Position numbers and translations under genes: made by a program. A model generated the notes under the pieces. The model was given only the letters and a program-made list of their open reading frames with translations. It was not told where the DNA came from and made no database searches. Below are positions 1-64,000 of a DNA stretch of 64,000 nt, one piece after another. This DNA is from Candidatus Bathyarchaeota archaeon. GTDB lineage: Archaea; Thermoproteota; Bathyarchaeia; Bathyarchaeales; DTEX01. Location of the stretch: the NCBI GenBank assembly GCA_963714275.1, contig CAVQNT010000006.1, forward strand, positions 160,001 to 224,000. The letters run 5' to 3'. How positions within the stretch are numbered: the first letter of the stretch is position 1; each line of letters opens with the position of its first letter.

Positions 1-49
1 AGTGAATGAACGAAAGATGCCTTTTTAATATGAAAAGGTGCCATTTCGT

Positions 50-1052
50 TTAAGGTTTAACTTCCAAGACTTCCTTGTTCACTAGGTTGGGTGGAACGCG
101 TCCTTCAAGTATGGCTACCATGTTCTCAGCCGCCATGACCGCCATTTTGGTCCTCGTCGCTATGCTTCCGCTTGCGATGTGAGGTGTCGCTGTCACGTTA
201 TTAAGTTTAAGCAGTGGATTATTGGGGTCAACGGGCTCTTTTTCCCAAACGTCCAGTCCCGCAGCCCATATCCAGCCTTCTTTTAGGGCTTTGTAGAGGG
301 CTTTTTCATCGACCACTGGTCCTCTGGACGTGTTAATTAGGCACGCCGTTTTCTTCATCGTCCTAAGCCTGTCTTCGTTGATGAGGTGGTGGGTTTCAGG
401 CGTCAAAGGCACATGAACCGTCACGAAATCGGACTCTTTCAGAAGCTTTTCCAGCGGAACGTACTTGACACCGAGCTCCTTCTCAATCTGCTCGTTTCGG
501 TAAACGTCGTAATAGAGAATCTTCATGTTGAACCCTTTGGCTCGCCTTGCTACCGCTGAACCGATTCTACCGATTCCTACGATGCCGAGTGTTTTTCCGT
601 AAATGTCTTGCCCAACAAGCATCATAAGCCCCCACGGGACCTTCCACTGTCCAAACTTGACATACTTATCAGCTTCCGCTATCCTTCTAGCTGCAGCCAC
701 TAGCAGCGTGAACGCATAGTCAGCCGTTGTTTCAGTCAAAACTCCAGGCGTGTTAGTAACGCAGATTCCTTTTTCAGTGGCTGCTTTAATATCAATGTTG
801 TTGTATCCAACAGCAACTTGAGAGATGCCTTGAAACTGTGGACTAGCTGCATCGAGGACTTCTTTGTCGATTTGCTCTGTTAAAAGGCATATCAGTCCAT
901 CAACGTTCTTCACCTTATTCATTAGAAGGTCTTTAGAAGGCGGCATCTTATCAGGCCAAACCTCGATCTCAAATTTTGCCTGCAGCATCCTTGTATGCTT
1001 CTTCAGGCAATTCCCTCGTAATGTAAATTTTCTTCCTCTTATGTTCAGTCAA
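50..1052 (-). CDS. gyaR: D-2-hydroxyacid dehydrogenase (glyoxylate reductase/D-glycerate dehydrogenase type); 1-nt indel near 989
   Basis: GIVGIGRIG Rossmann motif, INTSRGPVVDE, GLDVWEKEP, TPHIAS. N-terminus KKIYITRELPEE lies in another frame from TTG at 1052. Confidence 0.85.
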
Positions 1053-1112
1053 ACATTTTCACCGCGGTTCACGGATTACACTATTGTCGCTTGTATGATG
1101 CAACGTTGTTTT

Positions 1113-2045
1113 TTAGATTTTCGCCCACGCCTCTGCGAAGACCCTTTTCGAGTTCGCAATTAAGACTTCGGACGACTCGCCCACGGCGGGTTTCACCTCA
1201 AAACTCACAACTGGAAGTCTCGTCAGCCGTTTTCTTTTTAAAGTAGCCGATGTCCTTGAGGACCGTCAGAAAATCCGCCAATTCTTCAACCGAGTTTTCT
1301 CCGCCAACGACGCCGAACCTTGGATGCTGGTCTCCGAACTGCGGGTGGTTTCTGTCTTTATACACGCAGTTTCCGACGTGAACATGCTCCAAGTATGGTT
1401 TGGTTTCCATGAGAGTGTTTTCGGAGATTCATGAAGCAACGGAAGGTGGCTCAGGTCAAGCTGTTAAGCCAACATTGTCGTTTTTCCGTTTAACCTTCGC
1501 CACAACATCCACCGCTTCTTTCGTGGGTCCTAAAAGAGCTTTTTATCGTATTCGCGGTCGAAGTATTCAAGCGAAACCATTAAAGTATAATCGTTGCCTT
1601 TTTCTTCCGCATACCTGCAAACCTGCCCAAGAGAATCAACTAAAAGAGCCTTTGCCTTCTCCCGCTGCTTGGGTTCCGCGTCAGGTCCGCTGATGACAGC
1701 TATTACCCGTGCGCCCAACGCGTAGGCTTCATCAACAAGCTTCTTCGTCGAGTTGATTGCCACATCTCGGACAACATCGTCAAACGCATTCAAGTCAATC
1801 TTCTGGTTCAACATCGGAGGACCACCACAATACACCACGTCCAAAAAAGCGGACTCTAACAAACGTGCAGATTGACCTCGAACATTAGCGTCTTTCATCC
1901 ACGAAACTTCGACAGCGCCAAAGAAACTGTCAGCCACTATCTTGCCCAGAGTTTCAAGAACAGGTCCTTCCCCGCGACCTGTCTCAGGAAAAATCATCGG
2001 ATGAACAATTCCCACATTAATTAAGCCACTCCACGGATAAGCCAT
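1113..2045 (-). CDS. Sugar phosphate isomerase/epimerase (xylose isomerase-like TIM barrel), split by indels
   Basis: Joined ORFs 1530..2090 and 1198..1410 plus flanking frames: SLEYFDRE, DLSHLPL, HVHVGNC, DQHPRFG, SFEVKP metal-ligand pattern. Confidence 0.75.
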
Positions 2046-2112
2046 AATTTTTTCTCCAAACAGATTTTGAACAATATAACCAACTGGCAAATATTAAGGT
2101 TACGGGGAGTCC

Positions 2113-2126
2113 GCAGCCTTTAAGAA
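2113..2126 (+). promoter_or_regulatory. Probable archaeal TATA box of the tRNA gene
   Basis: TTTAAG at 2119-2124, about 25-30 nt upstream of the tRNA 5' end. Confidence 0.45.
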
Positions 2127-2148
2127 AGACAAAAGATAAAGTGGCTGT

Positions 2149-2261
2149 GGGCCCGTTGCCTAGCTGGATAGGGTGCAGAGAAATTATTCGCGGAAGCCTT
2201 CGGAGCCAGCATAGGCGGAGAAAGCCTGAGGTCGAGGGTTCAAATCCCCCCGGGTCCGCCA
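2149..2261 (+). tRNA. tRNA-Arg(UCG) with two introns (29/30: 2179-2195; 37/38: 2204-2222), CCA encoded
   Basis: Acceptor GGGCCCG/CGGGTCC, D arm GCCT/GGGT, spliced anticodon stem CAGGC/GCCTG with loop CT-TCG-GA, T loop TTCAAAT. The 37/38 intron forms a perfect bulge-helix-bulge (CTTC/GGAG, GCC/GGC). Confidence 0.9.
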
Positions 2262-2331
2262 TTCACGATTTTTGGCTTGTCATAAGTTTTATCTTTCAAG
2301 GGATTTCGACTAAAAGCTTGGTTGACCTATT

Positions 2332-3684
2332 ATGGCGGATGTTAAAATCAGCATTATAGGCGCAGGCAGTGCCACATTCTCTCTGGCTTTAGTCAAGGAC
2401 CTCTGTCTTACGCCGAACCTTTCAGGCAGCACCGTAAACTTCATGGATATAAACAAAGAAAGGTTGGACGCAGTTTACACATTATGTAAGCGGTATGCTG
2501 AAGAAACAAAGGCAAAATTAAAGCTCGAAAAGACAACCGACCGAAAAGAATCCCTTAAGGACGCGGATTTCGTCGTCAACACAGCCTTGGTCGTCGGTTA
2601 CAGCGGGTATCGAGAAGGCTGGAATGTAGGCTTCAAGCACGGATACAGGTTTGGTGGAAGCCTCCACATAATGCACGACGAATGTTTTTGGAGCAACTTT
2701 TACCAGTTAAGGCTTTTCGAGTCCCTCGTAAACGACATACTGGATGTTTGCCCTGACGCTTGGTACCTGAAACTCGCAAATCCCGTGCTTGCTGCCACAA
2801 CCCACCTCGGAAGAAAGTATAGGAAACTCAAGTTCATTGGGCTGTGCCACGGCTATCTAGGCGTTTATCACCTAGCGTCAGTCCTCGGATTTAAACCAGA
2901 ACAACTGGAGTTCAAAATTCCAGGCGTTAACCATTTTGTGTGGCTGACGGACTTTCGTCACGACAGCGAAGACGCCTTCCCAATATTGGACGAATGGATT
3001 GAAAAAAAGTCACATAAATACTTTGAGAATTGTGGATTTAGTAGCGGTGTTGGCCCAAAAGCTGTAGACCTCTACAAGAAATTTAGTGTTTTTCCAATTG
3101 GAGACACGTGCACGCCTGGAGGTGGGTCTTGGCCTTGGTGGTACCACACGGACGACGAGACAGAGCGAAAGTGGAAGGAAGACCCGAATGGATGGTGGAG
3201 GTGGGTGCTTAAGCCTTCCAAAGAGGACACTGTTTCGAAGTTAATTAAAGCCGCCTATAATCCGTCCGTCAAGGTCACCAGCGTCTTTCCGCCACAGAAA
3301 TCACGCGAAAGCATAATCAACATTGTCGAGTCATTAGCCTGCGATGTGCCTCGGGTTTATCAGGTCAACGTTATGAACTTCGATAATCTTGTTCCCGGAG
3401 TGCCCTTTGACTTTGAGGTAGAGGTCCCAGCCGTAATCAGCAAAAAAGGCGTCGAAGGCGAAAAGACCCGTGGACTGCCTAAGGCTGTGACTTCGTATCT
3501 TCTCAGAGATAGGGTTGCGCCGGTCGAAGTTGAACTCGAAGTTTACGAAACCGGAAGCAAGAAACGGCTTCTGGACCTCGTTTTGATGGACCCGTGGACA
3601 AAATCAGAGGAACAAGCAAGGAATCTTCTTGAGGACATTTTAGAACTTCCACAAAATACTGAAATGCAGGAACATTACAGATAG
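2332..3684 (+). CDS. Family 4 glycoside hydrolase (NAD/Mn-dependent alpha-glucosidase/galactosidase/glucuronidase)
   Basis: KISIIGAGSATF, ANP, GLCHG, GVNHFVWL motifs. Confidence 0.9.
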   Translation: MADVKISIIGAGSATFSLALVKDLCLTPNLSGSTVNFMDINKERLDAVYTLCKRYAEETKAKLKLEKTTDRKESLKDADFVVNTALVVGYSGYREGWNVGFKHGYRFGGSLHIMHDECFWSNFYQLRLFESLVNDILDVCPDAWYLKLANPVLAATTHLGRKYRKLKFIGLCHGYLGVYHLASVLGFKPEQLEFKIPGVNHFVWLTDFRHDSEDAFPILDEWIEKKSHKYFENCGFSSGVGPKAVDLYKKFSVFPIGDTCTPGGGSWPWWYHTDDETERKWKEDPNGWWRWVLKPSKEDTVSKLIKAAYNPSVKVTSVFPPQKSRESIINIVESLACDVPRVYQVNVMNFDNLVPGVPFDFEVEVPAVISKKGVEGEKTRGLPKAVTSYLLRDRVAPVEVELEVYETGSKKRLLDLVLMDPWTKSEEQARNLLEDILELPQNTEMQEHYR

Positions 3685-3718
3685 TCATATACAAAATCTT
3701 ATTGGAAAAAGACCAAAT

Positions 3719-5513
3719 TTGGGTTATGAGGGATCAGTATTGAGTAAGGGAAATATGTCTGTTTTATGCCTCGTTGACAGTTCGAAAAAAGAAGAATACC
3801 CCCAGCTTCAAGAAATTTTATGGTCAGCACTGGATTTCTTTGGGATGCCTTACGAAATTGTGGACCTTGCGAAAGACAATTTGGCTGTTGAGGCTCTTAA
3901 AGACCATAGCGCTATCATAATTGGTCAAGAGCACTTGGGGAAAAGTCTCTCAGAAAGTAACACCAGTTTCATTATTGAAGCTGTCAAGTCAGGAGCGGGA
4001 TTAGTCTGCTTCGATGGCGACTTGCACTCTTATAAGAATCCGTTGAAGGATGCTTTGGGCTTATGGACCTCTAAAGAAGGTACACATATGCCTCATCTGG
4101 ATACTTGGATGGTCAGGATTTGGGATAACCGCCATTACATAACAGGCGCCAAGGAGCTCGAGTTTATACGGTTCAATAAACCAGTTGACGTTTGTAACAT
4201 CGTTAACATCGAAAAAGACTACAACCTACTCATGACCGTTGCGAACAGTAGCGGACTGCCAGCTGTAGTTACCGAGACTATTGGGAAAGGAAGAGTCGTC
4301 TTGTTTGCTGTTTCTTCAAAGATTTGGCTCAACGAATACTTTGGTCATGGTGGCGGCTTAGACGACATTTTTTGGAGGAGCATAGTCTGGGCAGCTAAGA
4401 AGCCTTTTGCGATGCTTGCCATGCCTCCGTTCGTAACAATTCGCATAGACGATTGTAGCGGTGCACCCAACAGGTTCTGGTGGGTTCGAATCCTCAACAA
4501 ACACGGTTACATACCGCACGTTTCCTTGTTCACCGAAAACATTGGCGAGAAGGAAACACAAGCCATAAAACAGCTCTATGATGCGGGGACTGCTGAGTTC
4601 TCGTTTCACGCTTTCACGTGGACTAAACAGATTTTTTGGGAATCCAAATCGCCAACAGACCATGATGTAGGCAAAGAATTCAGTAAAGAAGAGTTGACGG
4701 GTTTCTTCAAGAGAATGGATGAACTATCAAAGAAATGGGGCATTGAATGGTCCAAAGTGCTTACGGCCCATTTCGGAGAAGTAGGAAAAGACGTCATTCC
4801 CTTCCTAAAAAAAAGAGGCATCATCTACCTCGGAATGCCCTACGCCTTCGGTACACCATACGGTGCAGCACCCCTGCAACTTCCAGAAACCGAGACTGAA
4901 AAAGCTGAGACCATTCAACGGTCAAGGCGGAGTCATTGATCGTCACCCAGACTATCCTGAACTCTTCGTTGTCTATCCAAGTTATGAGGATGTACCAAAG
5001 TCTGTTCAGCAAATGTTGACGACCAAAGGCGTCATTTCGCCTAATGGGCAAAGATACGATTTTCTTTGGGAGACTGGTCGGGAAAAGGTTGACGTTGAGC
5101 TTGGTGCTTGGTTCGCAGCGTTTGGAATAAAACTCTGTTTGGACAGCTTAATACCTGTTGTGTTAGTGACTCATGAACAAAACATTTCTGTCCTGAACAA
5201 CGAAGAATGGGACAATCTTCTCACAAAGGTTGACCAGATTACATCTAAACATGTCAAAATATTTAGAAGCTGGAGTTACATCGCTCAATACGCTGAAAAC
5301 CTGCATAATATGAAAATAAATCATATAGAAACTGATCCTGCGAATAACGAGTTAGATTGTTGTCTGATGGGGCAAAGTAAGATACCTCTTTATTTATATG
5401 TGTTCAAAGGTGACTCGGAGCATATTGACCAGTCATTTAAAGAAATACCGCCTTGTGATGGCAAGGTATCAATTAAGCTCAAACCTGACGATGTTCTTTT
5501 CAAGAATATGTAA
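3719..5513 (+). CDS. Hypothetical protein, N-terminal glutamine-amidotransferase-like region plus NodB/polysaccharide-deacetylase-like barrel; indel near 4870-4900
   Basis: TIRIDD, SFHAF and THEQ motifs; ORFs 3719..4939 and 4863..5513 overlap. Confidence 0.5.
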
Positions 5514-5545
5514 ATTCAGAAAAGAATAAGCGAGAAGGCTGTTTC

Positions 5546-7053
5546 ATGACTTATCTTTTGGGTGTAGACTTGGGTACAACCTCAGTCAAGTGTGTGTTAT
5601 TTGACCAACAAGGAAAAGTCGCAGTTTCAGCGAACAAGGAATATGATCTTCTTATGCCACGCCCTGATTTTATTGAAGTGAAACCTGAAACCTATTGGTA
5701 TGCCTTTAAGGTGTGCATTGCGAAGATTTTGAAAGAGTTTAAAATAAAGTCTCAAGAAATTCAGGGCATCGGAGTGGCAAGTCAAGGGGAAAGCTTCGCA
5801 TATCTGGATAAAAACGGGGAACCGCTAGGGAGAGCCATTATTTGGCTTGATAATCGGTCAAAAAATGAAGTAAGCTCATAAGAAACGAATTTGGGGTTGA
5901 AGAAATATTCCGTATTACGGGACAGAACGATGTTACGCCTACGTGGACTGCGACCAAGATTCTTTGGCTTAAAAGAAACGAGCCTTCACTCTTCGAGAAA
6001 ATAAACAAATTTCTACTTCTAGAAGATTATTTGGTCTATAAACTGACGGGTAACTTTGCCACAGAACACTCTGTTGTGTGCTCCTCGCTTCTTTTTGATT
6101 TGTCGCGGCGGAGATGGTGGAACGAGATTTTAAACTTTATCGGAATCGACGAAAACCAGCTGCCACAGCTTAATCCATCAGGAGCTCCTGTAGGTAACAT
6201 TACATCTGAAGTTGCGGGTGAAACTGGTTTGGGCTCAAACACTCTTGTGTCCACAGGTGCGTATGATCAGGCTGCAAATGCATTAGGAGCAGGTAACATT
6301 GAATCTGGCGTTGTTACTGAAACAACTGGTGGATCTATGGCTGTAGCTGTAACCATTGACCGAATCCTGTTGGATCCAATGCGGAGAATGCCTTGTCATC
6401 AGCACGCCGTTTCTGGGAAATACTTCCTTCAACCTTGGTGTCAAACCGCAGGCGCTATTCTCAAGTGGTACCGAGACAATTTTGGTAAACAGGAAATTGA
6501 CAAGGCTAATCAAATAGGTAAGAACCCGTACGACCTGTTGATGGCTCAAGCGTCTAAGGTTCCGTCTGGTTCAGACGGTTTGATTTTGCTGCCACACTTT
6601 ATGGGTGCAGCCTCCCCGGAATTCAACCCAAACGCTAAGGGCGTATTGTTTGGTCTCACGTTGTACCATGGGCAGGGTCATGTGATAAGGGCAATAGTCG
6701 AGTCCGTTGCTTACATGTTGAGAAGGAATGTTGAGCTTCTCGAGGAATTGGGCGTTGAAGTAAAAGAGGTAAGATCTACTGGAGGAGCAGCTCGAAGCCA
6801 ACTGTGGAACCAAATCAAAGCAGATGTACTTCAGAAGCCAGTACTAACAGTCCACACAGAGGAAACAGCAGCATTAGGAGCTGCGATGCTTGCAGGCTTA
6901 GCTACAAATACGTTCTCGTCGCTTGAGACAGCTGTGCAGTCAATGGTCTCTGTTAAATCAAGGTTTTCTCCTTCAAAAGGCAATCAGAAAATTTATAATG
7001 AACAGTACAAGAAATACGTGAAGCTTTACAGCAGCCTCGAAGGATTATTTTAA
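5546..7053 (+). CDS. FGGY-family carbohydrate kinase (xylulokinase-like), indel near 5878
   Basis: LGVDLGTTSVK, IIWLDNRS, GAYDQAA, TGGAARS motifs. Confidence 0.9.
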
Positions 7054-7098
7054 CAGGCAATCAAACATTGGTTAGTCTTTTATACTTAATTTTTCAAT

Positions 7099-8470
7099 TT
7101 GAGACTCGTGGGGGAATCTCAATTGCGTACTGGATTTGTGAGTTTCATGGCACCAGCCTATACTCAAGACACCATCGAGCTGCTGAAGAAGATCGTGGAA
7201 GGCGCCAAAGAAGCTTTGACATCAATGGGCATAAAGGTGTCAGCTAATGCGGGACCAGTCATAGAATTATCTGACGTAGATCCCGCTGTGGCAGTCTCTG
7301 AAGTGCGGAGATTATGACTTTTTAACCGCTTTACTTCCTTCTTGGGCTGAGCCTCCGATGATCGTGAACACTTTGATGCATTTTCAGAATCGCCCAATTC
7401 TGTTGTGGACATTATCCTCATTCAAGGAAAAGGGCGTTCTCATAGCCCCTGCTGGGGCAGCAGGAATGTCTGCCGTTATGCAACCCCTTAAGACCATGGG
7501 TTTCAAAATCAAAATGGTCTTCGGCAATCCAGATTCTGACGACGTCCGTAATGAAATAGTAAGCTACGCTCACGCTTGTGAGGCTGTCAACAAGTGAGCG
7601 AGTGAAGAATCGGCATCTTCGGATATGCGGACATGGGCAGTGACACAGCTGGTTTCGATCAAACCTCGCTTCGCAGCAAGATTGGACCAGAAGTAGAAGA
7701 TTATGAGGTGCATAGGCTTCTTTTAAGGGCAGATGAGATCAAAGATGAGGAAGCAGACAAGTTTATAACAAAACAGTTCAAAAGCTGGAGCATCGACAAA
7801 GAAGTAGCCAAAAATGATCTACGCAAAGCAATCAAAATCTACTTGGCATTAAAAAAGATAATTGACGAAAGAAATTTTTCCGCAGTCAGCATGAAATGCG
7901 TGTATGGCTTACCCATATATTACGGTATAACTCCGTGCATACCGCTTTCATTGGCTGGAGCTGAGGTTCCTGTTGTTTGCGAGTGCGATGTTCTGGGCTT
8001 GGTGATGGAGCTGATAATGGACTATGTCAGCGGGCAACGGTCTGTGTACCTTGAATTCTATGACATATTTGATGATAGGGTCTTAATGGGCGTCTGTGGT
8101 ATGATACCTCAGTCAGCTCTCGAAGACATCCCGAGACTCTACAGATATGCATGGGGAAAATTGACTGGGCTCATGACTGTGGGGTCAATGAAAACTGGAA
8201 AGGTAACATTAGCACGGATTGCCTCAATTGGCGACCGTTTCCAAATGCATGTGACAGTTGCTGAAGTCTGAGAAACCCAGACCTTGGCATGAGGTTGGGT
8301 GGCAATTGGAGGCTCCTGTTTATCCAAGCTTGGAAATAGTGCTTGGGAACAAAACAAAGGAGTTTACAGAGAATATTCTTGCCCAACACTACCATGTCAT
8401 CTATGGCGACTACACTAAAGAATTAACTGAGCTCTGCAAGATTCTTGGCATCGACATCGTTGTTACATAG
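7099..8470 (+). CDS. L-fucose/L-arabinose isomerase family protein, several indels
   Basis: MKC, CECDVLG, KTGKVTLARI and QHYHVIYGD across ORFs 7099, 7358, 7633 and 8258. Confidence 0.75.
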
Positions 8471-8486
8471 ACTTAACGTGTCTTTT

Positions 8487-9314
8487 CTATGCGATTATCT
8501 TTTTAGCCTTCTCTAGGCTTAGGTCTTCATGAACGATCTTCGTGACCGCCTCAATTAAGGCTGTTGGATGTTCGTTTTGCCAAATGTTTCTGCCCATGAT
8601 TACTCCTGCAGCTCCTGAAGCCATTACATCATGAACTATTTTTAGTAGTTCGCTTGGGTTTCCCGCTCCTGGGCCACTTAACACTATGACGGGAACTGGG
8701 CAACATTCCACCACTTCCCTGAACGAGTCTGGATTACCCGTGTAATAGGACTTGACGACATCGGCGCCTAGTTCAGCTGCCACCCTGTCCACGAATTTTA
8801 CGTGCTCAACACTTGGCCATTGGCGCTTGGCTTCGGACTTAAAGTGGTAATCGATTATTTCAGGTGGAAGAGTCTCGCATACATGTGGCATCCCCAGTTT
8901 TTCGCATTCCTGCGAAATCTTACCTACTTTCTCAGCGTTCTGTGATTCTCTCGCTGTCCCCGGAAACGCCATCGAAGCAATAGCGTCTGCGCCAATCCTG
9001 ATAGCCTCATCAACCGAGGAAAACATACGGTAATCCGTTATATCTGGGCCTAACACGGAAGCTGTGCCGTCCAGACGGGCTATTACACCGAGCTTTCCCA
9101 CAATTTCGGTGTGACACAACCGAATCATGGATGGATTCATCAATATGGCGTCAGGTTTATATTCGCTACCTAGGCACTTCTTGACTGTAGCTTTGATGTT
9201 TTCGAGACCTTTAAGGGGTCCCAAGTCTACCCCGTGGTCCATTGTCAAGACAAAACTTTTTCCATCTTCCTTAAAGATGTGACCCAGTCTGATTTTTTTT
9301 CCAACTGAACTCAT
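8487..9314 (-). CDS. DhnA-type class I aldolase (FBP aldolase/ADH synthase family)
   Basis: MDHG, AAELGADVVKSYY (Schiff-base Lys), GRNIWQ. Confidence 0.9.
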   Translation of the reverse strand: MSSVGKKIRLGHIFKEDGKSFVLTMDHGVDLGPLKGLENIKATVKKCLGSEYKPDAILMNPSMIRLCHTEIVGKLGVIARLDGTASVLGPDITDYRMFSSVDEAIRIGADAIASMAFPGTARESQNAEKVGKISQECEKLGMPHVCETLPPEIIDYHFKSEAKRQWPSVEHVKFVDRVAAELGADVVKSYYTGNPDSFREVVECCPVPVIVLSGPGAGNPSELLKIVHDVMASGAAGVIMGRNIWQNEHPTALIEAVTKIVHEDLSLEKAKKIIA

Positions 9315-9449
9315 ACAGGTTCCTCATGTAAATTTGAGGATGATGTGTCATTGACTGTTGATATAAACTTAACGGTGTAAAAAAACACAATATTCACTGA
9401 TTTTCCATCGTCCAGCTCACTAAAAGAATGTCTGATACTGGACTAAGCG

Positions 9450-9812
9450 TTATTGCCCAAGGTTTCGCATGAGTTCCTGAAGCGTTTTTGTCGTTTCCTG
9501 CAGTTCCCCGTAAACATCCATAGCGGTGAACCTCCTCGTTTTGTGCTTGAGATATCCCGCTGTAACCATCGCATAACCAACTAAGTCAGAAATTGTCGGG
9601 TCTGGAAAAAGAATTAGGGCTATTCCCGCCTTTATTAGCCAAGAGTCTTCGAGTCTTGTCTCTCCCGGCTTGCCAATCAACGGCTTAAGACGTTTTGTTT
9701 CCTCGGTGTTTTGTTTTAGAATTTTTTCGAACTCTTGATAACTTTTGCTTGACTCATAAAAGGATGACGCTATCTCTTTAGCATCCTTGAACTTCAGGTC
9801 CGTTGATGCCAC
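9450..9812 (-). CDS. Hypothetical protein with hydrophobic hairpin
   Basis: Intact ORF with LIKAGIALILFPDPTISDLVG segment. Confidence 0.6.
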   Translation of the reverse strand: MASTDLKFKDAKEIASSFYESSKSYQEFEKILKQNTEETKRLKPLIGKPGETRLEDSWLIKAGIALILFPDPTISDLVGYAMVTAGYLKHKTRRFTAMDVYGELQETTKTLQELMRNLGQ

Positions 9813-10005
9813 ATTCTAACCTCAAAAGCTTATGGTTCCAAAAAAAACTTAAGGCTATTTATTGCTTCTTAATATGAACAAATACACGCTATCATCGTTT
9901 TTTCTGGAGTTTATGGAATATGAACAACTGATGTAGCTGTCAAATATTTCCAGTTTGTTAAGACCTCATATAGAATCCTTATAAGCAACACTAAAACAGC
10001 CATTC

Positions 10006-10362
10006 ATGGGTGAAAAGGAGTTGTTTGAAACCATTATCTTGATGGCTCAAAAGTATTTCTTTTTTCCATTTATAATGTTACTAATTGTCGCGTCTTTGTG
10101 GTCCATAGCAGGCATACTTCTATGTCTCTGGGTTTACAATGATGCGAAATCTCATGGAATGGAGGGCGCATTGTGGGTCTTGGTTGTGCTTATCGCTAAC
10201 GTAGTTGGACTCATTGTCTATTCGATGGCCAGAGAAGTAAATAGACCTCGCCCTATAATTTCGACGTGTTCTGGAAGGCAAACAAGATTCTGTTCGAGCT
10301 GCGGCACAGAACATACACTGAATGCAAAGTTTTGTTCAAACTGCGGAAAATCCATAACTTAA
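10006..10362 (+). CDS. Membrane protein with C-terminal double zinc ribbon
   Basis: Two TM segments (WVYNDA...WVLVVL) then FCSSCG...FCSNCG. Confidence 0.8.
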   Translation: MGEKELFETIILMAQKYFFFPFIMLLIVASLWSIAGILLCLWVYNDAKSHGMEGALWVLVVLIANVVGLIVYSMAREVNRPRPIISTCSGRQTRFCSSCGTEHTLNAKFCSNCGKSIT

Positions 10363-10458
10363 AATGGAAAATAGTTAAGGTGACTAGGAAAGCCGTTCTT
10401 GACGCAAACACGTTTTTTGTTAAAAGAAAGTTTTTAGGTTACAATATTTCATATCTGC

Positions 10459-11840
10459 GTGTTCAGTATGTCAGATCATGAATCCAGCGAATCAGCATCC
10501 AAAAAAGGAATCATATCTGGCGCCATTCTAGCGGTTATCGAGGTTACGGGAGGAGTTCTTTCAGGTAGTCTTGGGCTTTTGTCGAGCTCATTCAACACTT
10601 TAATGGATTTTTTGGCTTCGATCATCATGTTCTTTGCGGTTCGAGAAAGCAGCAAACCTCCCGACGAAGTCCACATGTACGGGCACGAAAAGGTCGAATC
10701 CGCTGCAGCAATATCCGAAACACTTCTCCTTGTTTTAGCTTGCTCATGGATAGTCTACAACGCCTACGTTAGGTTGACAAGCAGTATGCAGGAAATAGAA
10801 CTGTTCTGGGTAGCATTCTTAACAAATTTCGCCTCGATACTGATTGACCTGTTTGCTTACATGAAACTTAAAGCGTCCACCAAGAAGCGAGAAAGCGAGG
10901 CTATTGAGGCTGGGGCACTTCATTTTCTGAATGACCTTTTAATCGCCATCATCGTGATTGTTGGTTTAATTTTCTATTGGTTCGGCGTTTGGTATGCGGA
11001 TTCAGTGGCTGCGTTGTGCATTGTAGCCTACATTGTGTTTTCAGGATTCAAGATAATTCGTTCATCTTTCGCGACTCTTATGGATGCTGCGCCACAAGGA
11101 TTATCAAATAAGGTTAAAGAACAAATTCTCAGCGTAGAAGGAGTTGACGACTGTCACCACCTCAGAATCAGGAAAGCGGGCTCAAAATACTTTGTGGACG
11201 CTCATGTTTCTTTGACTGGCGGAATAACGCTTTATCAGGCGCATTTAGCAACATCAATTATAGAGGAGCGAATAACCAAGATTCTTCCCCAGTCAGACAT
11301 CATGATACATACTGAACCTCACACTGGAAAGGACCCGGTAGCCACGATAAGGACTGTTGCCTCTTACTTTCCCGAAATCAGGGGCATTCATGGAATCACG
11401 GTGAAAACGATTGGGGGGAAAATTCTGGTTTCTTACCACATTGAGTCGAGTCCAGAATCTCAATTATGGCTGCCCATGAGATCGCTGATGGTTTGGAAAA
11501 ACGCCTGAAAGGGGAACTAATGAACGTCTCAACGGTCATCAGTCACCTTGAACCAGCCCCTGAGACGTCAGAAACAGGATACAGCCGAGAATCAGACAGC
11601 CTACTTGAGAATGAAGTTAAAAGAATTTCGGGGAGTATGCCAGAGGTTCGTTCCCTTCACGAAATCGGAATATTAAAACGCGACGGAATGTACAATGTGA
11701 CCATGCACTGTGCAGTCGACGACTCTGTGACCTTGTCTCAGGCACATGAGATTGCCACGAGAATCGAGGAAAAAATCAAAGCCACCAACAACAGAATTAA
11801 CCAAGTGAGCGTGCACTGCGAACCGCAAGAATTCAGCTAG
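10459..11840 (+). CDS. Cation diffusion facilitator with three C-terminal dimerisation domains; indel near 11460
   Basis: KPPDEVHMYGHEKVE, HFLND and repeated HTEP/HLEP/HCEP. Confidence 0.9.
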
Positions 11841-11929
11841 ATTCATGGTTTTTCATGATCTTGAGACGTGCGTGGTACGCTTTCGAATGCCTGAGTGTCA
11901 TCTGTCGTTTATTCACTGATTTCTATTTG

Positions 11930-12005
11930 TTTATCTAGTCTGATTTGTGTAAAATTAGGATTTTCCGTTTGTGTAATAATACTAGAGTTTATAAAAAAAT
12001 TGTTC
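11930..12005. repeat. Dispersed intergenic repeat, copy A (MITE/IS-end-like)
   Basis: 58/70 ungapped identity by eye to 48351-48420; partial copy at 51947-51987. Confidence 0.75.
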
Positions 12006-12197
12006 AACAGTACATTTGTTCCTTTGTTTTAGAATAATTTGATCAAATTTGCATTTTGTCTTTTGGACGCACAGTATTCTAAAAATTGGCTATTTAACGT
12101 ATTGTTGCGGTTTCGGTTGCATCTGTGACCAATTAATTGACCACTTTTTTGCACAATTATGAATTATTGTGACCACATAAATTATTGAACATTGAAT

Positions 12198-12332
12198 ATG
12201 CAGGAGGCATTGGATGAAATGTTCAGGATAAGAATGAGTAACGAAACAAAAGAATATGCCAAGATGATGTTAACCTACACTGGAAGCATCGTTTTTGGCT
12301 ACATCGTCTTCTTCCTACTAACTTTACTCTAA
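12198..12332 (+). CDS. Putative small single-TM peptide (37-44 aa), below ORF-track cutoff
   Basis: MQEALDEMFRIRMSNETKEYAKMMLTYTGSIVFGYIVFFLLTLL; GGAGG precedes the TTG/ATG alternative starts. Confidence 0.4.
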   Translation: MQEALDEMFRIRMSNETKEYAKMMLTYTGSIVFGYIVFFLLTLL

Positions 12333-12439
12333 AACTGTCCAGCCAAAATAGCATTATTTGGCTTTGCCGTCTTTCGTTCAGAACTGATGGGAATGTGAAG
12401 GTTTATTTTCTCTGCATGATAGATTGTGCCTGAAAAGAC

Positions 12440-13355
12440 TTGGACTCCGAAGTAAACAAGGGTATTGTCTTCGACATCCAACGGTTCTCGATTCACGACG
12501 GACCAGGCATACGCACAACAGTTTTTTTGAAGGGTTGTTCGCTTCACTGTTTCTGGTGCCAAAACCCTGAGGGAATCCACCTGAAACCAGAGGTCATGTT
12601 CTACTCCGACAAATGCATCTATTGCGGAAACTGCCTTCTCGCATGCCCAAATGAAGCTCACGTTGTCCAAGGAAGCAATCATGTGTTTTTTCGCGAAAAA
12701 TGTAAAGCTTGCGGAAGATGCGTGGACACATGCTATTCAGGAGCGTTAGTGCTGGTTGGGCGCGAAATGACAGTTGACGAGGTTACCAACGAAGTCATGC
12801 GAGACAAAGTTTTTTACGACAAGTCAGGTGGCGGAGTCACATTGTCCGGAGGCGACCCCGTCGTACAGCACAGCTTTTCAAAGGCATTGCTAAAGCGGTG
12901 CAAAGCTGAAGGTCTACACACAGCCTATCGAGACCGCGGCAAATTTCCAGTGGCAAACCTTGGCTTCGTTGCTTCCCGTGACTGACCTTGTGATGATGGA
13001 CATCAAACATGTTGACCCCGAAAAGCATGAGAATGCAACTGGCGTTTCAAACAGGAACATTCTAAAGAATGCGGTGCAGCTGTCAAAAATCAGTAAACCT
13101 CTCATTGTACGCGTGCCTGTTATTCGCGGCATCAACGACACTATAGGTGAAATCGAAGCCATTGCTGAATTTGTTCAAGGATTTCCGAATCTTCAATATT
13201 TGGAACTGCTGCCGTTTCACCGTTTAGGAGAAGGCAAGTACAACGCCCTTGGTCTTAAGTATCCTGCGAGCAATTTGACTGCCCCAACCAAAAAAAGAAT
13301 GAAAGAACTGGCTGCTGCAACCAAAAAATTAGGTGTCAAGGTTCATGGATACTAG
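12440..13355 (+). CDS. Glycyl-radical enzyme activating enzyme (radical SAM with ferredoxin insert), indel near 12925
   Basis: HDGPGIRTTVFLKGCSLHCFWCQNPE, two CxxCxxCxxxC motifs, GGVTLSGGDP, LLPFHRLG. Confidence 0.95.
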
Positions 13356-13454
13356 CCTTAGTAATCTCTAAGGAAAAAGAAGAAGAGTTCGTTATTCTTT
13401 TATATATTACTCAAACAATCAAGCAAAAACAAACAAGCAGGATTGGGCTAAGGT

Positions 13455-15682
13455 ATGACTGCGAAGATTGCTGAGCTTAACATATGACCAGAGGCTGGCA
13501 GCCTTACGAGAAACCAAGATGCGGCAGACGCTGGAGAAGCAGGAGGCACTCCGCGTCATGGATCAAGATGACCATGGCAGAATCATGCCTCCGCCAGAGT
13601 TGAGGGACATAACCGAATACATGGGTCCGTCTGGCGAGATGGTGAGGGACGCAAAACTGAACAACTTCAAGCCTAAAAGCAACCATCCGACTGGAGGTTT
13701 CTTCGGCGCCAAAGCGTGCGGCGAAAACTTCAGGCTTTTCTTGAACGCTCATCCCGTGTACATTAACCCCATGAGTTCTCTGGCAGGAGGCTACATGGCT
13801 TACTTCATGGGTTACCGAAATCCAGGCTGGCCGCCTGAGTTTGATTTCTCGAATCTACAGGACGAACAAAAGAAATATGGCGTTTATACTGGGATCGGTG
13901 CGACCCAGCATTTCTGCCAAGACATGGTTATCGGCTTTAATCTGGGGTGGGGAGGCTTGCTCAAAAAAATCCGTCATTACCGTAAGACTAACCCCAAATC
14001 TGCGGATTTTTACGACGGTCTAGAACAAGTCATTCTTGGGACTCAAGACTGGATGAGCCGTCATGTTGAAGCTGCTAAGGGTATGGCTGTTGACGAAAAT
14101 AATCCTACTTTACGCAGGAATTTAGAGGAGATGGCTGAAATCAATAAGCGGCTGCTGACCGAGCCTCCTAGAACATTCCGTGAAGCCTGTCAGTGGACAG
14201 TATGGTACCAGATGATTGCCCGCATGTACAACGGCAGTGGTTCGATGGGGCAGATTGACGATTGGCTTAAATCCTTTTATGAACGGGAGTCCGCAGCTGG
14301 CACCCTCACTGATGAAGAGGCAATCTTTCACCTTGCTTGCCTGTTACTCAACGATACGCAGTATTACCAGCTGGGGGGACCCGACGCTGAAGGCAAAGAC
14401 ACAACGAACAAAGTATCTTTTCTCGTTTTAGAAGCGGTTCACAGGCTGAAAGCCCCAGCAAACATAGGCATACGGGTTTTTGATGGTCTCGACCCTGAGC
14501 TGCTCAGTAGAAGCGTCGAAATCATGTTTGAAGATAAAACAGGATTCCCCAAGTTCTTGGGAGACAAAGGAATTGTTGAGGGCTTCGAAAAAAACGGTTA
14601 TTCGGTGCAGGTTGCCCGTCAACGTATCTATTCGGGTTGCCACTGGTTCGCCATCCCAGGGCGAGAGTACACTTTAAACGACTGCGTAAAAATTAACTTC
14701 GCAACAGTTTTTGAGGTTGCCTTTTGGGACATGATGAACAACACCGACATTGAGCCCTGCGTCGACGAGCTGTGGCATAGTTTTGAGAAGCATCTGCGTC
14801 GGGCTGTTGAGGTCACCAAGGAAGGGCTTGACTTTCACATGAAACACATGCATCAGGTCTTCCCTGAGCTGGTTTTGGACTTGCTGTGTTATGTCACGAT
14901 AGAGAAAGGCTTGGACGCATCCAACGGCGGCGTAGAATATTACAACCTGTGCATAGATGGGTCAGGTCTTGCCACCGTCGCCGATTCTTTCGCCGCGGAC
15001 TGAACAAAGGGTCGAAAAAGAGAACCGATTAACGTGGCATCAGCTCGCTGAACACATGAAAAACGACTACAAGGATGCGGAGAATACACGGTTAATGCTG
15101 AGCAGCATTCCACGGTACGGTCGCGGAGGCACACGGGCGGACGAATGGGCTGTCCGCATAGTCCAAGCCTTCACGCGGTTCGCAAAGTTGAAGCCGACCC
15201 CAGCGGGATTCAACGTGATTCCTGGGCTGTTTTCGTGGGCATCAATGATTTCGATGGGTCAAACAGTCGGGGCTACACCAAATGGTCGACATGCTTACGC
15301 TCCTATTTCGCATGGGGCTAGTCCTGACCCAGGATTTCTGAAAGGTGGTAACGCTCCTACTGCCATGGCTGTGGCTGTTGCGTCTGTCCAGTGTGGTTAT
15401 GGGAACACTGCTCCGTTGCAGACTGACATGGACCCAGGCTTAGCCAGCGGCGATGAAGGGGTCGCAAAGGTTGAGGCTCTGATAAGGGGGCACTTTGAAT
15501 TGGGCGGAACCATGATTAACATGAACGTCATCGACAAGAAACAGGTTCTCGAAGCCCACCAAGATCCGTCCAAATATCCTAACCTGATTGTGCGCGTGAC
15601 AGGCTTCAGCGCATACTTCGCAAGCCTTTCCAAGAACCTTAGGCAATTAGTCGTGGACAGGATATTGGCTGAAGAAACATAA
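13455..15682 (+). CDS. Glycyl radical enzyme (PFL superfamily) of unknown specificity, indel near 15000
   Basis: C-terminal IVRVTGFS glycyl loop, GATPNGR, Cys loop YSGCHW; adjacent activase. Confidence 0.92.
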
Positions 15683-15976
15683 TTTTGCGTCGAAAAAGGA
15701 TTTCAACCTTAATTTTTAATGTTTTCTTTTGAGCTTAACGCGCAGTGTTGTCAACTTTTTTGGATATAATATGCTAAAAACTCAAGTTTATTACGAAGAA
15801 TAAGCGTGTTTTAGCCTTCTTTCTGTAAGGTGGAAATCGTGGTTAAAATAGGTTAAATCCAATGTTTAACTAAATATGTAAACATTTTACGTATAAAAAG
15901 AAAGGTCTGATAATCATTCTATTGGAGTAACTTTACCTTAGTCAGTGAGAAAAGAAAAAAAAGAAGTAATAATAGA

Positions 15977-17067
15977 TTACGTTGGCGTAACTTGAAGAAA
16001 TCCTAATGCAACCAGTTCGACTATAAGGTCGGCTTGTTTCGCGTCCAACTTGTCTTTTTCAAAAGAAATATAGCCAATATCACTAAAATCAGATGCGAAG
16101 GTAACTGTATCTTCTTTCAGTATTACAATCTTGTTACCGTATAAAACTGATGCTGCACCAAAAGTTCATAAACAACATTATCGCTCGGACGATAAAATTT
16201 CTTACCCTCAGCATCAGTCGTTTCTTCGTCTGCTGTAAAAATGAATATTCCCGAAGTGCATAGTTTCATAAGTTCGGCTACTTTTACTCCGATAGGAAGA
16301 CCCCTATGTGGTTCTTCTTCAGCGACCTTGAAATTAACTTTAAATTTGTTCAGTATACGTTCCAGTTGTTCAAGTGGTCGTTTGTTCTTGCCATGTGCCA
16401 CAAAAATCTGTTTAACTACTGGCTTTAGTTCTTGGGGTGGTGGAGGAGGTGGTTTCTTTTCTTCATGCTCTTCTGGTTTTGGGACTGACCCAAGCTTGTC
16501 TAACCTTAAGTATATTTTATTCTGCAGGTCTTGTGTTATACCCAATTCATCGATATTTTTCTTAATCACCTTGTAGCAGCTTCGGCATCGTTTTTTTCTA
16601 GATGATGGACTCTAATTAATGTGTTGTTAAACACGTCTTCGGGAGGTATGACTTTACCATTGATGCTCTCAAGTACGTCTTTGAACAAATCAGGTGTTAG
16701 CAAGCTTTGAGTTAGCTGTATTCACATCTTCGCCTGTACTGGGAGCGACTATCAAGCCACCTAACGGTGAAAGTGAAATAGTTTTTGTTATATCTTGTTG
16801 CCAACTTCCTTCAGTCAGACCATATCTTGTAGATGACCTGATTAGTTCCGCAAAACTACTACTATTGGGACTATATCCTACTTTCTCTACTAAATCACCA
16901 AGAGCAAAGGGATTCCCAGCATTATTTTCCCATATTGCTTTTGGTACCTTCAATGCTTCCTGCAATGAATTTCTTGGAAAGTAAATGGTGCCGACTTTCC
17001 TTCCCCTTTGTCCTTCAGTTTTAGCTTCAGGAGAAGGACCTTGCGTTGACTCATTCTGTTTACTCAT
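15977..17067 (-). CDS. TIR-like nucleotide-binding domain protein (Cap12/PycTIR-type TIR) with N-terminal helical/wHTH-like region; indels
   Basis: IFVAHGKN...GIFIFTADE...RPSDNVVYELGAASVLYG...SDFSDIGYISF reconstructed across frames. Confidence 0.8.
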
Positions 17068-17150
17068 AAAGCCACTTCTCCAAAATATAATATATTTTTT
17101 ATGATTATACCCTTATTCAATATAATATCGTTGACCTCTCATTAAGATAT

Positions 17151-17483
17151 CTATGAAGAAATATAGGTCCCTTCCTTCCATTGCGGACATTGCCTTCGCA
17201 AACATTCTGACATAACGAGATGTCCATGAGCCTTCGCCTTAGAGTTACGACATATCGCCCTTATTTCGACGATTTCTGTTCTCTGTCCTTTTTCGTCCTT
17301 TTTACCAACGAGCCTGTGGAATTCCCTTTCAGAACTCTTATCGAACCATTTGCAGTCTTTACAGAATTTTTCCTTTTTCTCTCCTTTTCTTTCACATTTC
17401 TCATCTGGACTTTTAACTTCTTTTTTTATAGTTTCTACCTTTTCGTTCACACATTTCACCTGGTGCGGAGATGTCCAGTACAC
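17151..17483 (-). CDS. Small Cys-rich hypothetical protein (virus-like)
   Basis: FCKDCKWF...AIC...QCPQW pattern. Confidence 0.5.
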   Translation of the reverse strand: MYWTSPHQVKCVNEKVETIKKEVKSPDEKCERKGEKKEKFCKDCKWFDKSSEREFHRLVGKKDEKGQRTEIVEIRAICRNSKAKAHGHLVMSECLRRQCPQWKEGTYISS

Positions 17484-17558
17484 GAGTTATAACTCGTATG
17501 TAGAAGTAGAACGAATTAATGCAGTCGATATTGTTTCTAATTTGTTTCACTTAACAAA

Positions 17559-18404
17559 CTAACATTTTTGCTTAAATTCCTCAATTTTCTCTTTTGAGAT
17601 TTCTATTAGGTCGAGTTGGTCAATAAATCTTGCGACAAATTCGAGTGCGGTTTGGCATTCCAAAGGAGTATGAATTTTTCCTTCATGAAGCCTTTCAGAA
17701 CCTTCATCATATATAAAGTAAAGCATGTCATATGAGGGAAGATTAAGTTCCTTTGAATTAGGAAGAAATGAACTCATCGGTCCTATCCAGCTGAATCCAA
17801 ATTTTTCTTTAATAGCTAATTCAATAGCTGTTCTTAAATGATTTAGAACCTCTTCCGGTCGTCCATTTTTAAATTCTTGCCTCGCCTTCTCAAGGTCTTC
17901 TCTCGCATTAACATATTTGCGTCTTTTTTGAAATATATAATCCTCACTTCTAATCTTTTTCATACAAACCCAATTTGTTCGATACATGTATTTCCGTGCA
18001 TAATCCATTGTTTTGTCAAAAGCATCTCTATATCTTTTTAGCGCCTTTTCCAAGTTCGCTAAATATAGATAGGTTTTATCATGAATCAAACCTTTGTCAT
18101 TTTGCACAATATCTCTTATGTATTTCTCGATTTCTCGTGTTGATAATTTCTCATCAATAGCTTCTTTCAGAGATATATCAGTCAAAAACTTCAAGGTTTT
18201 TGCATCAATTTCATATACTTTATCGAGGAACACATCAAAAACCCATTCCTTAGTTTCAGAAGCTCTTCTTTCATAAGAGAATGAACTTTTAAGGCTTGGG
18301 TCAAGCATCAAGGTCGAATGTAAGTTCCAATAAAGTTTTTCAACAAACATCAGGTCTTCTCTTATTCCTAGAAGGATATGCTGAAACTTTTGTGCATCGC
18401 TCAA
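17559..18404 (-). CDS. Protein with C-terminal HEPN-like helical domain
   Basis: DLEKARQEF...LRTAIELAIK...SERLHEG...ECQTALEFVARFI matches the HEPN helix pattern; canonical Rx4-6H not clear. Confidence 0.55.
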   Translation of the reverse strand: MSDAQKFQHILLGIREDLMFVEKLYWNLHSTLMLDPSLKSSFSYERRASETKEWVFDVFLDKVYEIDAKTLKFLTDISLKEAIDEKLSTREIEKYIRDIVQNDKGLIHDKTYLYLANLEKALKRYRDAFDKTMDYARKYMYRTNWVCMKKIRSEDYIFQKRRKYVNAREDLEKARQEFKNGRPEEVLNHLRTAIELAIKEKFGFSWIGPMSSFLPNSKELNLPSYDMLYFIYDEGSERLHEGKIHTPLECQTALEFVARFIDQLDLIEISKEKIEEFKQKC

Positions 18405-18760
18405 GATAAATCAAATACACTAGGATTGTTTGCGCTTTTAAGATTACGTTCCCGTATGAACTTAGTTTCTAAATGTGTATATTGTTAATGCACGCTATAT
18501 TTCTAGCTAATAACCATTGGCAAGACTTCAAGTGATTCTTGGTCGTCTCTTTCTAACTTACTACTACATTCTTTACTCGTTTCTCTAACGATTTACTCTG
18601 ACTTGTCTAAAAACGAGTTAAATAATAGGAACTTGGACATTTCTCGGAAAACTCTTGGAAGAAATAAAATTGAACCAAGTAGGAAGACCGCGTAAGCCTG
18701 GTCCCGATACAGGAGTTCGTGAGTACTGGCGCAAATATTAGCTAGCTCACTGCTAGCTTT

Positions 18761-19174
18761 TTATCCATCGAACACAATATGGCGGTTAACATCCTTGATG
18801 TCTTCCTTCTCTTCGTCGCCTTTCTCCTTGTTCACTCTAACCCATTCCAGAAACTTGAAGAATCGCTTAAGTTGTGTCTTGTAAAGGCTAAGTACTCCTT
18901 CTATGTGATGTTTCCCTTCTTCAACCATGAAGTTTTGTAAGTCTTCCTTCGACATCATTTCGTACGGTTTACGTACGCTCACTCCTAAATGGTGAAGAGT
19001 CGTTAAGTACGCACTCCTCGTACTCAACTTGCATCCTACCTCTAACTCGTTAAATTGGTCGAAAGAAGATAACGCCGTGAGTTGCTCTTTCGATAACTTC
19101 TCGCTCCTCAACACTCTCTCGATGTCTGTAATTTCTGATTTTATTTTGTTATCCATTTCCGATTTCGACCTCAT
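18761..19174 (-). pseudogene. Truncated tyrosine integrase, N-terminal core-binding/SAM-like domain only
   Basis: STRSAYLTTL...KPYEMMSKEDLQNF...YKTQLKRFFKFL; no catalytic domain follows. Confidence 0.65.
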
Positions 19175-19243
19175 TTTAGTCTTATTTTTTATGCGCGATA
19201 ATAGACTCTACCTTAGTTATAAAGTTGAGTATACCTCAAATTT

Positions 19244-20321
19244 TTGGATAGAAACTCTAATCTACAGCGCACTGTATTTTTGGTTGGCGGTCATGTTTTG
19301 AGGATTAAGTGGAAAAGCGGAGTTCAGGTCGAGTATGGAAACGTAAAGATTATGCTTGACCCTCAAAGCAACCGTCTCAGCCACTGTTTAGTTTTTGTGA
19401 GCCACGGTCACTTCGACCATTCAACTGCGTTCAGAATGGACGAGATGCCCAAATACTCTTCGCAACAAACGTTCGACCTAATCGCTAGCTTCGGAATACA
19501 ACCCGAAAACTGGCAACCGCTGACAGTAGGTAAGAAGGTCGTTTTTGACGATGTTGAGGTTGTTCCCTACAACTCCGGTCACGTCTTAGGCTCCTACGAG
19601 TTTGACGTTAGGACGCCTGAAGGAAACGTGCTTTTCACGGGAGACTTCAACACCGAATACACGAAGACCATGAAACCCGCAGAGCCCATACAATGCGACA
19701 TACTCGTTTTGGAAGCAACCTTTGGCTCTCCAAGACTTCGTTTTTCCCCCTGAAGATGTAATAGGCAAGGAAATGGTCGACTGGGCAAAGAAGGTCATAA
19801 AATCAGGAAAAATCCCAACTTTCCAAGCTGACCCCCTTGGAAACGCGCAGGAAATAATAGGCATATTCAGAGAATCAGGCATTCCTGTTGTTACGCACTG
19901 GAAGGTCTCAAGGATTAACCGTATCTACGAAGCCCACGGGCACAAGCTTGATTATGTGGACACAAAAACGAATGAAGCCCAAGAAATCACGGACTCAGGC
20001 AACCTCATCTATGTGACGCCTAAGCAGCTAGACCTTCAGGATCATCCCGAGTTTGTTCCTGCATTGGTTTCTGGATGGGCGTTGTGGGCTCGGAAAACAG
20101 CTTTCCCGCTGAGTGACCATGCCGATTTTCCGAGGTTGATAAAGTTTGTTGAAGATTGCCGACCTAAAACTGTGCTTACGTGCCACGGAAGCAGGTTCAG
20201 CGACACCCTTGCCCACTATATTGAAAAGAAACTCGGAATCAGGGCGTACCCAATCGACCTTATTCCTACAAGCCTTCGTTCCGAGAACCCTAAACACCAA
20301 GTTCAGGAAACTCTTAAATGA
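19244..20321 (+). CDS. Beta-CASP-like MBL-fold nuclease, indel near 19735
   Basis: SHGHFDH, SGHVLGS, FTGDF, LEATFG, LSDHADF, TCHG. Confidence 0.85.
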
Positions 20322-20358
20322 AGCCCAAGACAACAACTCGTCAAAAAGGTGAATTAAG

Positions 20359-21570
20359 GTGGTTAGACCCGTAACCTTCACGAATCAAGGGCAACAACTC
20401 ATGGGCGTCCTCCACGTGCCAGACGACCTGAAACCAGAACAGAAAGCTCCCACCATAGCTATGTTCCACGGATTCACGGGACACAAGTCCGAAACTCACA
20501 GGCTTTTTGTCCGCATTGCCAGAGCCTTATGCAGTGCAGGGTTCGTTGTTTTACGTTTCGATTTCAGGGATTCAGGAGACAGCGACGGCGACTTCGAGAA
20601 CATGACCGTAGCAGGAGAAGTAAGCGACGCAGAACAGGCAATAACCTTCCTGTCGGGATTGCCTGAGGTTAATGACAAAACCGTAGGCGTCATCGGATTA
20701 AGCATGGGCGGAAGAGTCGCAGCGATCCTTGCCTCAAAAGACAACCGCGTGAAGTTCGTTGCATTGTATTCCGCAGCGTTGGCTCCGTTAAAGCCGAAGT
20801 TCTGGCAAGGTCTCAGCAACGAAACCGTCGGGAAGCTCGAGAAAGGCGAAGCCATCCAGCTTAATGGCGGATGGTACGTGAAGAAGCCTTTCTTCGACAC
20901 CCTCGACGAAACTGTCCCGCATGAAGTTATGAGCAGAATTAAGGTTCCCGTCCTGATAGTCCACGGTGACTCTGACCAAACTGTTCCCCTGGAAGGAGCT
21001 GCTAAAGGCTACGAAATCGTCAAAGACCTGAACACCAAAAACGAGCTCTACATCGTCAAAGGCGGAGACCACGTCTTCTCAACAAGGGAACACACGCAGG
21101 AAGTCACCGAAAAGACTGTTGGATGGCTGAAATCACTTGACCTAAAAGGTCTTGCACAACAGGCTCTAAAAGAAGCGTTCGAGCCATCGATAGATTACGT
21201 TAAGCCGTGGTTCCACGGTTCGCCACAAAGGTTCAGCATCCTTCGCAAAGGAAGCACAATAACCCAAGAAGAAGAACTCGCCAGAGTGTTCTCCCACGAA
21301 CCCACATTAGTCAACGTCTCAGACAATGGCATAATAAAGCATGATGGCAAAAAATCGGGATTCCTCTACCGAATCACGGAAGACATTTTTCCGGAAGACG
21401 TTCAATCCCACCCACAGTCAACCATGCAGCCGGGAAAGGAATGGATTACGACGAAAGACCTTCAGGTTGAACAGGTGGGCGTAACATTCATCACCCCTAA
21501 AGAAATCCTAACAAGCAAAGAAATCGCGAAACTAAAAGAAAAACTCAAAACGAAACCCAGTAAAACTTAA
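20359..21570 (+). CDS. Alpha/beta hydrolase fused to a C-terminal ADP-ribosyltransferase-like domain
   Basis: HGFTG, GLSMGG, HGDSDQTV, GDHVF triad; tail WFHGS...STIT...FLYRI...EW. Confidence 0.8.
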   Translation: MVRPVTFTNQGQQLMGVLHVPDDLKPEQKAPTIAMFHGFTGHKSETHRLFVRIARALCSAGFVVLRFDFRDSGDSDGDFENMTVAGEVSDAEQAITFLSGLPEVNDKTVGVIGLSMGGRVAAILASKDNRVKFVALYSAALAPLKPKFWQGLSNETVGKLEKGEAIQLNGGWYVKKPFFDTLDETVPHEVMSRIKVPVLIVHGDSDQTVPLEGAAKGYEIVKDLNTKNELYIVKGGDHVFSTREHTQEVTEKTVGWLKSLDLKGLAQQALKEAFEPSIDYVKPWFHGSPQRFSILRKGSTITQEEELARVFSHEPTLVNVSDNGIIKHDGKKSGFLYRITEDIFPEDVQSHPQSTMQPGKEWITTKDLQVEQVGVTFITPKEILTSKEIAKLKEKLKTKPSKT

Positions 21571-21679
21571 ACCTCGTCGCATCCAAAGACTCGTTTTTTT
21601 CGATAAGCTTAAGCGCCAACAGTAAACTTAACAATACGCTGAATACTCATAATTATTTTGTTAAGGTAGTTGGTCAAAA

Positions 21680-23851
21680 ATGAAGAACGTTCCACAGATA
21701 TTGTTGCACGCAAAACTTGATGAGCTGGGATGCCCTCCTCCAAGCGTAGATCATGCAAGTCACATAGCACACCTTACTTTAAAGGGGTACACTAAACTTG
21801 CAGCGGACCACATTCTTCACCCGGAAATGAAAGACCACCTAGTAGAAACAGTTGGCAATGTGGTTCGTCAACTCACCTTAGCGTTTAACCAAGCCCTCCT
21901 TGAAAAGGATTCGGAAAAAAGCATCATTTTATACTCAAGAATTTATGAAACCCTAGTAAATCTGGCGCTAAACCTTGTCGGCTTAGAAACAAAAATTGTG
22001 GGATTCTCCGACGCTGAAGCGAATGTCTCTCTTTCATTATTGAAAATAGCCTTGAATGACCTTGAGGCCCTTGAAAGAAATGGTGTCTTTAGCGGAGAAC
22101 AAAACGAGCCTTTGGTCGCAAAAGCCGTGGTCGATAGTGTCCTGACAGAAATGAAGACCGTGATGAAGGGCGTTTATAGACCGCCGGGGGCTATGGTTGC
22201 TCACGCTGCAGAGGAAATCGAGAAGAATTTGAGCAACGAAAACATCATGAATTCTTTCCTGCAACTGGCTAAGCAGCAGATTCAAGAGAACATCTACTAC
22301 AAGTGGAGTGCATCGGGGACGGGCAAGTTTGGCAACGACTACGCCTTGGGTCTCAGGTGGCTTCGCCATTTAGGCTTCGTTCAGGTCTCGACGAACCCGT
22401 CGTTAGCTGCAATAGCCTATGACGACGACACTGCGCAGTGGGAGGGCTACAGAGGAGAAGACCTGTGCCCCGATTTCAGAACCATCACCAAACAACACAC
22501 AGAACTATTCACAAACCCTGTGGCGCTTGAGGACGAAATAACCGCGTACGCAACCGAAGTCAGCATCTGGCGGAACCTCGCAGTTTTCAGACCGATCGCT
22601 ATTGCTTCAAAAATGTTTCACGGGATGATTAGCCTTCAGCTTAACCCGAACATCGCAGACAACTACGAAGAAAGCGTCAGATGCGCCCTAAAGTTTTACA
22701 GCGATGCGGAACAGTTTCTTAAGCAGTACGACTCTTACTTGCTTTGGGGCTACTCCGGGAATGTGGAGCGGAGCAGACCAAACATTGTGTTCAAGGTTGC
22801 AGGCAGCTCTCCGGCATCAATCGACGTTACGAGGAAACTTGAAAGCCTCGGCGTAGGCACAAACAACACCGTCACCTTCACGGTTTCCCAAGAGGTCGAA
22901 CTCATACTGGCCAAGATGGAAGGAAGGGCTGAAGCAGTCAAGAAAGGCGTCCCGTTGACGACAGTGTACGAGACGAACATGGGCGGAAGGCTCGACGACC
23001 ACGTGAGAGAGGTCCAGGTTGAAACACTCATAAATAAAGCGCTTGAAAAAGTTCACGAAAAGGAGAAGGCTCTGAAAAAGCTCGCTGAAGAGCTGGGAGC
23101 ATGGAACGAAGCAGCACAGAAAAAGAGTTTAGCTGAAAAAGTGGCAGTTGCCAGCAGTCGAAAGTACCTTCGTCCATTGAACAAAGAGCCTTTGGTCAGT
23201 TTCCTCGCAGACCACAATATGCCTTTCGGCTCTAAAGAACAGGTGAAAACTTACCTTGAAACCTTAGAAAGCGACATCAGTTACTGCGGGATCCTCGTCA
23301 CAAAGAGAGTTTACGAAATCTTCTTCAGCGCACAGAACAAGCAAAAGTGGATTGTGTTCCTGCAGCGGAAATATGGTTTAACAATGAAGCAGGCTGAGGA
23401 GGTCATAAAGGGAATCGACATTCTTCCAGCTTCCAAGAGGCATTCGAAGGAAACGTTGCTTACTTTGGCAAAGGAAAACATGACGCACACTGAGTTCCCG
23501 AACCATCAAACAGCGGTTGTGACGGCAAGCTCCGAACTGAGCTTTAAGGTCGGAGATTATTGCGAATCGGTTTTGAAGACAGTTGACCCAGAAATCCTTG
23601 AAAGGCTGATTGGAAATGCTTCTGACATCAAAAAAGTCGTGGAAGAAGCCTACGAAGTAACTGCACGTCAGTTAGAAATTCTTAAAGAAGTAAAAATATC
23701 GAATCCTAAAAAATATGGTTCCAAAGGGCTCTTGCCAATGCAGTGGGGAACCTTCGGGGCGACCGTGAAGACGATGGACGAGTTCTCAAACAGCTACGAA
23801 ACGTTCAAGGCAAAATGCGTCGAGTTCGTTAGAAAAATTTCTGAAGAATAA
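21680..23851 (+). CDS. Large transaldolase-family protein
   Basis: VSTNPS, ISLQLNP, PNIVFKVA (Schiff-base Lys), GTNNTVTFTVSQ; about 200 aa N-terminal extension. Confidence 0.75.
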   Translation: MKNVPQILLHAKLDELGCPPPSVDHASHIAHLTLKGYTKLAADHILHPEMKDHLVETVGNVVRQLTLAFNQALLEKDSEKSIILYSRIYETLVNLALNLVGLETKIVGFSDAEANVSLSLLKIALNDLEALERNGVFSGEQNEPLVAKAVVDSVLTEMKTVMKGVYRPPGAMVAHAAEEIEKNLSNENIMNSFLQLAKQQIQENIYYKWSASGTGKFGNDYALGLRWLRHLGFVQVSTNPSLAAIAYDDDTAQWEGYRGEDLCPDFRTITKQHTELFTNPVALEDEITAYATEVSIWRNLAVFRPIAIASKMFHGMISLQLNPNIADNYEESVRCALKFYSDAEQFLKQYDSYLLWGYSGNVERSRPNIVFKVAGSSPASIDVTRKLESLGVGTNNTVTFTVSQEVELILAKMEGRAEAVKKGVPLTTVYETNMGGRLDDHVREVQVETLINKALEKVHEKEKALKKLAEELGAWNEAAQKKSLAEKVAVASSRKYLRPLNKEPLVSFLADHNMPFGSKEQVKTYLETLESDISYCGILVTKRVYEIFFSAQNKQKWIVFLQRKYGLTMKQAEEVIKGIDILPASKRHSKETLLTLAKENMTHTEFPNHQTAVVTASSELSFKVGDYCESVLKTVDPEILERLIGNASDIKKVVEEAYEVTARQLEILKEVKISNPKKYGSKGLLPMQWGTFGATVKTMDEFSNSYETFKAKCVEFVRKISEE

Positions 23852-23859
23852 TGAGTTTA

Positions 23860-24870
23860 TTATCCGTCTTCATCTAGGCTTTTTGTGAGGTTCGCCTTCA
23901 GAATTTTGATTGCCCGTTTAACCGCAGACTCGAAATCGCCTATTCCGTTTATTCCTGCCGCGGTTGAGTGACCGCCTCCCATCCCGTGGAGGTACTCGCC
24001 TAAAGGCTTAGCTAAATAAGTGCCAACGTGGAAGCCCGTTTTTTTGTAGAATTCTTGGTCTGACCTGATGCTTATCTGCAGTTGGTCGTCTTTCTTTCCG
24101 CCAACCATCGCCAAATGAGCTCCTGTTTCGACCAGTGCCCTTGCAGCTGAGGCTTGGAATGATCTTACGTGCGAAAAGATGATTAGCCAATTGTTAACTT
24201 TCAAAATCCTCAATCTTCTGCTGGCTTTAAGCCGAGCAATGCGTTCAGAAAGGTCAATGGGAAGAGAAAGATGAGACAGAATTTCATGGGCATTCACGCC
24301 GGCATCCATCAAGTCAGCTACGGTCTTAAAAGTATGTGAGTTTGCCAGTATGAAATGCTTCGTATCAAAGGCTATTCCGAGGAAAAGCGCCTCTGCTTCT
24401 TCCTTCGAGGGCTCAATGCCGAGCTCTTTGAAAAACCCGTACACAATTTCGCACGTAGACGAGGAACCTTCATCCGAGATGCAAAGGGCACCGATCTTTT
24501 CAGTCTCTGGGTGGCTTGCGTGGTGGTCAATAACGACAACTGGCGAACGGGCTTTTTTCACTTTATCGCCCCATTCTCCAAGTTGTTTCACAGTGTTCGT
24601 GTCCAGCATCGCTATGATGTCCGCGTCTCCAAAGCGAGGTTCGCTGGTCAAAACTTTGATTGGTAAACAGGTGGTCAACGCTTTTGACAGTTTACTCATG
24701 CCTTCAGGGCAGGCAATGTCAACATTTACGTTTGGCTCCAATCGTTTCAGGAGTCTTAAAAAGGCGAATGCTGAGCAAAGGGCATCTGGGTCTGCGTTTT
24801 GGTGACATAGTAAAATGATGTACTTTGGTTTGACCTTGCTTATTAGTGACTTTATGTTTTTAACTGACAT
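23860..24870 (-). CDS. DHH/DHHA1 phosphoesterase
   Basis: HQNADPDA, IDHH, GGGHSTAAG. Confidence 0.92.
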   Translation of the reverse strand: MSVKNIKSLISKVKPKYIILLCHQNADPDALCSAFAFLRLLKRLEPNVNVDIACPEGMSKLSKALTTCLPIKVLTSEPRFGDADIIAMLDTNTVKQLGEWGDKVKKARSPVVVIDHHASHPETEKIGALCISDEGSSSTCEIVYGFFKELGIEPSKEEAEALFLGIAFDTKHFILANSHTFKTVADLMDAGVNAHEILSHLSLPIDLSERIARLKASRRLRILKVNNWLIIFSHVRSFQASAARALVETGAHLAMVGGKKDDQLQISIRSDQEFYKKTGFHVGTYLAKPLGEYLHGMGGGHSTAAGINGIGDFESAVKRAIKILKANLTKSLDEDG

Positions 24871-25163
24871 TTCGCTTCACTAATGTACTTGTCTATAGCC
24901 TTAAAGGCAGCCTTAACCGCTTCTTCAGCCAGTCTTTTTTCATCTGTGGGCTTCTTCATGCGAGAAAGAGTTAAATCAACATCGACCTCGACATTTAGTC
25001 TTTCGGATTCTTCTAAATTTACTGAAACCGTCAGGTCAGAGATTTCTTGGTTAGAAACCTTCGATGTTATGTATTTTCTAGCAGCATCATCAGCTATCGT
25101 GCACAATTCTTCATACAAATCGTCAGAGGGAAAGGACCTGCGTGGTTCATCCAAAACTTTCAC
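24852..25163 (-). CDS. DUF3194-like small archaeal protein
   Basis: Size, acidic composition and position between pfdB and the DHH gene. Confidence 0.65.
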   Translation of the reverse strand: MKVLDEPRRSFPSDDLYEELCTIADDAARKYITSKVSNQEISDLTVSVNLEESERLNVEVDVDLTLSRMKKPTDEKRLAEEAVKAAFKAIDKYISEAKCQLKT

Positions 25164-25165
25164 CG

Positions 25166-25534
25166 TTAGGTGGAAGAGAATGGACGTAAATCTTTCTGGA
25201 GTTTTTCGTTTAGGTCTTTAATCTGGGTTCGCAGCCGTTCTTCCTGTTTGCCTAGAACAGAAATCCTCATGTTCGAAAGTTCTTTCTTTTCCTTAAGTTC
25301 ATCAGTAACCTTCGGCTTCTCTGATTTGATCAGAAGTGAGCCAACTGACTTGTAGATTACGCCATTGTCAGCTGTTTTTTCGAGCTCACCTAACGCTTGG
25401 TCAACCTCTAGGAGTTCAAGTTCGACCTGCTGCTTCTGGGTCAAGACACTTTGAAGCGTCTGCTGCAACTGCTGTAACCTCATTAATCGTTCTTGAACAG
25501 CTGGAGGAAGTGTGACGCCTTCACTCATAATCAT
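25166..25534 (-). CDS. pfdB: Prefoldin beta subunit
   Basis: LPPAVQ...QQLQQTLQ...IYKSVGSLLIK coiled-coil hairpin. Confidence 0.95.
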   Translation of the reverse strand: MIMSEGVTLPPAVQERLMRLQQLQQTLQSVLTQKQQVELELLEVDQALGELEKTADNGVIYKSVGSLLIKSEKPKVTDELKEKKELSNMRISVLGKQEERLRTQIKDLNEKLQKDLRPFSST

Positions 25535-25713
25535 CCAACACCGTTATGTCCATTGTTTCGGTTGTTCACCATTAGTATGCATGGCTTTAATTAAAACGTT
25601 TCCCAGCACAGGGCGGAAGGTAAACATTGCCTTAAAATTCCGAAGATGAATCAGAGGCTTTGGGTGAGCTCCTCGACCTTCTGAATTATTGCATCAGCTG
25701 AATCCTGCAAAGT

Positions 25714-25989
25714 TTACATTTCAACATATGCTATGCCATAGTAGGTCATGAGTTTCAATGCTTCTTCAGAAAATACTGATATGTCGACCAAGCCTATAAC
25801 TTGACATTTTCGGTCTTTAATGGGTACCTTTGTAGTGGAGACCCAGCGAAACTGACCATCTGTCCTCTCGGATTTTTCAACCTTACCAACCAATTGTTGA
25901 CCTTTTTTGATGATTTCTTGTTCATTGTTAAAAGCATCTCTGGCATGTTCTAGCGCAAGCTCAGCTAACTCAACACCCAAATGCGACAT
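25714..25989 (-). pseudogene. PAS/PAC domain fragment
   Basis: EQEIIKKG...DGQFRWVSTTKVPIKD...VIGLVDIS is the PAC half; the N-terminal PAS part and any output domain are absent. Confidence 0.55.
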
Positions 25990-26088
25990 TGATAACCAAG
26001 CTTATCAAAAGAAAGAACACTTTAGTTGGATAGAAGTAAGATTTAAGAAAGGCGGCACGAAATTCAAACGGAAAGCGAGAGAGCTTAA

Positions 26089-27882
26089 ATGAAGCAACTG
26101 ATCCACAACGGCATCCTAGTCCCGCATTATGAGTGGAAAAAAATTCGTATCAAGATTAAAGGTTCAGAGGTGGAGTTGGATCCACAACAGGAAGAGATGG
26201 CTGTCGCGTGGGTCAGAAAACTTGGAACCGACTACGTCAATGATAAAGTCTTTGTTAAAAACTTCTTCAACGACTTCTGTAAAGCGTTGGGTTTAAAAGA
26301 AACACTTGACCCAGGAGTATTTGACTTCTCAACCATCATAGACTATGTTGAAAGTGAAAAAGCCAAGAATCTCAGCCTTTCAAAAACGGAAAAGAAGCAG
26401 CTAACGGAAGAACGAAAAAAACAGAGAGAAGCCTTCAGGGAAAAATATGGGTACGCCACCGTTGATGGCGTCAGAACCGAGATTAGTAACTACACTGCTG
26501 AGCCATCAAGCATCTTCATGGGCAGAGGTAAACATCCTTTGCGTGGCAGCTGGAAACAGGGACCCCGAGAGCAAGACATTGAACTTAACCTTTCTTCTGA
26601 CGCTCCGCAACTTTCGAGTAATTGGAAACGTATTTGGCAACCTGAAGTCATGTGGGTTGCTAGATGGATGGACGTGCTGTCACAAAGAATAAAGTATGTT
26701 TGGCTTGCTGAAAACAGTACGCTTAAACAGGCGAAAGAGATAGGGAAGTTCGAGAAGGCGAAGGAGCTTCAAAGAAACATCGAACGCATAAAGAACCGCA
26801 TAGCGGAAAACTTGAACTCAACGGATCTTAAACGGAGAAAAACAGCCACAGTCTGTTTCTTGATTGACAAGCTTAAAATCAGGGTAGGCGACGAGAAAGA
26901 CCCTGACGAAGCAGACACGGTTGGAGCCTCAACCCTCAGACCTGAACACATCTACTTTAACGATGACGGGAAAGTGACCTTCAATTTCCTCGGCAAGGAT
27001 TCTGTTCCCCACGTTTTCATGGAGGAACTTCCAGAAAACGTCGTGAGAAACCTTAAAGAATTTTCTTCGAACACAAAATCCACACTTTTTAACGGCGTTG
27101 ATTCAAGCCGCGTGAGCGAGTTTCTCGGCGAGGTTGTTCACGGTCTTTCAGCGAAGGTTTTCCGAACATATTATGCTTCACATGCTGTTGAAGGTATGCT
27201 TGAAGATGCACCTGTCAAAGTCGAAAATCCAGATTATGCCAAAAGGTACACAGCAACAATGGCAAACCTTGAGGCTGCAAAAACCTGCAATCACAAGCGC
27301 ACCATTCCTAAGACGTGGGAATCCTCATTACAGAAGCAAGAAGAACGACACAAGAGTATTGTTGACAAGTCCAAGATTTCTCAAGCGAAGTTTCAGCAAC
27401 AAGTAAAGGACCTTGAACAAAAGATTGAAAACCTCTTAAAAAAGGAAGAGGAACGACTAAACACTTTACAGCAAAACCAAAGACTACTTCAGAATCAATT
27501 GAACACAGAAGCAGCACAAAGCAAGATAAACTCAAATCTAACTAAACGAATTGCCAAACAAAAGAAGGCTGTTACTGAACAAAGGGCACGCATTAAAAGA
27601 ATTAGAGAAAGGCATGTTGAACAGGTCAAGAAGAGAAAGGAAAGAGATGATGAAAGACAAAAACGTGAGAAAGATGCGATTGAGAAGTCGAATCTTCAAA
27701 TCGACGCTAAAAGGCAGACTCGAAATTTCAACCTCGGCACTTCTCTCAAGAGCTACATTGACCCGCGCATCTACTACGACTGGGGCAAAAAAGTAGACTA
27801 CGACTGGAAACTCTATTACCCGAAGGCGCTCCAAAAAAAGTTCTCATGGGTCGAAACAGATTCTGCGAAAAAACCTGATTGA
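26089..27882 (+). CDS. top1: DNA topoisomerase IB (eukaryote-like)
   Basis: GRGKHPLRG, IRVGDEKD, FLGKDS, AKVFRTY, CNH, long coiled-coil linker, SKSYIDPR-type catalytic Tyr (LKSYIDPR). Confidence 0.95.
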   Translation: MKQLIHNGILVPHYEWKKIRIKIKGSEVELDPQQEEMAVAWVRKLGTDYVNDKVFVKNFFNDFCKALGLKETLDPGVFDFSTIIDYVESEKAKNLSLSKTEKKQLTEERKKQREAFREKYGYATVDGVRTEISNYTAEPSSIFMGRGKHPLRGSWKQGPREQDIELNLSSDAPQLSSNWKRIWQPEVMWVARWMDVLSQRIKYVWLAENSTLKQAKEIGKFEKAKELQRNIERIKNRIAENLNSTDLKRRKTATVCFLIDKLKIRVGDEKDPDEADTVGASTLRPEHIYFNDDGKVTFNFLGKDSVPHVFMEELPENVVRNLKEFSSNTKSTLFNGVDSSRVSEFLGEVVHGLSAKVFRTYYASHAVEGMLEDAPVKVENPDYAKRYTATMANLEAAKTCNHKRTIPKTWESSLQKQEERHKSIVDKSKISQAKFQQQVKDLEQKIENLLKKEEERLNTLQQNQRLLQNQLNTEAAQSKINSNLTKRIAKQKKAVTEQRARIKRIRERHVEQVKKRKERDDERQKREKDAIEKSNLQIDAKRQTRNFNLGTSLKSYIDPRIYYDWGKKVDYDWKLYYPKALQKKFSWVETDSAKKPD

Positions 27883-27887
27883 CTAAG

Positions 27888-29252
27888 CTAATGACCGTAA
27901 AAAGAATCGTAGGGCACGGATAAATCTACGTTTTGCGAAGTCTCAGATTTCTCTAAGCCATACCTTTCGAAAGGTTTTGTCAAATGTCTCTGCGAACGTG
28001 GAGACGAGATGAACAAGCCATGCTTTATGGGTCTTTCAGTTTCGAAAAGGGTCTTTTTAAGGTGTGAACCGTGAAATCCACATTTTGGGCATTCGAAGCC
28101 CTGTCCCTTGCCCATTGACTTCATTCTTTTTCCACAATTTGGACAAAGCGGGTTCATCACTTCCAGAAAAGGCGCAAGCTTGATAATTCGCAACTTTTCA
28201 ATATTGATAGTCACAGGATTCTTGGACGACTTTGGACGGATTCCGCCATAAAGTTCCACGAGGTCTCCCCGAATCAGCTTCATGGCTGCATTGCGGAGGA
28301 CGCCTGTCGGTTCATAAGCTGCGCAATCTACACTTCCAGTATTGTCTTTGATTCGAAAAATAACGTGACCGCCTTGAAGGATGCGGGGCTGTGTTGCTAC
28401 TTCGCCTTGGATTACCACGGGATTGTAGGGTCTAACGTCACTGATCGAGATGGCTCTTTTAAGATGTGCATCAGTTCCCTGGTTAGTTTTAAAGATGACC
28501 CACCGTTCAACAGGTTCGTAGCTAACCACAATTTCATGTCCACGTTTAACAGCCTCAGGCGTCTCTCCCCTTATGCCATAAAGGATAGGGTCAGGGCCTC
28601 TCGGAGTTATCAGAATTCGTCCAGTTTCAGGATCGACATTGTTGAATACTGAACATCCCAGCTGTTCATTTAAGAGTATGACGGATGATTCGTCAAATTT
28701 TCTCGGCGTTCCCCTGTTTTCTTTTATGCGATAGGATATGCACTCGAATGTGTGGTCTCCTCTAAGTCGGGCGCCTATAGCTGCCAGTCCACCGATTAGA
28801 CCTCTTCCCTTTTTGTATCCGCTTGCCTCAGCGTTAAATTTTTTGATGAGCCTTAAAGCTTCGTTCTTTGTAACGATGCCTGTTATTGTTTGTTCAGCGA
28901 AATTTTCGACATCTTTGGGCACCTCGCCTTCAAAGAACACGACTCCAGGATCAGTTCCTCGATCGCTAAGGTCGGATTCTTTCTCAACAGTATCAATGGC
29001 GAGCTCTTTGACTTTGTCGCGAAGTTGGTTGCCGCACAAAATTCTTAGGCAAAGGGCGCCGTTGCCTCTGGTTTTCCACGGTACATTCGGATTCAACCTT
29101 ACAAGAGACGGATAATCGGTGAAGGAGATTCCCAGTTTCATCAGCTTTTCGATGATGAGGGCTGCTACGTAAGTTGTGCATCCTCCTTTGCGGGAGTCGG
29201 TGTCGTCGAAGCCGACGTGCATTTTGAGTTTCGTCATAATCTCAGTTCGCAT
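27888..29252 (-). CDS. tiaS: tRNA(Ile2) 2-agmatinylcytidine synthetase
   Basis: GFDDTDS..GGCTT, RLNPNVPWKTRGNG, PILYGIRG, TNQGTD, CPNCG..CPKC, RHLTKP. Confidence 0.97.
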   Translation of the reverse strand: MRTEIMTKLKMHVGFDDTDSRKGGCTTYVAALIIEKLMKLGISFTDYPSLVRLNPNVPWKTRGNGALCLRILCGNQLRDKVKELAIDTVEKESDLSDRGTDPGVVFFEGEVPKDVENFAEQTITGIVTKNEALRLIKKFNAEASGYKKGRGLIGGLAAIGARLRGDHTFECISYRIKENRGTPRKFDESSVILLNEQLGCSVFNNVDPETGRILITPRGPDPILYGIRGETPEAVKRGHEIVVSYEPVERWVIFKTNQGTDAHLKRAISISDVRPYNPVVIQGEVATQPRILQGGHVIFRIKDNTGSVDCAAYEPTGVLRNAAMKLIRGDLVELYGGIRPKSSKNPVTINIEKLRIIKLAPFLEVMNPLCPNCGKRMKSMGKGQGFECPKCGFHGSHLKKTLFETERPIKHGLFISSPRSQRHLTKPFERYGLEKSETSQNVDLSVPYDSFYGH

Positions 29253-29387
29253 ACTTTCGCTGTTGCCTGTTTTACCGTAGAAGACTTACGGATGATAATA
29301 TTTATAACTAGTACGTTAACTTAGTAGTATTATAAATACTAGTGGTTCATTTATTAGTTATTACACAAAAACAACCCCAATACATGG

Positions 29388-30572
29388 GTGATTATCAAAA
29401 TGACATCTAAAAATGAAACAGAAAGCAATAGGCTTCAATACTTAGAGGAATTGAGTCCACAAACGAGACAAACGTACAAGACATCACTAAGAGTTTTCTT
29501 TAAACACATTTATGGTGAAGGAGTACTCGAGGACTTAGTACAAAAGTACTTCAGTGAGCAAAGGGATTATGGCAATGACTTAGGTTCATTTTTGGCAAGT
29601 GTGAATGGAAGACCACCAAAATCAGTTAACCTCTACTTGAGTACAGTGAAGACATTCTTCGTTGAAAATGACATTGAGTTACCAGAGAAATATTGGCGTA
29701 GAGTACGTGGAAGGGTTAAAGGAAATAAAGCCAGAACTAAACTTGGAATCCCAACAAATGAACAACTGAAAAAGATTGTCACTTATCTGAACATTGAAGG
29801 TAAGGCACTATTCCTAACTTTAGCGTCCAGTGGAATGAGAATTGGGGAGTGCCTAAAATTGCAACTCAGTGACATTCACCTTGATGAGAGTCCAGTACGT
29901 ATTGAATTGCGGGGGGAGACAACAAAGTCTGGTGATGGACGTACAACATTCATTTCAACTGAGGCAAAGGAACTCATGGTTGAATACCTTAAACATAGGG
30001 ACAGATTGCTAGCAACATCAATCAAACGTAGTGCAAGTGAGAAGTCAGCAGATGACCAAAGTTATTCCCAATGGATGATGGTGAAGCACGTTTTCTTTGG
30101 GGTTCAGCACTTGAGAAATCGGGCTTTAATGAGAAGGATGTGACCACAGGCTATTATGTGTTCCACACACATGTCTTGAGGAAATTCTTTAGGACAAGGA
30201 TGGGTAATGTTATCCCTGTTGATATTGTTGAAGAATTGTTGGGTCATGAAGGATACTTGACAAATGAGTACAGACACCACATCACTGAGGAGCTAGCAAG
30301 TTCTATGAGCAAGGAGAGATTGCCTTAATGGTCTTGGAGCTGCCGTTGAGCAAATACAAACAGAAGTGGACATCAAAGTGAACTAAAAAATTGAGGGTGT
30401 ACTAGACCTTCTAGAACAACAGTTAGAGAATGCTGAGTTAAGGAAACGGATTACCAGACTTGAAGAGGCAGTTGAACAGAACTTCTATAAAGCTGTTGAA
30501 TACGAGGAAGGTAAACGGATGAATATAATGGAAAATGGAATGGAAGCCACACATGAAGCAAGGAGGGAATGA
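29388..30572 (+). CDS. Tyrosine recombinase/integrase 1 with C-terminal coiled coil; indels
   Basis: SSGMRIGE, TTKSG, HVLRKFF, LLGH, EGYLTNEYR; coiled-coil tail continues in other frames to about 30572. Confidence 0.9.
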
Positions 30573-30573
30573 G

Positions 30574-31191
30574 ATGGTATGGGACAGTAGTTTAGGACAT
30601 AGAAGCGTAGTCAATGAGGTAACACGATTCTGTGGTTTCAATGAACTGGAAAACCTTTTAGTCTCAATTGAAAGTGATGTGAAACCATCATACATTAAGC
30701 CAACGAAACTGTTGGTATTGTGCTTATTCAAATCTGGCGGAAGAATCAATGAAGTATTGAGCCTAAATGCTAGGCAATTTGAAACAACAAATGATTTCCT
30801 ATTCATTCATAATATGCCTGTCCTTAAGAAGAGGTCAACAAGACAAATAGATGTCTTTCGTGATGTACCCATACTAATGACAGAGGAGTTAACGGATAAA
30901 TTACTAAGTCTTTTACCTAGTGATGGAAGGTTATTTGACTTTCAGTACAACAAAGCCTATAAACTGATTGCAAGTTTGGAAGTTCCACCAGATGAGACAC
31001 ATGGTGATGGTTTCCACATAGGTTTAGAGGCTGAGAGAGCAAGACAGTTGATAAGAGACCATGGATTTGATGCACTTCTATTAAAACAGTTCTTTAACAT
31101 GAGCCGAATCGACACACTCCTGACTTACGCCAACCCAACCTTTGAGGCTGTCAAAACAAAGATGTTAAGACAGACTAGTACAAAAATATAG
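30574..31191 (+). CDS. Tyrosine recombinase 2, catalytic domain only
   Basis: KSGGRINEVLSL, PVLKKR, LLTYA; an HxxR motif (WFPHRFR) reads in an alternate frame at about 31008-31028. Confidence 0.75.
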   Translation: MVWDSSLGHRSVVNEVTRFCGFNELENLLVSIESDVKPSYIKPTKLLVLCLFKSGGRINEVLSLNARQFETTNDFLFIHNMPVLKKRSTRQIDVFRDVPILMTEELTDKLLSLLPSDGRLFDFQYNKAYKLIASLEVPPDETHGDGFHIGLEAERARQLIRDHGFDALLLKQFFNMSRIDTLLTYANPTFEAVKTKMLRQTSTKI

Positions 31192-31507
31192 ATAGATATT
31201 CATTGTAACTTAATTTTCTTTTCTTCCCTAGTGTTATCAAGCCCTTTTGATAGACATGGTTTTTGAATGTCTTTCGCCACCTATTTCCCGTATCATAGAT
31301 TAACTTGGCAAACTCATCTCCCTCATATACATGGTCAGTTGTACTATCTTGATGAAAGAAGACGGCTCTAACACAATAATAACAGAGACCAGAAAAGAAT
31401 TCTTCCCAACCCATATCAAGGCTTAGTGCCATCATTTTAAGCCTTAAATATTTTGACAATGGTAGTCTCATGCTAATCTGTTTGAACCTTTTTACCTCTT
31501 CAATCAT
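31175..31507 (-). CDS. Ribbon-helix-helix-like DNA-binding protein
   Basis: KQISMRLPLSKYLRLKMMA...WEEFF strand-helix-helix pattern. Confidence 0.5.
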   Translation of the reverse strand: MIEEVKRFKQISMRLPLSKYLRLKMMALSLDMGWEEFFSGLCYYCVRAVFFHQDSTTDHVYEGDEFAKLIYDTGNRWRKTFKNHVYQKGLITLGKKRKLSYNEYLSIFLY

Positions 31508-31579
31508 ATTATGCCACCTAACAAGGTCAACATGTTAAATGACATATCATGCTTAAATAGATTGGATAAAAACACTAAG

Positions 31580-31852
31580 TCACTCTTTCACAATCTCGAA
31601 AAAACCTGCTTTTAAGAATAATTCAAAGATTTTACTAATGACTTCATCGTCAGAAATAGTTCGTGGCTCCTCACTATGCGTCCATGCATATTCTTCTGGT
31701 GTTAATTTTTGGCGTAATACTTCATCTCGTTCTTCTTCAGTCATAAGAATGTATAATCGTGTCTTTCGGTATACAGTTTCTTTCTTTGGCATGTTGATTA
31801 CCTCTAATTCATCGCTTGCGCTAACTAACCAGCTAACAATGTCTAGATGCAT
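31580..31852 (-). CDS. Small hypothetical protein (probable start MPKKE), RHH-like
   Basis: GAGGT SD before ATGCCA; KTRLYILMTEEERDEV. Confidence 0.45.
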   Translation of the reverse strand: MHLDIVSWLVSASDELEVINMPKKETVYRKTRLYILMTEEERDEVLRQKLTPEEYAWTHSEEPRTISDDEVISKIFELFLKAGFFEIVKE

Positions 31853-31864
31853 AAAACAATGCAG

Positions 31865-31890
31865 GAAACTAAGTTAAGAAACTAAGTTAT
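31865..31890. repeat. 13-bp tandem direct repeat GAAACTAAGTTA(A/T), operator/iteron-like
   Basis: gaaactaagttaa gaaactaagttat upstream of the RHH-like genes. Confidence 0.6.
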
Positions 31891-32144
31891 GAATTTTAAT
31901 AGTTCTTGAAAAAGAGACCATGTGGCGTCACAATGCTAATGATTCATTAATAAGATAGGTAAACCATAAAATGTAAAAATAAAGTACCAATCTATTTCTT
32001 ATTGGTTGATGTGTGAGAAGAATGGAAAAGAGGATGTTTTAGGTGTTTTTTGTCAAGACACAACCACTCTTATCACATTGCTTTTCTCCATCAACCATAA
32101 TTCCAAAAAGGCGGGAGTGAAGGATAATAATCCAATCACATCAT

Positions 32145-32344
32145 TTATGCTTCTCTGGAGGCTCTAGAAGCCGCGGCAACTCCAACCAGCAAGGCAATAA
32201 TGATAAGGACTGATGCCATTGTCGTGGCTGAACTTGTCAGGTCAGCAGAGACAACTGCCATGAAGCCCATCCCAGTATGATTATGATGACTGCTATTGCA
32301 ATCACGTAACCCAAGATGGGTCGGACTGTGTCCAATAATCCCAT
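32145..32344 (-). CDS. Hidden ~66 aa two-TM-helix protein, needs one +1 correction at a G run
   Basis: MGLLDTVRPILGYVIAIAVIIIILG|MGFMAVVSADLTSSATTMASVLIIIALLVGVAAASRASREA; GGTGGTG SD upstream. Confidence 0.55.
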
Positions 32345-32401
32345 TTTACATACACCACCATAAAGGCAGTTTCCTAGTACAATATTCTTGTCGGTTATAT
32401 T

Positions 32402-32635
32402 TTAAAGTGACATTGTACTAAATTTACCTTCTCTTCTCTTGGTTTGGTATCTTCTTATTGATGCCTTACCTTTATCAGTTTTGAAATATTTTTGTTGTGC
32501 CTTCTTCACTGTAACCTTTCTCTTCAGTTTACCCTTCTCTGATTGGGTGTATTTTCTCAATGATAACCTTCCTTTAAGGGACTTAAAGTATTTCCTTTGT
32601 GTCCTCTTCAATGCTTCACTTACCGTTCCCATCAC
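32402..32635 (-). CDS. Basic repeat protein (KYxxS/TxKGK x3), virus-type
   Basis: KYFKSLKGR, KYTQSEKGK, KYFKTDKGK; GGTGA SD. Confidence 0.6.
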   Translation of the reverse strand: MMGTVSEALKRTQRKYFKSLKGRLSLRKYTQSEKGKLKRKVTVKKAQQKYFKTDKGKASIRRYQTKRREGKFSTMSL

Positions 32636-32721
32636 CCCATAAATGACAAGGTAGTTTACATGTAACGACTCTATGAAATGATTCTCTTAACCAATGATAA
32701 AATCTGTTGAATAATGATTGA

Positions 32722-33351
32722 TTAGTCCCTTTTATCAAAATCTTTCATTGTATCATCATAGTTGTATGGAATATCTTGGCATAGAGCATTCAGTTGTTCC
32801 TCGACATGGTCTATCTGGAAAATTGATTCTAAAAGATGTACTTGGATAAATCCACAGTTCACATTCAACAAACAAAAGGCATCATACCACAAATTCTTCT
32901 CCATAACCCTCTGAGTATACTCTATCTTTGCTATCCTAACAGCCACATGGTGCCTAACTATACCCTTAACAATAGAGTTAATGACTAACTGTAAAACACC
33001 TTCATCCATGCTCAATATCTGGAAGCCAATGATAACTATGATGATATTACGTTCAAGGCAATCTCGTACTTGGTCTTTTGTCAAATTGTTCTTGAAAGAG
33101 ATGAACATGGCTTTGATAGTGGCTTCTGGATGAGCATCAAATTCATGGAGATATCTCATCCATCTATCTGGTTTGATGAAGCTCTTCATTGCAAAATCAT
33201 TTATTTGCCCAACAAGGATTTCATTACCTTTCACTGCATAAATGTCAGCACCAGATTGCCATGGTTGATGTGGAGGTAAAACCCAGCCCATCCTTCTAAG
33301 TGCTTCAGGAACCATACACTCACCAATTTGTGCAATGACATAAGAAGTCAA
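32722..33351 (-). CDS. PD-(D/E)XK nuclease-like protein
   Basis: IGECMVPEALRRMGW...GADIYAVKGNEILVGQIND; the (D/E)xK position is atypical. Confidence 0.5.
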   Translation of the reverse strand: MTSYVIAQIGECMVPEALRRMGWVLPPHQPWQSGADIYAVKGNEILVGQINDFAMKSFIKPDRWMRYLHEFDAHPEATIKAMFISFKNNLTKDQVRDCLERNIIIVIIGFQILSMDEGVLQLVINSIVKGIVRHHVAVRIAKIEYTQRVMEKNLWYDAFCLLNVNCGFIQVHLLESIFQIDHVEEQLNALCQDIPYNYDDTMKDFDKRD

Positions 33352-33668
33352 TACAACAATGGTTGATAATAGAGTGGAAAGAATGGTAAAGTGGCTGTTC
33401 CATAATGTTTCTTGGCATGGGATGAATTTTTTTCAAAAGTGGGAGTGATTCGATTTTTAGATAGGTTTTGAGCATTTATTGGCTCAACCAATCATTGTTT
33501 CCACACACACAGCAATTTATAGACTTAACTTCTATAATAACTTACCATGACCCTTTATTTATAATAGTATGGTAAATTTAGGCTTTATTCCTCATTTTAA
33601 GGTGTTTTTGAGCCTATTCCAAAAATTTTATAAAGTCCCAAAGACAACAATTACTTAGATGATTTAAC

Positions 33669-33797
33669 ATGACAATAAGAGCATACAAATTCACTGGGAT
33701 AGAGGTTCATCAAAGAGAGAATCCAAACGAGTATTTTCGGCAATACTATCACAAGGTTAAGAAACAAAGAATGGCACAAAAGAGTGGACAGAAATAG
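33669..33797 (+). CDS. 42 aa basic micro-protein
   Basis: MTIRAYKFTGIEVHQRENPNEYFRQYYHKVKKQRMAQKSGQK, downstream of a TTTATAAA box. Confidence 0.45.
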   Translation: MTIRAYKFTGIEVHQRENPNEYFRQYYHKVKKQRMAQKSGQK

Positions 33798-33919
33798 ATT
33801 GGGCAGAAAACCAGCGACAAAGAAACAACTGAAAAAGCTTCATCGCCACAAATCATTCTCCATAAAACGTGCATACAGGCAGTTCGAAGAATATAGATGA
33901 TTGCCCATAAAAATGTGGG

Positions 33920-34405
33920 ATGTCACTCAACTTGAAGGGTCACAATTGGGGAGGACTTTGTAAAAAATGTGGGAAATCCCATCTACATGGAAGGCTCAAT
34001 AAATCAAGTTGGAACAAAGGTTTAACGAATCTTACTGATGAAAGGGTTGCAGAGTCAAGTAGAAAAAGAGCATTGTGGAACAAACTAAATCCACATGGTA
34101 TATCTTTTGAACAAAGAAAGAAAATAAGTTGTTATGCTATCAAAAGGTTTCAAGACCCACTTTGGAGACAATGGTTCTTTGAAAGAATGAGAGAAACCAC
34201 ATGGGAAAACTCAGAACGTAACCTTAAAATTAGTAAAGTACAGTTCATGGTTTGGATTAATCGGAAACACCAAATAGAAAATAGATTGGGTTATGTCATT
34301 ACACATCTCACGTGGGCTCATCTTTATGGTAAAGCCAAAGCACAAGAAATGAAAGATGATGCCTCTGTTCGTGCAGTAATTTGGTGGCAAAAGAATCACA
34401 AATGA
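33920..34405 (+). CDS. Basic protein with CxxC and NUMOD3-like DNA-binding motifs
   Basis: CKKCGKSH; SWNKGLTNLTDERV; EQRKKIS; ERNLKIS. Confidence 0.55.
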   Translation: MSLNLKGHNWGGLCKKCGKSHLHGRLNKSSWNKGLTNLTDERVAESSRKRALWNKLNPHGISFEQRKKISCYAIKRFQDPLWRQWFFERMRETTWENSERNLKISKVQFMVWINRKHQIENRLGYVITHLTWAHLYGKAKAQEMKDDASVRAVIWWQKNHK

Positions 34406-34467
34406 AAGAGGACTTTGTAAATAGGACTAAAAACCGTTGGTTCAACAATTCAAAAGACTGATTATCA

Positions 34468-34689
34468 TTGCTATATGGGAGTAAGCTGGGTGAACTAGAT
34501 GCCAAACTAGTTGGAATAGTTGTATCTGATTTAGAGTTTGCTAGAAAGTGTCTTGTGGAGAAGACAGCCAAGTACAGTTATTATGAAAATACGGGACTTT
34601 TAGAACATTCCTATCTATATCCTAAGTACAATGGTGATAAACCCAAAATGGTTGAAATTCAGTTCCCAAATGAAGAGGAATATAGATGA
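34468..34689 (+). CDS. Hypothetical protein, 5' end probably frameshifted from ATG 34402
   Basis: Overlapping ATGA start/stop coupling with both neighbours. Confidence 0.4.
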   Translation: MLYGSKLGELDAKLVGIVVSDLEFARKCLVEKTAKYSYYENTGLLEHSYLYPKYNGDKPKMVEIQFPNEEEYR

Positions 34690-34886
34690 CAACACAAAGT
34701 GGTTCCTATCCAATGACCAACAATGTTTTGGCACGTTATCAGAATAAGGGAATTGTGCATCATTGTCCACGTTGTGGTAAGTCCTTCATTGTCCATGACA
34801 AGGTTCATGTTACCCGAAAAATGTGTATCATGAAGAATGTTATGAAGCAACAATCATTGATGTCCCAGATGAGGAAGAGGAAATAA
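34686..34886 (+). CDS. Small Zn-finger-like protein
   Basis: HCPRCGKSF; overlaps the upstream stop. Confidence 0.5.
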   Translation: MTTQSGSYPMTNNVLARYQNKGIVHHCPRCGKSFIVHDKVHVTRKMCIMKNVMKQQSLMSQMRKRK

Positions 34887-34890
34887 TGAC

Positions 34891-35046
34891 ATGAAGATTT
34901 GTAAGGTTTGTGGACGAGTTTATAATACTGTCCAAAAAGATACCTGTTGTGGAAGGCATGCTCGAACTCTAAAGACTAGAATAAAGAAAGAGAAAATCAA
35001 ACATGAGAAAGAACTAAGGCGCAAGTCTTTACTCATTGACCTTTGA
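34891..35046 (+). CDS. 51 aa Zn-finger micro-protein, not in ORF track
   Basis: MKICKVCGRVYNTVQKDTCCGRHARTLKTRIKKEKIKHEKELRRKSLLIDL. Confidence 0.55.
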   Translation: MKICKVCGRVYNTVQKDTCCGRHARTLKTRIKKEKIKHEKELRRKSLLIDL

Positions 35047-35500
35047 AGCTCCATACTTGTATTAATTGTTCATGATAGGTACTTTCTACACTAAAAACAC
35101 TACCCTAAACAGTGATAAATACCTCCTTATTACGTATATAACAACATGCAAATTGGCTTTTTTAGGTATGTTTTCAATGGTTTTTGGTCATCTGATACGT
35201 TGTTTTTTAGCGTATTTTGTACTAAGTCCTCTCTGCAACATAGATTGGATACATCTTTTTGGGACATTGAAACGTATCCATTCTATTCCCATAAGGCATG
35301 TCCTTTTTAAAAATTGTTTAAAACTCTGTCCTCCCCCAGATGTAGGTTAAGGAATCGATTTAAAAGGGGCATTTCTGGTATCAATGAACCCATTTTAGGG
35401 GTAATGGCTTGGAAAAATAAATATAAAAAAAAGTGTCCCATATATATAATATGGTATGTACCCTCCCCTACGTCTAGTGGTTTTTGGGCTCGTGATTCAT

Positions 35501-35532
35501 TATGTAAAGAGTATCTAATTATTCTTTACATA
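35501..35532. repeat. 13-6-13 inverted repeat (recombination-site-like)
   Basis: TATGTAAAGAGTA-TCTAAT-TATTCTTTACATA, 12/13 complementary. Confidence 0.6.
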
Positions 35533-35843
35533 TCCTCATCAAATCCCTTGATTTCCATGCCCCAAGACTTTGTTTGTTTTTGATGTGATGTCATTGGATT
35601 CCTAAATGATTATTTAGGGTTTGAAATAGATTCATTGAAACCAAGCATTTTCCAAGTGAAATTGAAGCGAAAAAAAATCTAAAAAAAGTCCACTGAATCA
35701 TTTGGAATTTGATGACTTTAGCACAGGCTTCAAAAGAGGCTCTAGGGCATGTAAAAATCACTGTTGAGCTTCGTCCAGTGCACTCAGAACTTCAGTACAG
35801 GCAAAAAGACAACTTCAGCACAGAACAAATGATTAAAATTTAA

Positions 35844-36115
35844 TCCCCAAACCCAAACCCAAACTACCTCACTCTACCTCATCTCTCTCTAGTAATAGGT
35901 ATAGAAACCAACAAACAAACAATCAATAAAAGAAACAGCTGCTTACTGCTTACTAGGTACTAGACATACTAGGTACTAGGCTTCTCGTGTCGTCAGTCAG
36001 AGACACGCACTCTCTCTCCCTTCACACATAATAAACCATAACTCACACACAAACTTGTGCGAGAGTAATATATACTAAATAAACAACACAATTAGACAGT
36101 CAGTCAGACACAGAT
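35844..36115. repeat. Strand-biased tract of short tandem repeats (origin-like)
   Basis: (CCCAAA)3, CTACCTCA x2, GCTTACT x2, TACTAGGTACTAG x2, CAGTCAG copies; no ORF. Confidence 0.55.
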
Positions 36116-36207
36116 AGTTACGCAGTGAACACATTTATCAGCTTTTCTTGCAGGTTAATATATCATTATGTGAAAACAGTATAATCGCTTTCCGACGCTG
36201 TTACTCG

Positions 36208-36882
36208 TCAACTTTGCTCTTCGGGCGGGGGTCTTCTAAAGTAATAACCCATTTTTTGTCTTAACAATTCTCTCGTTTCTTGTGATAATTGAAGTACTAT
36301 AGAGCTTAAGATGGTTTTATCCATGGGTTCAGCCTTTGCAATGTTTTGACAGTTAATTCTATTTATTGTCTTAAAACTAATCATTCTGTGTCGAGTAGTT
36401 ATTGTGAATTGTTCTTTAGTTTCTTCAAATTCGGCAATTGAGTTTTTGGGTCAATTATTTCTTTATACTTCAATTTTTTTCCGAGAGTGTATTCTGGAAA
36501 TAGCGGATTGCCTTCATATATAAAATAGGTTCTCTGCCCGAATTCTTTTTTGTTTAGGTAGTCAGCCTTCTCAGTATCTGTGAGTTTGTTCCATGTTTTT
36601 GGATGAGTAAAATTCTTGCTCATGCCTTCTTTATTCAAAGAAGTCAAATCATTTGAGAGAAAAGGATTATCGAAAAGTGCTGTATTGACTTCCTCCAAAG
36701 GTGTGAGAATTAGTGTCCTATTTCCAATATCACAGCAAGGGTCTAGTACAACTGAATACTGAGAATTTTCAATTTTAAACCTACACGGCTAAATGGTTTT
36801 TCAATATTTGGAACTATTGATTATAGCCTTTTACAACATCGCCAAATCTTAATCTGTTTTCAATTAAGGGACTGTAAAACAT
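36208..36882 (-). CDS. Third gene of the TIGR04255 operon, possibly PemK/MazF-like; split by indels
   Basis: MFYSPLIENRLRFGDVVKGY...SVVLDPCCDI...LILTPL...YFIYE...MISFKTINRI...LQLSQETRELLRQKMGYYFRRPP reconstructed across frames. Confidence 0.6.
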
Positions 36883-36891
36883 AATTGTAAC

Positions 36892-37119
36892 CTATTCTGA
36901 AGGAAGTTCGTTGATGTCCACAGAGGTTCCCTGCGTCTTTCTATCTTTCAGTGACCTGAAGTCTTCGTTGATTGCTACTTCCTCTATGCCGACAAATTTA
37001 CCATCCAAGGTTAACTTAACCAGAATAAGGTACTTGTCAAAATTACATAGCTTATGCGTGAATTGGCTTTCTGAATTTCCCCCTGTTACAGTTTTTGGTT
37101 TTCTGATTATTTCTGTCAT
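36892..37119 (-). CDS. 75 aa hypothetical protein, middle gene of the operon
   Basis: Intact ORF spaced 6 and 9 nt from its neighbours. Confidence 0.65.
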   Translation of the reverse strand: MTEIIRKPKTVTGGNSESQFTHKLCNFDKYLILVKLTLDGKFVGIEEVAINEDFRSLKDRKTQGTSVDINELPSE

Positions 37120-37125
37120 TTAATT

Positions 37126-37888
37126 TCACTTAAGCGTGCCAGTTCTCATATATTGCTTTACGGGTTCTTTTACGATGTTGAAATACTCATAATGAATTAT
37201 TTGATAAAGTTCGTCAGTAATCTGAAGATAGTCTTTGGAGGCTATATTAGTTTCGAAGCCATCAAAATCCAAAACTATAGCGTCTTTGCCCTGAGCATTT
37301 TTTATCTTTGTTTCTTGATAGATTAAGTCTATGGCTGCTCCTAGTACAATTTATAAACAAATATGAATCGGATACCTCGTTCATTGAGAATCTATCGGTT
37401 GGAAAAGATGAATTGTAAAGTCGTTTCAGAGTATCGTTATCACTGGTTGGTAATGGGCACTCATCAATATAACGTAAACCTATACGGCTTATTATGGGTA
37501 CATTAATAGTACTTAGGAAATTTCCGATAACGAACTCAATTGTATCTCTAAATTTTAGTTGTTCATTTGGGTTATTATAGGATTTATGCTTCTTTGAAAT
37601 AATACTAACGGAGTTAGTTTGTACCCTGATTTCGATTTCTTCTTTTGAAAAAAAAGTCCAAATTTTTGTTACGTCTGAAGGATTTAATTCTTCATCGAAG
37701 TCTTTCTTTCCAGCACGAAGTCGCTCACTTAGAAGCAAGTGCCGTCGCAAAACCAATTTAGAATCAGGGAATCTGGAGATTATTTTCTCCTGAAATTCTC
37801 CTATTTTTCCTTCTACTGAAAACAAATCTGGAAATTTAATCTCGAAAGCAACTTCTTTAATTGTTGGGTAAACGAAAATTTCGCTCAT
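37126..37888 (-). CDS. TIGR04255-family protein, indel near 37300
   Basis: PTIKEVAFEIKFP, RIGLRYID, and LDFDG in the shifted frame. Confidence 0.8.
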
Positions 37889-38019
37889 TTAAATCCCTCA
37901 GTGTTCCTCAATTTATTGTTTCGAAGGTAACATATAGTTTTTACGTATGAGGCACGTCGTGCTATAGGTGAATTAACCTTATTATGCTTTACATTATTTC
38001 TTCCTAATAAATCCAAGGC

Positions 38020-38236
38020 TTAAACATCTGCTTGTCTAGGAAACCACGAATCCCTTTCTCCTCTTAGACATTTCGCAAGTAAAATAGCCTCTTCATCAAT
38101 CAAAGTCTCAAGTGTTTGCCTTTTACCTACCTTTATTCTTGGAATATCAATAATTGTCTCAAAGAAACCATCCAAACTTTTCATGAGTTCTCTTGTTTTG
38201 GTTTCATTCAAGTATTCTCTCTTGCCCTTTCTTGTC
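38020..38236 (-). pseudogene. 3' remnant of a stand-alone (casposase-like) Cas1
   Basis: RKGKREYLNETKTRELM...IPRIKVGKRQTLETLIDEEAILLAKCLRGERDSWFPR recalled as the C-terminus of TACK solo Cas1 proteins; frame closed upstream. From memory, not searched. Confidence 0.55.
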
Positions 38237-38334
38237 TAGCTAGCTACTAAAGGTATTCCACATTCAACATCTATCGCATTTCAAGAAAGGGCTCTTTTGT
38301 TCTAATAGGAATGGTATAATGTTTTTATGTTCAA

Positions 38335-38586
38335 ATGCTCATTTACTATTTTATGGAGGCTATAAACGAAATAGTGCAATTATTCGTAAGCCATCCAGAA
38401 TCAATATTTATAATTATCATAGCTTGGTTTTTGATTATATTAATTTTGGATAAATTACTTAAAGTGCATATTACTCCTTGGTGGGGATTGTTCAGTCTTT
38501 TGTTGGCGGTAGGAGTTGGAGTCTTTTACATAATTTATTATAAACAAATTCTAGGTCTTAATTCATATGCTTTCTTAATCTTCTAA
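38335..38586 (+). CDS. Small two-TM membrane protein
   Basis: Two strongly hydrophobic segments. Confidence 0.55.
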   Translation: MLIYYFMEAINEIVQLFVSHPESIFIIIIAWFLIILILDKLLKVHITPWWGLFSLLLAVGVGVFYIIYYKQILGLNSYAFLIF

Positions 38587-38626
38587 CTAAGTGAGTGAAT
38601 GATAGGACTAATCATCTTATAGTATT

Positions 38627-38893
38627 TCATTCTCTTGTTGCCTCTTCAAGATTATTTCTTGTTGCCTCTTCAAAGTTCTTTTTCTGCTTTTCCTCTTGTC
38701 TCATCAGTTCCATTAATTTCACAAGATAAATATTCGGACTATTAGTTCGGTAGTAAGATATCTGATAGTCTGTAGAAAACCCTAATAATTGACAAAAAAT
38801 CAAGTGACTATTATAATTCCGTTGAGTTAACTTAACACATATATTTATTACTGCCCCTGATGATTTTTTTTCAGCCGGATGACGAGAAGGCAT
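38627..38893 (-). CDS. Hypothetical protein or fragment with a 24-nt-period repeat at its 3' end
   Basis: EEATRNNL-EEATRE. Confidence 0.3.
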   Translation of the reverse strand: MPSRHPAEKKSSGAVINICVKLTQRNYNSHLIFCQLLGFSTDYQISYYRTNSPNIYLVKLMELMRQEEKQKKNFEEATRNNLEEATRE

Positions 38894-39017
38894 TTGTTTG
38901 ACCTTAATGATAGTTCAGAGTTAAACGGACGGCTAAAACCCAAAGATGTGTCTCGGACCAGATGATCGTAAATTTTCTGGTATAGATAACTTCATTTCAA
39001 TGTTTCTAGTTTGTTTT

Positions 39018-39308
39018 CTATTTGGTCTTTCGCAGGATTGGTAACTCATAATTTTCGCCGATGAACCAACCGAAGATTGCTGTTAACGCTCCGAAAGCAA
39101 TCATGAGAAGCTGCGTAAAAATGTCAAAGGTGAACACCGCTGACGGACCTGCGATGAGAAATAAACCTAACACGTAAACTGAGGCTCCCAACACAGCTGA
39201 GACAGCCATACCCATGGTTCCATGAACTTTTTTTCCCAACACGAAACCTGTAAAAAACGTAAGCGGGATCACAAGCCAACCAAGGTCCATTTTTGTCCGT
39301 TGCTCCAA
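39018..39308 (-). CDS. Small three-TM membrane protein
   Basis: Hydrophobic helices, intact ORF. Confidence 0.65.
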   Translation of the reverse strand: MEQRTKMDLGWLVIPLTFFTGFVLGKKVHGTMGMAVSAVLGASVYVLGLFLIAGPSAVFTFDIFTQLLMIAFGALTAIFGWFIGENYELPILRKTK

Positions 39309-39536
39309 TCAATCTTTTTTGGGAAACTTAACCTAAAAAGGATTACGTTAAAGAGTTTATATGTTCGAAGAACAATTTCGCATTGAATTCAAACCCAAAG
39401 ATATATAATATAAAATTGGATTCACCCCATGGCAACAATCAGTATAAATTATTTTTTTAACCGATGAAAGCATGTCAAAAGAAGGGAGTTTTATAATTTT
39501 GTTTCTGAAATGGGATTCGCGCCACGTTCCCTCATG

Positions 39537-39818
39537 TTAAACAGCTTTTCCATCATCCTTGTATTCTTTGCCTACAATCATGGTGGAGGAGAAGGTGATA
39601 CCCGACATCATACGTATCTTGTCAATCATGAAGTCTAGCTGTTGTAAGTTTTCTACACGTATAACTGCAATGACATCGTAATCGCCATAAACAATGTTGA
39701 CCTCTGAAACGTATGAGTACTCGGTCAACGCATTGCACACTTCCCTTTCAGTGCCCGAATTAACCTTGCAAAGTATGTAAGCCTTGATATCCGCCAACAC
39801 ATTCACCTTTAGATCCAA
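39537..39818 (-). CDS. Lrp/AsnC ligand-binding (RAM) domain protein
   Basis: AYILC...VYGDYDVIA...STMIV. Confidence 0.88.
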   Translation of the reverse strand: MDLKVNVLADIKAYILCKVNSGTEREVCNALTEYSYVSEVNIVYGDYDVIAVIRVENLQQLDFMIDKIRMMSGITFSSTMIVGKEYKDDGKAV

Positions 39819-39970
39819 TCATTTTTTCTGTTCATTGCTTTAAATCCTTTAAGATTCAGCTACTCCGTTTATAGTCTAATCAGAGTCAATCACGGGTATT
39901 GAATCTCACATTTCTAAATCTAATGAATTGGAATTGTGGGTAAATCATTGGTGAACCTTGGTTTTACCAG

Positions 39971-40216
39971 TTATGGTGTGGTCATTATGTCTATGACTAT
40001 CATGGTTAAGGTTGACCTGACTTTGTTGAGTCTCCGTATGCGCCATGTCACGATGTCCTTAAGTTTATCCATTGAATCAGCCTTAACCTTGGCTATCAAA
40101 TCGTAGACTCCGTAAACGCTGTAGGCTTCCTCGACTCCTTCCACCTTTTTGAGTTCTGCAAGAACCTCGCTCTCAGAACCTATCTCAGCATTAATCAAGA
40201 CAAACGCAATCGGCAT
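39971..40216 (-). CDS. Lrp/AsnC ligand-binding (RAM) domain protein
   Basis: AFVLINAEIG...VYGVYDLIAKV...VRSTLTMIV. Confidence 0.92.
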   Translation of the reverse strand: MPIAFVLINAEIGSESEVLAELKKVEGVEEAYSVYGVYDLIAKVKADSMDKLKDIVTWRIRRLNKVRSTLTMIVIDIMTTP

Positions 40217-40408
40217 GTTCTGTTCCTCATTATTCTTGTTCTACAATTACATCATAATTGTTTTTGGTTATTAAATATTTACGCCTATCTCTGTCATTCT
40301 TTCCTTCATGTGCTCTCCTTTTCTCTGAAGATTGGTAATGTTTAATAAATGCCTATTAACGACGGATAAATTTATTTAGAAACAGAAGCCAATTACTAAC
40401 GGGAGACA

Positions 40409-41129
40409 TTGGTCTTGAATCCTCTTGAAAAGTTCAAGGTTGACGTTCGGAAAATTGAGGAACGGCGAGATGACTCTTGGATTGACATGAGTTTACGGGG
40501 GCTCAGGAAAGGCGAGGTTCGATTTTACCGCGTCAACGATCCTTTAACGGGTCAGTGGCTGTTCAAAGTTTGCAGAGACGAAGAGATGCAGCGGACAATC
40601 ATTAAAGCCATAAAATGCCCAGCTGGAGCAGGCTTTACCCAGCTGGAAGGTCGCACTATGCTTTTCCAGAAAAGTCTGACGGAAGGTTATTGCTACGATG
40701 TTGTGTCGTTTTCTTACTTGGACAATGAGAAAAGGCTTCGCCGAAAAGTCGCGGAAAACATCGACGAGATACCTGAGGTGCTCAAAAATAGTTTCAGAGT
40801 CGTGGATTACGAAGAAGCCACTGGGAAGAAGGCTGTGGGAAAAAGCTTGGTTACGCTTTGCGAAGAAAGCGACGAAAAGAAGATGATTCTGCTTTTCCTA
40901 ATGGAAAGGGCTTGGCCTTTGTCCACTATTCCTCCGGAAGTAGGCGCTAGGATGGTTGACCTTTTAGACATGATTAAGAACCTCGAAAGAGCAGACTGTC
41001 GAGGACATCTACCGGACAGCTGAAGAGCAATACGAACTGGCAAGAGAGGATATAGACAGTATGCTCAATGTTCTTGAAACTGTAGGCAGAATTCAAAGAT
41101 CAGAACAATACATAAAAACAAAGGGATGA
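40409..41129 (+). CDS. Hypothetical protein, C-terminal wHTH-like part in a shifted frame
   Basis: Long ORF; continues VEDIYRTAEEQY...LETVGRI after an indel near 40995. Confidence 0.6.
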
Positions 41130-41193
41130 CCAACATCCAATTTTTTAAGGTTCATTACTCTTAAATGCATCAACAAAAGTTTCCTATTGTGAC

Positions 41194-42751
41194 ATGGTGG
41201 GCGACCTTTTGAAAAACAGTGTCATAACAACCAACGAAATGCGTGCTTTGGAAGTGAACGCGGAATATTTCGGGGTCTCGAAGCTGCAGCTAATGGAAAA
41301 CGCTGGAAGAAACGTAGCCACAGAAATATCGTCTCGGTTTAAACCTAAAGAAACGAAGGTCGCAATCTTCTGCGGTTTAGGCGGAAATGGCGGAGATGGC
41401 TTCGTTGCAGCTCGACACCTTGCCTGCTTAGGCTTCAAAGTCGAAGTGTATCTGGCAGGAAAATCGGTCCAGATAGTTGATGTCAACGCCCAAAAAAATT
41501 GGGAAGCACTAACGCCCCTAAAAGAATCTGTTCCCTTGCATGAAATCTACGATTCTTCTCTTTTTACAGAGGTCAAGGCTGACGTTCTGGTCGACGCTCT
41601 TCTCGGGACAGGCTTAAAGGGACCTCCTAGACCACCAATCTCGAGCCTCATAAAACTGCTGAACGAAGCAAAGGGATTCCGTGTAGCTGTTGACATCCCA
41701 AGTGGGCTTGAGTCTGACTCCGGCAAAGTTTTGGGTGAAGCTGTAAAAGTGGACCTAACAATCACCTTTCATAAAGCAAAACTTGGACTATCTGAGGCTA
41801 AAAAGTACACTGGCGAGCTGGTAATTAGTGGAATAGGAATTCCTGAAGAGATTGAGAAATTCGCTGGTCCCGGCGACGTCATGGTAATCATGGAACCGAG
41901 ACCTTCAGAGTCTCATAAAGGGGATTTTGGTAGGCTTCTCGTGATTGGCGGAAGTGAGACATACTCAGGCGCCACAGTCTTCGTAGCGTTAGTCTGCTTT
42001 AAGAACAGGTATAGATTTGGCTTACATTGCTGCGCCACGTGAAACAGCTTATGCAATCTCTTCTATGTCGCCTGATCTCATTACGCTGAAGCTAGACGGG
42101 GACTACTTGAATACTGAAAATTTATCCGTTGTGAGGCGTGACCTTGAAAAGGCGACAGCTGTTGTCTTAGGTCCCGGTTTAGGGCTACACAAGGAAACTC
42201 AGGATGCGGTGAAAGAAATTTTGAAGGTTATCGAGGCGAAGAAGATACCTTTATTGTTGGACGCTGACGCCCTGAAAGCCTTCGCAGAATTCAGACATAG
42301 ACTGGAAACGCCGACTGTTTTGACACCTCACGCTGGCGAATACGAGATTCTTACAAAAACCAAGCTTCCCCAAAGCACACACGGAAGAATCGAGCTCGTC
42401 AAGCAAGCAGCCCAAGATCTTGACGCGGTTATTTTGTTGAAGTCGCATGTGGACATAATCACAGACGGGTATAGAGTGAATCTGAATTTCACGGGAAACC
42501 CAGGCATGACAGTTGGCGGAACAGGCGACGTGTTATCAGGCATTGTGGGAGCTTTTCTCGCCCGTGGCGTTGCGCCGTTCGAGGCTGCTGTAGCTGGAGC
42601 ATTCATTAATGGTGCAGCAGGCGATTTCGTGAAGGCGGAGAAAGGGCATCACATGGTTGCTTCGGACCTGCTTAGCTGGATACCTAAAGTTATGGACAAT
42701 CCTATGTGCCATTTGGAACTTAAGAAGGGCTGTGTTCCGAAAGACTTTTGA
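41194..42751 (+). CDS. nnr: Bifunctional NAD(P)H-hydrate epimerase/dehydratase, indels near 41975-42015
   Basis: LMENAG, GGNGGDG, DIPSG, HKGDFG, GPGLG, LTPHAGE, GGTGDVLSG. Confidence 0.93.
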
Positions 42752-42781
42752 GCGTCGATATTCTAGGTTTGCTTTCACCGT

Positions 42782-43585
42782 GTGGTTTCAATGCAGTTTG
42801 ACGTGGCTTTGCCGTCTGCAGTTTTTCTGATTATCGTAGCCTCTGTCCTTTTATACAGAAGGATCGAGAAATCGTTTTCACCATTGCTTGATGATAGGAA
42901 ATATTCTACCCGCGACGTACTTCTGATGGTTGTGGCGATGGGATTAATGGTCTCGGCGATTGCGTTCCTTCCCGGTCAGGCAATACAGATTGGGTTCATC
43001 GGGGCTTATTCGTACATGCTTTTTGTATTCGCATACATGACTTTGAAAAAGTGGTATCTTGCTTTAGTGGCGCCTATTGTTTTTTTGGTATCCTACTTTT
43101 GTTTCTGGCATCTTGCAGTGTACAACCTTTTCGTGGTTGTTTTTGCTGTGGTCATCACGATTCAAATGAGCAGCCTGTTCACGTGGAGATCAGTTGGAGC
43201 TTTTGCAGCCATTTTGACCATTATGGACATCTTTCACGTTTACGTAACGGGGTTCATGAAGCAAGCAGCAACCGAGATGATTGAACTAAAACTACCAGTT
43301 TTATTAATACTTCCCAGGGTTCCGTCTGGAAACCTGATCGGCTTAGGACTTGGAGACCTCTTTCTGGGGGGATTACTAGCTGTTCAGACAGCGAAAAAGC
43401 TTGGGCAAAAGGCAGGAATCCTCGTTGCCGCAATGAATGGCGTCGCCATGTTCATCTTTGAAATAATATCGTTAAACACAAACTTCGCTGAGTTCTTCCC
43501 TGCAACAATTATTGTCGTAGCTGCGTGGCTAGCAAGCTTAGGAGTCATCTGGCTAACAACTTTTAAGCGAAAACAACTTGCATAA
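42782..43585 (+). CDS. Presenilin/signal-peptide-peptidase-like GxGD intramembrane protease
   Basis: Multi-TM; IMDIF, LGLGDL and FPA motifs. Confidence 0.7.
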   Translation: MVSMQFDVALPSAVFLIIVASVLLYRRIEKSFSPLLDDRKYSTRDVLLMVVAMGLMVSAIAFLPGQAIQIGFIGAYSYMLFVFAYMTLKKWYLALVAPIVFLVSYFCFWHLAVYNLFVVVFAVVITIQMSSLFTWRSVGAFAAILTIMDIFHVYVTGFMKQAATEMIELKLPVLLILPRVPSGNLIGLGLGDLFLGGLLAVQTAKKLGQKAGILVAAMNGVAMFIFEIISLNTNFAEFFPATIIVVAAWLASLGVIWLTTFKRKQLA

Positions 43586-43619
43586 AAAAATTATTATTAA
43601 GGGTTGTTCAAAACTTAGC

Positions 43620-44831
43620 CTAGTTTTTATTATTTGCCTTTATGTATTGTTCGATTCTTTTGAGTCCTTCCTTAATGTTTCCCTCAGAAGTCGCATACGA
43701 GAATCTTATGTGTTCACCTTCGCCCTTGTTCCTGTGACCAAAGTGGATGTCCGACAACACGGCTACTCCCGCATTGTGGAGAAGGTTCTTTCTGAATTCC
43801 TCTGAATCCTTTACCCCAACAAGCTGGCAGGCTTTTGTCACGTTTGGCCAAGCGTAAAAGGCGCCGCCAGGCTTTAAGCACTTTACGCCTTCAATCCTGT
43901 TAAGCCCTTCGACTATGAGGTCACGTCTTTTTTTGAAGCTCAACATCATTTTTTTAGAATCATCCTGCGACCCACTTAAGGCTGCTAGGGCTGCGTACTG
44001 GTTCGGATGGGCAGCGCACGAATCCGTGTTTGTGACCCACTTTGCTAGGTGCGGGGCAAGCTTCTCGTTCGACGCGTAGCCGATTCTCCAACCTGTCATG
44101 GCGTATGCTTTCGACGCGCCGTCGACGATGACGGTTCTTTCCTGCATTCCAGGGATTGAGGCGATGCTTTCGAATTTGCTGTCGTGCACCATTCGGGAGT
44201 ATACCTCGTCCGAAAAGACCCAAAGGTTGTCGTATTGCTGAACAATGTCTGCGATGGCTTTCAATGTCTTCCTGTTTAAGACACCTCCCGTTGGGTTTTG
44301 GGGAGAGTTCAGGATGAGTAACCTTGTCTTTTTGTTGACTTTGCTTTTTAGATATTCTATGCTGAAGCTGTAGCCTTTGCTTTCGATGAGAGGAAGAGGA
44401 ACAGGCGTGGCGCCGTTTGCGACTATCTGAGACTCGTAAATCGGGAAGCCAGGATTAGGGTAAAGCACCTCATCGCCTTTCCCAAAATCGGTGACTGAAA
44501 GAACCGTGTATCCTATAAACGGTTTAGCGCCGTTCGACACAACAACCGATTCAGGTTTCACGCTGATTTTTCTTGTTTCAGACACGTATTTGGCGATGGC
44601 TTCTCTTAGTTCTGGAATTCCAGGTGAGGCGGTGTATCCGGTTTTTCCTTCTTTTATTGCTTTGATTGCAGCTTGCTTTATGTATTCAGGGGTGTCAAAG
44701 TCAGGTTGCCCTATGCAGAAGTTCACGACGTTTTTTCCTTGGCTTATTAGCTCGTTCACTTCTTTCAAGACTACGAAGGCATTTTCGGTGCCTAAGCTTT
44801 TGGTTCTTTCCGAAATTTCCAACATTTTCAC
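43620..44831 (-). CDS. PLP-dependent class I/II aminotransferase (aspartate aminotransferase-like)
   Basis: IGQPDF, NSPQNPTG, SDEVY, SKAYAMTGWRIG. Confidence 0.95.
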   Translation of the reverse strand: MKMLEISERTKSLGTENAFVVLKEVNELISQGKNVVNFCIGQPDFDTPEYIKQAAIKAIKEGKTGYTASPGIPELREAIAKYVSETRKISVKPESVVVSNGAKPFIGYTVLSVTDFGKGDEVLYPNPGFPIYESQIVANGATPVPLPLIESKGYSFSIEYLKSKVNKKTRLLILNSPQNPTGGVLNRKTLKAIADIVQQYDNLWVFSDEVYSRMVHDSKFESIASIPGMQERTVIVDGASKAYAMTGWRIGYASNEKLAPHLAKWVTNTDSCAAHPNQYAALAALSGSQDDSKKMMLSFKKRRDLIVEGLNRIEGVKCLKPGGAFYAWPNVTKACQLVGVKDSEEFRKNLLHNAGVAVLSDIHFGHRNKGEGEHIRFSYATSEGNIKEGLKRIEQYIKANNKN

Positions 44832-44977
44832 TCACCTATTCTGAAATTATGCTTCAGCTTAAACTCCTGATTGTGCCGCAATAAATTTGCGCACGTAATT
44901 CAAAAACCTTTCGCTTAGATTCATAAATGAATTTATGCAGAAAACTCGTAGAAGCAGATTAAGTAAGGAAAATAGTT

Positions 44978-46210
44978 TTACGAGCCTGCAAGTGTTTCTG
45001 GTGTAGCTGGATTTCCTGGTCCGAAATGTTTTAGAACAACGAGGTTTTCGGTGTTGCTTTTGTTAACGACTTCGACTCCGTCTTTTGCTGCTTCCACTGT
45101 GACGAAAAGTTCGTCCTCGGTGAGTTCGCCGTACATTACCATCGTTGGGCATTCAACGTCGAACATGCCTATTGTTCCGTGTCCTTGAATGACGATTAAT
45201 CCGTAAGCTGCCTCGTCCCTTATCTTCACTGTTGACTTGGGAAGAACTGTCAGTTTCTTGGCGCTGAACTCATCGGTTCCATACGCAATCCACTTATGCG
45301 TGTATCCCTCTTTTCTGGTTTCTTCAGGTTTCCCGATGAACTTTGGTTCCGCGTAATGGTGTCTCTTAAATTCTGGGTCGACGTTCACTTCCCAGTCTAT
45401 CATGCCGACAATATAGTCCAAGTCGTCGCGGTGTTCGGGTGGGACATTCTTTAACAAAAGGTCTTTTGAAACTGGTCTATCCTCAAGTGTTGACTGGTAC
45501 ATTGAAGCAACGTCTGAGGCTTTCTGCACCTCATAAGTGACGTATGTGCCCGGCGCGTGAAGAATGCCTGCTTGTATCAACCAGCCTGTTTCGGGCATGA
45601 GTTTATAGGCTTTGGAGTAAGCAAGAATTCCGTTGTCTCCTCGGTCCCATTTTTGAATACATTTCTTAATGTCATCTTTTGTTGTTTCAGGATTTAACCC
45701 CAAGAAAGTATACGGGAACCTTCCTTCAATGACATTAAGCTGAGCCGGGAAATAGTAGGCTTCGGGTTTTGAGACTTGACCGACCAAACGTGCGTGTTCT
45801 TCTCTTTGATGTATGTGAAAAGGAATTGGACCTGCATTGTCGAAGAACTTTGTCAGAACAGTCCAACCGCCATACTTATGCATCACGTTTTTGCCAAGTA
45901 TTGTTTCTCCGAGCTCGGTTACAGTTTCTTTCAGCAATATTTTTTCGGTCTTGGTGCCGTCCTTTGCGATAATGTAGCTTAAGCCTTCATAGTCGGGCGC
46001 TCCGGGATTGTCAGCTTTGACTGTGGAAGCAAGCCACCTTTCGTCAATGCCTCCCCTTTGAACACCGAGGGCGTAAAGGTCTTCGAGAGCTAACTTGAGT
46101 CTTCCTCCAGGAGTCAAAAATACCCTAGGCACCCACGTTGGAGCTAATCTGACTATTCCATCCCCGTCTTCAAAAGCCTTAACGGCAAGGTTAATTTTCA
46201 CCTTTTTCAC
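44978..46210 (-). CDS. Mannose-6-phosphate isomerase type I-like cupin protein
   Basis: KFFD..PFHIHQ..KPEAYYF..GILHAPG..YEVQKASD. Confidence 0.7.
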   Translation of the reverse strand: MKKVKINLAVKAFEDGDGIVRLAPTWVPRVFLTPGGRLKLALEDLYALGVQRGGIDERWLASTVKADNPGAPDYEGLSYIIAKDGTKTEKILLKETVTELGETILGKNVMHKYGGWTVLTKFFDNAGPIPFHIHQREEHARLVGQVSKPEAYYFPAQLNVIEGRFPYTFLGLNPETTKDDIKKCIQKWDRGDNGILAYSKAYKLMPETGWLIQAGILHAPGTYVTYEVQKASDVASMYQSTLEDRPVSKDLLLKNVPPEHRDDLDYIVGMIDWEVNVDPEFKRHHYAEPKFIGKPEETRKEGYTHKWIAYGTDEFSAKKLTVLPKSTVKIRDEAAYGLIVIQGHGTIGMFDVECPTMVMYGELTEDELFVTVEAAKDGVEVVNKSNTENLVVLKHFGPGNPATPETLAGS

Positions 46211-46336
46211 CGTGACCCATAGAAAAGGCTGAATTATTATAAAAACTTATTTCCGTTTCAGGCGAAAACGAATTTGTTCCGTCAATTGTTATTTTCCAGT
46301 AACGGATAAAAGAGTCTAAATCCCAATGAAGCTGAA

Positions 46337-47356
46337 GTGAACCTTTTAATGGTGGAAATTAAACATAAACGAAAGCCAAAGGCTTTAGTTCTGCTTTCAG
46401 GCGGCTTGGACAGTATGCTTGCTACAAGGCTCATGCTGGATCAGGCGGTTGAAGTCGAAGCAGTGCATTTCAGGACTCCCTTCTCTGGGCAAAACGAACC
46501 ATTCGTTGAAAGTTTCTGTAAAGAATCTGGCATCAAGCTTCACAAAATCATGCTGGATGACGAATTTCTCGAAATCGTCGTGGCGCCAAAGCATGGGTAC
46601 GGAAGCCAGATGAACCCCTGCATCGACTGCAGGATACTCGAACTAAAGAAAGCCAAAGAACTAGCTGAAAAAGTTAGGGCAGACTTTCTCGTAACCGGAG
46701 AAATCTTGGGCGAAAGACCTTTCTCGCAAAGAAAAGACATGATGCTGCACATCGAAAGAGAAGCTGATTTAGAAGGGAAGGTACTAAGGCCATTGTCAGT
46801 AAGCTTTTACCTGAAACTGAACCAGAGAAAAATGGTTATGTGAACAGTGAAAAACTTCATGCGATTAAAGGAAGAAGAAGAACACCTCAAATGACGCTGG
46901 CTAAGGAACTGGGAATAGTTGAGTACCCGAATCCAGCGGGGGGCTGTCTTCTCACGGAACCAAGGTTCGCTGACCGCTTAAGAGAACATCTTGAACACGA
47001 AAAAAGGCTGACAGCAATGGACACTGAGACTTCTGAGGATTGGTCGGCACTTCAGAATAAGCAATACAAAAGTCATCGTTGGACGAAACGAGGAAGAAAA
47101 TAAAAAACTTTTGTTAGCTGCAAAAAGAGACAACGACCTTTCAACTTTGGAGGTTAAGGACTACATGGGACCTGTAACGGTCCTAGTCGGAGAAGCCAGC
47201 ACTGAAACAATAGAGAAAGCTTCAGCGATTACTGTTCGTTACTCGGACGCGCCAAAAGACGCTTCTATAACTTTAGGATATAATGGTGTGAACGGAAAAA
47301 AGAACATAGAAACTGAAGTTATGTCAGATAGCGAACTAAGGCAATTCAGTGTCTAG
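46337..47356 (+). CDS. ThiI/MnmA-like PP-loop tRNA-modifying enzyme, indels
   Basis: LSGGLDS, NPCIDCR, TGEILGERPFSQ, PAGGCLLT. Confidence 0.85.
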
Positions 47357-47944
47357 CACGGTGGAATTTTTGAAAACGAAGACTGGGCTTGTAGATTACC
47401 ACGTTCACTCAACCTTTTCGTATGACGGCAGATCTTCGATTAACGATTTATGTAAAAGAGCGGCTGAATTAAAATTCCGCGAGATTGGTTTTTCGGAGCA
47501 TGTGGACTTTGACCCTTCTGATGGAGGATTCGGTTTTTTCAATAACAACAAATACGAATCTGCTGTAAAGGAGGCCCAGCAGCTTTTCAAAGACAAACTG
47601 GTGATACGAAGAGGAGTGGAGATAGACTACCAGACCCGTTTCGAGGAACAAATCCTTCGAATTCAGAATATCAGATGAAATTGGATTCAATACTGGAAGA
47701 GGTTAGAGACAGAAAAATCTTTCTTGAAATAAACACGAAGCCTTCCGATCATAGACGTGGTTTTCATGAGACTTTACCAAGTAAAAAGGCAATTAGAAGA
47801 TACCTTAGCTATAATGGGAAACGCTTCTCCATAGGGTCAGACGCTCATATTAAGCATGAGCTAGGCAGCGGAATCAGAGAGGCGTTTGATTTTCTGGCGA
47901 GAAACAGCCAAAAAGATATTGTTTTACTTTTTCAAAAAGAATAA
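47349..47944 (+). pseudogene. PHP-family histidinol-phosphatase-like gene with an internal deletion
   Basis: DYHVHS, FSEH, GVEID and LEINT, IGSDAH present; central GSVH/GH region missing. Confidence 0.7.
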
Positions 47945-47997
47945 GTCAGTCACTTAAACTACAATTGAACCCATTAAACGAACTGTTGCAGAGAAAT

Positions 47998-48123
47998 CTA
48001 TTTTCGAACGTATTCACGGAACTTCTTGCCACAGTGCTCATAGAGCTTAACGTGGACTTTTGGGCTTAGATCCCATTCTTTAATGGGTTTCTTGATATCC
48101 ACTCCACAGTCTGGACATTTCAT
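47998..48123 (-). CDS. 41 aa Cren7-like/zinc-ribbon micro-protein, not in ORF track
   Basis: MKCPDCGVDIKKPIKEWDLSPKVHVKLYEHCGKKFREYVRK. Confidence 0.65.
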   Translation of the reverse strand: MKCPDCGVDIKKPIKEWDLSPKVHVKLYEHCGKKFREYVRK

Positions 48124-48358
48124 TCTATTCAATTCTCCATTGCCTCAATATATTGCATGGTCTTCTTATATCTTTCCATACCAGAATCTTGATATGAATA
48201 CTGTCATTGTTACATGGTAAAAGCAAGTTACAGCTTACGTCATTAATACCAAATGAGTATGCAGACCATAAAATATACGAAAAATTTACGTTAGCCTTTT
48301 CTGGGATTCTTTTAAAAATATGTATCATTTGATTGTCGGTTTCTTCAGGATTTATCTG

Positions 48359-48822
48359 GTCTGATTTGTGTGAAATTCGAGTTTTTCATTTGTGTGACAA
48401 TGTTAGAGTTCATAAAAAAAACTGTTTGTGGCATGTTTGGTCATTTTTTTATGTTGGTTTCTGGACTGTACAGAAATATTTCTAAAAAAACTGGACGAAT
48501 CGTTGAGAAACAATTGATTCTATCTAAGAATGGTAATACATGATTTAAAAGCGAAAAATGTTTGATTGTTCGACATAATTGTCGGATATACTAAAAAGGG
48601 GCGAGAAGAAACATCCTCTTAAGTTTTCATTTTTTTACAGTTTCGTTGGGCTTTCTCGGAAAGAGATAAGCTACTGTTTCTTAATTATCGGTTAGGGTCT
48701 GAACAAAACTTTGATGGCTAACTAGCTTTTGTCTGGTCCTTCGTAGACTATTGCTTTCATATGTTATCAATCCGTAACAAAGTTTTCATAAATGGTGCTA
48801 CCGAATTACACATAAATCATAT
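48359..48822. mobile_element. MITE-like element bounded by imperfect 21-bp inverted repeats (repeat copy B at the left end)
   Basis: Left GTCTGATTTGTGTGAAATTCG; right CGAATTACACATAAATCATAT, 17/21 to the reverse complement. Confidence 0.5.
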
Positions 48823-48838
48823 CACAAAGGCATTTCTA

Positions 48839-49652
48839 TCAAAGAATTGACTTTATGTATCTAATGCCTTCCTTGACCCACTTATCTTCCTCTGCAATTG
48901 TTTCCTGTACAGTTTCTTTTCTGCCCATGAACTGCTCTAAGAGAATATCTGGTTCTCGACCTGCATGCCTTAAGGTATTGAGTACAGCCTTTGTGTTAAG
49001 CATTCCTGTTCCTAACGGTACGCCGAAGATTGTGAATCCACTCACTTCCTTGCGTTGTATTCGATAGTCCTTTAGATGAAGACACATTGCATAGGGCGCA
49101 AGAATCTTGACGGTTTCAAGCGGCTTTTCCAAAAGCCCTGTAGAGTTTACAACATCGACGCAGGCTCCGAAAAAGGGGCTGTCGACCTTCGCGAAAATCT
49201 CTGCAAGTTCTTGACTAGCATAAAGCCAGAGGCTGCTGTTTTCGACAGCCAACATTAGATCTTCCATTTGAAGAACGGGCAGAAAATCGCGTATTCTCTG
49301 AACTATCCTTGAAACAGGCTCTTTTTCCGTTGGGTAAACTCGTACCAAGGGGGCATGCGTCAGTTTGGCCATTTTCACGTATTTTTTTAGAACATGCATG
49401 TCCATACCTGTAGCACCCAGTTCCAACTTTATATCAAGATCGTCCGCGGTCTTACCAATCTTTTTAAGTTCTTTGTCTGCCAAGTTGAGGTCGACGTTCT
49501 CGCATATTTGAACCACCTCTAATCCGAGCTCTGCAACCTTTTGTACAAGTTCAAATGGTTTCATTGGTTTCTCAATCGTCATAGAGTCCCCGAATCTTTT
49601 GTCTCCCCCAACAGCCCACCGGTAAGTGTAGACTCGTTATGCCAAGCTTCAT
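48839..49652 (-). CDS. Sugar phosphate isomerase/epimerase family; 5' end frameshifted
   Basis: MKLGITS start, AVEN, CVDVVN, LHLKD, PLGTG, LEQ. Confidence 0.85.
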
Positions 49653-49768
49653 TTTTTTCACCATTATGTCACTGCATTAATTTGATGTTGTTTTTTTATT
49701 ATAAAATGGGTTCTATACCCAATCTTCTATGATCGTTTATTAATACGACGCTGAGGGCTAGCTCACTA

Positions 49769-50514
49769 TTAGATGGGTAAGTTGAAAAATTTAGCAGACT
49801 GTTTTTCCTAGGCACCATTCTCACTCTTCCTCAGCGAGACCCATTGTCCTATATTTCACCAATTCTGTCGCAACGTTTTCGCCACTGTCAGAACCGAACA
49901 TGACACGGTCTGCCCCAATGGTCTTGCAGTAATTGTAGATGCTGATGTTTGGCAACCAGCTTGTCTCCAAGTAAACATTGGGGCATAGCTGAGCTGCTAA
50001 AGATGCTTCATTCGAAAAAATCGAGCCTGCCACAATGTGCCAGAACAATCTTCAGGTTCCGAAACTCTTGAGCTATCGGAATTATGGCTGAGGGAAGCGC
50101 CCATGGGACTCCGGCTCCCGTGTGGACCATAACGGTGATTCCCAAATCCGATGCAGCTTGAAACACTTTTCGTCCCACTGATAGGTTGGGGTTGACTGCG
50201 TGAGCTAGTGGATGAAGTTTGACGGCTACGAAGCCCATGTTGTGGACGCATCTTTCCAGTTCTCTGCGGTATTCTTCCGTAGGAAGATGGGGGCTTGGGT
50301 TCGCCATTCCGAATATTCGGTTTGGCATTTTTTTCGAAAGGTCGGCAATGGTATCGTGTTGTTCCTTAACAGTTTTCAGGTTAAACGTCGTTCCTGGCTG
50401 AACTATGCTTGCGTCGATCTTGCCTGTTTCCATGCCTTTTAAAAGCCTTTCCAACGTGAAGTCTTCTTCGAAAACAGTGTCTTGCCCCAAATGCGTGTGA
50501 GCATCAACGATCAT
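49769..50514 (-). CDS. Amidohydrolase family protein, indels
   Basis: IVDAHTH, VKLHP, VHTG, LAH, LETS, MFGSD. Confidence 0.88.
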
Positions 50515-50661
50515 TGAATATCTCCAATTAATTCTAGTATAGTGACTAATATTATTGTCAAAGAATTTATACGTTAAGTCAATTAATACTCGGTATTTTT
50601 TGTCTATTATTTAAAACATGATTTGTATAATTTAAAAACATGAACCTTATCTGTAGAAGGT

Positions 50662-51075
50662 GTGAGGTGCAACAAGTTGCCATATGTTCCCCCAGAAGAC
50701 GCAAACAACAAACTCGTTGACACAATAAAGGAAATTAAAGCCCGTAAGGGTTTGCCGCCTTGGAGAGAAAAAGTTATCGCCACGCCCCGTGTGAGGATAC
50801 TCGTTCACTGCTGGCCAATAGATTTTGGTCACCCGAAACATTACCATCCGAGGGCTGATGAAATCTGGTACGTTTGCGAAGGGCAACTTAAAGTTTCATT
50901 TAACAGTGGCAAACCGATTGTCGCTGGTCCAGGAAGTATCCTCTTTGCGGAAAAAGGCACTGCGCATGACATGGAATCTGTAGGTAAAGTTCCTCTTATG
51001 ATGCTTTGCTTTGTCACGCCCAATGAAGCCGACGACGAAATATCGTTTTCAGACAAAAAAATGGAATTCCCTTGA
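50662..51075 (+). CDS. Cupin domain protein
   Basis: HYHPRADEIWYVCEG...GTAH. Confidence 0.85.
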   Translation: MRCNKLPYVPPEDANNKLVDTIKEIKARKGLPPWREKVIATPRVRILVHCWPIDFGHPKHYHPRADEIWYVCEGQLKVSFNSGKPIVAGPGSILFAEKGTAHDMESVGKVPLMMLCFVTPNEADDEISFSDKKMEFP

Positions 51076-51122
51076 TAGTCAAAAAAATGATGATTGAAAT
51101 TTTTTCATGAAAACGACGTGTA

Positions 51123-51801
51123 TTAATGGGTCTTGTCTTGTAGTTCCGCGTCTTCGACAAACAGATATCCGGAGCTGCCTTCCCACACTATTCGGGCTTT
51201 ACGTATCTGAATCTTCTTTCTAAAAAAAGGCGCATCCAAAACAAGGGTTTCGTATTCTCCTCCTTCTCCGACAATCGATGTTTGAAATTTCGTGTTTAAC
51301 TCAACGAGATCATTCAGTGTTTCTCGGTCTATAGTTCTCCCGAGCCATTTCTGGTCTAAACCATGCGCATAAACGCCGATTATTATCGCATGAAATTTTA
51401 GGCTGATGAATTCGTTCAGCAATTTTACGGGGTCTTCATACCAAAGCGGAGTTATGGACTTGAGTCCCAGTTTCCTGCAGATTTCGTCTACTCTCGTTTT
51501 TTGGTATTGCGACGAGATTGCGCCTGAAACGACGCCGTCAACGTCAATCGTTCTTAGGAGATTTTCCAGGTCGCTGAGTTCTTCTTCTTTTTCGCCTTTC
51601 GTCTCAGCTTTTACGAGCGGTAAATCGGATGCCTCGGCGAAAAGTTCAGTTAGCCTAATGTTCGGGTAGTGGAACATCCAGCTGTCGGGTCGCTGAGGAA
51701 TCATCGTCACCAAACATTTCACGTCATATCCTGACTGTAGAGTCTCGGTAAAGCGCAAGTGCGGAATCTTTTCCTCCGCTGACTAAGGCAGCAACCTTCA
51801 T
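51123..51801 (-). CDS. dph6: Diphthine--ammonia ligase (TIGR00289 family), indel near 51745
   Basis: SGGKDS, SWMFH, GAISSQYQ, GEGGEYETLVLDAP. Confidence 0.88.
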
Positions 51802-51946
51802 CGCGCATCATTCTCAAAAGAAATTAAGGGCAAGGTTCTCATTAAGGTTCTCAGTTCATCCATGCGAATTCAAACTTTTAAGCTAGTCTGATTTATTCAA
51901 CATCTGAAAAGGTATTTTGAACAACAAATAGTGTCTTCTAGAGGCT

Positions 51947-51987
51947 GTCTGATTTGTGTAACATTCGAGTTTAATTTGCATGACAAT
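51947..51987. repeat. Dispersed intergenic repeat, partial copy C (plus a stub CTAGTCTGATTT at 51883)
   Basis: GTCTGATTTGTGTAACATTCGAGTTT...TTTGCATGACAAT aligns with copies A and B. Confidence 0.65.
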
Positions 51988-52102
51988 AACCATAATAGTA
52001 GAGAATTCAATGACGAAAAACGACGTAATTCTTAAGACAAGAGAGACTTTCTTACATGATAAGCCTGCAGTGTTCCTGCATTACAACGGTGGTGAAACAG
52101 AC

Positions 52103-52588
52103 TTGACTCTTAAAACCGAGATTGCCCGTTGGGTTCAGGGTTGCGAGAGACTGGCAATCATGGGAATTGGGAACCCGTTGCGGGGAGATGATGGTGTAGG
52201 TGTCGAAATAGTAAATCAGCTCACTAACAAGGTTCCCGAGTGTGTAAAGCTTATTAATTGTGAAATGGTTCCAGAGAATTTTCTATCGGAGATTGAGGCA
52301 TATCAGCCCACGCACATGCTGATAATTGATGCAGCTGAACTGAAAGCCAAATCTGGAGAAACAAGACTTATTCTGCCAGAAAAAATGGTTGGGACCGCGT
52401 TTTCTACCCATATTATTCCGTTGTTGTTTCTAGCTGGTATAATCAATGAGGTCGTAAAATCGAAAATATTAGTCTTGGGAATCCAGCCATATAGCACAGG
52501 GTTTGGGGAGGAACTGTCTCCAGAGCTCCAGATGGCGACTAAAAAAATTGTTGAAGGGATTTCTAAAGCCTTAATGGAGATTAAGTGA
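52103..52588 (+). CDS. hycI: Hydrogenase maturation endopeptidase (HycI type)
   Basis: GIGNPLRGDDGVG, PEN, IDAA, STH, GIQP; TTG start after GGTGA. Confidence 0.88.
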   Translation: MTLKTEIARWVQGCERLAIMGIGNPLRGDDGVGVEIVNQLTNKVPECVKLINCEMVPENFLSEIEAYQPTHMLIIDAAELKAKSGETRLILPEKMVGTAFSTHIIPLLFLAGIINEVVKSKILVLGIQPYSTGFGEELSPELQMATKKIVEGISKALMEIK

Positions 52589-52669
52589 GTGTCCTCATTT
52601 TATTGTTCTCTTGAGAAGTTAAGAATAAATCGGAATCCATAGACTCTTTAGAGAAAGAGATGTCTTACT

Positions 52670-54949
52670 GTGCGCTTGAAGTTCAAAGTTAGAGGCATTG
52701 TTCAAGGCGTAGGCTTCAGACCGTTCATTTACCGTACCGCAGTTAGGAACCGTTTAAGCGGATATGTTCGGAACAAGGGCGACGCAGGAGTCGAAATACT
52801 AGTTGAAGGGCACCCAAAAAACGTCGAAAACTTCATAGAAGACCTGAAGAACAAAAAGCCTCCTTTAGCACAAATTTACGAAATCATCACGGAGCAAAAG
52901 AACGGAAACAACCAGCACCAAAGCTTCTCGATATTGAAAAGCTCCAATGAAGCTGAGCTTTCAGGCTCCGTTATCCCGCCGGACATTGCGGTTTGTGACC
53001 AATGCCTAGAGGATCTCCGTGACCCGAATGACAAGCGGCACGACTATTTTTTCATTACCTGCACGGATTGTGGTCCAAGATACACGATCATCGAAAGCCT
53101 TCCCTATGACCGCGTAAACACCAAAATGCGCGATTTCACAATTTGTGGCTTCTGCGAAAAGGAATACACGGACCCTTCGAACCGAAGGTTCCACGCCCAA
53201 ACCGTTGCCTGCCCAAAGTGCGGACCCAAAGCCTACTTAATAACAAACACTGGAGAACCAACCGTATACAAAGATCCAATACGTGAAGCAGGAAAACTAG
53301 TTTCAGAAGGATCAATTGTCGCAATCAAAGGATACGGGGGCTTCCATGTTGCTGCTTCAGCAGTCATGAGTGAACCTTTAGTTCAGCTGAGGACGACTAA
53401 ACATCGAAGCCAAAAACCCTTTGCATTAATGGCGCCAAGCCTTGAAGCTATAGAAACGTTCGTTGAAGTAAACGAAACGGAGAAGGAACTGTTAAAGTCT
53501 TACTCGCGTCCGATTGTTCTATTAAGGAAATCCCGATATTATTTTCTTTCTGACTTGGTTGCTCCGGGTCTACATAATGTCGGCGTGATGTTGCCTTACA
53601 CCGGTCTTCACTACATGCTTTTTGACTGGGCGAACGAGTCAGCTTTTGTTATGACCAGTGCTAACCCGCCTAATGAACCCATAATCAAGGACGACAATGA
53701 AGCCCTAAGGCACTCAGCAAGGTTGTGGACTATTTTCTTTTTCACAATAGGCAAATCTCACATCGCTGCGACGATTCTGTTGTTCGAGTTCACGGCGAAA
53801 ATTCCGTCTTTGTTAGACGCTCAAGAGGATATGCGCCTGCACCCATAGTTCTAAAGAACGAAAGCAGACATTGCGTGGTAGGATTAGGTGGCGAACTCAA
53901 CAACACTGCCTGCGTCCTCTTAGGAGACAAGGCGTTCATTTCCCAACACGTGGGCGACGTAGAAAACCTTGAAACCAAGGAATTCATGAAGGAATCGGTT
54001 AAACATCTGGTCCATCTTACAAACAGCAAGGTCGAAACCGTAGCTTGCGATCTGCACCCGAAGTTCACGACAACAATGCTTGCCCGCGAACTCGCTCACG
54101 AAAACGGTTGGCTTATGGTTCAGGTTCAGCACCATCATGCTCACGTGGCAGCGTTAATGGCTGAGCACAATGTCAACGAGATTGTCGGCATCTGCTGCGA
54201 CGGTTACGGCTACGGTTTAGATGGAGAAGCATGGGGTGGTGAAATCCTTTACTGCAATCAGGGAGCTGCCGGGCTTTAAAAGAGTGGCTCATCTTCAAAA
54301 ACAACCTTTAGTCGGCGGAGACTTGGCGACCCGTTATCCTCTGCGGATGGCTGCTGGAATGTTACAGGATGAACCAGATTTGGAGAACTGGCTTTTTACG
54401 AAACAGGATCTTTTTCCTCACGGTGAGAAGGAGGTTGAGGTTATCCTGAAACAATTGAAAAATAGGAAAGACATGATTTTGACTAGCAGTTGTGGAAGAG
54501 TGCTTGACGCTGTTGCAGCTGTTCTGGGGGTGTGTCACGAACGCACCTACGAAGGTGAACCAGCAATGAAACTTGAATCCTTAGCTATTAAAAGTAAAAC
54601 CCCCCTAAGAATCGAGCTAAAAATTGAAGGCAATACGCTAAACACGACAATCATGGTTCAGGAAATATTCAAAAATAGAGAAAAAGTGGCTAAGGAAGAT
54701 TTAGCCCGCGCAGCCTATGAATACCTAGCTGAAGGGTTAGCTGTCTTAGCCGTCGAAAAAGCCCGAGAGAAAGGCTTAAAGCATGTTGGTTTCACAGGCG
54801 GCGTCGCATGCAACGAGGTCATCTCTTCCACGATGCGAAAGACCGTTGAGTCTTCAGGTTTAAAATTCCTAGTTCACGAGGTTGTTCCGCCGGGCGATGG
54901 AGGAACATCGTTCGGTCAGGCTGCGGTTGCGGGTTTTCAAAGCCCTTAG
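52670..54949 (+). CDS. hypF: Carbamoyltransferase HypF, indels near 53715 and 54270
   Basis: GIVQGVGFRPF, Zn fingers, RRFHAQ, KGYGGFH, QHHHAH, PPGDGG. Confidence 0.96.
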
Positions 54950-55000
54950 CCATAACGATTTTATGTTACACGCTGTTTTTTTCATGTGAGTGTATGTTAA

Positions 55001-55225
55001 ATGTGTCTAGCAATCCCAGCGAGGATTTTAAGCGTCAATGACGGAATGGCGCAGGTTGATTTTGGAAATGGCGTCTTACGGGAAGTTAGCGTTATGTTGG
55101 TTGAGGCGAGAAAAGGGGACTATGTTCTTGTTCACGCAGGCTACGCGATTCAGGTTCTTGACGAAAAGGAAGCTGAAGAAACCCTACGGCTATGGGATGA
55201 GATACTGAAAAACGAATCAGATTAA
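55001..55225 (+). CDS. hypC: Hydrogenase chaperone HypC
   Basis: MCLAIPA...GDYVLVHAGYAI. Confidence 0.97.
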   Translation: MCLAIPARILSVNDGMAQVDFGNGVLREVSVMLVEARKGDYVLVHAGYAIQVLDEKEAEETLRLWDEILKNESD

Positions 55226-55338
55226 TCAGAAACAATGAAACAATACTGAGCATAATTCGTTTAGGAAAAAAAAGAAAGAATCAACAAAAAGTTCAAAAAT
55301 TTTTACAAAAAAATAATTGATGGTTGGTAAGACAGTGT

Positions 55339-55473
55339 CTACCAATCGTCGTCGTCTTCTTCCCAATCGTCGTCCTCTTTGGATTCTTCTTCTTCCCAGT
55401 CTTCGTTTTCTTCCCAGTCTGAATCTTCGTCGTCTTCGTCTTTCTTCTTTTCTGGTTCTTTCTTCATAGACAT
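55339..55473 (-). CDS. 44 aa hyper-acidic micro-protein with DWEE repeats
   Basis: MSMKKEPEKKKDEDDEDSDWEENEDWEEEESKEDDDWEEDDDDW; GAGGT SD. Confidence 0.6.
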   Translation of the reverse strand: MSMKKEPEKKKDEDDEDSDWEENEDWEEEESKEDDDWEEDDDDW

Positions 55474-55840
55474 TTTTATTACCTCGCAAATTAATCCCCC
55501 ATATCAGTAATCAGATAAACCTTAGCAGTAGAACACAATGCTACTATTTTCGTCTAAAAAAGGCTTTGAAAGTCAAAAAACCCTTTAATTTAATAAAACC
55601 TAATTTTTTTCCTTTTTTTCTTAAAAATGGCTTTTTTTTCCTATTATAATTAAGAAAAGATTGAAAAAATAAACGAAATTGCCATTCTTTGATGATGGCT
55701 TAAAGGTGCAAAAGAACGAGCAATTCAGTAAAATTATCTCAGAACTTGAGATACTTGGCTAATCAAGAGACTTAACTTCTAGTAATTTTAGGAGAAAATA
55801 ACTGAAGGCAATAAATACCGCTGAAAACCAAAATAGTATT

Positions 55841-56926
55841 ATGACAAGCGCGAAATTCAGAGACCCAACCACAGCTAAACGCGTAACAGAAAAAATCCGT
55901 GAACTTACGCCAAAAAATGGGGACATCAAAATTTGTCACGTGTGCGGAACCCACGAATGGGCAATCACCCATCATGGTCTTCGAAACCTTCTTCCCCCGA
56001 ACATAGAAGTCATCGCGGGTCCAGGCTGCCCTGTCTGCATCGTCCCAGCTTCAGAGATTGACGAAGCCGTTGAGCTGGCTTTGAAAGGCGTGGTCATAAC
56101 CTGCTTCGGAGACATCCTGCGTGTTCCTGGTTCGCGAATGTCGCTTTTGGACGCTAAGGCTGAAGGAGCAGCTGTCAGAGTCGTCTACAGCATCAGAGAC
56201 GCGGTTAACATGGCTAAAAAAGAAGATGACATAGAATTCGCTTTTTTTGCCGTAGGTTTCGAGACTACTGCGCCCTCAACAGCCACAGAGGTGCTAGGCA
56301 AGCCCCCAAAGAATCTTAGTTTTCTGGTGTCTCACCGTTTGATTCCGCCCGCAATGAAACTCTTGGTCGAGATGAAGGACTTGAACCTTAACGGATTCAT
56401 CGCGCCTGGACATGTCAGCACCGTGATCGGGCTTAAACCCTACGAGGTTTTTCCTAAAGAATATGGTGTGCCGACGGTCGTGGCTGGGTTTGAACCGTTG
56501 GACATCCTTTTCGGAATATACATGATTCTGAAGCAGCTTTTCGAAGGCCAGCCACGACTGGAAAATGAGTATTCACGTGTTGTTAAACCGGAAGGCAACC
56601 CTAAAGCTCAAATTGTCATACAGAAGGCTTTTCAAATCAGCAATGGCAACTGGCGTGGCCTAGGCTCAATCCCTCAGTCAAAGCTTACTTTTCGAAAGGA
56701 ATTTTCCGACTTCGATACTCACCTCAAATACGGAGTAAAGGTTGAACACAGCGTGGATTTGCAGCCAGGTTGTAGGTGCCACCTAGTGATAGTTGGCAAG
56801 ATTAAACCCACTGAATGCCCATTGTTCATGAAAGCATGTAATCCAAAGAAGCCCGTCGGCGCATGTATGGTCAGCAGCGAAGGAACCTGTAGAATTTGGG
56901 CAAGGTCACCGAGACCACAAAATTAA
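55841..56926 (+). CDS. hypD: Hydrogenase formation protein HypD
   Basis: CGTHE, GPGCPVC, GFETTAP, PGHVS, GACMVSSEGTC. Confidence 0.97.
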   Translation: MTSAKFRDPTTAKRVTEKIRELTPKNGDIKICHVCGTHEWAITHHGLRNLLPPNIEVIAGPGCPVCIVPASEIDEAVELALKGVVITCFGDILRVPGSRMSLLDAKAEGAAVRVVYSIRDAVNMAKKEDDIEFAFFAVGFETTAPSTATEVLGKPPKNLSFLVSHRLIPPAMKLLVEMKDLNLNGFIAPGHVSTVIGLKPYEVFPKEYGVPTVVAGFEPLDILFGIYMILKQLFEGQPRLENEYSRVVKPEGNPKAQIVIQKAFQISNGNWRGLGSIPQSKLTFRKEFSDFDTHLKYGVKVEHSVDLQPGCRCHLVIVGKIKPTECPLFMKACNPKKPVGACMVSSEGTCRIWARSPRPQN

Positions 56927-57105
56927 GGGGATCATGAGATTTTGCTTTCAGTCCAATCATATCCATGGTGTGATAACAAACTTGGAAAGAATTACTGGCT
57001 TTCTCGAAGAAATCTTACTGTTCGAAACATAGGGCTTCAAAGATTAAAGTTATAGGATAAATCCGCAATCATGTCATATAAAAACTATTTAAACAGCAAG
57101 AAAAC

Positions 57106-58355
57106 ATGAAAGAGGTCATTAGCATGTTAAAAGTGGGATTAATTGGCTGCGGACACATTATGCCCTCTCATCTTTATGGGTATAAAGCCTTAATGGAAAA
57201 AGGTATAGACATCAGAATCAAAGCGTTATGTGCAAGAAAAATTGACGATGCGAAACGGTTCAGAAGCCCAGCAGAAGGCATTCCTCCGGTTAAGCCTGTT
57301 GGACCACGCGGCGACCCGATGAACAAACCCACGATTTACGTTTCTGATTTTCAGAAAGACGCTGAAGTAGAGGTTTACTCCGACTATAAGGAGATGCTCA
57401 GGAAATCCGAGGTTGACGCCATCGAAATCTATTCATCCGTTTTTTCCCACCACGAAATAGCTTTAGCATGCATCGAGGCTGGAAAACACGTTTTGGTCGA
57501 GAAACCATTCGCTTTAACAGTCAAGGCTGCACGCAGAATGGTTAAGGCTGCAGAAAGGCAAGGTGTGGTTCTAGGAGTCGCGGAAAACATGAGGTACTTT
57601 GTGGATGTCAGAGAGACGAAGTGGGCAATCGACCAAGGCTACATCGGCGACGTGCAGGTTACGATCGGTGGATCTATAGGAGGATTCTGGTCTCCAGACA
57701 AGATTGTCGCGGAAACCTCATGGAGGCACAAGAAACTGTTCGCAGGCGGGGGCGCAACGATCGATGTCGGCGTTCACTTGCTGCATTTTCTGCGTTACAT
57801 CTGCAGCGAAATCGACGAAATTTCAAGCTTAGTCGAAACACTCGAAAAGAACAGGTATACTAAAGATAAAACAGACAAAATTGTCGAAAAGACCGAAAGC
57901 AACGTTGACGATTCCTTCTTCAGCCTAATCAAATACAAGAACGGAGCCGTGGGACAGCACTTCGTCTCGTGGGGAGGACACGGAGAAGCTTTTCGACGCC
58001 TCGAATCATTTATGGAACCAAGGGATGCATAAAAGGCAACACATTGATAAATGATGATGGAACAAAGGCTGATGTATCTGAACTTTTCCAGAAAAACGCC
58101 AAGAAAGAGGTTAAAGAAAAATTCTTCCCGTACGGCATAAAAGACGCGATGGCTCTCGAGACCCTTGATTTTGTTAGAGCCATCAAGGAAGATCGGGAAA
58201 TGGAGACAAGCGGACGCGAGGGACTGCGAGACTTGGCTGCGTCGTACGCTTTGATTGAGTCTTCGTTGTCTGGGAAATCCGTGAAGGTCGACGACATTGA
58301 ATCGGGCAAATTATGCCATTACGAAGACGAAATCAATAAATATTACGAAATATAA
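57106..58355 (+). CDS. Gfo/Idh/MocA oxidoreductase, indel near 57995
   Basis: GLIGCG, GKHVLVEKP, DVGVH. Confidence 0.9.
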
Positions 58356-58743
58356 CAAAAAATAATTTCTGTGCCACTTCTACCTTATCTCAGCTAATCT
58401 CAAAAAGTCTGAAGATTTCTTATGTCGTTATAAAAATGTGGGTCTTGATACAACTCTTGGTATTGAGATTCCTCTAATTCTCTTACTCTCGATTCTGACA
58501 TAAAATAATGACAAGCGGCAATAAAATTCCGGACAAGCCAGTTTTGGAAACGATTGCCTCAATCCGGACTTAATCCATATGTATCTGCCATATGCTGGGT
58601 TATTTGCCCTTTAAGTCTTACATATCCAGACATGATGTGCTGCACCAAATAGAAATGCTAATTCGAAATACATTAAGGGCCACCTTTAATTAGAATGATG
58701 TTTTTAATACCCATAACCCCATTATACTATATTCATAATTTGT

Positions 58744-59316
58744 TCACAAGAATTTTCCTAGTCTTGTAGAGACTTCTTGGTTAAATCTGTTGATGTAGTC
58801 CGCAACATATTCTACCATGTCGAGCTGTGGGTTTTTAATCAGGGGCGTGAGTTCCATTGCATAGATCATTGCTGTTGTGATGTCTATGCTATGGCTCATA
58901 ATATGTGGCGTTGGCTCTCCTCCTCCCTATAGTGGCAAGATCGTACCTTTTTCCCACCGGATATCTGAGGGTCGAAGACACCAGTCAGAGCCACAGCAAG
59001 ATTCTCGTGGGCACCAACGTCGAACACAACCTTGTCCGAATCAACTATCCAATCGAGATCTCTCCAAACCTCGCAACCGTAAATTTTCTGCGGATGCATA
59101 GTGAGCTAGCCTTGGGCTGCCAGCCCCATCAGTAATAATCACTCCGAGAAACCGTTTTTCTTTTTTCATGTAACATTCTAAAATTCCGTGATATGCCATT
59201 ATTTCAAGATCGTCAGGGTGTGCGCCGATACCCATGTGCGTCGTTCTCGTCAAGGCTTCCTCAATGGATTTGCCATCTGGAACATAAAACTCCGCTGTGT
59301 CCTTGCCAAATCTCAT
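58744..59316 (-). pseudogene. PIG-L family deacetylase with an internal deletion and indels
   Basis: AHPDDLE and TDGAGSPR joined directly to YGCEVWRDLDW; the RxxE and HxxH/HxDH region is missing. Confidence 0.7.
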
Positions 59317-59318
59317 AC

Positions 59319-60736
59319 TTACATCTCCTTACCTTGCTTTATAGATGGAAGGCTCGCAGACTGCAATAGGCTTGACCGACTCGTCTACTGGACTCATCAG
59401 GAAGATGGATTCTTATACGAGCCGCCAAGTCGGGAAACTCAACCTTCAAGACTTCTTCTGCCTTCCTAAAGATTATATTGCCTCCTTCCCCCGAGGTGAC
59501 ACGCCCCATAAGTAGAACATGTTTGATGTCATAGAAGTCTGCATAATACGCGATGCCGTATCCTATATAGCATCCAATCGTCTCAAAAATTTTTTTTGCG
59601 TCCTCATGCCCTTCTGACAATATCGTCTGGACATACTTCAGCTTCTCTGCTGAAGTCTGCTTTTCTTCAAGAGCTATCCCCGCCTTCGGCGCAAGTCTGA
59701 CAACCGCCTCTTGAGAGTAATACTGTGCGCCACATCCGCTGTCACCTGACCACTCGTCAACGGGGGCATTCGGGTTAAAATCAACTGGCACAAAAGCAAG
59801 TTCGTTAAGCCATCCGGTTATATTGCCCTGTCTGTCTATATATCCTCCAGCTTCGCTTGAACCTAAGGCGATGCCGAGGACTCTCGTGTCATTAAGACTC
59901 ATGGCTCCGGGAAGTGCTGCAACATCACCATCGTGGATGACTTCCAACGGTATGCCTCCCCACTCCTCCTTTATTTCTAGGAATAGGTTCGCCACCTTCT
60001 TCTCAAACATTTCTTTAGGAATTCCTCTGAAAAGCGAAGCGACCCTAACATGGTTGTTTATGTAGATCCCTGCTGCACTTACACCAATTGCGTCAACCTT
60101 TGGCATACGTGAGGCTGTGGTACGCAATTCACTCATGATTTCATTAAAGTGATAATTTGAGTCACTCTGAGCCTTCGGGTTCCATACCACTTCTTCGCTT
60201 AAGACCACTTCGCCATTGATGACCGCCACAACTTTTCTGTCACTTGCCCCTGCGTCAAACCCGATGCGGCACCCGTCTAAGTGCCTACTTAAATGAACTG
60301 TTTCTTCCTTTGGTTGTGGAAGATCGTAAAAGTCTACTTTTTCAACTGTAAAGGGCTTCTCGTAAACACCACCCATGAACTCAGCGTCGAAGGCACGCTT
60401 GCCTCTTGGCGAATACTCATTCTCAATGTGGTAACCGACTTTTCTAGATCCACCAATTGTTACCTTCCAACCGCCCCACATCCACAGAAGAGTCTTGACA
60501 AGACGCTCAACATAATATTGATTAGTCTTGACCATTTTGAACTGTTCAGAAAAAACGGATGTACGGAAGACCGAGGTCATGCCGTTGTTCCGCTCAATGG
60601 CGATTCCCAAAGGCTCTTTTTTTCCAGACCTGCAGACTACTTCAAGAAATGTATAGTTATAAAGCACAGATGGTCGGAAATCCCGATCAAGAGGCGGCTC
60701 TACTTTAGGCTTAATTAGTTTAGCCTCTGAACACAT
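59319..60736 (-). CDS. ROK-family sugar kinase-like protein, 3' indel
   Basis: IGFDAGASDRK, GVSAAG, DGDVAAL, LGSSEAGG, LNELAF. Confidence 0.85.
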
Positions 60737-61199
60737 GCTCTTTAATTCCCTTTTCAGATGCAACATCGTAACAGAAAACATCTTACTATATGGAAATATT
60801 TTTGATTTTCTATTTATAGCATCTTGCTTTACTGGTTCAAAACTTTAAGAGGTCAGATGAGCACATTTTTACCATATCCTTTATCTTTGTATTCCTGCAT
60901 GAAGTCTCTAGAAGCTTTGGGTTCACTGAGTCAAACAAGAGCGCATTATAATTCATTCTATATTCCTTGAATCATTTCACATATCTATCTATCTAAAATT
61001 TCCTTTTTTTGCTCTTATTTCCATTGATGTTTTGAGAATAGACTCTAAAAAATTTATGTAGGTATCTTTTTTTTATTAATTCTAATAATGATTTCATTGA
61101 TATCTTCAAAGAAAATGCAACGACAACCTTCTTTTTCAGCTCTGTCTTTAAGCAATCCATAGTTTATTTTTTTGAATAATAGTCTTTTCGTGTTCCATA

Positions 61200-61394
61200 A
61201 TCTTTAGGGATGTTCGAACAACGGTTAAAAGCCTTAGTAATCGCTGTTATATATTCAATTTCAAAAGCCCAAGTAATTTTCCTATCTTTAATCTCTATTA
61301 AATCAATTTGCTGGATAGAGCCTAGTTCATCTGGCAAAACTTCAAAAAAAATTACTTCACAAAATCACAATATTCTGCCAATGACTTCCTTCAT
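61200..61394 (-). pseudogene. Degraded PD-(D/E)XK-like domain (restriction/methylase-associated)
   Basis: QQIDLIEIKDRKITWAFEIEYITAITKAFNRCSNIP with a nearby stop codon; AT-rich. Confidence 0.4.
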
Positions 61395-61453
61395 ATAATT
61401 CCTTTTGCACTTCTTCTACCATTAAAGACCTTTATCGAACTGTACCATATATA

Positions 61454-61528
61454 TCCATCAAAGTCGATGATGTTGAAACTGGAAAGGTAAGCAATTATGA
61501 AGAGGAAATCAACAAACAATATGGATTA
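61454..61528 (+). pseudogene. 3' remnant of a Gfo/Idh/MocA paralog
   Basis: SIKVDDVETGKVSNYEEEINKQYGL vs SVKVDDIESGKLCHYEDEINKYYEI (58278-58352), 15/25 identical. Confidence 0.7.
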
Positions 61529-61553
61529 TATCGTAAAACATGGTGTAAGGTAA

Positions 61554-62600
61554 ATGAAGTTCTCGGATTTTGCGGATTTACCCGTAATCGACGGTCACGC
61601 GCATTTCGGTGGTTTCGACGCAGGGAACGTTCAATGGGCCTTTAAAGAATTACACAGGCAAAGCGAGCTCTATGCAGATGTTTTGGAGAAGGGAAAACTC
61701 AGCGGGATGTACGTAACAGGGCGAGATGCAAGCTTATACTTTAAATTGAGATTTCCACGTCGGTTCTACACTGGCGGATTTGTGCCATGGTCAGGTGAGA
61801 CCGATTCCTTACCTAATGTGGATTGGAACAAGTACATTATGATGCTTAGTGAGTTAGGGTTTGACGGAGTCGGCGAGATGGGAAACAAGCCTGTTCTTAG
61901 GAATAAGCACACGCCATTAAACAGCGATTATTACAGGGGCTTCTGGGACGAATGTGAATCACTCGGGTTTCCAGTTCTTTGTCATGTCGCTGATCCTGAG
62001 GAGTTCTGGGACGAGAAGTCAGCTCCAGATTGGGCGAAGAAGCAAAAATGGGTCTACTACCTCGACGACTATCCAACGAAAGAAGAGTTATACAACGAGA
62101 TGGAGGATGTCCTCAACGCTCACCCGAACCTTAAGATTGTTCTGTGCCACTTCTACTTTATTTCAGCTAACCTCGAAAAAGCCGAGGAGTTTCTGAACCA
62201 TTACAGAAATGTTGGTCTCGATTTGACACTCGGCATCGAGCTCATGTACAACATTTCCCAAAGCAGAGACGACTGGAGAACCTTTTTCATCAAGCATCAG
62301 GACCGAATCTTCTTCGGCACCGACATCGCCACCTGGCAAACAATTCAGGAAACGCTTGACAGGATATGGCTGATCAGAAACTTTCTAGAGTCGGACGAAG
62401 AGTTCTATACGCCTTCAACTGCTGACAAGCTTCTAACAAGATACGAAAAGCCTTTCATCGGGCTGAAGCTGCCGAAAGAAGCCGTAAGAAAAATTTACGC
62501 AGACAACTTCCAGAGATTGTGGGGAAAGAAGCCCAGAAAAGTCAACAGGGAATTAGCGTTGAAAATCCTGAAAGAGAAAGGCGAAAAAAGCTGTTGCTGA
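61554..62600 (+). CDS. Amidohydrolase family protein
   Basis: IDGHAH, LCHVADP, LCHF, FFGTD. Confidence 0.88.
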   Translation: MKFSDFADLPVIDGHAHFGGFDAGNVQWAFKELHRQSELYADVLEKGKLSGMYVTGRDASLYFKLRFPRRFYTGGFVPWSGETDSLPNVDWNKYIMMLSELGFDGVGEMGNKPVLRNKHTPLNSDYYRGFWDECESLGFPVLCHVADPEEFWDEKSAPDWAKKQKWVYYLDDYPTKEELYNEMEDVLNAHPNLKIVLCHFYFISANLEKAEEFLNHYRNVGLDLTLGIELMYNISQSRDDWRTFFIKHQDRIFFGTDIATWQTIQETLDRIWLIRNFLESDEEFYTPSTADKLLTRYEKPFIGLKLPKEAVRKIYADNFQRLWGKKPRKVNRELALKILKEKGEKSCC

Positions 62601-62628
62601 TGCTATAAAGGAAATCGCTTAAGTTTTT

Positions 62629-62895
62629 TTATATTTTATGTTTGCCTTTTAAGTTCAGAATCAAATCTATCGCCATTCCGATAAGCGTCCCGATGGCAGT
62701 GAAGACAAGAATAAAGTATATCTCGAGAGCGAAATTATACTGTGCTAGTGCCCAGTAACCGAATATGTCGAGAAAAAGGGCAATGTACCATGGCATGTCC
62801 CTAATGTAGGGTGTAACCCACACAGATGCGTACAAGACAACGCCAATGATTAAGCCAACACATGTGCCAATTATGGTGCCTTTCAAGTCTACCAA
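62629..62895 (-). CDS. Small membrane protein
   Basis: Hydrophobic helices. Confidence 0.55.
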   Translation of the reverse strand: MVDLKGTIIGTCVGLIIGVVLYASVWVTPYIRDMPWYIALFLDIFGYWALAQYNFALEIYFILVFTAIGTLIGMAIDLILNLKGKHKI

Positions 62896-63053
62896 AAGAC
62901 TTCAAGGAAAATCCCCAATAACACCTTACTATTAAACAATCAAATAAGCATTTACCATGTTTCACCATTAAAGTATAAGATAAAGGAATGAACAGAGAAA
63001 CCGAAGAATTTTTGGAAATAAAGTTATGAACCTTTTTCTACTGAAAAATGTCC

Positions 63054-63698
63054 TTACTTGAACTCGTATTTTTCACCTTGATTAAGCAGAGTCACCTTTA
63101 TTTTTGATGATTGTTCAACAAGCTTTTTGAACTGTTTTGGGTCAGAGTCCAAAGTGTGCATCGGAATAGCGACTTGAGGCTTAATTGCTAAGGTTGCCTC
63201 CGCAACTTCAGGGTTGTCCATTGTGTAGGTTCCGCCAGTCGGCAGAATGGCGAGAAATACATTTTTTAGTTCATTGATCTCTTGAACGAAATCAGTGTCT
63301 CCAGCGTAGTAAACGGTTTTTCCACTTGCAGTAATCAAGTATCCAAGCCCTGAGCCATTTGGGTGAAAGGGGGCGCCAGGCGACCTGAACCGTTTGATAT
63401 TATATGCTTGAACCGCCTCGATGATAAAATCATTCATTGTTACTTTTTCACCAGCTTTCAAGACCTTAACTTTCCCTTTAATTCTGGATAAGCAGGTCGA
63501 TGGTGCGATGATGATGGTTTCTTCCTTTCGGATTTTTTCGATTTTTGAAATATCACAGTGGTCGAAATGTTCGTGGGAAACGAGTATCATGTCCGCCTTG
63601 TCGACATATGTGCCTTCGTAATGGTCAACGTAAATATTAAAACCGTTCACTTTGATTTGAAAACTGGCATGTCCCAACCATTTTATTGTAAAGCCCAT
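63054..63698 (-). CDS. MBL-fold metallo-hydrolase
   Basis: WLGHASF, SHEHFDH, YAGDT, IPMH. Confidence 0.92.
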   Translation of the reverse strand: MGFTIKWLGHASFQIKVNGFNIYVDHYEGTYVDKADMILVSHEHFDHCDISKIEKIRKEETIIIAPSTCLSRIKGKVKVLKAGEKVTMNDFIIEAVQAYNIKRFRSPGAPFHPNGSGLGYLITASGKTVYYAGDTDFVQEINELKNVFLAILPTGGTYTMDNPEVAEATLAIKPQVAIPMHTLDSDPKQFKKLVEQSSKIKVTLLNQGEKYEFK

Positions 63699-63720
63699 GT
63701 TTTACACCATTTTGGTTTTT

Positions 63721-64000
63721 TTACCTCATTATTTGCCCGCCAGCGACGAGTACAGCTTGACCTGTCTCATATTTCTGGTCAATCACGTAGTAAACAGCTC
63801 GCAAAATGTCTTCGACAGTGCAACCTCTGCCCATGGGAACCTTTGACTCATAGTACCTTCTGACGTCATCAACTGTCTTAGCTTCAGGAACCTTCCCCGC
63901 TTTCAGATATTGAACGAAAAGTCCGTCTTTCGGGTCAGACCACAATGGAACGTCGAAAACGTTGCCTGGACACACAGCGTTGACCTTAATGCCATCCTCC
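63721..64000 (-). CDS. SDR oxidoreductase, sorbitol-6-phosphate dehydrogenase-like (3' part, runs off the window)
   Basis: GIKVNAVCPGN...LFVQYL..GKV...KVPMGRGC...YETGQA...GGQIM. Confidence 0.8.
   Translation of the reverse strand, partial: EDGIKVNAVCPGNVFDVPLWSDPKDGLFVQYLKAGKVPEAKTVDDVRRYYESKVPMGRGCTVEDILRAVYYVIDQKYETGQAVLVAGGQIMR

Follow-up and report, generated by a model that had tools for sequence, protein, structure and literature searches.

The described systems closest to the locus reported here are the cryptic integrated elements (CIE) of Thaumarchaeota, which, in the sections of PMC6563490 that treat them, are defined solely by an integrase and flanking att repeats, have no signature, replication or structural genes, and are mostly smaller than 20 kb; intergenic targets are given there for 15 of 68 elements, and restriction-type cargo is common. 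Casposons (families 1-4) are transposons of Cas1 and a family B polymerase (PMC6563490).

Here we describe an island of 9,531 bp (29310-38840), located between the tiaS and Lrp genes in the 64-kb window, the whole stretch of DNA that was analysed. In our reading, to which we assign a probability of about 0.7, it is a decayed cryptic integrated element at the promoter of an sRNA gene. Measured against the CIE as presented in those sections, the island shares the definition by integrase and att repeats, the lack of signature, replication and structural genes and a size below 20 kb. It differs in its host, which is assigned to another archaeal class, and in its target, where a C/D box sRNA gene has its probable promoter core. 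It also carries a second, short recombinase, visible signs of decay and the remnant of a Cas1 transposon. Since cryptic integrated elements without signature genes are already on record in that source (PMC6563490), the wording "previously undescribed" of the first-pass annotation is too strong as a statement about kind, and the best reading is a cryptic integrated element of an ordinary sort, not a novel type of virus.

Homology of the flanks to related genomes stops at 29309 and is back at 38841, and in 4 relatives the left- and right-flank matches overlap by 12 nt of the relative's sequence. The island borders carry a direct repeat of the same length, identical at 11 of 12 positions (Table 1); a third near-copy of the repeat lies at 38404. 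Just inside each att core stands a GTTAACTTA motif, present in 3 copies in the window, two of them at the inner ends of the island, and a candidate recombinase-binding site. In five of the eight relatives fetched the site is empty, with tiaS, the sRNA gene, a membrane-protein gene and the Lrp gene following in order; tiaS adjoins the insertion site in the relatives too. Among 1,279 windows of 9.5 kb, the island belongs to the 1.1% with the lowest GC content (0.359, compared with 0.434 for the genome). With an empty site in relatives, matching direct repeats and an integrase adjoining att, the island is evidently a real integrated mobile element of the site-specific tyrosine-recombinase type.

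The first-pass annotation had proposed that relatives be compared at the tiaS-Lrp site, where conservation of the region as core genome would have counted against a mobile element; the five empty sites, from which the island is absent, leave its finding standing. Its span of 29300..36200 captured a real island with a right end about 2.6 kb too short. It had also reported no tRNA att site, which is correct in that a scan of the 64-kb window detected no tRNA, but an att site does exist in the form of the 12-bp repeat.

Table 1. Features of the island and its immediate flanks, with positions in the window
Feature	Position	Strand	Basis or remark
tiaS, host gene of left flank, outside the element	27888..29252	-	Pfam TiaS_FLD, E 2.6e-37
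attL core ATATTTATAACT	29298..29309	.	end of left-flank homology; pattern search
GTTAACTTA motif, immediately inside attL	29315..29323	+	motif search
Tyrosine integrase pseudogene	29388..30381	+	two frameshifts; lacks ~100-aa tail
Short tyrosine recombinase rec2	30535..31191	+	catalytic HxxR lost; PF00589 partial
110-aa protein, possibly RHH-like	31175..31507	-	37%-identical homologue on contig L041
90-aa orphan ORF	31580..31852	-	no family match below E 0.001
Overlapping pair of hydrophobic micro-ORFs (41 aa, 35 aa)	32145..32344	-	sequence reading
77-aa basic protein, repeated K-Y-x-x-S/T-x-K-G-K-like units	32402..32635	-	sequence reading
209-aa protein, N-terminal PD-(D/E)xK restriction-endonuclease-like fold	32722..33351	-	AF2 model, VIA-align
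Six small ORFs (42, 38, 161, 73, 66, 51 aa), several with CxxC	33669..35046	+	sequence reading
Cas1-transposon end motif ATTAAAATTTAATCCCCAAACCCAAACCCAAAC	35832..35865	+	recurrence in genome and order
99-aa orphan ORF, between Cas1-transposon end motif and cas1 remnant	36399..36698	-	no family match (Pfam, PHROGs, NCBIfam)
Truncated TIGR04255-family gene	37262..37888	-	NCBIfam E 8.6e-15
cas1 C-terminal remnant, residues 275-342 of 344-aa Cas1	38029..38232	-	tblastn
GTTAACTTA motif, immediately inside attR	38826..38834	+	motif search
attR core ATATTTATTACT	38841..38852	.	same as empty-site sequence; pattern search
C/D box sRNA gene, host flank, outside the element	38874..38933	+	box layout, conservation, guide pairing
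96-aa membrane protein gene, host, right flank	39018..39308	-	directly beside tiaS in 5 relatives

The sRNA gene at the right border is 60 nt long and closed by a terminal stem (GCCG/CGGC); it contains boxes C, D', C' and D as well as a pair of guides, each of 12 nt. It is kept in 5 relatives, where the invariant columns coincide with the guides, and these form 10 and 9 contiguous Watson-Crick pairs to 23S rRNA at sites whose starts are 25 nt apart. Boxes, guides, stem and rRNA complementarity together identify it, at the sequence level, as a C/D box sRNA gene; no Rfam family matched it. Like the archaeal C/D box sRNAs that guide 2'-O-methylation, it has the C/D'/C'/D layout, 12-nt guides, a kink-turn-compatible terminal stem and dual, closely spaced 23S rRNA targets; its box D departs from theirs, reading CGGA in this genome, with CUGA in just one of the relatives. 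The att core is probably the TATA box of this gene, because it is positioned about 29 nt upstream of the sRNA 5' stem. A limited literature search did not find a C/D box sRNA gene as an integration target in print. Furthermore, in the closest relative, a sister species, a different element sits at the same core: it encodes a 380-aa integrase (PF00589, E 1.9e-17) that stops 39 nt away from the core and is 23% identical to the integrase family of the island, and at the other junction of this element the same core recurs, followed by the sRNA. Since the core is thus also used by an unrelated element, the site is an integration hotspot.

Entry would have proceeded by recombination, through the tyrosine integrase, between an attP with the core ATATTTAT flanked by GTTAACTTA motifs and a chromosomal attB overlapping the likely TATA box of that sRNA gene, a short way upstream of tiaS. 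This exchange would have placed the integrase gene 79 nt inside attL, where it now starts, and restored the core of the sRNA promoter at attR. Having no replication, packaging or capsid gene, the element would now be a fixed genomic island, in which the PD-(D/E)xK-like nuclease and the small DNA-binding-type proteins may still work.

Both recombinases named in the first-pass annotation are present, and both are damaged. The integrase has PF00589 matches on both of its pieces, a SAM-like domain match and a PHROG integrase match; among NCBIfam families XerA matches best, its 60 bits lying far under the 220-bit cut-off. tblastn with intact paralogues of 411 and 414 aa placed changes of frame near 30056 and 30295, the second followed by a stop 28 codons further on, so that the tail is lost relative to relatives of 411 to 440 aa. 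On this single assembly, the integrase would not be intact and the element would not be able to excise. In the pNOB8-type (type II) archaeal integrases, unlike the SSV-type, the gene stays whole after integration. The integrase gene of the island likewise lies entire beside attL, unsplit by integration, and differs from the pNOB8 type in its family length of about 410 aa in the intact paralogues, in the C-terminal tail of these, which by eye resembles a coiled coil, and in a target that is not a tRNA gene.

The second recombinase, rec2, has 11 relatives of 155-216 aa, which share the signature GGR, VLKKR, PHRFRAER and a C-terminal Y and, from these sequences, form a real family of short tyrosine recombinases. 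In the window copy the catalytic R...K...HxxR...Y signature is broken: the sequence there is GFHIGLEAER, and the codons for WFPHRFR (31008-31028) lie in another frame, between two compensating indels; the frame is restored after 26 nt. PF00589 scores no more than 20.5 bits over profile positions 6-86, whereas the 90%-identical protein P0003 reaches 35.8 bits over positions 6-170.

The right third of the island carries traces of a Cas1 transposon. With up to 3 mismatches allowed, the 25-nt core of the ATTAAAATTTAATCCCCAAACCCAAACCCAAAC end motif has 8 copies in the genome, and many genomes of the order contain the motif at 89-100% identity. It forms inverted pairs, spaced 4.4-5.3 kb, that enclose full cas1 genes. 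A C/A-rich stretch follows it to about 36130. The "1.1-kb non-coding end" of the first-pass annotation is internal and not an end; it holds this motif. The cas1 remnant aligns with the complete Cas1 encoded on contig 7 (PF01867, E 7.8e-46) at 65% identity over 68 residues, the match extending 7 codons upstream of the start of a 63-aa ORF. This third is, as far as these features tell, the remnant of a polymerase-less Cas1 transposon, of which a single end motif, cargo and the final ~68 cas1 codons survive. It shares its end-repeat motif and cas1 tail with the inverted-repeat-bounded Cas1 units; these differ from casposons in that no polymerase-sized ORF was recognised in the ORF lists of two full 4.4-5.3 kb units, one of which, run through Pfam, gave only Cas1 and a MazE-like domain. 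The island as a whole was also considered as a casposon and rejected, having one end motif, 68 cas1 codons and no polymerase; as only a cas1 stub is left, the remnant is a scar.

The empty site in five relatives, the att repeats, the two broken recombinases and the truncated genes bear out "integrative element" and "reduced remnant", two of the identities offered by the first-pass annotation. The signs of decay comprise the frameshifts and lost tail of the integrase, the lost HxxR of rec2, the truncated TIGR04255 gene, whose match covers only positions 5-163 of 252, and the cas1 stub. ORFs of at least 120 aa cover 34% of the island, compared with a genome median of 76%, which places it in the lowest 0.4% of 275 windows. 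Some observations sit less easily with this reading. The rec2 frame is open at full length despite two indels, which is odd without selection; the att repeat has a single mismatch and an extra near-copy; and a 9,399-bp contig from elsewhere carries a 99%-identical nuclease-like gene and an 80%-identical rec2, so that relatives of the element may still circulate.

An improbable alternative is continued mobility: the island would be a small integrative element that remains active and is replicated by its host while integrated, with a functional integrase and rec2 and with frameshifts that are bypassed or are assembly or polishing errors. The frameshift calls rest on one assembly of an AT-rich, possibly strain-variable region in which assembly errors are possible; the four located indels are all 1-nt changes in very short runs; the rec2 frame returns so soon; the att repeats and GTTAACTTA end motifs are well kept; and near-identical and diverged relatives occur in other samples. 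However, coverage of the genome by ORFs of at least 120 aa is normal (73%), which means that indel errors are not widespread. The 9.5 kb contain five or more independent defects, and neither the missing ~100-aa integrase tail nor the cas1 stub could be produced by single-base errors.

The 209-aa protein was predicted with moderate confidence (pLDDT 63-90, residues 11-135), and its AF2 model aligned by VIA-align with 1y88 (Z 9.9, rmsd 3.3, 111 aligned residues) and with the nuclease domains of Can2 (Z 9.2); the nearest structures are Can2, McrC, LmuA and FokI-type nucleases. Foldseek alone gave E values of at least 0.015, and the Atlas leads were Mrr_cat and PDDEXK clusters. The model thus has the restriction-endonuclease-like alpha/beta core fold, which upholds "nuclease-like" at the level of the fold, but the canonical ExK or (D/E)xK triad is not evident in an alignment of seven sequences, where E, D and Q/E-x-x-N are mostly conserved and K80 and Q111 invariant. 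Only 5 distant relatives were found among 1.8 billion representatives; the ORF differs by indels from a 99%-identical relative.

This fold, with its nearest structures, together with a paralogous integrase on contig 2 that borders an island of restriction-type genes (RM methylase, GmrSD, Mrr, NERD), would suit a retained defence or accessory island, in which the nuclease-like and TIGR04255 genes are selected cargo and the recombinases dispensable. We consider this slightly less probable again than continued mobility: none of 21 proteins had a PADLOC match, the TIGR04255 gene is cut short, the canonical triad is not evident, and five relatives do without the island.

As the first-pass annotation had stated, no polymerase, primase, helicase or ATPase was seen. 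Pfam, run on 63 stop-to-stop frames of at least 50 aa, gave 3 matches, all integrase; with NCBIfam and PHROGs it returned no polymerase, primase, helicase or replication initiator in the island, and no Walker A motif was found. PHROGs, run on 21 proteins, assigned three recombinase ORFs to integrase families and gave two further matches to families of unknown function (E 0.004-0.007). Beyond TIGR04255, neither NCBIfam, PADLOC nor PHROGs yielded a further informative match. PHROGs and Pfam gave no capsid, packaging or other virus hallmark gene, which orphan ORFs could still hide, and viral contigs scanned with four queries held no relative. The labels "virus-like", "provirus" and "satellite" thus find no support.

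A rec2 homologue does occur on a 13-kb contig (L042) with a primase-polymerase/helicase-type gene (Prim-Pol, DUF5906), a protein in which a GTGKT-type P-loop was read from the sequence, and large putative surface proteins, the latter two having no Pfam match. A new type of small provirus or satellite, with a helper providing its capsid, packaging and replication functions or with these hidden in orphan ORFs that defy recognition, could draw on this contig and on the many small orphan ORFs, two hydrophobic micro-ORFs among them, but is very unlikely given that the virus-like genes of L042 have no counterpart in the island, the PHROG matches of known function are to integrase only, no relative in viral contigs (four queries) and no ATPase motif was found, and both recombinases are broken.

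The island has a relative in the 9.8-kb metagenome contig L041, which carries counterparts of its integrase (55%), of rec2 (42%) and of the 110-aa gene (37%). Tentatively, and with more doubt than confidence, the island and L041 could represent an undescribed family of ~10-kb two-recombinase elements of this archaeal class. Such a family would pair a tailed integrase of ~410 aa with a ~190-aa tyrosine recombinase consisting of the catalytic domain only, and would insert into the TATA-box core of a C/D box sRNA gene, rebuilding the promoter on insertion; the short recombinase might then be a resolvase, an invertase or a directionality partner, not a second integrase.

Among the remaining small ORFs, the RHH-like and NUMOD3-like assignments of the first-pass annotation gain little: the 110- and 90-aa ORFs had no Pfam RHH match at E <= 0.1, AF2 modelled the 110-aa protein at a pLDDT of 49, and NUMOD3 in the six-ORF run is an Atlas lead at 0.83 and nothing more. 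The two hydrophobic micro-ORFs have no homologues in the rest of the genome, the 161-aa ORF retrieved itself alone in a search for relatives, and the 77-aa basic protein matched no Pfam, PHROGs or NCBIfam family. The basic repeat protein is present as annotated, and so is the run of small plus-strand ORFs, with overlaps among them, that the first-pass annotation called a divergent operon.

The low-GC stretch with few long open reading frames that the ORF list and composition profile revealed between tiaS and the Lrp/AsnC-type genes is a site-specifically integrated element, now decaying, with its indels known from one assembly. TiaS was detected in 27 of the 31 genomes searched, the window's own genome included, and the DNA 5' of tiaS was examined in eight relatives. 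The empty tiaS-Lrp site, for which the first-pass annotation had proposed a search, was present in five of the eight (G004, G005, G001, G006 and G008), where a 96-aa membrane-protein gene (window 39018-39308) and an 81-aa Lrp gene adjoin tiaS by tblastn; in two others, G010 and G012, the stretch 5' of tiaS that was examined gave no match to either gene. Using blastn, we found that the relatives' intergenic DNA matches the window up to 29309 on the left and from 38841 on the right, and in four relatives the two matches overlap by 12 nt of the relative's sequence. These breaks and the shared 12 nt define an insert of 9,531 bp (29310-38840), so that the right border first placed at 36200 falls inside the island and the true end is at 38840. 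The att core sequence is given as ATATTTAT, and the alignment shows ATATTTATTACT at the empty site in relatives. The island has a GC content of 0.359, compared with 0.434 genome-wide, which places it in the lowest 1.1% of 1,279 same-size windows.

Three copies of GTTAACTTA are found in the window, two of which are oriented alike and lie 6-7 nt inward of attL and attR; these inner-end copies are candidate sites to which a recombinase may bind. A third core-like site at 38404, considered as a trace of tandem integration, carries one mismatch, lacks flank similarity and was treated as chance, at least three core-like matches having arisen in 3 of 100 shuffles. A 17-nt perfect inverted repeat (29529-29545 and 35215-35231) was also considered as an SSV-type att site inside the integrase gene, a reading dropped because the true borders lie elsewhere. 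Beside the conserved Lrp gene lies a second small Lrp/AsnC-domain gene (39537-39818, minus strand); just one of the five empty-site relatives has a gene closely corresponding to it (60% identical). Near the right end of the island (38633-38680), a 24-nt unit is present in two tandem copies, 88% identical, inside a doubtful minus-strand ORF that crosses attR.

Features of the island, its host flanks and related loci (window coordinates unless a contig or locus is named)
Feature	Position	Strand	Remarks
tiaS	27888-29252	minus	left host flank; Pfam TiaS domains
attL core, ATATTTATAACT	29298-29309		blastn break and sequence reading
rec2, short tyrosine recombinase	30535-31191		family with 11 relatives
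End motif ATTAAAATTTAATCCCC, then AAACCC repeats	35832-35865		recurs across the order, 89-100% identity
63-aa ORF	38020-38211		corresponds to residues 275-342 of the 344-aa Cas1 of contig 7 (PF01867, E 7.8e-46)
attR core, ATATTTATTACT	38841-38852		blastn break and sequence reading
Putative C/D box sRNA gene, unannotated	38874-38933	+	60 nt, right of attR; layout, conservation, 23S pairing
Two Lrp/AsnC-type genes	39537-40216		right host flank
Full Cas1 unit	G000 (window's genome) contig 7, 143206-147639 (L031:1706-6139)		inverted ATTAAAATTTAATCCCC(AAACCC)n ends
Further Cas1 units	G262 (L033), G062 (L034)		4.4-5.3 kb; inverted ATTAAAATTTAATCCCC(AAACCC)n ends
Element of relative G002 at the tiaS-sRNA core	L013:2702-3894 and L068:1501-1512		spans two contigs

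The window as a whole contains no tRNA (ARAGORN), consistent with the earlier failure to see a tRNA att site, and the target appears to be of another kind. Despite its intergenic position, a 60-nt sequence to the right of attR is ~85% conserved across five relatives, with a layout consisting of a GCCG stem, C-like box, 12 nt, D'-like box, C'-like box, 12 nt, D-like box and CGGC stem. The invariant columns of the alignment coincide with the two guides, which form 10 and 9 contiguous Watson-Crick pairs with 23S rRNA of the same genome, the starts of the two sites being 25 nt apart; no comparable guide match was found in 16S rRNA, and a search of 28500-40500 against Rfam returned nothing at E <= 1. 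From these features we read the sequence as a gene for a C/D box sRNA. Its 5' stem begins ~29 nt downstream of the att core, the distance at which an archaeal TATA box is expected, and from this position we infer that the core is probably the TATA box of the sRNA gene.

The same core is occupied by a different element in the closest relative, G002, whose TiaS is 88% identical and where homology to the window likewise stops exactly at 29309. Beyond the core there is a 380-aa integrase (PF00589, E 1.9e-17) whose end lies 39 nt away, and at the other junction, on a separate contig, unrelated DNA meets ATATTTATTACT and then the sRNA. Since this integrase shares only 23% identity over 102 residues with the integrase family of the island, two distantly related integrases use one core. 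A hotspot of 12-14 bp within the core promoter of a gene for a guide RNA would add a type of non-tRNA RNA-gene target for archaeal elements; our literature search returned no paper on integration at C/D box sRNA genes.

Both recombinase genes of the island are damaged. The integrase gene starts 79 nt inside attL and, aligned with intact relatives of 411, 414 and 440 aa, shows frame changes near 30056 and near 30295 (single assembly); the stop 28 codons after the second leaves ~100 C-terminal residues missing. The rec2 gene is a member of a real family, the 11 relatives being 155-216 aa long and seven carrying a precomputed PF00589 match. Motifs shared across the family are GGR, VLKKR and WFPHRFRAERARQL, along with a C-terminal tyrosine. 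The island copy has GFHIGLEAERARQL in place of WFPHRFRAERARQL, and WFPHRFR is found one frame off at 31008-31028, so that the HxxR motif has been removed by two compensating single-base indels (single assembly). Its Pfam match scores 20.5 bits and spans the first half of the profile, whereas its 90%-identical relative P0003 reaches 35.8 bits over the whole profile. ORFs of at least 120 aa make up 34% of the island, the median for the genome being 76%, and the genome-wide long-ORF coverage of 73% speaks against widespread indel errors in the assembly. Two more integrase genes of the genome are split by frame changes (contig 5, 111962-113162, L037; contig 7, 148067-149334, L031:6568-7834), which indicates that broken integrases are common in its islands. 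On contig 2 (242598-257000, L035), an intact 411-aa integrase paralogue borders a low-GC island of ~15 kb, with a type IIG-like methylase, a split GmrSD gene, an Mrr-like nuclease and NERD-domain genes as cargo.

The wider distribution of these genes was also traced. A profile search of the genome contigs with the integrase alignment yielded one locus, L067, sharing the integrase only, and no further gene is common to the island and the three other islands that carry paralogous integrases; the same search with the rec2 alignment found none. In the class, rec2-like genes were detected in 30 of 401 genomes (E <= 1e-5), about one third of them full length, and in two of the matching genomes they lie at GC breaks. 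The rec2-like loci from eight genomes of the class shared no other gene with the island, the seven matched by tblastn with the window's rec2 being 25-31% identical. A related metagenome contig of 9,762 bp (L041) encodes an intact integrase (55% identical), rec2 (42%) and a homologue of the island's 110-aa ORF, together with HNH, NUDIX and CAP-domain genes and, like the island, no replication gene. On contig L042 (13 kb), a rec2 homologue is accompanied by a primase-polymerase/helicase-type gene and by large putative surface proteins, and beyond rec2 this contig has nothing in common with the island. This very short tyrosine recombinase family linked to mobile elements is a modest by-product of the analysis; rec2 had no match among PDB sequences at E <= 1.

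For the 209-aa protein of the left part, a search of 1.8 billion representatives yielded only five relatives, all distant; in addition, a 99%-identical copy, which differs by indels at both ends, lies on a 9,399-bp contig with an 80%-identical rec2. The N-terminal domain of the 209-aa protein gave a moderately good structure model that aligns with PD-(D/E)xK nucleases (Z 9.9 to 1y88, Z 9.2 to Can2); Foldseek alone gave E >= 0.015, with Atlas hits as leads only, the canonical catalytic triad was not evident in the alignment, and PDB sequences gave no match at E <= 1. The fold model of the 110-aa protein was uninformative. In the plus-strand run, no relative was found for the 161-aa ORF, and the NUMOD3-like resemblance reported there survives only as a weak lead.

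The idea that the island is a virus or satellite found no support. Pfam searches of 63 stop-to-stop frames of at least 50 aa matched three recombinase pieces only, and there is no Walker A motif, bearing out the initial impression that polymerase, primase, helicase and ATPase genes are absent. PHROGs, NCBIfam and PADLOC (0 of 21 proteins) gave nothing further beyond a TIGR04255 gene, and viral contigs held no relative of the 209-, 208- and 161-aa proteins (single-protein scans) or of the rec2 alignment (profile scan). The island fits the class of cryptic integrated elements described in PMC6563490. The main value of the result is one of annotation, since it marks the island as decaying accessory DNA rather than a new virus; three by-products are of modest interest.

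The right third of the island is a truncated Cas1 transposon. Three long copies of cas1 are present in the genome alongside many C-terminal stubs, with ~25 look-alikes of the 63-aa ORF, and pairs of the ATTAAAATTTAATCCCC motif stand inverted, 4.4-5.3 kb apart, around full cas1 genes. The island's motif points to the cas1 stub 2.2 kb away, an arrangement as in full units, from which the truncation follows; between the two lie orphan ORFs and the TIGR04255 gene, matching positions 5-163 of 252 only. In the ORF lists of the L031 and L033 units, full Cas1 is accompanied by conserved proteins of 147-160 aa and ~155 aa, no polymerase-sized ORF was recognised, and L031 also has a MazE-like gene; a DIDN motif in the 147-aa protein, picked out by eye, might be primase-like. 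A crude scan of the genome for at least four exact 14-mers spaced 50-95 nt, which degenerate or short arrays would escape, found no CRISPR array, and the literature search returned passing mentions only of casposons in Bathyarchaeota. Scars of polymerase-less Cas1 transposons are strewn over this genome, and the island adds one more. Directly inside the end motif, the plus strand at 35860-36130 (~270 nt) is C/A-rich and has almost no G or T runs, and similar one-strand-biased arms are seen at other copies of the motif.

Follow-up and report, generated by a model that had tools for sequence, protein, structure and literature searches.

A conserved three-gene unit headed by a TIGR04255 protein, found in archaea, bacteria and mobile elements, as a candidate tripartite toxin-antitoxin module

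A compact three-gene cassette in a genome of Candidatus Bathyarchaeota turns out to be one copy of a real, conserved operon-like unit: a TIGR04255 family protein is followed on the same strand by a small protein, and then by a third protein predicted to have the core fold of the MazF/PemK/CcdB superfamily, a small barrel with a C-terminal helix. The stretch of DNA analyzed, here called the window, is 64,000 nucleotides long (contig CAVQNT010000006.1, positions 160,001 to 224,000 of the forward strand); the trio lies on its minus strand at 36208-37888. We see an even chance that the trio is a mobile tripartite toxin-antitoxin or abortive-infection module.

A sequence-only reading had drawn attention to three tightly spaced genes, carried as mobile cargo beside a Cas1 remnant. 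The same coordinates, strand and spacings were recovered: the TIGR04255 gene, then one of 75 aa and one of ~225 aa, separated by 6 nt (37120-37125, genes 1 and 2) and 9 nt (36883-36891, genes 2 and 3). The features of the locus are these:

29358..31188, plus strand: broken tyrosine-integrase fragments (Pfam Phage_integrase pieces on three ORFs)
36211..36882, minus strand: gene 3, predicted MazF/CcdB fold with an insert of ~110 aa; ~225-234 aa if read through, in four frame pieces
36895..37119, minus strand: gene 2, 75 aa, an intact ORF that aligns with the middle genes of other trio loci; candidate antitoxin or adaptor
37129..37888, minus strand: gene 1, TIGR04255 protein, ~253 aa if read through (NCBIfam match, and tblastn in two frames)
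37889..38019, minus strand: non-coding upstream leader of the trio, with TATA-like AAAACTATATG at 37941-37931 and Shine-Dalgarno-like GAGGGA at 37899-37894
38023..38235, minus strand: 3' remnant of cas1, about the last 68 codons, immediately preceding the trio (BLASTP and tblastn)

The two larger genes are interrupted in this copy. Gene 1 is read from 37888 to 37265 in frame A (208 aa) and from 37350 to 37129 in frame B (74 aa); in tblastn, intact homologues align over their residues 3-178 in the one frame and 190-249 in the other, which places a single frameshift near 37340. Gene 3 runs from an ATG at 36882 to a stop at 36208-36210 in four pieces (36882-36823, about 36811-36791, 36788-36402 and 36450-36211), with frameshifts near 36815, 36790 and 36440. 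In the same order, these pieces match residues 1-20, about 25-31, 42-163 and 152-231 of P0002 and P0003, the closest intact homologues (the homologue from locus L003 was likewise used in the mapping), at 47-65% identity and with zero in-frame stops inside the aligned pieces; the motifs singled out beforehand, GDVV, VVLDPCCD, LQLS and YFRR, are all there.

Four frameshifts in 1.68 kb, together with wrecked surroundings (split integrases, a Cas1 stump, long ORFs scarce between 31 and 39 kb) and the evident degradation of two metagenome copies (L078 and L082), would suit a locus that is now dead, its genes reduced to pseudogenes along with the decay of the integrated element around them and serving no function today. 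We take this for the window locus as a serious possibility, somewhat short of even. Against it, the gene pieces are all open and neither gene 2 nor the leader is broken; moreover, similar breaks occur in housekeeping genes of the window, which include those for a glycyl-radical enzyme (at Pfam PFL-like positions 560/563), for HypF (three pieces), for a beta-CASP nuclease and for an NAD(P)HX repair enzyme. Because these are broken alike, assembly indel errors are a plausible source of the trio frameshifts, and we regard them as about as likely as real decay, leaning slightly towards error. Homopolymer context did not distinguish the frameshift sites of the trio from those of the housekeeping genes.

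The setting agrees with the idea of mobile cargo, in an element that has decayed. The trio sits in a low-GC stretch at about 29.3-39.5 kb (33-39% GC versus 42-47%), of which the integrase fragments form the left edge; a search between 24 and 46 kb of the window yielded no tRNA gene. The Cas1 remnant matches the final 61 residues (266-326) of an intact Cas1 encoded elsewhere in the genome at 66% identity (BLASTP, E 1e-26); by tblastn it corresponds to residues 280-347 of 349 only, and NCBIfam cas1 taken by itself recognises it weakly (E 0.033). Past this remnant, at 38633-38680, a 24-nt unit occurs twice; lying ~750 nt upstream of gene 1, it is the sole tandem pair in the scanned stretch. The leader may serve as the promoter of the trio, judging by its TATA-like and Shine-Dalgarno-like elements; a comparable leader of ~100 nt is kept ahead of the trio in seven loci from archaea and bacteria. 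A scan for sigma-70 promoters and terminators gave chance-level results and has no bearing on an archaeon.

Conservation of the trio is clear. Scanning of genome contigs with a 16-row gene 3 alignment gave 13 loci with upstream DNA, in seven archaeal and six bacterial genomes, and all 13 retain the order TIGR04255, ~83 aa, ~210 aa, intact and on one strand; the same order is found in genomes G013 and G082 and in both of two viral contigs. Among 45 metagenome loci, the small gene (gene 2 HMM) is present in 37 of the 38 with at least 300 nt of upstream sequence, and TIGR04255 in 34 of the 35 with at least 420 nt; one exception is a locus interrupted by a transposase. Spacing is tight throughout the compared loci (-14 to +11 nt between genes 1 and 2, 4-13 nt between genes 2 and 3), and the three proteins diverge together (r = 0.91). 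Joint recurrence of three families in dozens of unrelated contigs is far above chance. Within the unit, TIGR04255 is more conserved than gene 3 in every locus pair (78/78; mean 55.7% versus 46.9%).

Distribution is sporadic. TIGR04255 occurs in four of the 401 genomes of a phylum sample, and gene 3 in 4/61 related genomes, two of these being weak matches (G026, E 1e-4; G047, E 1.5e-3). The G026 match (L004) was rejected as spurious: it sits in a 522-aa ORF that resembles a sugar kinase by eye. An integrase or transposase adjoins the trio at four loci (L017, L018, L021 and L024), in the last of which the trio stands between a tail-fibre adaptor gene and a prophage integrase; four others (L007, L012, L016 and L019) have restriction-modification or defence-type genes next to the trio or no more than ~2 kb away. 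At L006, L010, L011, L013 and L015, the neighbours are housekeeping genes only.

The assignment of gene 3 to a PemK/MazF-like fold began as a guess from motif layout; it is now supported by an AlphaFold model and two fold searches. The model of the homologue P0002 is of high confidence (pLDDT 95.4, pTM 0.90). When it was compared by VIA-align with 48,161 chains, the top 11 matches were all MazF, CcdB or Kid (Z 10.2-7.1, 91-113 residues aligned), each covering >90% of the target chain: 8zws_A at Z 10.2 (rmsd 2.8, 98/105 residues), 4mzm_A at 9.9, CcdB 1vub_A at 9.1 and Kid 1m1f_A at 7.7, for example. Next below came CptN (5.4) and two entries of ToxN (3.6 and 3.3), with AbiQ further down (2.8); unrelated chains reached at most 3.0. 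Foldseek returned MazF chains at probability 0.3-0.7. Half of the protein is an insert of ~110 aa, built of helices and hairpins and without MazF counterpart (the match spans model residues 9-225, against chains of ~105 residues).

The gene 3 family has 192 representatives at E<=1e-3, and neither the window pieces nor the intact L003 protein matches any Pfam or NCBIfam family at E<=1; a 122-member profile run against all PDB sequences brought up no MazF or CcdB; PHROGs gave nothing for the trio third proteins at E<=0.1 except two chance-level matches for P0002; and matches in the ESM Atlas were to 'hypothetical protein' clusters only. No sequence profile connects gene 3 to MazF, PemK or CcdB; the link between them is one of fold only. 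The family has its own invariant residues (G14, D15, C56, N89, F177 and K218 in P0002) and a Cys-Cys motif, PCC[SDE]I. Functional residues of the known toxins are an Arg/Thr pair in MazF, Arg/Asp/His in Kid and C-terminal gyrase-binding residues in CcdB; the gene 3 set presumably differs from that of MazF. A search for relatives of 420-2000 aa, as fused forms would be, found none, which is weak evidence.

Gene 2 encodes the candidate antitoxin or adaptor. In all 13 compared loci a small gene (~83 aa) lies directly upstream of the predicted toxin gene, in the manner of type II systems. The protein, whose family consensus is ..YPF.KY.I.VKLT..NEF.GI.EV.INKDF....DVDEFY.E, has no match in Pfam, NCBIfam, PADLOC or PHROGs, and contains no recognisable DNA-binding domain. 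Structure prediction of a complex between a 211-aa gene 3 protein and an 83-aa gene 2 protein (99- and 19-row alignments) gave no verdict for or against binding, with scores of 0.00, 0.36 and 0.00 in uncontrolled runs against a mark of 0.32.

Gene 1 is assigned with confidence, as had been proposed: its N-terminal piece scores 55.2 bits against NCBIfam TIGR04255, where the curated cut-off is 30 (E 8.6e-15, profile positions 5-163 of 252), and the intact L003 homologue scores 88.6 bits over positions 2-249. The window copy contains RIGLRYIDECPLP and VLDFDGF. A structural model shows a pseudo-duplicated TBP-like sheet carrying a family-wide R-x-G-x-R-Y / D-x-D motif; 15 members sharing only 14-22% identity all keep R137, G139, Y142 and D210, and nearly all keep R141 and D208. 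Over its whole length the model is most similar to guanidino kinase catalytic domains (McsB 8wtc_C at Z 8.4, 173 residues aligned; arginine and taurocyamine kinases at 7.2-7.5, ~181 aligned), in a Z range that the tool's note calls common among unrelated arrangements; TBP, AdoMetDC and Mediator subunits reach similar scores. SecB is absent among the matches listed, as are HTH regulators.

The roles may be reversed: in a conflict system of a different sort, TIGR04255 would be an active enzyme, either the effector itself or a type VII-like modifying antitoxin, as MNT is for HEPN toxins, and the MazF-fold and small proteins would be substrates, adaptors or specificity subunits. TIGR04255 is the best-conserved component and the sole one common to all variants; its invariant charged residues, placed on two strands, look like a site for a ligand or for catalysis; the kinase domains head its whole-length matches; and in one variant, described below, the unit ends in a HEPN protein, a class of toxin usually restrained by an enzyme partner. 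The Z values speak against it, being no higher than those of the non-kinase folds, as does the sequence, in which no enzyme-family or solved-structure match was obtained and no nucleotide-binding motif was recognised. We consider this arrangement unlikely.

Plasmids extend the picture. The third protein of L003 found no match among plasmids and phages by tblastn, nor did its TIGR04255 protein among plasmids; the more typical TIGR04255 of L020 retrieved plasmid members. Two ORFs on the same strand come after TIGR04255 in all ten plasmid contexts read; the three-gene layout is thus general for TIGR04255. Six of the middle genes encode Xre-type HTH proteins, mostly below Pfam cut-offs, three of them annotated HTH or 'transcriptional regulator' in the source records; hhalign found nothing linking the gene 2 family to a plasmid HTH middle protein (E 0.57). 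Eight of the third genes carry an N-terminal W.QG[DC] ... CD[IV] motif, by eye and regex, as the trio does. When the profiles of short and long third genes were aligned to each other, 110 columns matched at E 0.0023 and every motif lined up, at an hhalign probability of only 12.6%; individual long third genes matched the short family weakly (E 0.074 and 0.28). The third gene of a Thermus plasmid is a HEPN protein (PF05168, E 4.2e-6, 27.4 bits, cut-off 22).

It could also be that there is no toxin at all, the trio serving mobile elements as an accessory complex of three subunits (for instance to regulate by binding nucleic acid, to counter defences or to aid maintenance) in which gene 3 merely reuses the SH3-like barrel of the MazF/CcdB fold. 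Likeness of fold is no proof of function, catalytic residues in gene 3 are at most putative, and the large insert has no MazF equivalent; TBP-like folds are often nucleic-acid binders, and the cassette has its own conserved leader. We nevertheless find this improbable: every one of the 11 best fold matches is a toxin of one superfamily; the small gene right upstream of gene 3 recalls the mazEF arrangement; the third gene is swapped for HEPN in one variant; the Xre-type middle genes of plasmids are typical antitoxin-like regulators; and the distribution is sporadic and tied to mobile elements.

If the trio is a toxin-antitoxin or abortive-infection module, it would work as a self-contained and horizontally mobile conflict module. 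Gene 3 would be the effector, arresting growth by an attack on nucleic acid, most likely as an RNase like MazF and Kid; a CcdB-like gyrase poison is a less likely alternative. Gene 2 would be its cognate neutraliser, with the acidic, aromatic C-terminal tail (..DVDEFY.E) as the candidate toxin-binding part. Gene 1 would be a regulatory third subunit (a ligand- or nucleic-acid-binding sensor, a scaffold or an enzyme) that times release of the effector; the infection trigger and the antiviral outcome are likewise conjectural parts of the scheme. The division first suggested, into sensor or chaperone, antitoxin and RNase-type toxin acting in antiviral defence, may hold in outline. Several observations weigh against this module: gene 3 has no profile-level tie to the known toxins, and its invariant residues, with a Cys among them, presumably differ from those of MazF; gene 2 has no recognisable DNA-binding domain; gene 3 is less conserved than TIGR04255, the reverse of what many toxin-antitoxin pairs show; several loci have housekeeping neighbours only; the hhalign probability for the two third-gene families is low; the fold matches of TIGR04255 are middling; and the window copy may be dead.

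A more ambitious proposal makes TIGR04255 the marker of conflict systems of three genes that together would form a large, undescribed superfamily in archaea, bacteria, conjugative plasmids and proviruses. The TBP-like subunit would detect infection through a nucleotide or nucleic acid, or modify its partners, and would control interchangeable RNase-fold effectors (a new, Cys-bearing MazF/CcdB branch, short and long, or HEPN) via a small beta-rich or Xre-type neutraliser; the result would be defence by abortive infection, able to pass between archaea and bacteria with its own promoter and leader. On balance we think this proposal less likely than not.

TIGR04255 is a curated family without known function, and a full-text literature search by family names and accessions found no paper that mentions it. 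It gains here a testable context, at the head of a module ending in a predicted toxin-fold or HEPN gene. Should the trio be toxic and rescuable, it would add a tripartite system, a new branch of the MazF fold and a new kind of third subunit; should it block viruses, it would be a defence system common to methane-cycling archaea, Asgard archaea, sediment bacteria and plasmids of well-studied bacteria. At ~1.7 kb, it is small enough for direct testing.

Comparison with known systems is consistent with the suggestion that the system is an undescribed one. The three proteins of the intact L003 trio hit no family in PADLOC-DB 2.0.0 at E<=1, and no named match emerged from PADLOC 2.0.0, Pfam, NCBIfam (TIGR04255 itself aside) or PHROGs. 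The type II toxins MazF, PemK (Kid) and CcdB share with gene 3 the predicted core fold, the N-terminal strand beginning with G-D and the small gene directly upstream; gene 3 differs in being about twice the size, in having its own invariant set with PCC[SDE]I and no profile-level sequence similarity, and in the larger TIGR04255 gene placed in front. Tripartite toxin-antitoxin systems include mycobacterial HigBA-SecB (toxin-antitoxin-chaperone), paaR-paaA-parE and omega-epsilon-zeta; the trio resembles them in having three co-transcribed genes with a third protein beside a toxin-antitoxin pair, and departs from them in its extra component, TIGR04255 with its predicted TBP-like double domain, and in its toxin family.

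RnlA, in which TBP-like repeats are followed by a HEPN RNase in one chain, offers a different parallel; it and LsoA are the toxins of the anti-phage toxin-antitoxin systems RnlAB and LsoAB. The TIGR04255 model aligns with the NRD-HEPN fragment of RnlA (7aex_A, Z 5.8, 92 residues) and with LsoA (5hy3_A, Z 5.6, 74 residues), low and unspecific values since TBP-like folds are common; the Thermus unit, ending in a HEPN protein, adds to the likeness. In the trio, by contrast, the components are separate genes without sequence similarity to RnlA or LsoA, and the effector of the window type is predicted to have the MazF fold rather than HEPN. The type III toxins ToxN, AbiQ and CptN belong to the same broad fold class as gene 3, scoring below the MazF entries. 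Their systems require a tandem-repeat RNA antitoxin upstream of the toxin; no tandem-repeat array was found inside the trio or just upstream, and the space ahead of gene 3 is occupied by protein genes at gaps of 6 and 9 nt.

The three genes lie close together on the minus strand of the window, in this order:

Start 37888, second frame 37350->37129, minus strand: gene 1, TIGR04255, with one frameshift near 37340
37119->36895, minus strand: gene 2, 75 aa, intact
36882 to 36211, stop codon 36208-36210, minus strand: gene 3, in four frame pieces

The intergenic gaps measure 6 and 9 nt, as the sequence-only reading had them. Gene 1 scores 55.2 bits with the NCBIfam TIGR04255 model (cut-off 30) over codons 1-208, corresponding to profile positions 5-163 of 252; its C-terminal third lies in a different frame (37350->37129), aligned with residues 190-249 of intact homologues, which places one frameshift near 37340. 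Gene 3 begins MFYSP...RFGDVVKGY and continues through pieces whose counterparts in the nearest intact homologues are, one after the other, residues 1-20, about 25-31, 42-163 and 152-231 (47-65% identity, no in-frame stop within any piece); four ordered frame pieces mean three frameshifts.

These breaks can be laid to the assembly or to decay of the genes. Housekeeping genes of the window are broken alike by frameshifts (13468-15682, 19244-20321, 41149-42748 and 52670-54949): a PFL-like glycyl-radical enzyme gene is interrupted between positions 560 and 563 of the Pfam PFL-like model; the HypF gene is in three pieces, with HypF_C_2 broken at positions 25/27; the genes for a beta-CASP metallo-hydrolase and for a YjeF_N/carbohydrate-kinase repair enzyme are each in two. 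As the genome (2.64 Mb) is also in 10 contigs, the pattern points to indel errors of assembly, and this is probably the origin of the frameshifts in the trio. Break density is higher in the trio, at 4 per 1.68 kb versus roughly 5 per about 9 kb in the split housekeeping genes, and real decay keeps an appreciable chance; so does the related idea that this copy of the trio is dead, whatever the trio does elsewhere. Sequence context at the break sites does not separate the trio from the housekeeping-gene frameshifts. The assembly as a whole seems rich in indel errors, which bear on every ORF-based reading of this genome.

Beyond the window the trio holds up as a conserved unit. With a 129-aa piece of gene 3 as query against 1.84 billion proteins, 192 representative relatives were found at E<=1e-3, mostly 200-235 aa long. 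A genome of the same taxonomic family carries the operon intact: TIGR04255 of 256 aa (88.6 bits), then proteins of 83 and 211 aa. A scan with one genome per species gave 14 gene 3 loci, seven archaeal (Methanophagales, Bathyarchaeia, a Methanosarcina barkeri MAG, Methanogaster, Methanophagaceae, an uncultured archaeon and Promethearchaeum syntrophicum MK-D1) and seven bacterial (KSB1, two Zixibacteria, Eubacteriales, Phycisphaerae, Neomarinimicrobiota and a Firmicutes MAG). The three-gene order is identical in all 13 that have upstream DNA; the fourteenth, from Zixibacteria, is on a contig that begins at the third gene and was left out of this count. Two IMG/VR viral contigs also carry the trio. 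Among 45 metagenome loci, checked with HMMs built from our own alignments, the small gene precedes gene 3 in 37 of 38 where the upstream DNA reaches 300 nt or more, and TIGR04255 does so in 34 of 35 where it reaches 420 nt or more. Two loci are exceptions: L082 keeps only a fragment, and L078 (1-2150) is a clear relic in which a transposase-like gene, judged IS91-like by eye, has cost the trio its TIGR04255 gene and the beginning of the small gene, and the third gene is cut short too. In the 13 trios the first gap ranges from -14 to +11 nt and the second from 4 to 13 nt, and the three proteins diverge together (r = 0.91). Conservation is strongest in TIGR04255: its mean pairwise identity is 55.7%, that of gene 3 is 46.9% and that of the small protein 44.6%, and in 78 of 78 pairs TIGR04255 lies above gene 3.

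The guess that gene 3 is PemK/MazF-like stood as to fold and failed as to sequence family. An intact homologue (P0002, 49% identical to the window gene 3 piece) gave an AlphaFold2 model of high confidence (pLDDT 95.4, pTM 0.90; 122-sequence alignment). Foldseek against the PDB returned zero matches at E<=1e-3, and many MazF chains at probability 0.3-0.7. In a Foldseek-independent search of 48,161 chains, the top eleven were MazF, CcdB or Kid toxins: MazF-mt3 (8zws_A; Z 10.2, rmsd 2.8, 98 of 105 residues), S. aureus MazF (4mzm_A; Z 9.9), CcdB (1vub_A; Z 9.1) and Kid (1m1f_A; Z 7.7) among them. Type III toxins rank next (CptN, Z 5.4; ToxN, 3.6 and 3.3 in two entries), with AbiQ lower at 2.8; unrelated chains score 3.0 or less. 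The toxin matches span model residues 9-227 with only about 100 aligned; the other 110 or so therefore form an insert, modelled as helices at 73-116 plus hairpins. By sequence, gene 3 matches no Pfam, NCBIfam, PADLOC or PHROGs model and nothing in a PDB profile search. G14, D15, C56, N89, F177 and K218 are invariant in the family, and R12, P54, C55, K203, R212, R216, E229 and D230 nearly so.

TIGR04255 is harder to place. Of 1128 candidates scored against the reference protein (from locus L003), 981 are relatives at E<=1e-3, and those with a name are always just "TIGR04255 family"; no solved structure matches by sequence. Its model (pLDDT 85, pTM 0.81) is a pseudo-duplicated alpha+beta sheet whose structural matches are middling and mixed: catalytic domains of McsB and other guanidino kinases (Z 8.4-7.2, 173-182 aligned), TBP (Z 7.7), AdoMetDC (Foldseek E 5.5e-4), Mediator Med18/20, and also, from two toxins, the TBP-like portions of RnlA (Z 5.8) and LsoA (Z 5.6). 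An alignment of 15 members at 14-22% identity to the reference shows no variation at P43, R137, G139, Y142 and D210 and very little at R141 and D208. The R-x-G-x-R-Y / D-x-D set among them lies on two strands and may be a ligand or catalytic site. Kinase-like matches and such a site are what an active enzyme might display, and the same model resembles TBP and Mediator subunits; that TIGR04255 is itself the active enzyme is improbable.

The neighbourhoods of the trio are varied. An integrase or transposase adjoins it in L017, L018, L021 and L024, the last lying between a tail-fibre adaptor gene and a prophage integrase; restriction-modification or defence-like genes are near it in four loci (a DNA methylase and DUF2130 in L007, a methylase in L012, DUF4062 with Schlafen AlbA_2 in L016, an Eco57I-type enzyme in L019); five others have housekeeping neighbours only. 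Such variety marks a small self-contained cassette, inserted in many places, often on mobile elements. A non-coding leader of about 100 nt is common to seven carriers from both archaea and bacteria (L006:4814-4976, L017:4814-4976, L014:321-483, L015:2440-2602, L008:4811-4973, L016:4814-4976 and L012:4817-4979), with a TATA-like box, a strong ribosome-binding site and the pattern ..CGTGAGCAAAAGTTTATATG..TGGCAAATCA..ATGAAATGTATGGAACAAGGAGAGG..AAAAAGGAGGTTTTAAGC.ATG; mean column identity is 63% over the 163 nt compared. The window trio retains a similar leader (37889-37960). It looks as though the cassette brings its own promoter and 5' UTR along when it moves.

Few genomes of the window's phylum have a TIGR04255 gene: 4 of 401 in the sample, counting the window's own. 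Of the other three, L021 carries the same trio next to an IS240-type transposase, L020 differs in both downstream genes, and the last lies on a contig too short for context. TIGR04255 also occurs in 13 plasmid records. In all 10 contexts read, two same-strand ORFs follow it, some found as ORFs and absent from the plasmid gene table. The middle one has an Xre-type helix-turn-helix in six (Pfam scores mostly below cut-offs), annotated as HTH or 'transcriptional regulator' in three of these. In eight contexts the third, of 263-312 aa, starts W.QG[DC]...[ST][QH].CD[IV]... as judged by eye and regex, a layout shared with RFGDV...VVLxPCC[SD]I of the gene 3 family. Alignment of the two families by hhalign (E 0.0023, probability 12.6%, 110 columns) keeps G-D, C-D/S-I, P-L, N/R-P, D-L-x-R and an aromatic in register, which suggests, short of proof, a distant homology. 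On Thermus brockianus plasmid pTB1 (L030; NZ_CP016313.1 198645-206355) the two ORFs after TIGR04255 are one of 192 aa and a HEPN ORF (PF05168, 27.4 bits, cut-off 22); this is a variant with a different toxin-type third gene. Both ORFs are missing from the plasmid gene table, and the unit is flanked by a VapC pair, a DNA methylase and cas6. One Rhizobium plasmid differs from the other contexts in its TIGR04255 partners. Plasmid neighbours include integrases, transposases, a VapC pair, DNA methylases, cas6, SLATT and Fic genes.

The analysis shows conserved order and coupling, the modelled folds, a mobile cassette, and a third gene that is interchangeable between two toxin-type folds. We give about an even chance to a tripartite toxin-antitoxin or abortive-infection module, in which gene 3 would arrest growth as the effector, the small gene upstream would neutralise it, and TIGR04255 would be the conserved subunit that regulates, as sensor, scaffold or enzyme; toxicity, neutralisation, trigger and antiviral role are the steps this proposal would add. 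A three-protein complex that is non-toxic altogether is unlikely. None of the three proteins matches a PADLOC 2.0.0 model. Full-text literature searching gave no paper on TIGR04255 (supplementary tables, which may mention it, lay outside its scope), and a search on tripartite MazF systems gave general reviews only. What is new is a toxin-antitoxin-like module with a new branch of the MazF fold and a new third subunit; more tentatively, and with some doubt, TIGR04255 might mark a whole superfamily of such three-gene systems.

In the window the trio lies where GC drops to 33-39% from 42-47% (about 29.3-39.5 kb), with these features:

29358-31188: broken tyrosine-integrase fragments, at the left edge of the low-GC stretch, beside the tRNA-modifying TiaS gene
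38023-38235, minus strand: Cas1 3' remnant, immediately 5' of gene 1 and in its orientation

The trio had been described as mobile-element cargo downstream of a Cas1 remnant, and the low-GC stretch, integrase fragments and stump bear this out. The 68-codon stump encodes the last 62-68 residues of Cas1 and shares 66% identity (E 1e-26) with the C-terminal end of an intact Cas1 that the genome encodes at another place; residues 1-279 are absent from the locus. Elsewhere the genome has two full-length cas1 genes, one split, one with internal stops and one partial (C7:144220-145197, C4:100231-101208, C2:934181-935150, C2:354100-354612 and C9:5314-5739). No tRNA gene was found at 24-46 kb, and no CRISPR array was seen at 29-41 kb. 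Just past the stump, two tandem copies of a 24-nt unit (38633-38680, 88% identical) lie within an ORF with a repeated EEATR peptide. Next to the TiaS, prefoldin and DUF3194 genes, 26089-27879 (plus strand) encodes a eukaryotic-type DNA topoisomerase IB (Pfam Topoisom_I_N, Topoisom_I and Topo_C_assoc, E 2e-60).
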